DNA of 64,000 bases, taken from assembly GCF_035594765.1 (NCBI RefSeq), contig NC_085844.1, forward strand, positions 13,593,923 to 13,657,922, read 5' to 3'. Every line of letters starts with the position of its first letter. Within the stretch, counting starts at the first letter, position 1. The notes under the pieces were generated by a model, which was not told where the DNA came from, did no database searches, and saw nothing but the letters and a program-made list of their open reading frames with translations. The translations under genes and the position numbers were made by a program. This document shows, one piece after another, positions 1 through 64,000 of the stretch. This DNA is from Anolis carolinensis. Taxonomy: Eukaryota.

Positions 1-14204: not shown

Positions 14205-14510
14205 TAAAGGTTTTCCCCTGATTTAATATCCAGCCATGTCCGACTCTGAAGGCTGGTGCTAATCTCCATTTCTAAGCTGAAGAGTCAGCGTTATCCGTAG
14301 ACACCTCCAAGGTCATATGACTGAATGAAGCTCCATTACCTTCCCACCGGAGCGGTGCCTATTGATCTACTCACATTTGCATGTTTTCAAACTGCTAGGT
14401 TGGCAGAAGCTGGGGCTAACACTGGGCGCTCACTCAGCTCCCAATTCGAACCTGCAACCTTTCGGTCCGCAAGTTCAGTGCTTTAACACACTGAGCCACT
14501 AGAGGCTCCA
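14205..14510 (-). mobile_element. Sauria SINE
   Basis: Reverse complement of the complete copies at 19260-19572 and 46018-46353. Confidence 0.85.
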
Positions 14511-14574
14511 CAAAATAAAAAATGTGTAAAAAATACAAAATAGAGTAAAGACACTAAATTAACTAATTGTTCTT

Positions 14575-15350
14575 CCTAATGTTTAGGTAGAATCTCTTTT
14601 TCTGCAGCTTAAATCCAATGCCCCATGCAGGAGCAGCAGATAACAAGCTTGCTTCACCTTCAAGATGACATCTTTTCAAATATTTAAACATGGTTATCAA
14701 GCTCCCTCTCAGCCTTTTCTCTAAGCAAAACATAACCAGCTTTCAGAGCCACTCCTTGCAGAGATTCGTGGATCCCTGACCTTTGATCATGTTGGTCGCC
14801 TCTCTAGAGGTGTTCCAGCTTGTCAATATCCTCCTTAAATTCTGATGCCCAGAAATGGACAAAGTATTCCATGCGAGTTTGACCAAAGCAGAATAGAGTG
14901 GCGCTTCCCTTGATCTACACACTATATTCCTATTAAGTGTTATGTGAGCTGCCTCGAATCCCTCTAGGAGATGGTGGTGGAATATAAAGTTTTATTATAT
15001 GATTATATTATTATTTATTGATGAAAGCCCAGAATCACATTTGCTTTTTTAGCTGTCACATCACACTACTGCCTCATATTCAATCTGTGGTCTAACTAAT
15101 ACTCCTAAATCTCTTTCACATGTACTGCTTTCAAACCAGATGTCACCCATTTTATATCTCTACATTTCATATTTATTGACTAAGTGTAGTGCCATACATT
15201 TCTCCCTGTTGGAATTCATGTTGTTAGTTTTGGTGCAGCTCTCTAATCTGTTATGGCCATTTTAGATTCTGATCCCTTTCCTCTGGAGTATCAGCTATCC
15301 CTTACAAATTTGGTGTCATCTGGAAATTTGATAAGCATGCCTTCCATTGA
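14575..15350 (-). mobile_element. CR1 LINE fragment (degenerate RT 3' region)
   Basis: Reverse complement resembles the CR1 copy at 47070-47625 (KFADDTKL-type region, TCACATTTGCTTTTTTAGCTG); interrupted by a short L2-type tail at ~14935-15015. Confidence 0.7.
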
Positions 15351-15514
15351 TGCGGTTCTTTAGATCTTCCATTTCTTCTCCACATTGGAACGGCTAGAAA
15401 TTGTGCATCCAATATCTTATTTTTTAGAAGCTTCTACCTGCTAAGAACTCCCTTCTCTTTCAGTATTTCTGAATTCACGCAGTATTCCCCTAAGTTTACT
15501 GTAATCAGATAGTA

Positions 15515-16020
15515 GAATAATAGAATCTTAGAATTGAAAGGGACTGCATGGGCCATCCAGTTCAACCCCCCTGCCATGCAGGAAAAGCACAATAATGGCA
15601 CCCCCCAACAGATGGCTATGAAAGATGAAAAGCCTCCAAGAAAGGAACTTCCGCCACACTCCGAGGCAGAGAGTTCCACTGTTGAACAGCTCTTCTTACC
15701 GTCAGGAAGTTTTTCCTAATGTTCAGGTGGAATCTCCTTTCCTGTCATTTGAACCCATTGCTCCATTGAGTCCCAGTCTCCAGGGTATCAGAAAACAAGG
15801 CCTAACTGAAATCAAGATATGCTATATTCCCAGCACTCCCTGCATCTACCAAGCTTGCAATTTTACCAAAAAAAGAGATCAGATTAGTCTGGCATTACTT
15901 ATTTTGCAATCCATTTTGATTTTAGTGATCATAGCATTCTTTTCTAAGTGATTGCAGACTGCCTCCTTAATTATCTGCTTCAGAAGTTTTCTTTGTATTG
16001 ATTTCAGGCTGATTGTATGG
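15515..16020 (-). mobile_element. CR1 LINE 3' end and internal fragment
   Basis: ATAGAATC...GGCCATCCAGTTCAACCCCCCTGCCATGCAGG is the reverse complement of the CR1 3' tail. Confidence 0.7.
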
Positions 16021-16039
16021 TAATTGTTGGGTCCTCTTA

Positions 16040-16042
16040 ATA

Positions 16043-16095
<53 letters not shown>

Positions 16096-16640
16096 CTTTA
16101 TTTATATACTGCTCTATTTCCCCGAAGGGACTCAAGGCGGTTTCCAAAAAGTACAAATACAAATACAAAACAACATATAATAAAATATAACAAAAATACA
16201 TCATAGATAAAACACAGCAATTTCAGTTAAAAAAAACAATCGCAGTGACAGCCTTCAATCAAGGGGTGGAAAACATTAGTCAGGGTGAGGCTGGCCTTAA
16301 TCCATTTTAAGGGTAGATGAGAACCTATATACCCATCTTAGGGGCAGGTGATGAGCAGTATACCACAATCTGATTCACGTGAAAACTTATCTTGATGAAA
16401 AACCTGGCTAAACCACCAGGTTTTTAGTGCTTTACGAAAAGTGGGTAAGGTGGGGGCCTGTCTGATCTCTTTAGGGAGAGCATTCCAGAGATGGGAGGCC
16501 ACCACCGAGAAGGCCCGTTACCTCGTCCCCACCAAACGTACTTGGGACGATGATGGGAGCGAGAGAAAAGCCTCCCCGGCTGATCTCAAAGCCTGCACCG
16601 GTTCATAGGGGGAGATGCAATCACTGAGATAGGCAGGGCA
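16040..16640 (-). mobile_element. L2 LINE 3' fragment ending in a (TAA)n microsatellite
   Basis: (TAA)n at 16040-16090, then the reverse-complement L2 tail and ACCACCGAGAAGGCCC motif. Confidence 0.7.
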
Positions 16641-17184
16641 TTCTTAAAGATTGAGGCAACATTCACCTTCCTTGTGAGAAGGACTGCTGGAGTGAAAGTT
16701 GGAGATGGTTCCTTTATGTTTAAGGTTTGTGTACAAAATGGAATTTCAGAAGTTGTTACTAGCCCAAAACATTGTAACAGTGAACACCTGCTAAAATTCT
16801 ATTTTACATGACCCTTAAAGTTGTAAGAGATTTCTCCAGTTTTCATTCTTGTAAGCATAGGAGATAAAGTAGGCCTTAAAAAATCTACATTTCCAAAGGA
16901 CTGCTTAATGAAGGAAAACTAGACCTCTTCAGATTCCTCTTCACTATTATTTTTAACAGTCCTGCATAACGGAAGATAAACTGGCTGGGATTTCTGGGAG
17001 TTGTAGGCCAAAAACATCTGGGGATCCCAGGTTGAGGAACCACTGTTCTACACACAAAACGAAGACTGCTTGATGATCACATGAAGTGTTTTTTTTTCCA
17101 GTAAAACTAGGAATATCCATGCAGTCAGGTTATTAGAAAAAATGCACATCAAGTTTCATATGAAGTGGCTTTATATGACTGAAA

Positions 17185-17935
17185 TGCTCTCTACATGGGG
17201 CTGCCTTTGAAGATAGTTTGGAAGCTTCAACTGGTCCAGAGATCGGCAGCCAAGTTACTAAGTGGGGCCCCATACAGGGAGAGAATTGCTCCCATGTTGT
17301 GGTAGCTCCACTGGCTGCCTGTCCGCTTCCGGGCTAAATACAAGGTGCTGGTTATTAGCTTTAAAGCCCCATGTTTAGGCCCAGACTATTTGGCAAACCG
17401 CATCTCCACTTACAAACCTGCTGGGCACTACAATCCACAGAGGAGCCCCTGCTCTTGATCCCACCCTCCCACCCCCATCTCAAACACAGCTGATGGGAAC
17501 GAGAGGGGGCCTTCTCAATGATCACCTCCAACTCTGGAACTCCCTCCCCAATAAGATAAAAACGCCCCCCTCCTTACTCCCTTTTAAAAAAACAATTAAA
17601 AACTATTTTTTCTCCCAAACATATCAAGACGAGGAGGCATAGAATATCATGCATAGTCACCATGGAGCAGAAATGTCTGGTCACTCTGGCTGCCGGCCGC
17701 AAAAATTCCAGTATTTTTACCTTGTTTTGTTTAGATTCCGGCTGTTTCTTCCCAATATAAGCTGCGGAATCTTATATTTGTTATATTATTATGTCATTCT
17801 TGTTAATCTGTGGTTACTTTTGATGTAGATGTGGTTTGTTTTGTTGGTTTAAGATGGGATGGATTATTTTGTCTTGGTCTAGTTTTTATGGCATTAAATA
17901 TCTGCCGATATTTGTTGTGAACTGCCCTGAGTTTT
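17185..17935 (+). mobile_element. L2 LINE 3' fragment
   Basis: Encodes LYMGLPLKIVWKLQLVQ..AA and LHWLPV..R..YKVL, typical of the L2 ORF2 C-terminus. Confidence 0.8.
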
Positions 17936-18677
17936 TTAAATTATTTTATCAATTAAAAACCAACCTTTGCTTGCCAGCATATGGAGAGGAGGAAGATTAG
18001 ATGACTATATGCAGCTAAGAAACCTCCGACTGTAAATTGTTTTCATACCCTGGCTCTGTTGGCCCGGTTGGCCTTGTTGACATTACTGGCAATATAATTA
18101 ATTTCAACATTATTGCAAATGAACCTTGGTGGTTTCTGTGAATTGAGGTTCATGTTTTTATGTTGATATAATTTCAGTTTAATTTAATTTTTCAAATGTA
18201 TATTATAATTTGGTCATATATGTGGGTTTATTTCAGTATATCTGGGTTTATTGTGGTATACGTTGGTTAATTTTGGGTTCTGGTAGGTTTATTATTGTAT
18301 TTGTATGTATTGTTGTTTCAGGCATTGAATTTTGGCCTTTTTGTTGTTGGAATCCACCCTGATTCCCTGCGGGGAGACAGAACGGAATATAAATAAAGTT
18401 GAATTACTGTAATTATTATTTATTTTATTTTTTTACAAAAATATTTGTTATTATTTTAAAGCAAAACGTTTGTAAATGTGGCAACTATCGTGATTGTGAA
18501 GTAGTGCTTAGTGGAGGCTCCATGAAGCCTTTTGCTTGTTAAGAAAAACCGCATCTCTGTATGCAAACCAACACGGGCACTCCATAATTTACGGAGAGGA
18601 GAAGGACTAGTACATCTCTATATATATCCTTGCCTAGATATTGGACACCTACCTCGACCTGTTGGATGCTGTAAACC

Positions 18678-18810
18678 AGTGGTTTTCAACTTGTGGGTCC
18701 CCAGGTGTTTAGGCCTATAACTACCAGAAATCCCAGCCAGTTTACCAGCTGTTAGGATTTCTGGGAGTTGACACCAAAACATCTGGGGACCCACAGGTTG
18801 AGAACCACTG
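18678..18810. mobile_element. palindromic hAT MITE
   Basis: TIRs CAGTGGTT(T/C)TCAAC, 8-bp TSD CTGTAAAC/TTGTAAAC; sister copies at ~18935-19065 and ~16975-17045. Confidence 0.85.
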
Positions 18811-19259
18811 TTGTAAACCATCTTATTTCCTTAATGTCTTTTTAGTTGAATATGTAAGAGCTTATGATGTGGCAAATGTGTGTGATGTGTTATATTACGT
18901 TTATGTAAGTTTAATTTTGGGTTATTTTTCGGTCTGTTCTCACCCTGTGGGTCCCCAGATGTTTTGGCCTTCAACTCCCTGAAATCTTAACAGCTGGTAA
19001 ACTGGCTGGGATTTCTGGGAGTTGTAGGCTGAAACACATGAGGACCCACAGATTGAGAACCACTGGGTTAGTTTTACAAGTTTTAAACATTCACATTAAG
19101 ATTGTTTTATCCACTGCCTTGATTTGATTTGTTGTTTTGTCTATTTTTGGCATTGAATGTTTGCTGTTTCCTTATTTTTGGAAACTGCCCTGAGTGTCTT
19201 CGGGGAGATAGGGTTAGCTATAAATAAAGCATTATTATTATTATGGCCTAGAGTGCTTC

Positions 19260-19572
19260 AGGGGGCCCCTGGTAGCACAGTGTGTTAAAGAGCTGAACTG
19301 CTGAAATTGCAGACCAAAAGGAGCGGAATGAGCGCCCACTGTTAGCCCCAGCTCCTGCCAACCTAGGAGTTCGAAAACATGCAAATATGAGTAGTTCAAT
19401 AGGTACCGCTCCACCGGGAAGGTAACGGCGCTCCATGCAGTCATGCCAGCCACATGACCTTGGAGGTGTCTATGGACAACGCCAGCTCTTCGGCTTAGAA
19501 ATGGAGATGAGCACCAACCCCCAGAGTCGGTCACGACTGGACTTAACCTCAGGGGAAAACCTTTACCTTTTA
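19260..19572 (+). mobile_element. Sauria SINE
   Basis: tRNA-like head GGGCCCCTGGTAGCACAGTGTGTTAAAG, body GTAGTTCAATAGGTACCGCT, tail GGGGAAAACCTTTACCTT. Confidence 0.88.
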
Positions 19573-20059
19573 AGAGTGCTTCAATATTGTCAAATTGATT
19601 CAGTTTGGCACCACGTCACCTAAACTTTCATCCAAGTCATTAATAAAGATGTTGAACAGTACTAGGCTCAGTCAGGAAGATCTTCCTAACATTGACTGAC
19701 TTTTAGCTTTGAAAGTCTTTTAACTAGTGTTTAGGTGTCAAGAGGTGAACTTAAGACGCATCTAGATCAGGCAGGGGTCAACTTGGGCCCTCCAGGGGTT
19801 TTAGCTTTCAACTCTCACCATTCCTAACAGCCTCAGGCCCCTTCCTTTTCCTCCTCAGCCGCTTAAGTTGGCCCCTGCCCGATCTACATTCTAGAAAGAA
19901 TACCGCTTGATGCCCTTTAACTGCCCTGGCAGGTCCCATCTACACTGACCATTTAATACAGCTGGCTTCAAACAAACAACTCCTAAAAAGTGTCTGAAAG
20001 AAAGCCCTTGAATGTGGTTTGTGTCATCATAAGTATTTGGGCCTCGACCTGGCTCCACA

Positions 20060-20530
20060 ATTCCCTGCAGGCCCAGAGCGCGGCGGGCGGGCCTTGCCCG
20101 AGGAGGTAGGCCCAGACCCTGTTGGAGCACGGAGAGAAAGCGGCCTAGTTGTTTCCCAGGCGACCCCCCAAGACCCCGGCCTTTCCTTACCCGGGCCCCG
20201 CTCACTCGCTCGCTCCCCCGCCTCGTCAACAGCAGCGGCACCGCCGCCTCCGCCCCGCGTCCTCCTCCTCAGCGAGCCCCATCGCCGTCTCCCGCTGGCC
20301 CCGCCTCGAGCGCCCCGGCGCCCACACCTGCCGTCATCTCCCCGCGACGCGCCGCCATCTTCCGGCTTCGGCTGATTGGCCACTCTGTTGTCACGTGATC
20401 AAGGAAACGTCGATGATGGGCGGAGAGAGCACAGAAGGCGTCGGAAACCAGGCATGCGCAGACGGGAAGATGCACCAGGGAGCTATAGAGACTACAAAAG
20501 CGGTGGTGTACTCACACTTCCGGCTCCCAA
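20060..20530 (-). promoter_or_regulatory. PHF20L1: PHF20L1 CpG-island promoter and non-coding exon 1 (~20191-20365)
   Basis: Only long CpG-rich block upstream of the coding exons; overlapping ETS/YY1 CCGGAAGATGGCGGC (20351-20365, minus), CCAAT (20375-20379), E-box GTCACGTGAT (20390-20399), ETS CACTTCCGG (~20515-20523); candidate donors GG|GTAAGG (20190) and GA|GTGAGC (20205). Confidence 0.8.
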
Positions 20531-20771
20531 TCATACGTGCAAAATAACTTAATGTATAAAGGGAGAATGAACATAAGTTTCTAAAATAATGACAATCTGT
20601 CTCCTCTTGTTCATGCCCAATGGAATTAGGACATTGCTTTTAACCTGCTTTTATTTAAATTTAAACCTTCTAAGTATAATATATTGCATATTGTATATAC
20701 TACAACTTATGATATGGTACAATATATTATATACGGTAATACTAATAGTATAATATATTGGTAATGTATTA

Positions 20772-21418
20772 CAGTAGAGGCTCACTTATCCAACATGAAC
20801 GGGCCAGCAGAACGTTGGATAAGCAAATATGTTGGATAATAAGGAGGGATTAAGGAAAAACCTATTAAAAATCAAATTGATTATGATTTTACAAATTAAG
20901 CACCAAAACATCATGTTATACAACACATTTGTCAGAAAAAGTAGTTCAATACGCAGTAATGCTATGTTGTAATTACTGTATTTACGAATTTAGCACCAAA
21001 ATATCATGATACAGTAGAGTCTCACTTATCCAACACTCGCTTATCCAACGTTCTGGATTATCCAACGCATTTTTGTAGTCAATGTTTTCAATATATCATG
21101 ATATTTTGGTGCTAAATTCATAAATACAGTAATTACTACATAGCATTACTGCGCATTGAACTACTTTTTCTGTCAAATTTGTTGTACAACATGATGTTTT
21201 GGTGCTTAATTTGTAAAATCATAACCTAATTTGATGTGTAATAGGCTTTTCCTTAATCCCTCCTTATTATCCAACATATTCGCTTATCCAACATTCTGCC
21301 GGCCCATTTATGTTGGATAAGTGAGACTCTACTGTATATTGAAAACATTGACTACAAAAATGTGTTGGATAATCCAGAACGTTGGATAAGCGAGTGTTGG
21401 ATAAGTGAGGCTCTACTG
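20772..21418. mobile_element. Tc1/mariner MITE with a second copy of the same family (21012-21334) nested in opposite orientation
   Basis: TIRs CAGTAGAG(G/T)CTCACTTATCCAAC at all four ends, each flanked by TA. Confidence 0.88.
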
Positions 21419-21900
21419 TAGTATAATATATTGGTAGGGTGGCCTTTTGCAGTTGGCAGATCGTAATTTTGTCAATGTCTATTGTTTCCAAACGACTGAG
21501 TAAACAGCCACAAGACTTCAAATAAAGCAATGAGGTTTTATTAATGTTCCCTATAGACCCATGAGCCAACCAGCACACAGATCTCTGCAAATCAGCACTC
21601 AGGGTGGAAGAAGTTCTTTGTTTATAAATATTTCTATATGTTTGCATTGGGTTATGTCAGTCTTTAGAGCAGACTCTGCTGGCAGCTTCTTTCCTTTTGC
21701 CTTCAACCCATCTGTATCTTATTCAAACTTTGGAGATTGGTACACTGGGCCCCTAACCCACAGTCCTTGCAATAGCTAAAACACTCTTCCCTAAACCTCC
21801 CCATACTACGTTCACCCATCTCCCAAACACATGTATTAAGTTTAGGAGAAAGCTTATCTCCTGTGTTACAAGCAGAAACACAATCACACCATGACTTAAT

Positions 21901-22153
21901 AGGAGCCTCTGGTGGCCCAGGGGATAAAAGCCTTGTGACTTGAAGGTTGGGTTGCTGACCTGATGGCTGCAAGGTTTGAATCCAACCCGGGGAGAGCACG
22001 GATGAGCTCCCTCTATCAGCTCCAGCTTCATGCGGGGACATGAGAGAAGCCTCCCACAAAGATGGTAAAACATCAAAAAATTCAGGCGTCCCCTGGGCAA
22101 CGTCCTTGCAGACGGCCAATTCTCTCATGACAGAAGCTCCTGACACAAAAAAA
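21901..22153 (+). mobile_element. Anolis SINE2-type tRNA SINE
   Basis: Head GGAGCCTCTGGTGGC, body GATGAGCTCCCTCTATCAGCTCCAGC, end CCTGACAC-A tail; CCATGACTTAATA flanks both ends (TSD). Confidence 0.85.
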
Positions 22154-22840
22154 CCCCCCAAAAAACCCCATGACTTAATAAATCTCTCTCTCTCCTGCGT
22201 GTGAACCTTTTCTGTAGATTTGCAATCGGGTTTCTTTACAGAACAATATTGTCAGTATCAATGCCATTTATTTCGCATTTCTTGAAGTTTTCAAACCATT
22301 GATGTATGGTTTCAATTTAATGCAATCATTATAGCTTGTCAATGTTTTCCTAATACCTATGAGTCAACACGTTCACTACGATCAAACAAAATTAGTGGTT
22401 TAAATAACTCTAATTTGCTCCCTGAGGATGCATTCAGATGACCAACTGTGTTCAAAATCAAGTTACAATAATTATGGTAGACACATTAAATCATCAAAAC
22501 ATACGTAAGTGTTGACTTGCCAAATTCTCATTGATTTAGTTAAGCTAACAATTAAACATAGGACCAAGCAATGCATATCCTCATAGCCAAAAGCATTTTT
22601 CTAGTGACTTGATATTCCCGCTCTAGAATTATGTTTCTCTGTTATGTGGAATTGATTCATAGCATGCATGGATGCAAAGGGGGAGATATTTGGAAGACCA
22701 GCAAAAGTGATTATTTGTGCAGTACCAGCCTGCTGCTTTAGTGTTGCATAATAGCTTGGAGATTAGCAGCCATTTTTAACTCCCACATCATGCTGCACTA
22801 TTGTGCTTTTGCAAAAATGCAGCCCGGGGTGCATCTACAC

Positions 22841-23365
22841 CAGGGGTCGCCAAACTACGGCCCGCGGGCCACATGCGGCCCGTCGGAGCTATTTATCCGG
22901 CCCGCGGGGGCAGTAGCTCCCTCCTCCTCTGCCAAGAAAGGTGTGTGTGGCAAGGAGAAAGAGGAAAAGGCCTTTCCCTTCTCCCTCACCCCACGTGCAC
23001 CTTTTCTGCTGCCACTGCCGCCAAGGAAGGAGCATGCAGGGCGAACGAGGAGGCAGGGAAGTTGAGTGCCTTTCTCGCCTCGCTCGCCCCGCGCACTCCT
23101 TTCCCGCCGCCGCTGTCGAGGAAGGAGTGCGCGGGGCGAGCGAGGAGAGAAAGCCACTCACCTTCCCTGCCTCCTCGCTCGCCCTGCGCGCCCCTTTCCC
23201 GCCGCTGCCGTCGTGCACTCCTTCCTCGACTATCATTATTACTATCATTGTATGACACAGCAAACAAGATAGATATGTTGGATTTCGTATCACAAAATCA
23301 CAAGTCAAACACTTCCCAAGTGTCTAGGACTGTGTGATGTATTTTCGGATGATGTGCGCAGATCC

Positions 23366-23434
<69 letters not shown>

Positions 23435-23531
23435 GTGACTGTCAGGGGTGCTTTCATTATGTTTTGTTGCACAAAAGCAAAAGGGGTTTGGACTAGATGG
23501 CCCAAGGGGTCTCTTCCAACCCTCTTTATTA

Positions 23532-23572
<41 letters not shown>

Positions 23573-23747
23573 ATCATTGAGGCTGTATTTGTTCCCTTTT
23601 TGTTTGTTTTTTTACTTCATAATAAGATATGTGCAGTGTGCATAGGAATTTGTTCATAGTTAAAAAAAAAAACCACTATAGTTCGGCCCTCCAACGGTCT
23701 GAGGGACCGTGAATTGGCCTCCTGTTTAAAAAGTTTGGGGACCCCTG
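22841..23747. mobile_element. non-autonomous hAT (Charlie/OC1-like) transposon with GC-rich internal cargo and an R4 insertion
   Basis: TIRs CAGGGGTCGCCAAACT / AGTTTGGGGACCCCTG; perfect 8-bp TSD ATCTACAC (22833-22840 and 23748-23755). Confidence 0.88.
23250..23432 (-). mobile_element. short R4/Dong 3' end plus (TTA)n microsatellite
   Basis: TGACACAGCAAACAAGATAGATATG...GCAGATCCCA matches the 3' end of the copy at 48635-49550; followed by long (TTA)n. Confidence 0.85.
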
Positions 23748-24639
23748 ATCTACACTGTAGAATGAATGCAGTTTGACCCCACTTTAACTGCCATGTTTTA
23801 CTTCTATAGAATTATTGGAGGTGAAATTTGGTGAGGCACCAACACTCTTTGACAGAGAAGGCAAAATATGTTTTAAGCAACAACTCCTGTGATTCCATAG
23901 CAATTAAATAGAGGTAATGGCTCCTTCCAATATTCCATGGGATGCAGTGGTAACTCACATGTCAATGGGGCCATGAATCCATTTTGAGTTTTAAATAAAA
24001 TCCGGATAAGTTGGGAATTTGATTCAGTGCTCTGAACAGTCTGGACTAAAGTCAGGATTGATTCGCCACCACTTTGGTTGTATTTTCCTGCACTTGACTG
24101 TGTATCCCTGCATGTTAGGGGGTTGGACTGGATAGCTCTTGTGGTCTCTTCCAACTTCATAATTCAGAGATTTAATATCAACAATTTCATAGTATCATAA
24201 AGTCGGAAGGGGCCTCATGGGCCAACCCTCTGCTCAATGCAGGATCTCCAGCTAATGCAGTCTATTTTTTAAAACATTCAGAGTATGAGACCCCAGCACC
24301 TCTTTAGGCAATTATTTCCATTGCTGTACCACTCTTACAATCAAGATGCCATCTACTACTGATTAAAAAGGGCCAAGGATCTGCAGTCTTTACATATCAT
24401 AGTATGACACACAAAGCCTTTAAGAGGCTTTTGCAACATGTCATGTCAACCACTCTACATATAAACCAGTTCTTTGGAAACTAATCTGGACTGGATGTTC
24501 ATGAGTAGTTCAATACCTAACCTTTTTGTGGGAGCAGAAGTGTGGATAATGCAGGGAAAATGCAAACCTTTTATGTGTTCAAGAGCCTTCAAATCATTTC
24601 CCATTACAGTTGTCAATGAGGTTTATCGGCACGGTCATA

Positions 24640-25060
24640 TAATGCAGTTTCAGTGATCAATGTAGACACAGGCCCATCTACACTGTCATAATCCAGATTA
24701 TCTGCTTTGAGATGGATTATATGGCAGTGTAGACTCATATAATCCAATTGGGCACAGATTATTTGCTTTGGAAATCTGGATTATATGGCCGTGTGGATCC
24801 AGCCTCATATAATAGAATTCAAAGCAGTTAAACTGCATTATATGAGTTTACACTGACCACATAATGCAGTTTCAAAGTGCATTATATGGCAGTGTCGATG
24901 GAGCTAAGAGTCCTTCCACACAGCCATAACCCATCATATCAAGGCAGATAATCCACAATATCTGGTTAGAACTGGGTTATCTGTGTCCATATTATCTGGG
25001 TTATCTGCCATATAATCCAGTTCAATGTGGATTTTATACGTCTGTGTGGAAAGGACCTTA
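24640..25060. mobile_element. cluster of palindromic PIF/Harbinger-like MITEs
   Basis: Repeated (CC)ATCTACACTG..ATATAATCCAG / CTGGATTATATGGCAGTGTAGA inverted units; similar clusters at ~38020-38165, ~52235-52785 and ~59605-59745. Confidence 0.6.
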
Positions 25061-26368
25061 GACACACTCCAGACCACTTCTTGAGATGGCAACACATACA
25101 ATATTTCAGCTGGTTTGACCAATGGTAGGAGATTCTGAAAGCTGTCACCAAAACAACTAACATTTCAATGCTCTAAATCGGGCCTTTTCAGCCTATGGCC
25201 CTCCAGGTGTTTTGGACTTCAGCTCCCAGAATTCCTGACCATTGAACTAAGTGGCCAAGCTTCTGAGAGTTGAAGGCACAAACACCTGGAGGGCCACAGG
25301 TTGAAGAGGCCTGATCTGAATGGTCTGTGGCTTCTTGTGGTGCCTGATACTATATCTCGGGCTCAATCAAATCTTCATTACTTTCCATTGCTTCTGGGAT
25401 TGCTTACCAAAAACCATGCAACACAAATGTCTCCTATATTTATAGCCGTTGATATCTTAATAAGCAACAGCTCTTCACTGGGCAGATCTTTCATCTTGAA
25501 GAGACTCTTCGAAAAGAATGCTTGCAATGTAAGGCTTGGCTAGACTTGGCAGGAAACATGACCTCATTCTCTGGCTGCGTTTCCTATTGCATAGCCTGTT
25601 TTCAAAAAGAAACAAGCAAGCTTTTCGGCATCTCCTCTCCTTTCCATCCAAGTCCCCTTTGCTATTCAGCTGCAGGAAGCACCATCAACAAGCACTGGAC
25701 AGTTGCAATCTACAGTGAAAGTCTAATTCTGCAGATGGAGAAACCGCTGGTTTACTTTTGCAGCGGGGAAGATGGCTTTACCAGGTCTGGGCAATTTGAT
25801 ATAAAGTTTTTTCTTATATCAGATTTTGTCGGATAGCTTAGCAAAGGATTGTTCCAACTAATAGAGGGGCTTTTGTGTGTATTGCAGGTCTATGTAGAGT
25901 AGAAAGATTCACAGTCACTCAAACCTAAGGGGCAGGCTATCTCACATGGTCAATTGACTGAAATGGTGAAAAACTGGACTATGACTTTTCAATTTATAAT
26001 GAAATGAGCAGTGCAATCCTTTTCACATTTGGAAATCCATCTCACTGTATCAAGAGGGATTTGGAAATATGCCCCACTGTATCCAGAGTGATTTTATCTC
26101 CAGCCATGTATGTGCTAGAATGATTATAATAGTCCTAATGAAGTTTTACAGATGTATTAATTGTCTTTCCTTTTTGGTTGCAAAATGAAAAAGAAATAGA
26201 AAAATGCATATCAGCTGTTGCTAAGTGTCGTGAAATCAACTTATATTGACTCTATGAATGAGAAACCTCCAACTTCCCAAACCAACTGCCCTGGCCAAGT
26301 TTTCCCAATTCAGGACTGCGGCTACTTTCTTTGACTCCGTTTACTGTGGTCTCCCCCTTTTCCAATTA

Positions 26369-26787
26369 CAGTAGAGTTTCACTTATCCAACATTCTGGAT
26401 TATCTAACGCAGTCTGCCTCCCGCCTGGATCCACAGCTGTTTCTCTAGGCAGCAAGGACTGAACTTTTTACAGATTTGATTTTTGGCAAAGTTGTTACTT
26501 TAAGTTCATTTTATGCAATTCTATCTTGATTTGTAGTCAATTTTTTTCAATACATTGAGATGCTTTGGTGCTAATTGGTAAATACAGTAATTACTACGTA
26601 ATGTTACCATGTATTGAACTGCTTTTTCTATATATTGTGAAACATGATGTTTTGGTGCTTAATTTGTAAAATCGCAACATAATTTGATATTTAATAGGCT
26701 TTTCCTTAATCCCTACTTATTATCCAACATTTTCGCTTATCCAACGTTCTGCTGGCCCGTTTATGTTGGATAAGTGAGACTCTACTG
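26369..26787. mobile_element. Tc1/mariner MITE (same family as 20772-21418)
   Basis: TA-CAGTAGAGTTTCACTTATCCAAC ... GTTGGATAAGTGAGACTCTACTG-TA. Confidence 0.85.
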
Positions 26788-27741
26788 TACCTTCTTACTT
26801 ACCAAATAAGATATCACTTTAGTGTTCTAAGGTTGTAACCTTGATTAGCTTCTGACACAATAAATAAAGTGTTCTAAGGTTACTTTCTTAAAGAACACTG
26901 AATTGAGGAACAGCAACAAGTTACCTTTTGAATCTTATAACAAGTGAATGAATTACCTAAAAGAAATAACATCCTATGTCCTGCACATGCCTAATCAGTT
27001 AATGCAGTTAGCATTTTGAGACCAAGGGCACTTTCAGAATGAGGAAGGCTTTAGAACAGAATCAAGAACCTCCTCCTATTCAAAACAAATCCAGGAAGTT
27101 GTGATAGATCAGTGTAGCAATGCTTTGTGGTGTACATAGAACATATTTACTCACCAGAGCTAATCAGTAACTCAGAGTAGCACAACCATCGCCACAGAAT
27201 GGTTGAACTTCAAAACAGTATTTTGCATAAGGGAAACCCAAACTGTACTCAGAAACTGCACACAGTATCTTTTTCCCTATAAAATAATTATTTATTTTGT
27301 ATTGTTAGCTGCAGGGTATCCAGTATTAAATAAAACTGTTCCAACACAAAAGGCATATAAGCAACCATGATACAAAAATATGTAGTTTTAGAGACCATCT
27401 AACCATCCAACTCTAACCATCCATCTACATATCAGTTTATGTGTTTTTACTTACAATATTTTAAATTTACAGTAGAAAAAATATATTAAATTTTAAAATC
27501 TAAGTCCTAGTTGTGTGATATTATATATGATTTTTAAATTTCATTTTTGTGGGTATTTTATGTGAGGTCTTTTACATCCAATGCACAAACTAAGGGCCAT
27601 CATTTCTTGCCTGGAGTACCATATGTTCACCACAGCACCACCTACATATAGTCTTCTTCGAAAAAATAAGTAGACTTGGCCATCCCATATGACCAAGCAA
27701 ACCAGAAGTAGTAAAGGATTTTCTTCACAAAAGTCTGTGTG

Positions 27742-28626
27742 TCACCAAACTCCGATTCGCCGATATGGGCGGTGACTGTGTTCAAAATACATGAAATCTA
27801 TAAGGAAGACGGCTCCAAGTATGACGGCTTTCATTTTAATGTCAAGGTCCATGGGAAACTGGACCCCAATGTCATCAGCATCTGTAAACATTTCCTTCAC
27901 GAAGCCACCCCACAGCTTAGAGATTCTGCCAACATTTGATTCCTCATCCAGTGACATCAGATCGAATGGAATATCTGACCCACAGCTGAATACAATGCAA
28001 GGCCCAACTATTTTAAGTATATCCTGTTGGGCTTCATTTTGGAGAGTGAATTTAGGCAGACAGAGGTCCCAGTTTTGTATAACATACCCAATGGGAGTGC
28101 CAGGTGGGGCCTGGACTTCGAGCTTTTGCAAACAGCAAGGATAACAACACTTGGAGCACCTAAGCGGCCGTGTCAACTGGATGATTTCTTGGCCCAAGTT
28201 GTTGAAGATTTTGATGGTGAACGGCCGTGCTGCTCCCAACCAAAACAGGGTACAGAAGTTGTTCTCCTCCAATGCATAGTACACTCGTTGACCAATGTCA
28301 TTTTTTATTTCGTACCGGTTACATGTTTCAAAGCTAGTTATAATTTCCAGAATCTCAATCCTTTGATGAATCAACAGTCGATCAATCTGTCTTAAATATT
28401 CCAATCCGGGAGGACAGTCAGGCAAAGGAGAAGGAGCAGGCATCCAAGGTGCGTTCTCCAGATGAAAGGGGTAATCTTTGCGTAATCCATAAGGGTTGAT
28501 TTGGGTTTGGTTGGTTGTTGGTTCTAAAGTTCCCAAGTAACGTGGTCCAGATGTATAAGTAGATGGTCTACGTTGTTGTGATGGTGATGGATGCCTAGAT
28601 GTGGTTGCAGGTATATGTGGCTTCAT
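27742..28626 (-). CDS. intronless phospholipid scramblase (PLSCR1/2-like) ORF, 294 aa; probable retrogene
   Basis: Complete scramblase domain in one ORF: CPPGLEYL, FETCNRYEIKN, RPLRCSKCCYPCCLQKLEVQAPPG, GRISKLWGG, FTDADDIGVQFPMDLD, KAVILGAVFLIDFMYFE; Pro-rich N-terminus; AATAAA on the minus strand at 27291-27296. Confidence 0.92.
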   Translation of the reverse strand: MKPHIPATTSRHPSPSQQRRPSTYTSGPRYLGTLEPTTNQTQINPYGLRKDYPFHLENAPWMPAPSPLPDCPPGLEYLRQIDRLLIHQRIEILEIITSFETCNRYEIKNDIGQRVYYALEENNFCTLFWLGAARPFTIKIFNNLGQEIIQLTRPLRCSKCCYPCCLQKLEVQAPPGTPIGYVIQNWDLCLPKFTLQNEAQQDILKIVGPCIVFSCGSDIPFDLMSLDEESNVGRISKLWGGFVKEMFTDADDIGVQFPMDLDIKMKAVILGAVFLIDFMYFEHSHRPYRRIGVW

Positions 28627-29328
28627 TGGTACACATCAGCATACAGCTGCTCCTTGGGGAGTTACACTGTTCTCTCAGCATGCCTCTTTCTCCTTACCCA
28701 ACTGAAGTTCTTCAATGTTTTCTTGTACTGAGGACCATTCAACCCAATGAGCCTGAAGCCTTTGATGATAGAGCCACCTCACTGGTAGAACTTAGTTCTA
28801 GATATCAATGGGCCCTATTGTTAGGTCACAGAGTTCAGTTGCTACCACTGTTCTCCGGAAGGTGAAAGAGAAGTGGGAGGGACATAGATATGGATCTTCA
28901 TAGACAGATGCAAAACTTAATGCTACAGATATAGCATTAGAGTCCGAGAGAAGTGAAACACACAAATGAATGTGAGTCCTGATCTGGAGTCCAAAACAGC
29001 CTTGAAGCCCACTTCAAAGGGGCTTGGACTGAGAACTGTTTTCCACTGGGTCTTTTGAAGACTGTCATTATTTTGTGTATCAAAAAGGAGCGGGGAAAGT
29101 ACAGGTACTATATAGCCCGGTTAATGAAGTAGATGTGTTCCTGGGCTTTATTTCTTTAACATAATACAACAGAATCCACAAACATGTGATATCTAAACTT
29201 GTTTGTTGATACAATTTGAAGTCAAGAAGGAGGAAAGTGGGTTCTTAGTATCTGCTGGACTTTGGTTCCAGGACCTTTGTGGATACCAAAATCCAAAAAT
29301 GCTCCAGTCCCATTATGTACAATGCTGT

Positions 29329-30333
29329 CAACGAAGCCAAAACAAAGTTGATCACAACAACATATGTTATAGAACTCCAATATATAGAAGAAGATCTACA
29401 AGCCACTCTAATCACCTTTGCAGAAGCATACAAAAAGCTTGGCCTCTCACTGGACATGGAGAAAACCTACGTGCTCTATTAGCAGGCATCCAATCCCTCT
29501 GCAACACCAGAAATACAGTTTAACAATGTAACATTAGAAAATGTTGATCATTTCTGTTACCTTGGCAACCACCTATCCACAAAAATCAACATCGACACTG
29601 AAATGCAACACCTTCTGAGCTCTGCGAGTGCAGCATTTTTTGAATGAAACAGAGAGTGTTTGAGGTTTGGGACCAAGATGCTTATTTATAAAGCTATTGT
29701 TCTCTCAATTCTTTTATATGCCTGTAAAATGTGGCCCATCTACAAACAGTCCACTTCTGGAACAAGTCAATCATTGTTGCCTCCCAAAAATCCTGCAAAT
29801 CTCTTGAGAAGACAGACAAATGTCAGCGTTCTGGAAGAAGCAAAGACCAACAACATTGAAGCAATGCTCCTACACCATCAACTCCGCTGGACTGGCCATA
29901 TTGTCCAAATGCCCGATCACCATCTCCCAAAGCAGTTACTATACTCCCAACTTAGGAACGGAAAATGGAATGTTGGTGGACAGGAAAAGAGATTGAAAGA
30001 TGAGCCTAAAGCCAACCTTAAAAACTGTGGTATTGACACTGAGAAGTAGGAAGCCCTGGCCCTTGAGTGCTCTAGCTGGAGGTCAGCTGTGACCAGCAGT
30101 GCTATGGAATTCAAAGAGGCATGAATGGAGGGCGAAAGGGATAAATGTGTCAAGAGGAAGACATGTCGAGAAAACCCTTGTCGGGACCGCCTTCCATCTG
30201 GAAACCAATGTCATCACTGCAAAAGAACATGCAAATCAAGAATAGGTCTCTACAGTCACCTACATACCCACCACTAAGACCCTACACTTGGAAGGCAATC
30301 ATACCCGGCCGTGAGTGATAGTTTATGATGATA
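29329..30333 (+). mobile_element. 5'-truncated RTE-clade LINE inserted into a Tigger-like MITE (~29243-30480)
   Basis: Degenerate RT/C-terminal motifs EEDLQATL..FAEAYKKLGL, YKAIVLSILLYAC, QLRWTGHIVQMPDHHLPKQLLYSQL; 11-bp TSD TACAATGCTGT (29318-29328 and 30334-30344). Confidence 0.88.
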
Positions 30334-30480
30334 TACAATGCTGTAGTTAAATGGTGTGCCTTATATAAAATGGCAAAATTAAGGCTTGCTTTTTGGAATT
30401 TGTGTGAGGGAAAGAGGCGGTGGAGAAAGAAAAAGAGTGGGAACTATTTCCAAGCCATGGATGGTTGAATCAGTGGATGA

Positions 30481-30845
30481 AGAATCTAAAATCAGGACAG
30501 TAAATAAAGAGCAGCATTCAAATACCAGGGGAATTCCAGATAGCAAACAATCAGGGCTAGCTAACGCCGCCCAACAAACAATCCCCCCAAGCAAGAAGCA
30601 GCCAGGCTTTGAAGCTGCAAGGCCATTCAGTACTAATCAAGGTGGGCAGTTGCAACATGCACACTTGCCTCTAACAGACAAGAGTTCTTTCTCCCACCCT
30701 GGACATTCCACAGATATATAAACCCCACTGCCTAGTCTCCAACAGACCTCACAACCTCTGAGGATGCCTGCCATAGATATGGGCAACACATCAGAGAATG
30801 CTTCTGGAACATGGCCATATAGCCCGGAAAACTCACAGCAACCCA
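30481..30845 (+). mobile_element. Penelope-like element 3'/pseudo-LTR fragment
   Basis: CCACAGATATATAAACCCCAC..CCTCTGAGGATGCCTGCCATAGAT..GAACATGGCCATA..GAAAACTCACAGCAACCCA, shared with other copies in the window. Confidence 0.8.
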
Positions 30846-31149
30846 GAATCCATATAGTCTGAAAGATATAATTGCACTTGTCTGTTAGTATGTAGTTTGT
30901 TCTCTCTCTTTCTCTCTTTTTCTCTCTCTCTCTGTTGTAAAATGACACCATGGTGAGTGTGCCAGTAACTGTGGCTTCATTCAAATGGGGCAAGAACAAT
31001 GCAGCCAGCTTCGACAGCTTCATAGAATCATAGTGTTGGAAGAGACCTCATGGGCCATCCAGTCCAACCCCCCGCCGAGAAGCAGGAAATTACCTTGTGT
31101 GAAAGTTTCAGTGAATCTAATCAAGTCCTATTCCACTTCTTTGGAGCTC

Positions 31150-32045
31150 TCAGGATTACCTGGGAAGGTATCCCACTGGAGCATTGCAGCACACCAAAAT
31201 ACCTGGGAGTTACTCTGAACCATGCTCTGACTTACACTGCTCGAATATCAAGAAAAAAGTGGGTGCTAGAAATAACATCATATGAAAGCTGACTGGCACA
31301 ACCTGGGGATCACAACCATATAGCTGCCCTTGTGCTTTGCAACTCTGCTGTTGAATACACATACCCAGTGTGGAACATATCTCACCATGTTAAAACAGTG
31401 GCTATGTCCCTTACTGAGACATGCAGCATTAAGACAGGATGTCTACGCCCTACACCGCTGGAGAAATGATACTGTTTAGCTGTTATTACACTACTTGATA
31501 TCTGCCAGTAATAAAAGGAACAAGGCATTGACATCTCCAGCCCATCCTCTGTTTGGGTATCAGCCAGCATGCCAACTCCTTCAATCACTTCCTAACAACA
31601 GCTTCCTAAGATCTACAGAGATACTCACAGGAACACCTCAGTAAGCGAGAGTCCAAAAGTGGCAGGTTAAAACCCGGAACCTCAATCAGTGACTGATACC
31701 GGATGAGAAACTCCCCCCTGGGCATACAGAAGACTGGGTGACTTGGAAGGTGCTGAACAGACTGTGCTCTGGCACCACGAGATGCACAGCCAATCTGAAC
31801 AAATGTGGCTACAAAGTGTGCGTGTGGAGAAAAGCAAACCACAGACCACTTACTTCAATGCATTATGTGCCCTGCCACATGTACAATGAAGGACCTTCTT
31901 ACAGCGTCACCAGAGGCACTTGAAGTGGGCAGCTTCTGGTCAAAGTAAATTTAGTATAATGCCAAGTTTTTGACTTTTTTGTGGTTATTTTTATACACCA
32001 TAGCTGTATTCTCAATTCGCTTCTGACACAATTAATAAATGAATA
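31150..32045 (+). mobile_element. Vingi (Ingi-related) LINE, 5'-truncated
   Basis: ITWEGIPLEHCSTPKYLGVTL, ARNNI..KL.GTTWGS and WKVLNRL.SGTTRC motifs; 3' end GCTTCTGACAC + AATAAA tail. Confidence 0.75.
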
Positions 32046-32267
32046 AAAAATTCCACTTCTTGAAAAACAAGGGGTAATACATACTGTAATAGAATTTAGT
32101 AATACGTAATGCTATACGTTATCAGAGGGTGATTGTAGCATAGCAGCTAAACAGTTGAGGTGAAAAACTGATCAACATGTTGAGAAACAATATGGTATAG
32201 CAAATACAATATTGAAGCAGGGCATGGGAGATTTATATCCAAGACTCTCCAAAGACACTGGATGAAT

Positions 32268-32482
32268 GTGTTGTCGAAAGCTTTCAGAGCCGGGATCACA
32301 GGGTTGTTGTATGTTTTCTGGTCTGTATGACCATGTTCCAGAAGTATTCTCTCCTGACGTTTCGCCCACATCTATGGCAGGCATTCTCAGAGGCTGTAGC
32401 CATGCCTGCCATAGATGTGGGCGAAAAGTCAGGAGAAAATACTTCTGGAACATGGCCATACAGCCTGGAAAACATACAACAA
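32268..32482. mobile_element. Penelope-like element fragments in inverted (fold-back) arrangement
   Basis: ~32304-32384 is the reverse complement of ~32402-32481. Confidence 0.8.
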
Positions 32483-32624
32483 GACTGGATGAAATTCACT
32501 GCCTGACTTTCACCAGTGACCTCTCGGTCAGACTGACCTACCTTACAGTGTTGTTGTGGAGCTGAAGTGGACAGAAAACCCATGCATATCATCTTGAGCA
32601 CATTGGAGGAAAGGCAGGTTATAC

Positions 32625-32627
32625 ATT

Positions 32628-32670
<43 letters not shown>

Positions 32671-32900
32671 TTTGATTTACAACATTTATACCCCACCCTT
32701 CTCACCCGAGAGGACTCAGGGCGGCTTACAAAAATTGGCAAAATTTAATGCCCAAAAATGCAATCATAAAAACAGAACAATACATACAGAGCCATTAATA
32801 ACGTTGTTGAAACACATTATACAAACTTTTAAAATGTATATATAATTAATTCCATTCGTCCAAGATTCTCATGCTTCATCCTTAAATCAGGCCATGTCAA
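32625..32900 (-). mobile_element. L2 3' tail with (TTTA)n
   Basis: (TTTA)n followed by CATTTATACCCCACCCTTCTCACCCGAGAGGACTCAGGGCGGCTTACA. Confidence 0.7.
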
Positions 32901-35115
32901 CTTTATCATGTAACAGATACATAAACAAAATTGGAACATTTGCTTGTTTCAGAATGTCTGTGTGCTTGATACTGTGCGTTCAAGCTTGATGTTCATTAAC
33001 CAGGGGAATAAATTTGACTGGTGGAGACAGCATGGTGTAGTAGTTCCAGCATTCAAATCCTTGCTCGGCCTTGAAATCCGCTTAATGTTGGGCAAGTCAC
33101 TCTCTCTGAGCCTGAGATGAAGGCAATGGCAAAACTTCTGAACAAATCTTGCCAAGAAAACCTTGTGATGGGGTCACTCTAGGTCAGTAAGGACTTGAAG
33201 GCACACAACAACAAACCTCATTGCAAACGGGAACGCTCCTTTCTGAATAAACTCCATAATAGCAGGCTGGACTCAGCATAAAACCATGACCTGACTTCAG
33301 CCCACCTTGGGAAATATGCATATTAATAATACTGACCTACCTTGCATGGTTATTACTGTGGTTGCTGGGAGGAAGTATATTGAAAGCCATGAGCAATTTC
33401 AAAATGCTATTACTGTTCATTTGATAAGTGGATACATGCTCAGGTCTAGACCTTTTAAACATTTTCCTTTCCATGGATGTTGGCTCAATAAAGATTACCT
33501 GTAAATTCAGCCTCAATGCATTATCTCAGTGGAGTTCTGTGGTTTCTACTGAGTCTTCAGCCTGTGCAAATGTTAATGTCATGAGTACCAAACAATAAGC
33601 AACCCACGGATTTGAATAAAGCACTGTATGCAGACCTAAAGATACCTGATTTCCCTTTGGATTGCAAATGAATAATATTGATTTACCTCTGGCCATGCAT
33701 GGCTACAGCCATTAATCAGTAAACACTGTGTAAATGCTTGCAAGGCAATCATTTAACACTGTAGTATATATCAACAAAGTAACCCAGTGAATTATTTGTT
33801 CACAGGGCTCCTGTTAATCTACTTTTGACATGGCTAATTATACTGTTTGGTTTTTGTAAAGGGTGCATTCTGCTTTAGGAAAATCTCAGTATACACTTGC
33901 AATCTTTGCAGTACACACTTGCAATATGCAGAATGTGTGGGTATATTGTTAATGATGCAATAGTAAAATATATTCATATGAATCTAGGGTTACTGTATTT
34001 GAAAAGCAAGAAAGAGAACAGATATGCCAACTGATTACTTCAAAAAACTGATCGTTATGCTCAGTCTTCACTTTAAATACTTCTACTAGATAAGCCGTGA
34101 TAATTGATACTAGAACTACAGTATAATCGTGGTACCTGCAGAAGTGGTACCTGTAGTTTCATTTACCCAAAACTGGTGAAATATATCCTCTCTAGGCATT
34201 TTAAGGCCCTCCGGGTGATTCTATAGCATATGTCTCATGGAAGATATTTAAAGAGATATGCTGGAAGATCTAGTAATGCTTAGAGAGATGTCCTCTCTGG
34301 GAAATTCCTAGGTCTTCCAGCACAACTCTATGCTATGCTTCTTCAGGAAGACATTGGTTCAATAGGTTCACTATTGTGGCTTTGCGTATCAATGCAAAGT
34401 CCTGCAACAAATCCCCACAAAGTCCTCCAAATTCCCACAGATTTGGAGGCAGTTAGCCATCTGAGAAAACTGTATTGAACAAAGGATGTATATTGATAAC
34501 AACTGGAACACAAACCAAAGTTTGTGTGCATTGAACAATCAGACAACAAAGGTGTCACTCTCTGTGCCAGTTATGTGGACAACTTTGAATTTTAGAGCAT
34601 TTCAGATTTCTGGATAAGGGATACTTAACTGTAACAGTGGAACCTGTATTGGAATCCAGTGCAGGCAACTATAAAGTAGACAAATAATCTTCTCTGTGTT
34701 GAAATGTTGATTGTTATCACTTTTTATCCAGCAAATTCTCAATATCATAGCCATTTCCTTGGAAAGCTATGACATGTTTCCAATATTTCTCATGGGGAAG
34801 CCCTCCAGCCTTCTGAATAAATTCCTGTTAGATATAAATGTCTGTATCTCTGATGGTTTGAGCATTGGGCTACAGCTCTGGAGAGCAGGGTTTGATCCTT
34901 CACTGAGCCATGAAAACCAATTTGGTAACCCTAGGCAAGGCATTGCCTCTCCACCCCAGAAAACACTGTAATAGGTGTGCTTTAGGGTTGCCATCAGGCA
35001 GAAATGACATGAAGGCAAACAATAAAACTTCTGAATAACACACACCTCTATGAATCCTCTCTAAGCCAGAACATAAGTACAAGAACCAAGAAGATCTTCT
35101 CTTAAGTCTCCACCA

Positions 35116-35253
35116 NNNNNNNNNNNNNNNNNNNNNNNNNNNNNNNNNNNNNNNNNNNNNNNNNNNNNNNNNNNNNNNNNNNNNNNNNNNNNNNNNNNNN
35201 NNNNNNNNNNNNNNNNNNNNNNNNNNNNNNNNNNNNNNNNNNNNNNNNNNNNN
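35116..35253. other. assembly gap (138 N)
   Basis: Run of N. Confidence 1.
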
Positions 35254-35514
35254 CAGATTTTCAAAGTGTCTTCTGAGTAGCAGGCTGGCAGCTGTTATTT
35301 AAGACATTTCCATGGATTAGCCTTTACTTCTTGCCTCTCTTCCCTAAACCTGAAAGCCATAATGAATCTTAAAGAGCTCAGAAACAAAATTATTGTTTGG
35401 TGATGGAAAGTTGACTGTGGTCCTTTGCTTAATGTCTGCATCACTTGTTGTTTTCTGCCAGCTAAAAAGAGATGTGTGAATGAATAACAGGATTTTTTGC
35501 TTTGTATTCTTTAG

Positions 35515-35715
35515 TTATTCAGATGCTCTTCTGGATCATGGATGTTGCTCTGTCAATTCATGTGTGGGTTGTGCCCTTGCGTGTCGCCGGAGTCCGCGGC
35601 TGTTAACCAATGGCTACTATGTTCTCACAGAGGATAGCTTTCTGTCTGATGAAGAGGGGAATATTACACTGAGTCCATCACAGACAAGTGTCACTTATAA
35701 AGAAAAGTTGGTTAG
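35515..35715 (+). CDS. TMEM71: TMEM71 internal exon: (S)YSDALLDHGCCSVNSCVGCALACRRSPRLLTNGYYVLTEDSFLSDEEGNITLSPSQTSVTYKEKLV(R)
   Basis: CRRSPRLLTNGYY..TEDSFL.D..GNITL.PSQTSV.YKE.LVR is the recalled TMEM71 signature; ttctttag acceptor, AG|GTGTGT donor; expected synteny. Confidence 0.92.
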
Positions 35716-36445
35716 GTGTGTACAACTACCTAGATATCCTCTATTTGGGGAGAAGGTGTGTTCTGCTATTTTTGAAAAACGTAGCTCCTCTTTCCATTGT
35801 GGGAGAGCCATTGTCTTGATGTGGTTTGAGTGTTGGACTACAACTCTGGAGAACAGGGCTCGAATCCTCAATCTTCTCTGAAAATCCAGAGTGACCTTGG
35901 CTGAGTTATACACTCATGGGATGCATCTACACTGTAGAATTAATATTACTTGACACCACTAACTGCCATAGATTTGGAATCATGGGAGTTGTAGTTTTAC
36001 AAGTTCTTTGGTTTTCTGTACCAAAGAGAGCTGGTATCTCACCCAACTACACATCCCGGGATTCCATAGCATTGACCTATGGCAGTTAAAGTGCATTAAT
36101 TCTGCAGTGTAGATGCAGTTTGCTACAGTGAGATGAGCATCCTAACCAGTCCCATTTGTAAACTTATCTATAGTTTGGTGATTGTTTTTGAAATTAAATT
36201 TTAAACTGCTGTCTACCTGGACAGTGTAGAGTGTTAAAAAAATAAAATGCAACAATTAAGGAATGCTTAAAAGATAGCAAAAATGGAGCCAAGATATACT
36301 GTAATTAGCAAAAGAAAATAGTTTATTGGAATCTAAGTAAGAATTCATTATAATCTGAGTGAAGAAAAATTGATTAAACAATCTAAAATCTTTGCAAAAG
36401 ATCGATTTTGTACTTACATTCTTTCTCTTTTTTTTATCATTCCAG

Positions 36446-36627
36446 AATATTTAGGAAGAGAAGGAAAATCCGCAAGTCCCTTGTTAGTCTTTTCAATGTT
36501 GATGCTTCTAATCCCTGGTTGAACAGCACTGCTTTAGAGTCACCTCATGCGGAGGACACTTGGTCCGAAGAAGGCAGCAAGATGGATGGCATCTGGGATT
36601 ATGATAATGCTGGCCATGTTGACCATG
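36446..36627 (+). CDS. TMEM71: TMEM71 exon: (R)IFRKRRKIRKSLVSLFNVDASNPWLNSTALESPHAEDTWSEEGSKMDGIWDYDNAGHVDH
   Basis: Pyrimidine tract + ccag, matches RIFRKKKRI..S.SSLFN; phase consistent. Confidence 0.88.
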
Positions 36628-37574
36628 GTAGCTAAGAATATTTCATACTTAAAATTCTATAGTAATGGATGACCAGTTCCTTTGATGTATAAATATGGCT
36701 GAGCATGAAATAAGGACTCACAAGTGACACAAGGGTTATGGTATTTTAAAAAGTCAAAAAGAAATGCATTTATTGACTGACTACAGTCAGTCCTCCACAT
36801 TTATTATGGTCTATCTGTGAATCTCTAGGTCATCTAGCCCAGCACGGGCAAACTTTGGACTTCAACTCACCAGCTGTTAGGAATTGTGGAAGTTGACATC
36901 CAAAACACCCGGAGGGCCAAAATTTGCCCATACTTGCTCTAGAACAATCTATAATGAATAAATCTTGCCAAGAAAAATATTTGCTTGGTCCTTCTTGGTG
37001 TCACCGTGGATTGGAAATGACCTGAAGGCACGCAGTAGTAACTAGATCAGGAATAGTTTTAGGACCAAATCCAGCACAACAAAGACCAACCCAGGACTCT
37101 GAGTAGATTTCAGGAACAGAGAACAGACCTGTAATTAGACCAATAACAAATTAATAAAAAATGTTGCATGTGAACAATTGAGATGAATGTATAATTAGGC
37201 TCAAGAAGTCTTTCTGGAAATCCTGTCCTTCAAATACTATGGTTGGCTGCTTCATGGGACAATAGACTAGTACTTTGGAGATTAGTATATTTCCTGGGGA
37301 ACAGAGACTAGAGGACCGAGGAACTGGTTGAAGGCTGCTTCAGAGACCCTTCTTGTTACTCAGAGACATATTGAAAAATCAAGCATCAAATGGGTAGGAT
37401 ATGAAATCTGAGGCAATGACGCCAAATAGAAATAATCAAACAAGCCAGAATAGTCAGCTAACTTCAAACTGTAGTTTTATATCCTGGGTTGTTCTGAAGC
37501 CGGTAGCAATACTTTCCTAGTCCAGACCCAATGGAAAACTATTCTCTACTAGAGAGTTGAGTTTATTCCTTCTC

Positions 37575-37631
<57 letters not shown>

Positions 37632-37925
37632 CACAACAAGATTAATACACAGCAAACAAGATCGCTGGCTGTTGTATTGGAACACATGTCGGACACTCCC
37701 CAAGTGTCTAAGACTATGTGATGCAAGTGCCAATCACCACTGGGACCACCTTTACTGACTTGTGGCAAAGTCTTTGCAGTTCGATATTTAAATCCTCATA
37801 TCGCATAAGCTTTTCCAGTTGCTTCTCATCGATTCTGCTGTCACCTGGGATGGCAACATCAATAATCCATATTTTGTTTTTTTTTAAGTGATCATGAGAG
37901 CAAGAGTTATTATTATTATTACTAT
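37575..37925 (-). mobile_element. deleted R4/Dong fragment flanked by (TTA)n
   Basis: Homologous to parts of 48635-49550; (TTA)n on both sides. Confidence 0.75.
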
Positions 37926-38291
37926 TATCATACAGAGGAAAGGGAGGAAGCTAACACAGCTGATAGTCAATAGAATGATGAATGTCTTCCATATTTTAAT
38001 ATAAAGTTTAGGAGAGGCTGGAGCTATACTGTCCTATATCCCAGGATTTGATTCCAGATTATCTGCTTTGAACTGAATTATATGAGTCTCCATTGCCATA
38101 TAATCTAGGATAATGAGAAAATCTGGGACCAGATCCTGGGATATAGGGCAGTGTAGAAGGACCCAGACTTACCAAAGTTCTGAATTCCATCCCCAGAATA
38201 CTCTCACAAATGTTTAATTCCCACATGTCTTCCTTCATTCTTCTCTATCATTTAGATTATTTTAAGAATTTCCCAGCTTTTCTGTTAAGAC

Positions 38292-38425
38292 CAGGCATGG
38301 GCAAACTTCGGTCCTCCGGGTGTTTTGGACTTCAACTCACACAATTCCTAACAGCCTACCGGCTGTTAGGAATTGTGTGAATTGAAGTCCAAAACACCCA
38401 GAGGACCGAAGTTTGCCCGTGCCTG
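38292..38425. mobile_element. palindromic hAT MITE
   Basis: TIRs CAGGCATGGGCAAACTT / AAGTTTGCCCGTGCCTG; 8-bp TSD GTTAAGAC/GTTTAGAC; relatives at ~19768-19880, ~25180-25313, ~36840-36935 and ~44800-44932. Confidence 0.85.
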
Positions 38426-38488
38426 GTTTAGACCATAGAGCTTTAGCATTTTCAATCACAACAAATAACCTTATGTGACATTTTATAG

Positions 38489-38671
38489 GAATTGCTGATG
38501 CTGCATTGAGACACACAACTCAGAGGGCCGAAGGACATTGTGCCGCTCCAGGCAGATCCCCTCCTTTGAAAGGTCTGACTTTTACAAAATCCAGACAGCA
38601 ACACCATTCTCCTTGCATCTTTCGTTTGGCAGAAAAAGAGTGCTCCTGTGAAAAAGCACTGAATTCTTCTG
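38489..38671 (+). CDS. TMEM71: TMEM71 exon (poorly conserved linker): (G)IADAALRHTTQRAEGHCAAPGRSPPLKGLTFTKSRQQHHSPCIFRLAEKECSCEKALNSS
   Basis: 183-bp open exon, phase 1-1, tttatag acceptor, G|GTGAGT donor; joins the neighbouring exons in frame. Confidence 0.72.
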
Positions 38672-39439
38672 GTGAGTTTTAAAATGTTTCCATTATTACC
38701 GAGCTATATTTACACTGTTCTTTGTTTTTAATATTATTCGCTGGTTTGAATCTCTTTTAAGAGAGAAAAGTTGACATATGCCTATGGTATATGTGTGCTA
38801 CTTGTCCATTGCTTTTCTAAAGTCTTCTCAAAGTGGAAGATGCCACACGAATATTAAATGACCTTTAGCTTACTGTTGATTTACCTCTGATTTTGTCAGC
38901 CTGCTCTTTTATAATGAAACAGCCTTATTTTATTCCTATCTGTCTGCTTATCTATCTAATTAGCTAGCCATTTATGCTGTGCCATTTTAATGCTCAGAAG
39001 CGTTTGCAAGAATAGAAATAGAACAGCATCAATAACATAGAGGAGATGCTTCCTCTAACAGCTGTACAGTTGTGTTAGACGTGGTTGAAACAAAAGCAGA
39101 GGGATTAATTAGCTTGCTTCTTGGGTTAATTCTGCTTAAGAGGCCAGTATGATTTAACCTCATTTATACAAACATGTAACTGGAGTATTCATTTCCCATT
39201 AGCTTCTCTTTTTTTTACAAACCTTCTTGTTCTGGAGGATATATACGCTCAACAAGGCCTGTTAAATCTTCCGATTAAATTGTATGGTACACTTTAGCCT
39301 TCAATAATCTGCTCTGTGGCCAGAATTAGATGGTTATGTCAATGGGTTAAGGAATATTAACACAATTCCAGACTAGGCAGACTTTTGGTATAACTCAGCA
39401 TGGCCCTTCGTATGTTCTTATTCTTGTACCATAACTTTC

Positions 39440-39880
39440 ATGCCCATTTGAAGGAGAGGATTCAGGGGCTCGGAGAAGCCAATAACAGAAATGGTAAAAG
39501 GCCTTAAAACCCTATGAGAAGCGGCTTAAGAAGCTGGGTAGGTTTAGCCTGGAGAAAAGAGGCTTAAAAGAGGACATGATAGCCTTGTTTAAATATTTGA
39601 AAGGATGTCACATTGAGGAGGGAGATACCTTGTTTTCAGCTGTTTCAGAGACAAGAACAGAGAGCAATGGATTCAGATTGTGAGAAAAGATATTCCATCT
39701 GAATATTAGGAAGAACGTCATGTTAAGAGCAGTGAAATGTGCTGTTTCTAGTGGAATATCTTTCTCTGGAGGTTTTTCAAAAGAGGCTGGATGGCTATCT
39801 GGCAGGAGTGCTTTGATTGTGTCTTCCTGAATGGTAAAAGTTGGAATGGATTACCTTTGTGGTCTCTTCCTACTCTGTGA
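39440..39880 (+). mobile_element. CR1 LINE 3' fragment
   Basis: CCCTATGAGAAGCGGCTTAAGAAGCTGGG..TTTAGCCTGGAGAAAAGA, TTTAAATATTTGAAAGGATGTCA and CR1 tail. Confidence 0.8.
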
Positions 39881-40237
39881 GTCTACATTTCTCACAATAT
39901 AGATCATTGAAGGAGAAAATATGGGCTTCGGATATACTTGGACTACCATCCCCATGATTTGTCACCACTGGGGACTGATGGGTGCTGCAGTTGGGTTATT
40001 TGGGATTGACATATTTTGATATATTAAAAGTATTAATATAAAACATATTAATATAAAATTATTATTTATCGTTTAAAATTGATTTTCTTATAAACCACCC
40101 TCAGACAGGAGCAGGCATATAAATATTTTAATTACAAATGAATAAAATATAAGGCCTCTTCCTGTTCATGGAAAGATGTTACCACTAGAAGCATGAAAAC
40201 AATACGTCCATTAACTTTTGGTCTCTCATTCAAATAG

Positions 40238-40313
40238 AGTCTACTGTAATAAGAAATGAGCTCTACCCCATGATCCTGCTGTCCATGTGTTTGATCATTT
40301 CTCTCTGTGTAAG
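40238..40313 (+). CDS. TMEM71: TMEM71 exon (TM1): (E)STVIRNELYPMILLSMCLIISLCV(R)
   Basis: Matches recalled ILLAVCLIISACAR; AG|GTAAAT donor; in phase. Confidence 0.85.
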
Positions 40314-41588
40314 GTAAATGGCATTATATATAACACTTCTCATATATAAATCCATATAGTGTTTGGAATCCTGTTGGTATCTTATGTTTGTGTAGATTCC
40401 CCTACAGAAGTGTTTTTGTGTTGGAGTCTCCTTCTCCAACATAAATAGAGGCTGAATGGCCATCTGTCGGGAGTGATTTGATTGTGTCTTCCTACATGGC
40501 AGAATGGGGTTGGGATGGATGGCCTTTTGGGTCCCTTCCAACTATATAATTGTATGGGGAGGGAAATTCTCAGCCTCACAATTTTGTTGTAGCCTATTCT
40601 ATATATCATGTAAATATTAGTGAACAACGTGGTCTTGAACAGGTAGTGTAGGCCATTAGATGTATAAGAGACTGCTAGACCTGTTTGACTGATGTTCAGC
40701 GATATCAAGATTTGTGGATCCTGTTTTGGCAAATATCTATAGGACCTTTAGGACTCTGCTACTGTTGGAAATGGCAACCTGCTTCAAGCCTCCACTAGTA
40801 ATTTGTTATGTATATACTTCAGATTGCTTACTCTATTGCACGTGTGTGTATTGGTGTGCAGTTTTCCTTAACTCTATGTTGTGGGAGGGACTGCAGACCA
40901 CATGACCATATCTGGGATTGTTCAGGACTCAGATTCCATTTTTGAACAGTATGCTTAGAGATTTCAGTAGAAATGTATGTATGCTTTAGACTTCAGTAGG
41001 AACAGTATACTTAGATGTATGCTTTTAGAAGACTGTAGGAACAGTATGCTATACAGAAACTATTAGACTTTCTAAGAAAGATGCACTGTGTTACCTACAC
41101 AGAGATAATACTTCAAATCCTATCTGTAACTGGATTGATATGCAAAGTACCTGTATGCTGAATACATGAAGTTTGTGAGTAAACCAACTGTGTTACTTTT
41201 AAAGAAGTCTGCTTATTTTTGTCTCGTATTAAACCAAGATGTTTTAAGGGAGAGTAGATGTTTTTGGGCAACTAAAAGAACATTTCTGAAACTCTTCTAT
41301 ATACATATGTGTGTGTGTTTTTTGTGCACTGGCATATCTTTGCCCTGACCATTCAAAGAGATATCTGGGTGCATCAGTTTAACAGCTGAGAAAGCTAATT
41401 GCCTTGCATGAATGCCATTTCCCCAAAAGGTTATGGAATCATTTTTTCAAAAGGTTGAGACTTCTATGATTTCCAAAGATCATAAAATCTCCAAAAGGTT
41501 GTGGAGATTTCCATTTTCCAAAAGCTACTGCAGCTGGAATTGGACCCTTGGCTTGAAACTGACAATAAAAGTATTCTTGTGATTCCAG

Positions 41589-41653
41589 ATTCTTCTTGGG
41601 AGTGTTCCTTCCTGCTCTGCTAACCTGCTCACTATTGGTCATCATTTTGATTT
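41589..41653 (+). CDS. TMEM71: TMEM71 exon (TM2): (R)FFLGVFLPALLTCSLLVIILI
   Basis: Hydrophobic, matches the WFMG.IL..VFTCSL pattern; ttccag acceptor, GTAAGC donor; in phase. Confidence 0.8.
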
Positions 41654-42199
41654 GTAAGCCAACTTTTCCTTATTCTCCGGAGATGGTAATTTTGCATATT
41701 GCCTTCAAAGGATCTAATTCTCCAAAAGCGAGATCTTTGTGATGTGCCCATTAAAGTATTCGTGTTATTGCCATTCATGTTAATAAAGCTTTTAACTGTC
41801 TGAAGTTTTAAATGTTATATGGAAAAAAAGTAAGAATTGGTCACAGACTCACAGATTTAACAAACGTTCTTTATGAAATTGCTACTTGTGGATTGAGAGA
41901 ACGGGGTATAATGTCACTGTAGTGATGAAATCACTCCAGCTTTTAGTTTGAACTCTAAATGCATTGTTTGAGCTGCTAAAACTGATTCCCAAAATAAGTT
42001 AAGTACCTTGGATAGTTCCTGAACTGATTCTACCCATGGATATTGGCACCATCAATTGACACTGCTCCTTCCTCAAGAGTGGCTGAAAATTATTTATTTG
42101 GCTTGTCTTTTTTCTTTTTAAAAAGGGTCATTACTCATGTATATATTTATGTCTTTAGTTGTGCTTTGGCATAACTGTTTCCCACCTCTTTTCCACCAG

Positions 42200-42267
42200 G
42201 TTCACCAGCGGTTTTGTGCAATTCCCCGGTAAATATCAACTATGGTCCTTCTGTGCATCCGACATAA
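42200..42267 (+). CDS. TMEM71: candidate TMEM71 terminal coding exon: (C)SPAVLCNSPVNINYGPSVHPT*
   Basis: Strong acceptor cccacctcttttccaccag, in phase, TAA stop; no recognisable homology; downstream AATAAA at ~42705 and ~43320. Confidence 0.45.
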
Positions 42268-43679
42268 GATAGTCATCACATTCCTTTGGGAGGTCATTTC
42301 TTTTCATATTATTCTGTAATCTTTTCATTGGAAAACATTGTTAAAAGTGATTTAACAAGCTACAATTTTGTTAAGAATTTTCACAATATACTAGCTTGGA
42401 GAAGCCATTGTGTTTTAGAAAAAAGCCTACTTCACAAGAATGTTGTAAGATTAAAAGACCACGCAAGGAAGAAAAGAATACACATATTTGATAAATAATG
42501 ATGCCAAGCATATAGTCCAGCTTTGCCAAAGTTATTCTATCCTTGGGCTATTGTGTTTTCAATGTAGAGAAGATCACGTTTTTTGTATTATTTATCTGAT
42601 ATACCTGTAATTCCATAACCCAAGGAAGGGCAGATTTAAGTATGGGAAATCTACATCTGAATATATTACCAGAATCTCAATACCAGGTGACAAATACAGC
42701 TAGAAATAAAATATTACTGCACTCAGAAATATATTTTGATTATTAAAACTGAACCGAGCTCATGAGTCTTTCCATACACAAACCCACTCTTGGATACCTC
42801 CCGTCCCTGCTTTATTTTTTTCAAGGTTATACATGTTTTGGAGTATCCTTTTATTGCTGCTGAATGTAATCAACTGGAAGGAAGAAAACTTTGGCAGTAT
42901 ACTGCCATTCACCCAGCAGTCTATCCATAATCTAGATTCTGTCCTTGAATATGAGCTCCACAGGTAGACGAACAAAGGCAAGCAAAACTCCCTGTTTAAT
43001 GATTCCCAAATTCCCTTTAGAGCCCAAAAGCCTAGAGATTTGGGGCAAGAGTCATCTACAAATCCCCTCCTAGCACCACAAACACCAGCCACTTTTAGTC
43101 TTACCGAAGAAAGTGGGGTATCAACAACAACAACAAAAACAACAACTGAAAATGTTGCATTGTAATGTGCAACAACTGAAAATGTGCATCCTCACAGACG
43201 TGGAATAATTGGCTACCATCCACACCACCGTTGCTGCATCTAGCCAGTTATCACTGCAGACAAATCTCATCGTGAAAGTATGTATTACAGTATTTTTGTA
43301 CCTGAAATATCTATTTCACAATAAAGACATTGATTTAATAGGCTCAATATAGTGGAAATATTTTTTTTTCACAGAGGTTGCACATTGGACTACAGTTCTG
43401 GAGAGCAGGCTTTGAATTTTTGCTTGGCCATGAAATCCACTTGGGCAAGTCTCTCTCTCTCTCAGAGGAAGGTGATAGTAAACCTCTTGAGAATAAATCT
43501 TGCCTTAGGGTTGCCATAGATTGAAAATTACTGAAAAGAACACAAGAAAAACAAGAACAACAAAGCTGCGGTGGCAAAATGACTTTTTTATTGCTATGTT
43601 TTTATATTGTCTTGTGTCTGGGCTTGGTCCCATGTAAGCTGCCCCGAGTCCCTTCGGATAGATGGGTCGGGGTGTAAAA

Positions 43680-43726
<47 letters not shown>

Positions 43727-43729
<3 letters not shown>

Positions 43730-43960
43730 GGGCTAAACCACTGTGTCTGCTGAACTGCTGACCTGAAAATCAGTGGTTCAGATCGGCAAGATAGGGTGAG
43801 CTTCCATCTGTCAGCCCCAGCTTTCCATGCAGGGACATGAGAGAGGCCTCCCACAGGATGGTTACACATCTGGGAGTCCCCTGGGCAACATCTCTGTAAA
43901 CGGCCAATTCTCTCACACCAGAAGTGACTTGCTTGCTTCCGACATGGTAAAAAAAAAAAG
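43727..43960 (+). mobile_element. Anolis SINE2-type tRNA SINE, after an L2 tail and (TAA)n
   Basis: Same body as 21901-22153; ends TTCCGACA..A-tail. Confidence 0.75.
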
Positions 43961-45170
43961 GCTTGGGTTCTGGGCAAAGAGGAATTATTTCATTCTAAAA
44001 CAATGGCACCAAGCACAGAATCATTTCAGTTTTGCATATCACAACCAAATTTGATATGATGAGCAAAAGCCTGATGACCAAGATTAATAAGGAGTCGCTA
44101 CTTTTAATATCAGTTCATTTTTTCTATTCCTTTTGTTATCCAAAACTTTGTCGAGTTGGCACGGTAACACAGTAACAGAATGTACGCTTTGCATTCAATA
44201 TACGATTGCAAAAAAGCAAACATCCATCCATCATTGGGAAATGTCTTTATTAAGGCACAAAATGTCACAAAGGTGCTCCAGCGATCACGCTCCCCAAAAC
44301 TCATTAGGCCAGGCAATAAAAAGTGAGATGCTGGAGAAGAAAAAGGAGAGCGTTCAGCCAGGTTTCCTGGCCCTGAGGCTGGCAGCTAAATTTAGTTCCA
44401 AAATGGATCTTGCAGAAAGAATGCGTCTTTGGTAAGTGGAAAGGTAATAGATTAGATTCAGCAATTTAAACTGAGATTGGAACTTCAAAGCAGTGCATGA
44501 TTCCTGCCTGGCTAAAAAATGCAGTTCACGACATCCAGCTGTTTCAATTTAGCTTAGAGAACTGTTACTTGTTCTGTGGCTTTGAAAAGTCCCAGAACTT
44601 TATTGCACGAGGGGAGAAAACCAGCATTCTACATCCCACCAAGTGCATCTGCCGTGATAGAATGCTATGGAACCCTAGGAGTTATGGTTTGGAGAGAAAA
44701 GGCTGAAGACCTTGTGAAACTACAACTCCCAAGACTCCATAGCATTGAGCCATGGCAGTTTATGGGGTTTCAAATGGCATCAATTCTACAGTATAGATTA
44801 AACATGGGCAAACTTGGGCCCTCCAGGTGTTTTGGACTCCAACTCCCACAATTCCTAACAGCCGGTAGGCTGTTAGGAATTGTGGGAGTTGAAGTCCAAA
44901 ACACCTGGAGGGTCCAAGTTTGACCATGCCTGGACTAGCTATTGTTTACTAGGTTTTTAACAGCACTTTAAACAAGTTAATCAAAGAAAGAAAAAGCATT
45001 TAAAGCTATTGTATACAACGTTTTAAAAACATTTGATACTTTATGAATGAAGACATTATTAAAACAATATATTACATGATTTTATTTTATTTTTCCACTT
45101 TTTTGTCCATCAGCAATCCTTAATTTAGAGGAATTGTATCAAAAGGTTCAGTGCAGTTTGAGAATCCCTT

Positions 45171-45560
45171 TATTAATGTGGGATTTGTGTATTGGTAGTG
45201 TTTAAATGAAATTCGTGTCTTGTCTGTATTGCATACTGATTGCATCATCCAGAGTGTACTATAGTCTGGAAAGAGTTAATTGCTAAGAAGCTGTGATGTC
45301 CTTGATGTGTGGCTGGAACTGGGGAGTGTCCAGACACAAGTGTGTGTGCATTGCTGATTGCATCAGTTCAGTTCTGTGTTGAGTTCTGTCTACCTAGAGT
45401 GAAAGTCAAGTCCTGTGTTCATCTGCAAGTCTGTTTGTCTTGATTATTACTGCTTACAGTAAAACTTTGTATATAGTTTTACTAACGTCTCTGCTTGTCA
45501 CTTCGTTCTGCGTTCCACTGATTCCATCCAACTACTGCTGTGCTGCAAATTACTCTGACA
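45171..45560 (+). mobile_element. solo LTR (390 bp)
   Basis: 5-bp TSD CCCTT on both sides; termini TATTA (probably mutated TGTTA) ... TGACA; AGTAAA poly(A)-like signal at ~45458. Confidence 0.7.
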
Positions 45561-45659
45561 CCCTTCCCTGGAAAACTAAAAATGTTCTAAAATGGTCCAC
45601 ATGGATGGCTGAGATAATGATTCCATTGCTTTTTGATCCTATGGTAAAGGAGATAAACT

Positions 45660-46640
45660 TTGTTGCTGTGAGTTTTCCGGGCTGTCTGGCCATGTTCCAG
45701 AAGCATTCTCTCCTGACGTTGCGCCCACATCTACGACAGGCATCCTCAGAGGTTGTGAGTTCTGCTGGAAACCAGACAAGTGGGGTTTATATACTGTATC
45801 TGTGGAATGATCTCCAGGGTGGGAGAAAGAACTCTGGTGTTTGGGAGGCAAGTGTGAATGTTGCAATTGGCCAACTTGATTAGCATTGAATAGTCTGGCA
45901 GCTTCAAAGCCTGGCTGCTTTTTGCCTGGGGGAATCCTTTGTTGGGAGATGTTAACTGGCCCTGATTGTTTCTTGTCTGGAATTCCCCTGTTTTCTTTAT
46001 GCTAGTCTTTATTTACTGAGGGCCCCTGGTGGTGGCACAGTGTGTTAAAGTGCTGAGCTGCTGAACTTGCGGACCAAAAGGTCCCAGGTTCAAATCCCGG
46101 GAGTGGAACGAGCGCCCGCTGTTAGCCCCAGCTCCTGCCAACCTAGCAGTTCGAAAACATGCAAATGTGAGTAGATCAATAGGTACCGCTCTGGCGGGAA
46201 GGTAACAGCGCTCCATGCAGTCATGCCGGCCACATGACCTTGGAGGTGTCTACGGACAATGCCGGCTCTTCGGCTTAGAAATGAAGATGAGCACCAACCC
46301 CTAGAGTTGGTCAGGACTGGACTTAACGTCAGGAGAAAACCTTTACCTTCACCTTATTTACTTACAGATTTTAGAGTTTTTTAATACTGGTAGTCAGATT
46401 GCATTCATTTTCATGGTTTCATCCTTTCTGCGTCAGATAGATAAAGAGTTCTTTCCCCCACCCTGGACATTATTCCACAGATATATAAACCCCACTTGCC
46501 TAGTTTCCAACATATCTCGCAACCTCTGAGGATGCCTGCCATAGATGTGGGCAAAACTTCAGGAGAGAATGCTTCTGGAACATGGCCATACAGCCCAGAA
46601 AACTCACAGCAACCCAGTGATTCCGGCCATGAAAGCTTTT
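45660..46640. mobile_element. Penelope-like element with inverted pseudo-LTR, interrupted by a Sauria SINE
   Basis: Minus-strand Penelope 45660-46430 (split by the SINE) followed by a plus-strand copy ~46440-46640. Confidence 0.8.
46018..46353 (+). mobile_element. full-length Sauria SINE
   Basis: A box GGTGGCACAGTGTG, B box GGTTCAAATCC, tail ACCTTTACCTT; 9-bp TSD TTATTTACT (46009-46017 and 46354-46362). Confidence 0.92.
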
Positions 46641-46641
46641 G

Positions 46642-46908
46642 ATTATTATTATTATTATTATATGTCACAGCAAACAAGATAGATATGCTGGATTTCGTAT
46701 CACAAAATCACAAGTCGAACACTTCCCAAGTGTTTAGGATTGTGTGATGTATTTTCGGATGATGCATGCAGATCCCAGTAGGGTGGCCTTTTGGAGTTGG
46801 CAGATTGTAATTTTGTCAATGTCTATTGTTTCCAAATGCCAGCTGAGATCTTTTGGCATGGCACCCAATGTGCCAATCACCACCGGAACCACCTGTACTG
46901 TTTTCTGC

Positions 46909-46950
<42 letters not shown>
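46642..46950 (-). mobile_element. R4/Dong 3' fragment flanked by (TTA)n
   Basis: Near-identical to 48635-48890; (TTA)n on both sides. Confidence 0.85.
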
Positions 46951-47069
46951 GCTACTTTTTATCTCCTTACAGGGAATAAAACAGCAACATTTCAATATTT
47001 TATTTGTCTGTTTTTTTTATTGTATTGCTTTTTAAGTAATGATTTGCTTTAGGACAATAAAGATGTTTA

Positions 47070-47625
47070 ACATCTTTATTAATGACTTAGATGAAGGATT
47101 AGAAGGCACGACCATCAAGTTTGCAGACAACATCAAATTGGGAGGGAGAGCCAATACTCCAGAAGACAGGAGCAGAATTCAAAACGATCTTAGCAGATTA
47201 GAGATATGATTGCCCAAAACTAACAAAATGAAGTTCACCAGGGACAAATGCAAGATACTCCACTTAGGCAGAAAAAAAAATGAAATGCAAAGATACAGAA
47301 TGGGGGATGCCTGGCTTGACAGCAGTACGTGTGAAAAAGATCTTGGAGTCCTCTTGGGGAACAAGTTAAACATAAGCCAGCAATGTGATGTGGCTGCTAA
47401 GAAAGCCAATGGGATTTTGGCCTGCATAAAGAACTTCCTGTGAGAGCTGTTCAGCAGTGGAACTCTCTGCCCCGGACTATGGTGGAGGCTCCTTTTTTGG
47501 AGGCTTTTAAGCAGAGGATGGATGGCCATCTGTCGGGGGTGCTTTGAATGCGATTTTCCAGCTTATTGGCAGAATGGGGTTGGGCTGGATGGCCCACGAG
47601 GTCTCTTCCAACTCTATGATTCTAT
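47070..47625 (+). mobile_element. CR1 LINE fragment (RT C-terminus and 3' tail, internally deleted)
   Basis: KFADNIKLGG, NKMKFTRDKCKILHLG, CEKDLGVL...QQCDVAAKKANGILACI; tail TTCCAACTCTATGATTCTATGA. Confidence 0.9.
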
Positions 47626-47646
47626 GACACAATCCTGGGGGAATAA

Positions 47647-47689
<43 letters not shown>

Positions 47690-47976
47690 TTATATTTATT
47701 TATCTCCGCAAAGGGGACTCAAAGCAGCTTGATATTAGCATACAATTTAAAATATATAAAATTGAAAACATCAAAATAGAATTAAACACAAGCAGTATTT
47801 TTTAAAAATTTCAGTTAAATTCCATCAAAGCGGTTAAAAATCACAGGATATAAATAAAATAATGATCATAGTAAATAGTTTCATATGACCTTCAGGCTAT
47901 GTGTACAAGAAACATTAATGAATTGAGTAGTTAGGCTCCCATCTTCAAGCTATCTCATTTTGTATATTACAAATAT

Positions 47977-48039
<63 letters not shown>

Positions 48040-48129
48040 GCCTGACATTCAAAATACTTCTGGTCTCAGGCATTTCGGATAAAAGGAGATTCAAGAAAGA
48101 AAGAGTCAGGAAATGCTTGGTGTCGTTTG

Positions 48130-48345
48130 GAGACCGGAAGTTAATGAGGTCTGCCTCTCACTTTGATCACTTTGCCTCTTTGCGCCGAGGCTCCGCCCCT
48201 TTCGCCAACCGCCATTAACGGACGCGGCGCCCGGTTGCCATGGCAACCAAAGGCGCCGCGTCCGTTATTGGCGGTTGGCGAAAAGGTTGCCGTGGCAACC
48301 GTGTACCGCGTCCGTTATTGGCTGTCGGCGAAAGAGAGCTGAGAA
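48130..48345 (+). promoter_or_regulatory. DNAAF11: DNAAF11/LRRC6 CpG promoter with two RFX X-boxes, MYB-type, CCAAT, GC-box and ETS motifs
   Basis: GGTTGCCATGGCAACC (48233-48248), GGTTGCCGTGGCAACC (48285-48300), CCGTTATTGG x2, CTCCGCCCC (48191-48199), ACCGGAAG (~48133-48140); directly upstream of ATG 48358. Confidence 0.88.
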
Positions 48346-48357
48346 AAGGAAGCAGCC

Positions 48358-48367
48358 ATGGTGCGAA
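48358..48367 (+). CDS. DNAAF11: DNAAF11/LRRC6 coding exon 1: MVR(I)
   Basis: GCAGCCATGG Kozak, 10 coding nt, A|GTAAGC donor, in phase with exon 2. Confidence 0.88.
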
Positions 48368-48634
48368 GTAAGCCGCCCTCTTTCTTGGAAGTTGTAGTTT
48401 TACAAGGTTTCTCACCTCCCTTGCCTTGAGGCATGGCAGTGAAAGTGGTACCAAGCTGCATTAATTCTACAGTGTAGCTCCATCTTCATATGTATCTTTT
48501 ATAGAAAGACATTTCAATACGTTTATTGGTGGTATATTTACAATATGTATGTGTTTTCATTATTCTGTAACTCGCCTCCAGCCATGAAATACAGTGATAA
48601 ATGCAATTATTATTATTATTATTATTATTTTATT

Positions 48635-49550
48635 ATGACACAGCAAACAAGATAGATATGCTGGATTTCGGATCACAAAATCACAAGTCGAACACTTCTC
48701 AAGTGTCTAGGACTGTGTGATGTATTTTCGGATGATGCGTGCAGATCCCAGTCGGGTGGCCTTTTGCAGTTGGCAGATCGTAATTTTGTCAATGTCTATT
48801 GTTTCCAAATGCTGGCTGAGATCTTTTGGCATGGCACCCAGTGTGCCCATCACCACCGGGAGCACCTGCATTGGTTTCTGCCAGAGTCTTTGCAGTTCAA
48901 TCTTGAGGTCCTGATAGCGGCTGAGTTTTTCCTGTTGTTTTTCGTCAATGCGACTGTCACCTGGGATGGCAACATCAATGATCCAAACCTTTTTCTTTTC
49001 CACAACTGTGATGTCTGGTGTGTTGTGTTCCAGAACTTTGTCAGTCTGGATTCGGAAGTCCCACAGTATCTTTGCGTGCTCATTTTCCAATACTTTTGCA
49101 GGTTTGTGATCCCACCAGTTCTTTACTGCTGGGAGGTGGTACTTGAGGCATAAGTTCCAATGAATCATTTGGGCCACATAGTTGTGCCTCTGTTTGTAGT
49201 CTGTCTGTGCGATTTTCTTACAGCAGCTGAGGAGATGATCAATGGTTTCGTTGGTTTCCTTGCACAGTCTGCATTTTGGGTCATCAGCTGATTTTTCAAT
49301 CTTGGCCTTAATTGCATTTGTTCTGATGGCTTGCTCCTGGGCTGCAAGGATCAGGCCTTCTGTCTCCTTCTTCAGGGTCCCATTCGTGAGCCAGAGCCAG
49401 GTCTTCTCCTTATCAGCTTTTCCTTCAATTTTGTCAAGGAACTTTCCATGCAATGTTTTGTTGTGCCAGCTGTCAGCTCTAGTTTGTAGTGTGGTTTTCT
49501 TGTACTGATTTTTTGTCTGCTGTGCTTTGAGGAGTTTCTGATTTTTGACT
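48635..49550 (-). mobile_element. R4/Dong-clade non-LTR retrotransposon 3' fragment with open ORF (CCHC knuckle + restriction-like endonuclease)
   Basis: ORF 48707-49453: CRLC...ETIDHLLSCC, RHN, PDI....KKVWIIDVAIP...EKLSRY; frame stays open to the truncation point; (TTA)n on both flanks. Confidence 0.92.
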
Positions 49551-49756
49551 ATTATTATTATTATATTATATATAGAATAATTATATTTAATATAATTATA
49601 TAAATATTATTATGGAACTGCGATGGTTTTATATGTTTTAGTTGAGTTAATCTGTATTGTTTTTAATACTAATGATGTTTAATACAGTTTTAATATTTGT
49701 ATATTTTTAAATGGGATACCAATGCCTTTATGTCAAGCTGCTTTGCGTCCCCTTTT

Positions 49757-51125
49757 GGGCAGTCCCCAAGTTAATAATTAGCAAGAATTCCATATTAACA
49801 CCAATAATAATGGAAAGGGACTTCCCAAAGGAATTAAGGAAATAATAAATAAAGAATTGGAAAGTGAACTAAAAAAGGATAGGACATAGGATAGAATGAA
49901 AAATGAGAGAGGAACTGAGAGGAATCAATATTTCATGGCTCCAGTGGATCCAATTAGAAAAGTGGAATAAAAATTGGTGGGTCTGAAACAAAACCGGGAA
50001 ACTAGTAACGCAATTCAAGGGAAATAATACTAAAAGGATTAAAAAGATAAAATAATGAACAGTTAAAAGGAATGACAAGAAACATATATAAAATATTAAT
50101 TAAAATACAGAGGTTGAAAAAGACTAACAGGAGGAAGTAGGAATAAAAATAATAAAGAATGGGAAGGGATACGAAAAGAAAGACTGTTAAAAACATGTCA
50201 GAATAAAACTATTATAAATTAATTTGGAAGTGGTATTTAACACCGAGAAGGTTAATATTATGAACATAAACTATAATGAAAAATGTTGGAGACAGTGCCA
50301 GGAAACTGGAACATATATACATATGTGGTGAGATTGTAAATATGTAATTATTGTGATTAATTACAACAGTTACTCAGACCTCCAACTGACAAGAGCTCTT
50401 TCTTCCACCCTGGAGCTTCCACAGACATATAAACCTCCCTTGCTTAGTTTTCCAATATACCTCACAACCTCTGAGGATGCTTGCCATAGATGTGGGCGAA
50501 ATGTCAGGAGACAATGCTTCTGGAACATGGCCATACAGCCCAGAAAATTCAGAACAATTCAGTTTTTGGGAACTGGTTATAAGGGAAATAGAAAATATTA
50601 TGAATGTGGAAGTAGAAAGAATCTGGCAGAAATACTGCTATCAATATTTCTATCAATTAAAAGAGATGAAGGGAAAGATAATAGAATTGGAAGGGAACTC
50701 AAGGGCCATCTAGTCCAACCGCCTGCCAAGAAGCAGGAAAAAAGATAGGTTCTGTAGGTTTTCTCTTAACTTCAATATGTAAGTCAGAACAAGTCTATTT
50801 TTGAACTGTAGCTCCAGCCAAGTATATATATATCTTTTAGCTTTGGATAGCATAGGGAAGCGTTAACACCCCCGTGGTGTTTGTTTTGCTGCCTACGCTC
50901 CTGTTCAAAAGATTTCATTGGATTCTGATAATTGAATTTTGGAGAAAAAAAAGGCTTTTTGTGGAAACAAGGATTGGGAGCTTCAGTGGGGACACTTTCT
51001 CCCCATGATAATAACTATTCCAGGCATAGATTTCCCTTCTTTAGGGGTAGATTTTTCTCACATCCGGTTGTCTCACCCCCATGAGTCATTTGTAAGTCAG
51101 ATGTTTGTAATTTGGGGACTGCCTG
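49757..51125. mobile_element. Tigger-like MITE split by an L1 fragment (~49780-50690), itself split by a Penelope fragment (~50365-50560) and followed by a CR1 tail
   Basis: TIR halves GGCAGTCCCCAAGTTA (49758) and TAATTTGGGGACTGCCTG-TA (51125); L1 ORF2 C-terminal motifs WKWYLTP, CWRQCQETGTYIHMW. Confidence 0.65.
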
Positions 51126-51146
51126 TATTATGATCTCTTTTTGCAG

Positions 51147-51314
51147 TCACAGAAGAACTCGTCAGGCAGCGGTCAGAGCACAATAATTGTGAGATCTTTT
51201 CCTTGGAAGAAATCTCCTTGCACCAACAGGATATAGAGCGAATAGAACACCTGGACCGATGGTGCCGGGATTTGAAAATCCTCTATCTCCAAAACAACCT
51301 CATACCTAAAATTG
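51147..51314 (+). CDS. DNAAF11: DNAAF11 exon 2: (I)[55 protein letters not shown]
   Basis: 168 bp, tttttgcag / G|GTAAGC; matches the LRRC6 N-terminal LRRs. Confidence 0.96.
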
Positions 51315-51649
51315 GTAAGCATGCTTGTTTAGCAAAGGAATGTATAATTTATATTTTTACGTATTGAAAATTGTCTAAATCTGGGCTGGACAACTGTGGA
51401 GGCTTTGGGAACCATTTTTCAGTCCATGGAGGCAATTGAGCTGTTACTATTTATTTTTAATAGTTCTGTGTATTTAATTATATTTTAGTGTTTGTATGTT
51501 TAATGTTTTATATGGTACAATGTATTGTCTTTAGCATAATTGGCCACTTTGGGTTTCTTTTAAGAGGGAAACATATAATGTTTTATATAGAAAAAAATTA
51601 AAGTGTATATGAATGTATTCTGGTTGGTTGATTTGTACCTCAATGATAC

Positions 51650-51935
51650 TGAAAAGGAAGAAAGGAAAGAGAGAGAGAAAGAGAGGAAAACTAGGAAAAA
51701 TAAAGGAAGGAGAAGGAGGGGGGAAGAAAAAGGAGAGAAGGAAGATAAAAGAAAGGGGGAAAAGGTATGGAGAAGAGAAAGAAAGAAAAAAGAAGAGAAA
51801 AGAAAAAAAAAGGAAGAAAAAGAAAAGAAAGAAGATGGGGAAGGTGTATGAGAGAAAGCAGGGAAAGAAGGAAAGACAGGACACGATTAATGAGGGAAAC
51901 AGAGGAAGGAAGGAAAGAACCACGAAAGAAAATGA
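51650..51935 (+). repeat. polypurine (A/G) low-complexity tract
   Basis: ~280 bp almost entirely A/G. Confidence 0.85.
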
Positions 51936-53239
51936 ATACTTTGCCAATGCCAAGTATATACACTAGCAACAACCACAACACACAATTTCCAAAAAGGGCG
52001 GGGGAGGAGAAATGGCCAGAAGTCTATGCATTTTTTTTTGTTACTAAAAAGTATTTGTATCTGTCTGTCTGCTTTCCTGCCTATCTGTCCTTGTTCTAAA
52101 TAGACGGAGGACACTCACAATCTACTCTCAAAGCCTTTTGCAAGAAAATCACAATAACACCTTACATCAGGAATAATAATATTTTCCCATGTAATGGCCA
52201 TGATGCTTAGGAAGGACTTTCTATGTTTTGCTTTAGCCCCTTCTACACCGTCAGATAAAGCAGAAAATCCTCATTATCTGATTTGAACTGCGTTATTTTA
52301 GTCTACACTGCCATATAATCCAGTTCAAAGCCGATGATGTGGATTTTATACTGCTATATAGAAGAGGTCTTTGTTTTCTCCTTTCAGTATTTCCCTTTCT
52401 TCTGGTCATTTCTTTCCATGCAAAAGCTAGTACGAGGACGACTGAAATAAGAGAATAAGACTGAGTTCCCGGAACTGTCTCCTGAGGCCCTTTCTACACT
52501 ACCATATAAAATCCACATTATCTGCTTTGAACTGGATTTTCTGGCAGTGTAGACTGAGGCCCCTTCTTCACTGCTATATAATCCAGATCACTGAAGCAGA
52601 TAATCCACATTTTCTGATTTGAACTGGATTATATGCGTCTACACTGCCAGATAATCCAGTTCAAAATAGATAATCTGGATTTTATATAGCATTGTAGAAG
52701 GGGCCGAAGATATGCCAGTTGAAATCAGATAATGTGGATTTTTTTCTTTGATAGCCTGGATTATCTGGCAGTGTAGAAGGGACCTGAGACAGATAAGAGC
52801 CTGAATTCTGTCTTGCTTCTGATTTTGTTCAGTGAAATGGACTCCCATGATCTCTAAGAGTTACAGGGCCCATGGCAAGAGACAATTTCTCTAATCCTAC
52901 TTCTGAGATCAGGTCACATTGTGAGGATTGCTATCACAATTCCTGATTATTTTTTGGACTGAATTCAGTCTCCGGTCATCTATGTTTTACGTGAAGATGG
53001 ATCGTTTGGTTTAATCCACTGAAACCTTGCAATGGCGAGGCACTTACTACTCTTGGCTCCATGCAAAACTGTTTAGATTGTAGCTTTTTTGGGGGGTTTT
53101 TAAACTGATATTTTGTCTATAGTTCATAAATCGTAATTTTGCAATTTAACAAAATTATAGAGTTCTTTCAGTATTTAAAAGAAAATTCTCTGTCTTGGTT
53201 TCTACTTAGTTGCTATGTTTTTAAAACTTTTGAGTGTAC

Positions 53240-53720
53240 AAAGTTGAAAATATTATGAATATAAAAATTAGAAGGAATCCAGTGGAAATATTACTTTTAA
53301 TTAAAAAAAGGATGAGAAAGATAAGAAGGGAAAATTTAATAGATATGCTATTAACAGCAGCTAGATTACTAATTGCAAAATATTGGAAAGGAGAAATGAA
53401 AATACAAATTAATGAATGGTATAAAGAAGTTTGGAGAATGGCACTGAATGACAAGCTAACATCAAATTTAAAAGTAAAGAAGGGATTATGGAAAAAATGA
53501 CTTGAAGGTATTTGGAGAACATTTCTAGATAAATTATTGGAAAAAGAAGATGGGAATTTACCTCCAAATGAAGAATTGAATTTTTGGTGGGACTACAGAA
53601 GAGATGGCTCTGGAGAAGGGGTACACAGGGGTGAATGTAAATAAAAGGGAGAAATGTATAGAATATGTTTATTTAACTGTAACTTTTTTCTCAAATAATA
53701 ATAACAATGAAAAATAAATT
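53240..53720 (+). mobile_element. L1-type LINE 3' fragment
   Basis: LLTAARLLIAKYWK...EWYKEVW motif typical of the L1 ORF2 C-terminus; A-rich tail. Confidence 0.7.
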
Positions 53721-53773
53721 AAAAAAACAAAGTTGGAAATGTTTAACCTATTCTTACAAATTAACAAATATAA

Positions 53774-53884
<111 letters not shown>

Positions 53885-54674
53885 TAAAGAAAGCTTCTGT
53901 TAGTTGTCAGTGTGAGAATGATATACATGGCCTAAGTCCAGCATAATATTATTTGAGGAAAACTATGTGCTTTCTTATCACACTTGTCATTGGTTTTTTG
54001 AGTAACTAGTTTGACAGCTAGGTGCACAGCTGGAAACTGTGAAAGATTCATTATGTGGTGTAGAATATGAATTCATGGTGGGTAAAGTGTACAACGTAGT
54101 TTTTATGCAGGGCTTAGCTTCTTTTTGAACTCTAGTTCCTATTATATTACAAATCATCCATAAAAAGTTGCAGAGTGCTTCCTGAAGCGGTGTTAGACCT
54201 TAAAATATCTCCCACCAAAAACTTTTCTTTAAATCATCTGGTGGAAAATGTTGAAAAAAGAGGAAGTGACTTTCTAATTTTACTGTCTCTGTCCCTGCTG
54301 TCCCTGCTGTAGGTGTATGACGTGTCATTTACTGTATATATTCATGTATAAGTTGAGTTTGTGTATTAGCAGAGTGCAGGTTTGAGGGCTAAAATTAAGG
54401 GTTTTGATATGACCTGTGGATGAGTCAAGGATCATTCTGGAGAGAGAGAAAAGCACCAATTTCACCTCAAAAACTTTAATTAGCTTTTCCTATATCCCAG
54501 GAGTAAGGCGGGGTATAAATTCAATAAATAAAATAAATCTCAGTTTTACCATCTGTTATTTCTGTTCATAAAATAGGCATATGACCCATAATGGCATTGA
54601 GCTGAATATATGTACTCCTTAAATGCAGAATTAATAATGTCAGTATTTTAAAACATTTCACATTTTCCAAACAG

Positions 54675-54847
54675 GTTGTGAAGACTTGCAGAAACTAGAC
54701 CTGACAGCTAATTTCATTGGAGAATTGTCCAGTATCAAGTACCTGAAAAATAATATCCATCTTAGAGAGCTTTTCCTTATAGGCAACCCATGCACTGATT
54801 TTGAAGGTTATAGACCATTTGTGGTGGCAACACTTCATCAACTCAGA
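54675..54847 (+). CDS. DNAAF11: DNAAF11 exon 4: (G)[57 protein letters not shown]
   Basis: 173 bp, LRR + LRRcap, canonical splice sites. Confidence 0.96.
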
Positions 54848-55741
54848 GTATGTCGAAATTGAAATATCACTGGTAATAATCCCTTCTTTGTTCTAAGGAT
54901 GGAGCTTGGAAGTAAGGATAACATACTGCCAATACCTTACTTTTGGGATAATTAAATTGGCAACATTGTTTCTTTAAAAGGAGGGAGAAAGTGATTGCTG
55001 CACTTTATCATTGTTGGGAGTTGGAATTTTAGGCCATTTATATTACATATAATTAATATAATTGCATTGTATGCAATTTAATGTAATTAATATAATATAA
55101 GTAGCATAATTAATGTGCATTATGTGTGTAGCAAGAATGTCTTTTTAGCAATGAGTGACGGAGGCTATTTTTTCAATAGGCAAAATACTGGTATTAAGAA
55201 TAAGAGAAATCGTCTTGGTCTGTTTCAGCGTATGGATATGAGGAAGAGAGGAAATCTAGCAGTGTCTTTGAGATTGATTTAATTTAGTGCAAAGTGACTT
55301 GAAATCCCTGAAGGCTCATGCTAAAACCCATTTTTCTCAAAGATGTTGCTAAATTCCTTTCCCCCGCCTTTCTAATTTTTGGAGAGGGCAGGAGGAGAAA
55401 GGAAAGGTAGTGAGTACTTAATTACTTTTATCAATAATTTCCAGAGCTCTAGTCAGAGATCAGAAATTACTCATCCAACAAAGTAATGCAAAACACAGAT
55501 AAGCATTTATCACGTAATGTAATTAATATACAACATTTAATTGATTCATCCTTTAAATTCATCCATTAAGAAATGTTTAAGCTGTGGTTGTATATTTGTT
55601 TGGACTAAGCCCATCAAAATCAGTGTGACTTATTTCTCAAAAAATAACTAAAAAATACCGAAGAACAAGAAAATCAACAAGAAATGTATCCCTGTTTAAT
55701 AGGCAGCAGATGTATATATGTGTGTATGTAAACAGTGGGTC

Positions 55742-56060
55742 GAGCCCCCAGTGGTGCAATGGGTTAAACCTCTGTGCTGGCAGGACTGCTGACCTAAAGG
55801 TTGGGTTGATGACCTGAAGGTTGCCGATTCAAATCCAGGGAAAACACGGATGAGCTCCCCCTGTCAGCTCCAGCTCCCCATGCAAGGACATGAGAGAAGC
55901 CTCCCACAAGAATGGTAAAACATCAAAACATCCAGGCGTCCCCTGGGCAACATCCTTGCAGACGGCCAATTATCTCACACCAGAAGCGACTTGCAGTTTC
56001 TCAGGTCACTCCTGACACACACACACACACACACACAAACAAAACAAAACAAAACAAAAA
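55742..56060 (+). mobile_element. Anolis SINE2-type tRNA SINE
   Basis: Head GAGCCCCCAGTGGTGCAATGGGTTAAACC, end CTCCTGACAC(AC)n(AAAAC)n. Confidence 0.85.
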
Positions 56061-56714
56061 ACCATGGGTCCATTGTATCTATGAGGTTTGATTCCTGGAC
56101 CCTACAGTGATTAAAAAAAAATATGGATGATCATCCCCCCTACTATTAAATGGCAGTGATGGGAAGCTCATACTTCATCGTAGCCATGTTTACATGACTT
56201 CTATTTAATATATGGGGTTTCATAGTGTGCCGTCAGTGGGAATTGCAGATCAAGAGAGTCCACTGTATACGCAAATGTTTATACATATACAAATACTGTG
56301 CACCATCCTGAAAGGTGTCTGAGCTCCTTGTTAAAAATGGAACTGCTGCAGTAAAAACAAAAAAGCAAACTTCTAGCTAAATAAAAATTAAAACTCACAT
56401 GATTGATCAATATTTTTTTATTTGATAGAAACCCTTAAATAAATTATTGCCATGCTTGCCATGCAAAGAAAGAGAATAACCAAAGGCCAATATTGTGATC
56501 ATTTTGTTGACATTGGCTAACTCTCTTTTGATTTACAAAATGTATTGTAGAATGTGCAGAATGCTGAAGGATCTTGAAATCAAGTCCTACTCAAGACACA
56601 AGGCACTAAACTTTATGCATATGAAATAGTTATTGAGATTTATCAGTCTTATAAGAGTAATTTAATAGCATATAAGATGTATTTGTGAGTTTACTTGATT
56701 TTTCTTCTCCTTAG

Positions 56715-56944
56715 GTTTTGGATGGCAAAGAGATAGAACGATCAGAGAGGATTAAGGCTTTCCAGAACTTAGCTGAGATAGAAAAACAAATCCAAGAGCA
56801 GGAGCAAGCCTATCTTCTCAAAAGAAGAAAAGAAAAAGAAGAGGCTGAAAAACAGATGCAAGAAAAGAAAGAGAAGAAGCGGAAGCAAAAGAAACACAAT
56901 CTGAGAGTTAATGGACAACGGTGCACAGATATCAGTGCCACCAA
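56715..56944 (+). CDS. DNAAF11: DNAAF11 exon 5: [76 protein letters not shown]
   Basis: LDGKEI..SERIKA motif, coiled coil; ccttag acceptor, AA|GTATGT donor. Confidence 0.95.
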
Positions 56945-56984
56945 GTATGTGCATGCATCTGTTTATTTTGGTTATATATGAATA

Positions 56985-57485
56985 AACATATTCTGGTAGG
57001 AAAACGTATCTCCCCCTATGAACCACCTCAGAGTTTAAGATCGCCTGGGGAGGCCCTGCTCTCGGTCCCACCTCCTTCGCAAGCGCAACTGGTGGGGAGG
57101 AGAGACAGGGCCTTCTCAGTGGTGGCCCCCTGGCTGTGGTACTCTCTCCCTAGCAATATTAGATCAGTCCCCTCCCTCCTAATCTTTAGGAAGAGAATAA
57201 AAACTTGGCTCTGGGAGCAGGCCTTTGATAAATAGCGCAGTGCAAAAAAAATGTTTTACCTGGAAATCGTGCAATGGATTTTGGAACTGCTTTAGTCCTT
57301 GCCTTTGGATGATGTGTCTCATAGTGGAATGTATTTTAATTATGTTTTATGTCTGTTTTAATTTTTATAATTCTATTTCATGTTTGTGTTTTATGTCCAA
57401 GGCACTGTATAAGTGCAGTTTGTAAGCCGCCTTGAGTCCCCCTCGGGGTAGAGAAAGGCAGGATATAAATATGGCAAATAAATAA
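56985..57485 (+). mobile_element. L2 LINE 3' fragment
   Basis: RAFSVVAPWLWYSLP...KTWLWEQAF and tail TGTAAGCCGCCTTGAGTCCCCCTCGGGG...AAATAAATAAA. Confidence 0.85.
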
Positions 57486-58449
57486 ACTACTTAGCATATG
57501 GCTAACATAAGGGTGTCACACATTTCTCTAAATCTGGAAATCTGTTAGGTCACTAGCATAAAACTTGTACCACTCATGTAGTTGGAGTCCCGAATACATC
57601 CAGTTGTTCTGCAAACACACATAAGATCTTGCTTCTTGCTTAGAACTTGATGTATGGGGAGCTAACTGTTTGTTTACATTTTTCTTCCATTTTACCTAAC
57701 ATTCCTACCCACTATTTTATCTCCATGGGCTGTGCTTACACTAATATCAAGATGGTTTTATAGTATGTGACCAGAATACTGGATACTGAACTTACCTAGG
57801 TCAAAGTAATCTATGGCTAAATAAATATGGATTATGCTTTCAGAAAGAAACTGGAGGAGAGAAAAAAGTAACATTGGTTGACAAAATGAAATTTAAACTA
57901 TTCAAATAAAAAAGGTTATAAATAATTTGCCACATTCCTTTTGCTTTTTTGACTTTTCAGCTGATGTGTCTGAAGAACAATTGTAAAAAAAAATCTGATT
58001 TACTCCATTAGATAACTAGGCAGTGAAGGCAGCTTCTTGTATATCCTTTTAATTGTCTCTATATTGCCACAGGTATTCCTGTGACTAGTACAACCAGAAG
58101 AAACATGCAAAAGAGTAATGATGGAAGAATAGTAGCATGCAAAAAAGTTCAGATTTTGTTCAGAATGCATGGACAGTTTGCAGAAATTGTTTTTTCAATG
58201 CTTTGACTTTCTAAGAATATAATTCATTTGTTTTGCAATGGTATAAACATGCTGCCTTAGCTGCATCTGTTATGATGACCCAGTTGAAGAGGGAGTTTCA
58301 TGTCAATGAAATTAACCATTTTCATTAAGGAAGGGGACATTGCGGCCAAGTGGACTCAATTCGGCATCTCAGCCATGAGTGACGTGCACTCTATGATCTA
58401 AATAAATAACATTGTTTCAAAGGTAATCATTTTGTATATTGTTTTTCAG

Positions 58450-58638
58450 TTGCTATTCTGTAGAAGGGAGAAATAAGCACCAGAAAACTAAAGAAGAAAA
58501 CAAAGACTATGAATTGATTATGGAAGATGATGATGATGAAGAGAGAGCCTTTTGGGAGGAACCTACACCTCATACTCCAGAGGCTAGGTTAGAAGCTCAC
58601 AGATATATTGAAGAAAAAAAGAAAGCCAAAGAAAATAG
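58450..58638 (+). CDS. DNAAF11: DNAAF11 exon 6: (N)CYSVEGRNKHQKTKEENKDYELIMEDDDDEERAFWEEPTPHTPEARLEAHRYIEEKKKAKEN
   Basis: FW..P...TPE.RLE motif; tttttcag acceptor in phase 2, AG|GTAACG donor. Confidence 0.93.
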
Positions 58639-60476
58639 GTAACGGAGCTTTTCCTGTATTTCCTAAATGGTAATACTCCCAAAGAACCTGGTCTTGAATG
58701 TCTTTAAAACAGAATTCCAAATCTTTAAAACACATTTCTTCTTTTCTGAGTGCCTTTCATGGCTGTATTTTAGAAGGCTTACATTGTTTAGTAATCCAAA
58801 CAGCCTTTACAGATTCTGCCTGTGTCAATGTTCCTGTTGGATGCTTCAGGGGCTCACAGGCTGTGATCATTGTAGCAATGGGAGAATTAAGCTGGTACAT
58901 GGGCACAGACGAGGGTACTCAAGGTCATTGCGCATAAATGTTGAAAAGTGACTCTGTTGCAGCAAGCAACAGTGCATTCTTTCGGGAACTGGGATGTTTG
59001 CTAAGCTGTTTATCCATGAGCAACTCTTAACCCAATTAGAAGTGTTGACATAACCAAAATATGCAAGCAGAAGCCTTTCCCAAGAAATTGGTACATAGAT
59101 GTCCACATACACTCTTGCATTGTTCAGAAAATCTCTTCCAAAGCTCAGTAGGAGATGCTTTTTAATCCATTAAGGACTGAGCCTGGGACTGTCTATAGGG
59201 AAGACAAGTGGCCTTTACCTCCATCAATGATTATAGCTAAGGACATGAATGAAATAATATATAAAAGACCTTAATCTTAGTGAATGCATTTCAAGCCTCA
59301 GGTATTCACAACCTGCAAAAAGGTTATGAATCTTCTTTGCTAGTTAATAACTATAGGTTTTACTAAGTCTTTTTTCAGGACTGCTTTCTGCAAATATTGT
59401 TGAGTGAAATTTATTATTTTCAGTATCTCCCTCGTGAAAATTCGAAAAAGCAAAACTTGATTTTGCCATTTTTGAAAAACAAGGACATCATTTTTACAAC
59501 ACCATTATATATCATAGGACTTGAGCACCCACAGATTTTGGTAACCTTGTGGGTCCTGTGGATACCAAAGGCCAACTGTGATTGATTATATTCAGTTTTA
59601 ACTAAGACCCCTTTCACACAGCTGTATAAAATCCACATTGTTCTGGATTATACGGCAGTGTGGAGTTAGATAACCCAGTTCAAAGCAGATATTGTGGATT
59701 ATCTGCCTTGATATTCTAGGTTATATGGCTGTGTGGAAGGGCCCTAAGTGGTGAAAATGCAAGCAGCTGCATAAGCACTATCACAACAAATAATATTAGT
59801 TAACATGTGATTTTAATGAGTCTTTGTAAAGTCATTGCATTAAAACATGTATCTGTCCACTAATGAGACCCAACTCTATTCCCTCTTCTATTCAAAACAA
59901 ATTATTTTAATTAATACAAATTATCAGTGTATTGTCTTTTTCATCATTGCTTCAGTTGGCAGATCTTAAAGTTCTAATTACAAAAATTCTCTAGAAATCT
60001 TGACTAGTGCCAACCCTGTTGCTATCATTGCCCACCATGAGTTTGCACATAATGGAGTCAAGCAGCAATGTTTCTATAATAGCATTAACATATGAATATT
60101 AAAGATCATCACATCCTGGTTTTAATTATACCCCCTTGGAATTAAATTTCATTAAAATCTTATGCTTAAGATCATGAAGTTGGAGAAGTATTATGTGGGA
60201 CATGGCGAGGCCTCATTATTTGGTCTGGCATTCAGTCCAAATGATGAGGAATTTCAGTTGAGTGTGAATTTTCTTTATTTGTTTTTCTAATGTGAAGTGA
60301 CGTATCAGGTATGTCCGTGAAGTATTAAAGTAAATGCTTTTGTGCTTTAATGAAAAATGCAATTACACCTGACAGCTTTTTCCTGTTTTTCCATTTCTAT
60401 CTTTACTGCTTCACAGAAGATATAAAAATGCAGAAATAATCTAACCTGGAAACTACTTTTCTTGCTTTTTTGATAG

Positions 60477-60554
60477 AGAACAATTGAAGAAAGAGAAGCA
60501 ACCAAGAACTTTGATAACCCCTGAAGGAAGAGTTTTGAATGTAAATGAACCTAA
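60477..60554 (+). CDS. DNAAF11: DNAAF11 exon 7: (R)EQLKKEKQPRTLITPEGRVLNVNEP(K); gene continues beyond the window
   Basis: PRTLIT..G..LNVNEPK motif; tttttgatag acceptor, AA|GTATGT donor. Confidence 0.95.
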
Positions 60555-62463
60555 GTATGTTAAAAATGTTTTATCTAGGGTAAACTTTGTCAGAGCAAAA
60601 TCCATAAATCATAAATTATTTTGATAATTTACAAGAAATAGATGGCGGTGCCTGACACTAACAAAATATCATAACCTAAATTAGAAAAATATATGGTTTT
60701 ACATACAAACATTTTCACAAATTTTCTTTAAATTCAGATACTGGTTTCTCTTTCTTTGGAGAATCAGAATTTTAAGAAAGATCTAAGTACCAACTTTTAT
60801 GTTGGTTGAGTAGAATTAATAATGTTGTCACCTTTGCTACCTTTTATGTCCAGGCTCTCATCACAGTTCTCATCACGGGTAATATATCATTTTATTGATA
60901 CAAAGTGAATGATTTAAATGCAGCATACTTAAATGCTATGAGGAGAAAGACAAACAATTGCAAGACAGAAATATTGGTGTTTACCTACATTATCTCACAA
61001 GACAAGCACTGTTTTACCTATGTCTTCATGTCATTTAAAAATATGTTGGCAGCTGTACAAAAAACCAGGAGTAGCTTGCCTCTGAGAGACCAACAAGTAT
61101 GCAATACCTTAAAATGTTTGTTGACAGATTAGACATATGTTTCTGAGAGTAACAGACAGATTAGAGAAAGCTTCCAGGGCCGCAGAAACTTGTGTTGTCA
61201 ATATTACTGGATGATATACACTATTATCCTCCTACCATGAAGTCATTCTGAAGGTCTGAGCCACAACTTCCCTTCATGGTTTAATTGCCACTGATGAACT
61301 CTGATAAACACAGCCTGTGAGGATACCATACATCTGGTAGCTTCTCCCAAATTACAATAAGGTGCATTTAATTAAGAAATTAATTTCATTTAATTAAAAA
61401 ACACAGACACTGGTACAAAGAATCAAGAATCCTTACAGCAGAGCTTCTTGCTTGGTGCCAACTCTGAATTCACTTACAATCCCTCACTTGGGTGGGGAGA
61501 TGATGAGGGAAGCTGTATGATATCAAATGCAATCATCATAGCTCTTCTTTGGTCCTCCAGCTATTTTGAACCTCAACTCCCCAAAGTCCAGCCAGCTTGG
61601 CCAAAAGTCAGGAATTCTGAAGCTGAAGTCCAAAACATTTGGAAGACCAAAGTTTGGGAAACAGTGAAATGCCTCTTTCAATGTATTCTAATGTCTAAAG
61701 TCATATAGGAAGAACTTTTATTCTTCATATACGGAATTTGTTCTCCAGATGATTATTGTAAATTTATCATTCAATCATGATTCTTTGCTTCCATTTAAAA
61801 AGAGCACAAATCAGGTGTTCAGATTCTGTGTCATAACTGTTTCCATCTATAGTCACTCAGGACAATCATAGCCTTGCTTTTCTTGCATGCTTACAAGGAA
61901 TTTGTACATGTTTCTGTAATGATCTGTGTCATGTAAGGTGACCTTTAAAGTTAACATGGGAGTTGTGGTGGTGTGGGTCTACTGTTCAAAGAAAAGTGGT
62001 CTTGCCTGAAGTAGCTCTTTCGATCGCCTGCTAATGTCATGTGACTTGGTAGTAATCTTTAAATATCTATCCACAAGATGTTTTAAAAATGTTGAATTAA
62101 TGAGATCAATGCATTTCACAGAAATGATACTATTAAATTACTGTATTGCACTCTTGAGGGCTCAGTGAGCTTCAGCTGCCCTGTATATTAGGTCGGGTTG
62201 TTTTGCAGAGTATGGTCAGAGCATAAAAAAGTTATCTGCAACTATGAAGATACAAGATCAAAAACATACTGATTCATTTTTGTTATCCCCTGCCTTCATG
62301 GGGTATTCTTTCTACTAGTTAAAGAACATCTGAAATAAAAATTCATAAGTACTATAGGGACAGATGTGCTTTGCATCTAGGAGAGTCTAGGTTCAGTTAC
62401 TAGATAGTATATGATGAAATAGATGAAGTATATGGGACCATGAAATGCTGCTGCAAGTCACTA

Positions 62464-63612
62464 TGTCAAGGACAGAACGCCACAAGATTCAAAGTAACAG
62501 AGTTTATTAGATTACAGAACTCAAAAATGCCCGTAAAACACAAGGGCCAGGCAGTTTTTGCCTTTAGGAGCAAAAAGGGGCAAAAGTAAATGTTCAAAAG
62601 ATAAACCGGATTAAACCGGAGTTTAATCCGGGTAAAAACAAACTGCTTGCTTCAGCCTGGGTATAAACGAAACGAAAGCCAAGGAACAAAAGATACAAAG
62701 AATGCAACTAATTGGCAGCAGATTCCTCTCTGCTGCCAACACTGTGCTTAGAGTAACTTGCGTCGCTCCCCCACACACACAGCAGACAGGATCTCCAACA
62801 CGAGTAAATCAGCCAAGGATTGTAGCAGTTGAGTAGACCAGTTCCGTTCCGTAGATCAAAGCCAGAAGCAGACGTTTGTAGTTTTTCCAAGTCCAAGAAG
62901 GGGGGAAGACAAGCCGTGGTCAGTTCAGTCCGAGTTCTCAAAGCAGGAGATGGCGTCCGTCAAGAAGACGACGGAGGGTCAAGCTAATAAGAGTAAGCAC
63001 AGGTTTGCACAAACAAATGCCCACACAATCCCTCCCGCCGTCTGACCCTGGATTCCAATCAACTTACGTCACAGCACAGGAAAGCACACAAGTCTTCAGG
63101 GAAGCGTCCCACACACACACGGATCCCAAGCGTTTGCCCAGATTACCTTGCCCAACGCAATTTGCAATTGCTCCCAAGCCCCATTTTATGCCAGTTACAA
63201 ATCTTCATCACTGTCAGCTGTCCTCCTTAACCCGGGCGTTTCCTCATCACTTTCCTCGTCAGAGCTGGAACACCTCTGACTACGCCCAACAGCATCTCCA
63301 GCTGTGGATCCCGTCCCATCCCTCCAGCTAAACCATGGGTCTAATCCTGAAGGTCCCCATTCATCTTCTGTCCCATCATGGCCAGTGGCACCCACTTCCT
63401 CCCTTACCCGAGTCCAATCCATCTCATCCTCCTCTGAGCTAACCAGCCCCTCCTCCATTCTCTCCGTAAACCCTTCGAAAGACTCCTCGTCAGATGGTGC
63501 TGCAAATATGTCTCGCAGTCTTTTTCTCTCTCGCTCCTCGAGAGTATCTGACTCTCGAGGAGTCTTACGCCCACGTCTGTCAGTAACAGAGCCATGAGGC
63601 TCAATCATAACA
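62464..63612 (-). mobile_element. 3' LTR (~1149 bp) of a Ty3/Gypsy retrotransposon
   Basis: Minus strand: PPT GAGAGGGGATAG immediately before TGTTA (63612); ends TGACA (62464); AATAAA at 62503-62508; TATA-like CATAAAA at ~63184-63190. Confidence 0.82.
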
Positions 63613-64000
63613 CTATCCCCTCTCACAAAGGCCTCCTCCCCCGATGGCGGAGAAGTGGCAGTGATACCCTCCGCTATAGCACCACGACGACTAGAGGTAT
63701 CAAGTTTCAACAGCGAACGATGAAAGACTGGATGGACCTTTAAACTAGACGGTAAACGCAAACGAAACGCAACAGAAGAAATCTTTTTAACGATAGGAAA
63801 GGGACCCAAATACCGAGGCGCAAACTTTCCCCCAGCCTGTTTAATATGTTTGGAAGATAACCACACCAAATCCCCTTCTTCCAACTCCTCCCCTGCCTGC
63901 CTGTGGCGGTCAGCCTGAGTCTTCTGCGTTGCCTTAGCTTCCAACAGTAAGCGACGGGCAACATCATGCAATGCAGCCATTTCCGAAGAGCGGTACACAG
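63195..64000 (-). CDS. Ty3/Gypsy pol C-terminus: integrase GPY/F module plus long acidic tail (5' part outside window)
   Basis: GDLVWLSSKHI...KFAPRYLGPFPIVKKISSVAFRLRLPSSLKVHPVFHRSLLK is the GPY/F module of chromovirus/sushi-type integrases; frame open to TAA at 63195-63197; CpG-rich. Confidence 0.9.
   Translation of the reverse strand, partial: VYRSSEMAALHDVARRLLLEAKATQKTQADRHRQAGEELEEGDLVWLSSKHIKQAGGKFAPRYLGPFPIVKKISSVAFRLRLPSSLKVHPVFHRSLLKLDTSSRRGAIAEGITATSPPSGEEAFVRGDSVMIEPHGSVTDRRGRKTPRESDTLEERERKRLRDIFAAPSDEESFEGFTERMEEGLVSSEEDEMDWTRVREEVGATGHDGTEDEWGPSGLDPWFSWRDGTGSTAGDAVGRSQRCSSSDEESDEETPGLRRTADSDEDL

What the first reader, a model, noticed from the sequence alone, without database searches (positions are those of the whole stretch)
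48200..48283. DNAAF11 promoter is an ~84-bp near-perfect palindrome centred on an RFX X-box
Seen: TTTCGCCAACCGCCATTAACGGACGCGGCGCC (48200-48231) and GGCGCCGCGTCCGTTATTGGCGGTTGGCGAAA (48252-48283) are reverse complements at 31/32 positions. They flank the perfect 16-bp X-box GGTTGCCATGGCAACC. Established: RFX factors drive ciliary genes, and DNAAF11 is an axonemal dynein assembly factor. Inference: an inverted duplication gave the dimeric RFX site symmetric MYB-type sites (TAACGG/CCGTTA) on both sides. The GC-rich stem could extrude a cruciform or support bidirectional initiation.
Basis: partly seen in the sequence, partly recalled or inferred. Interest (0 to 1): 0.7.

Follow-up and report, generated by a model that had tools for sequence, protein, structure and literature searches.

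The report
Triplicated cilia-gene promoter module in lizard
In an anole lizard, a 34-base piece of the promoter of the cilia gene DNAAF11 is present three times, once in mirror image, around two matches to the RFX binding site; it likely arose by DNA copying slips and likely works as an ordinary cluster of binding sites, not as a special folded DNA structure.

Summary
The palindrome is real: arms 48200-48231 and 48252-48283 match at 31 of 32, and contigs from four independent studies span it. The gene is DNAAF11 (LRRC6) of an Anolis lizard. A second X-box (48285-48300) and a third arm copy (48301-48334) follow, so the layout is mirror arm, X-box, arm, X-box, arm, ATG. The arm is single-copy in the genome and aligns to the single X-box-to-ATG segment held for a bird-like orthologue, so it is old promoter sequence copied locally, once in tandem and once inverted (likely template switching). 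The bird-like sequence lacks the MYB motif. Cruciform extrusion is unlikely (20-nt spacer, 11 of 20 G+C), and I found no head-to-head gene. Single-copy inverted repeats with arms of 25 bp or more lay near 1 of 130 other X-box sites and 1 of 69 control promoter sites, so X-boxes are not special seeds. Verdict: a clean new example of known promoter growth by local duplication; effect on expression untested. This scan noted the same kind of event before on other DNA (e1-562389, e1-9887744).

The parts
48101..48400 (.). Small CpG island holding the whole element and exon 1
   Evidence: 200-bp windows with GC 0.58 and CpG observed/expected 1.1-1.3
48193..48198 (-). GC box (Sp/KLF-type word, motif recalled) just outside the left arm
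   Evidence: motif scan
48200..48231 (-). Arm A, inverted copy of the unit arm; holds a MYB-type word at 48216-48221; its one mismatch (48215) removes the CCAAT word
48232..48232 (.). Spacer base: C in the assembly, A in 4 of 4 runs that cover it
48233..48248 (.). X-box 1, perfect 16-bp palindrome (one of 13 such perfect 16-mers in the genome); contains an out-of-frame ATG at 48240
48252..48283 (+). Arm B, direct copy; MYB-type word 48262-48267, CCAAT on the minus strand 48267-48271
48285..48300 (.).
48301..48334 (+). Arm C, third and most diverged copy, in the position of the bird-like orthologue's segment; MYB-type word 48312-48317, CCAAT on the minus strand 48317-48321
48244..48367 (+). Part covered by a spliced contig: at least 114 nt of leader (arms B and C, X-box 2) plus coding exon 1; ATG at 48358, donor GT at 48368
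   Evidence: run X19, one contig, loose end equals the start of exon 2
51147..51314 (+). DNAAF11/LRRC6 exon 2
   Evidence: 55 residues 100% identical to an Anolis DNAAF11 cluster; later exons to 60555

Best explanation
The element is the proximal promoter and leader of lizard DNAAF11, in which one old unit (X-box plus about 34 bp) was likely copied twice by replication slips, once in tandem and once inverted by a short-range template switch, and it likely works as ordinary double-stranded DNA carrying two RFX sites and extra partner sites. Shown: the three copies, their uniqueness in the genome, homology of the unit to a bird-like orthologue, position at the 5' end of a spliced transcript. Inferred: RFX dimers (RFX1-3) bind both X-boxes; MYB-family and NF-Y proteins may use the copied words; the added sites modestly raise or buffer expression in motile-ciliated cells and spermatogenic cells. 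The mirror symmetry is a by-product of how the copy was made. The order of the two copying events is not resolved.
For: Unit copies: A-B 31 of 34, A-C 28 of 34, B-C 27 of 34 aligned columns. The 17-bp arm core occurs 3 times in 1.85 Gb at up to 1 mismatch, all here; the 201-bp region has no other match. The 53 nt before the ATG in bird-like locus L081 align to mid-X-box 2 through the ATG, 0 of 5000 shuffles as good, and to each unit, 0 of 3000 each. Fish-like L082 has a single X-box at -34 and no long inverted repeat. Mouse Lrrc6 is among 28 core genes bound by RFX1-3 and down in Rfx2 and Rfx3 mutants, and MYB and NF-Y motifs are enriched in RFX peaks (PMC7498320, passages). Two X-boxes 15-162 bp apart are normal at HEATR2 (PMC4168999, passages). 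Template switching makes such repeats at yeast promoters, arms 10-48 bp, spacer up to 70 bp; expansion raised GRE2 expression fourfold (PMC13100816, parts 1-3 of 7).
Against: No close outgroup: L081 begins inside the X-box, so extra upstream copies in birds cannot be excluded, and runs of two other organisms laid nothing at 80%. No binding or reporter data. The MYB word is absent from the bird-like sequence. In the yeast study one of two tested expansions (ERT1) changed nothing, so the extra copies may be neutral. No direct repeat of this kind was found in 199 other regulatory contexts, so two events at one promoter is rare and may point to retention by selection or to one complex event.
Confidence: 0.55

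Rival explanations
1. Same origin, but the extra copies are neutral passengers: one X-box does the work and arms A and B are tolerated leftovers.
For: Similar single-copy inverted repeats lie near about 1% of regulatory contexts whatever the motif (1 of 130 X-box, 1 of 69 YY1-type; Fisher p = 1). The fish-like orthologue has one X-box. ERT1 expansion had no effect in yeast (PMC13100816).
Against: Both X-boxes remain near-perfect and the core shared by the three arms is intact although B and C differ at 7 of 34 columns; the arms show no change in four samples. Both points are weak.
Confidence: 0.3
2. The palindrome extrudes a DNA cruciform under transcription-driven supercoiling, and this competes with RFX binding at X-box 1 as a switch.
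For: Each strand folds at about -49 to -51 kcal/mol. A and B are closer to each other than to C, which hairpin-driven homogenisation would also give.
Against: Central 20 nt hold 11 G+C, against 1-3 in extruding PATRRs; a 9-bp spacer with four near-centre mismatches abolished extrusion there (PMC1851657, passages). Computed cost of two hairpins against the duplex is 34 kcal/mol, against 19 for two ordinary repeat hairpins in the window (no junction or supercoiling terms). Recent copying explains the A-B identity equally well.
Confidence: 0.05
3. Transcripts that start upstream of 48200 fold into a 32-bp RNA stem that acts as a microRNA-like precursor or as a brake on translation, helped by the ATG inside X-box 1.
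For: Geometry is close to the preferred 35-bp stem with a loop of 10 nt or more, and template switches have made new microRNAs (10.1101/2023.04.19.537475, abstract and opening). The X-box 1 ATG is in a strong start context (recalled) and opens a 55-codon out-of-frame ORF.
Against: The one spliced contig begins at 48244, after arm A and after that ATG (a contig cannot show a true start). Rfam hits are generic hairpins far below cut-off (44.9 against 149 bits). The 3' flank can fold on X-box 2.
Confidence: 0.05
4. The mirror arm serves to drive a functional antisense transcript (bidirectional promoter).
For: Arm A carries the unit in reverse next to a GC box. Some antisense initiation is common at CpG-island promoters (recalled).
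Against: The upstream gene found, TMEM71 (exon 35546-35710), is on the plus strand 12.5 kb away; the kilobase upstream holds microsatellites and repeats. I did not search all frames for other genes.
Confidence: 0.04
5. Assembly artefact, or the remains of a transposon with terminal inverted repeats.
For: The other four inverted repeats with arms of 32 bp or more in the window are all multi-copy repeats.
Against: Four studies' contigs span it; single-copy; flanks show no target-site duplication; homologous to a bird-like promoter segment.
Confidence: 0.01

Closest known systems
Inverted-repeat expansion at promoters by short-range template switching (yeast GRE2, ERT1, YLR055C: PMC13100816, parts 1-3 of 7 read; great-ape four-point model: PMC7954356, passages read)
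   Same: Near-perfect arms within the reported 10-48 bp range, spacer under 70 bp, near the start of a gene, copying a binding-site word to the other arm.
   Different: Vertebrate ciliary promoter; combined with a tandem copy of the same unit; the pre-event state is not shown because no close outgroup was in reach.
[quoted passage not shown]
   Same: Neighbouring sites of common descent about 50 bp apart (period here 52 bp), diverging afterwards by point changes.
   Different: That work is a statistical result on fly modules; here the copies can be seen by eye and one is inverted.
RFX X-box promoters of motile-cilia genes (HEATR2/DNAAF5 double X-box: PMC4168999; mouse Lrrc6 as core RFX target: PMC7498320; Xenopus multiciliated-cell promoters: PMC5245798; passages read)
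   Same: Strong palindromic X-box near the start, a second one within 15-162 bp, MYB and NF-Y words nearby, no Forkhead word in the G+C-rich promoter.
   Different: The second X-box here is a recognisable duplicate with its flank; the 32-bp mirror flanks were not seen at 65 other X-box contexts.
Cruciform-forming palindromic AT-rich repeats, PATRR11/17/22 (PMC1851657, passages read)
   Same: Inverted repeat able to form hairpins on single strands.
   Different: 84 bp against about 190-600 bp; G+C-rich, asymmetric centre against AT-rich, symmetric centre.

Membership tests
RFX X-box ciliary promoter | Match to RYYNYY N1-3 RRNRAC (consensus from PMC4168999) | tested here: met
   Two strong matches at -124 and -72 from the ATG, one weak at -236
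RFX X-box ciliary promoter | Lies at the 5' end of a ciliary gene | tested here: met
   DNAAF11 identity; spliced contig from 48244 into exon 2; exact start site not mapped
RFX X-box ciliary promoter | X-box kept in orthologues | tested here: met
   Fish-like L082 full match at -34; bird-like L081 right half only, contig cut; 7 of 9 metazoan-like upstream regions scanned had a match to the loose consensus, no shuffle control
RFX X-box ciliary promoter | RFX binding and RFX-dependent expression in this species | not testable with these tools
   Shown for mouse Lrrc6 only (PMC7498320, passages)
Template-switch inverted duplication | Near-perfect reverse-complement arms a short distance apart | tested here: met
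   31 of 32, spacer 20 nt
Template-switch inverted duplication | Local, single-copy origin rather than a mobile element | tested here: met
Template-switch inverted duplication | Outgroup shows the state before the event and fixes the switch points | tested here: inconclusive
   L081 holds only 53 nt upstream; L082 too distant; two other organisms' runs laid nothing
Cruciform-extruding palindrome (PATRR type) | AT-rich centre (1-3 G+C in central 20 bp) | tested here: not met
   11 of 20
Cruciform-extruding palindrome (PATRR type) | Perfect central symmetry | tested here: not met
   20-nt spacer with the X-box off-centre, 1 nt against 3 nt
Cruciform-extruding palindrome (PATRR type) | Extrusion shown on supercoiled DNA | not testable with these tools
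   needs bench work
Head-to-head bidirectional promoter | Divergent gene within about 1 kb (criterion recalled) | tested here: not met
   Upstream gene located is TMEM71 on the same strand, 12.5 kb away; non-coding antisense RNA untested
microRNA precursor | About 35-bp stem with a loop of 10 nt or more | tested here: met
   32-bp stem, 20-nt loop that can itself pair
microRNA precursor | Both arms in one transcript | tested here: inconclusive
   The one spliced contig starts at 48244, omitting arm A
microRNA precursor | Match to a known family at its cut-off | tested here: not met
   Best of 5 Rfam hits 44.9 against 149 bits
MITE or DNA transposon | Many copies and a target-site duplication | tested here: not met
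   One locus only; flanks differ

The most novel reading that the evidence does not exclude
The mirror itself is functional: arms A and B are kept alike by hairpin-driven copying or selection, and the choice of start site becomes a switch. Starts upstream of the mirror give a leader with a 32-bp stem and an out-of-frame ATG in its loop, which would be silenced or diced into a small RNA, while RFX-driven starts inside or after X-box 1 give translatable DNAAF11 message. One palindromic RFX site would then serve as activator in DNA and brake in RNA.
Probability: 0.06. Interest if true: 0.65.

Novelty: new member of a known kind. Interest (0 to 1): 0.27.

Why it matters
It is an unusually readable case of a vertebrate promoter growing by local copying: one ancestral RFX unit, seen once in the part of a bird-like orthologue that was held, is present three times in a lizard. 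With the many squamate genomes available elsewhere the two events could be dated and tested in simple reporters, which bears on how clusters of like binding sites arise and whether orientation matters. It does not point to a new regulatory mechanism.

Tried and rejected
X-box palindromes as general seeds of long mirrors: rejected; only this locus among 66 distinct contexts had long inverted flanks (score 29, next best 8), and nearby inverted repeats were no commoner than at YY1-type sites. Transposon origin: rejected. Close outgroup: runs X22 and X23 of two other organisms laid nothing at 80%, which is no proof of absence. No listed holder is on record as RNA; X19 is taken as RNA-derived only because its contig is spliced at the exact exon junction. 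X19 holds no contig over arm A or upstream; this absence is not used as evidence on antisense RNA. X1 has no cover over 48097-48362, not interpretable. Order of events: one site groups B with C against the outgroup, another groups A with B but only in one of two alignments; A and C share spacer length and last base; unresolved. PDB search of exon 2 found nothing. The protein atlas gave no result. Earlier scan notes on look-alike stretches in other genomes: none. Paper searches for 'DNAAF11 + promoter + inverted repeat' and 'X-box + RFX + cruciform' returned 0; 'LRRC6 + promoter + X-box + RFX' returned 5, two of which I searched for passages. The library lacks most subscription journals, and I read no supplements; the mouse ChIP peak tables of PMC7498320 could bear on where RFX sits at Lrrc6.

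Full report
Observation. The two arms are at the stated coordinates and match as reverse complements at 31 of 32 positions; the 20-nt spacer holds the perfect 16-bp X-box at 48233-48248, one base from the left arm and three from the right. The hairpin folds at -49.8 kcal/mol, z = -10.25, 0 of 200 shuffles as good. In 300 dinucleotide shuffles of the 300-bp island the longest arm averaged 8.3 and never passed 13. I laid 8 of the 24 runs listed, 6 of them of the same organism label. X3, X4, X8 and X13, from four studies, each hold one contig across the whole palindrome with unchanged arms; X1 has no cover there; X19 begins at 48244. All four covering runs read A at 48232 where the assembly has C. 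The feature is therefore genuine and apparently shared among individuals.

Gene and position. Exon 2 (51147-51314) gives 55 residues identical to an Anolis DNAAF11 cluster, and the named hits among the best 120 listed (of 871) are mostly DNAAF11, LRRC6 or tilB. Further exons follow to 60555. The X19 contig covers 48244-48367 and continues with the first letters of exon 2, which fixes the ATG at 48358 and shows that arm B, X-box 2 and arm C can lie in the leader (one run; a contig cannot show a true start). The element fills a small CpG island. The upstream gene I located is TMEM71, on the same strand, 12.5 kb away.

The repeat scan shows a third copy of the arm and a second X-box. The layout is arm A (inverted), X-box 1, arm B, X-box 2, arm C, 23 bp, ATG, with a period of 52 bp between the X-boxes. 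Over 34 aligned columns A and B share 31, A and C 28, B and C 27. Each arm has a MYB-type word (YAACG/TG, PMC2797782, passages); B and C also have CCAAT, and the single A-B mismatch falls in that word. No Forkhead word (motif recalled) was found in 48050-48420, in line with Xenopus multiciliated-cell promoters, where Rfx motifs dominate and Forkhead motifs are rare (PMC5245798, passages).

Where the unit came from. The 201-bp region matches only itself in the 1.85-Gb genome, and the 17-bp arm core occurs three times at up to one mismatch, all here. The four other inverted repeats in the window with arms of 32 bp or more are multi-copy repeats. A scan of metagenome contigs with exon 2 returned 66 loci; I examined 17, and two looked vertebrate. 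L081, whose exon is identical to that of 33 of the 120 proteins held, with bird names, keeps 53 nt before its ATG, beginning inside an X-box half. These align to the lizard stretch from mid X-box 2 to the ATG better than all 5000 shuffles, and to each of the three units better than all 3000 shuffles. So the arm is old promoter or leader sequence. The bird-like copy has CCGGAA (ETS-like, recalled) where the lizard has the MYB word. Fish-like L082 has one X-box at -34 with an adjoining CCAAT word and no long inverted repeat. L081 is cut too short to show whether birds have further copies upstream. Against this outgroup one site groups B with C and one alignment-dependent site groups A with B, while A and C share spacer length and final base; tandem-then-inversion and inversion-then-tandem both remain open.

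Is this special to X-boxes? The 14-bp X-box core occurs 199 times against 3 for its reversed control; the 16-bp forms at 25 places. I fetched 50 of the 199 and all 25; after dropping 9 duplicates, 66 contexts remained, and only X-box 1 had long inverted flanks. A wider test took 200 bp on each side of 130 other X-box contexts (60 from the above, 70 of 120 sites of a second variant) and 69 control contexts (70 fetched of 285 sites of a recalled YY1-type motif, 1 duplicate dropped). Inverted repeats with arms of 25 bp or more that are not high-copy were found at 1 of 130 (L067) and 1 of 69 (L243); I set aside L204 and L280 (high-copy hairpins) and L080 (arms around a TA run). Fisher p = 1. The sets are not matched: 35 of 130 against 51 of 69 were CpG-island-like. 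No direct repeat of 24 bp or more was found in any of the 199, so the tandem part is rarer than the inverted part. Of 9 close X-box pairs genome-wide (control 3), 4 show a repeat signature: this one, L067, and two AT-rich cases that look repeat-derived.

How it most likely works. RFX dimers likely bind both X-boxes on duplex DNA: mouse Lrrc6 is one of 28 core targets bound by RFX1-3 and down in both Rfx2 and Rfx3 mutants, and MYB and NF-Y motifs are enriched in RFX peaks (PMC7498320, passages); paired X-boxes are usual at HEATR2 (PMC4168999, passages). The inverted arm is what a short-range template switch leaves (PMC7954356, passages), and such events are frequent at yeast promoters, with a fourfold rise in expression in one tested case and no change in the other (PMC13100816, parts 1-3 of 7). 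The tandem copy fits module formation by local duplication at distances up to about 50 bp (PMC3188502, abstract). Binding, effect on expression and the mutational route are inferred, not shown.

Cruciform, RNA hairpin, bidirectional firing. Extrusion in vivo needs an AT-rich, symmetric centre, and a 9-bp spacer with four near-centre mismatches abolished it in PATRR22 (PMC1851657, passages). Here the centre has 11 of 20 G+C and a 20-nt spacer, and converting duplex to two hairpins costs 34 kcal/mol against about 19 for two ordinary repeat hairpins in the window (no junction or supercoiling terms). A hairpin on single strands during replication is plausible and could homogenise A and B. The RNA hairpin has microRNA-like proportions, but the only spliced contig omits arm A and the Rfam hits are far below cut-off. 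No divergent gene was found.

Novelty and verdict. My searches found no paper on this element (partial library). The mechanism and the promoter type are known, and this scan's earlier notes describe the same kinds of event on other DNA (AI notes, not checked by me). New member of a known kind; interest 0.27. The most novel reading left open, a start-site switch between a hairpin-blocked and a translatable leader, gets probability 0.06.

Noticed in passing
L067:1577-1652 (G000:C9): A second inverted duplication that doubles an X-box: 27-bp arms each holding an X-box around a GC-box spacer, with a third X-box 60 bp away. Gene not identified.
   Followed up: partly
L147 (G000:C1:37442500-37448800); also L006/L007, L014/L015, L016/L017: A young LTR element family (about 820-860 bp terminal repeats, 99.9-100% alike; one 993-residue ORF with SCAN, protease and integrase domains, no reverse-transcriptase hit) carries a perfect X-box core in its terminal repeat and supplies many of the 199 genomic sites. 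It may use RFX for germline expression (inference). SCAN-bearing Gypsy elements of Anolis are known (recalled).
   Followed up: partly
L243 (G000:C2:124828836-124829348): Inverted repeat with 26-bp arms, not seen in other loci held, in a CpG-rich YY1-type context; each arm holds a CCGGAA word.
   Followed up: no
window 48232 and 48164: Assembly has C at 48232 where 4 of 4 covering runs have A; run X8 has a 4-bp insertion behind 48164.
   Followed up: no
window 23070-23153: Another 84-bp inverted repeat with 32-bp arms; part of a multi-copy repeat with at least 400 matches, often in tandem arrays of about 190 bp. It mimics a CpG island.
   Followed up: partly
window 35408-35713 and proteins P0047, P0053, P0100: Several bird proteins are annotated as TMEM71-DNAAF11 fusions that join TMEM71 sequence to DNAAF11 exon 2; the two genes lie in tandem here too. 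Readthrough or annotation error not examined.
   Followed up: no
window 29556-29569: A further X-box match about 6 kb before the TMEM71 exon found.
   Followed up: no
L154 (G000:C11): Nested inverted repeats (44- and 39-bp arms) built from X-box-like words and ATT runs.
   Followed up: no
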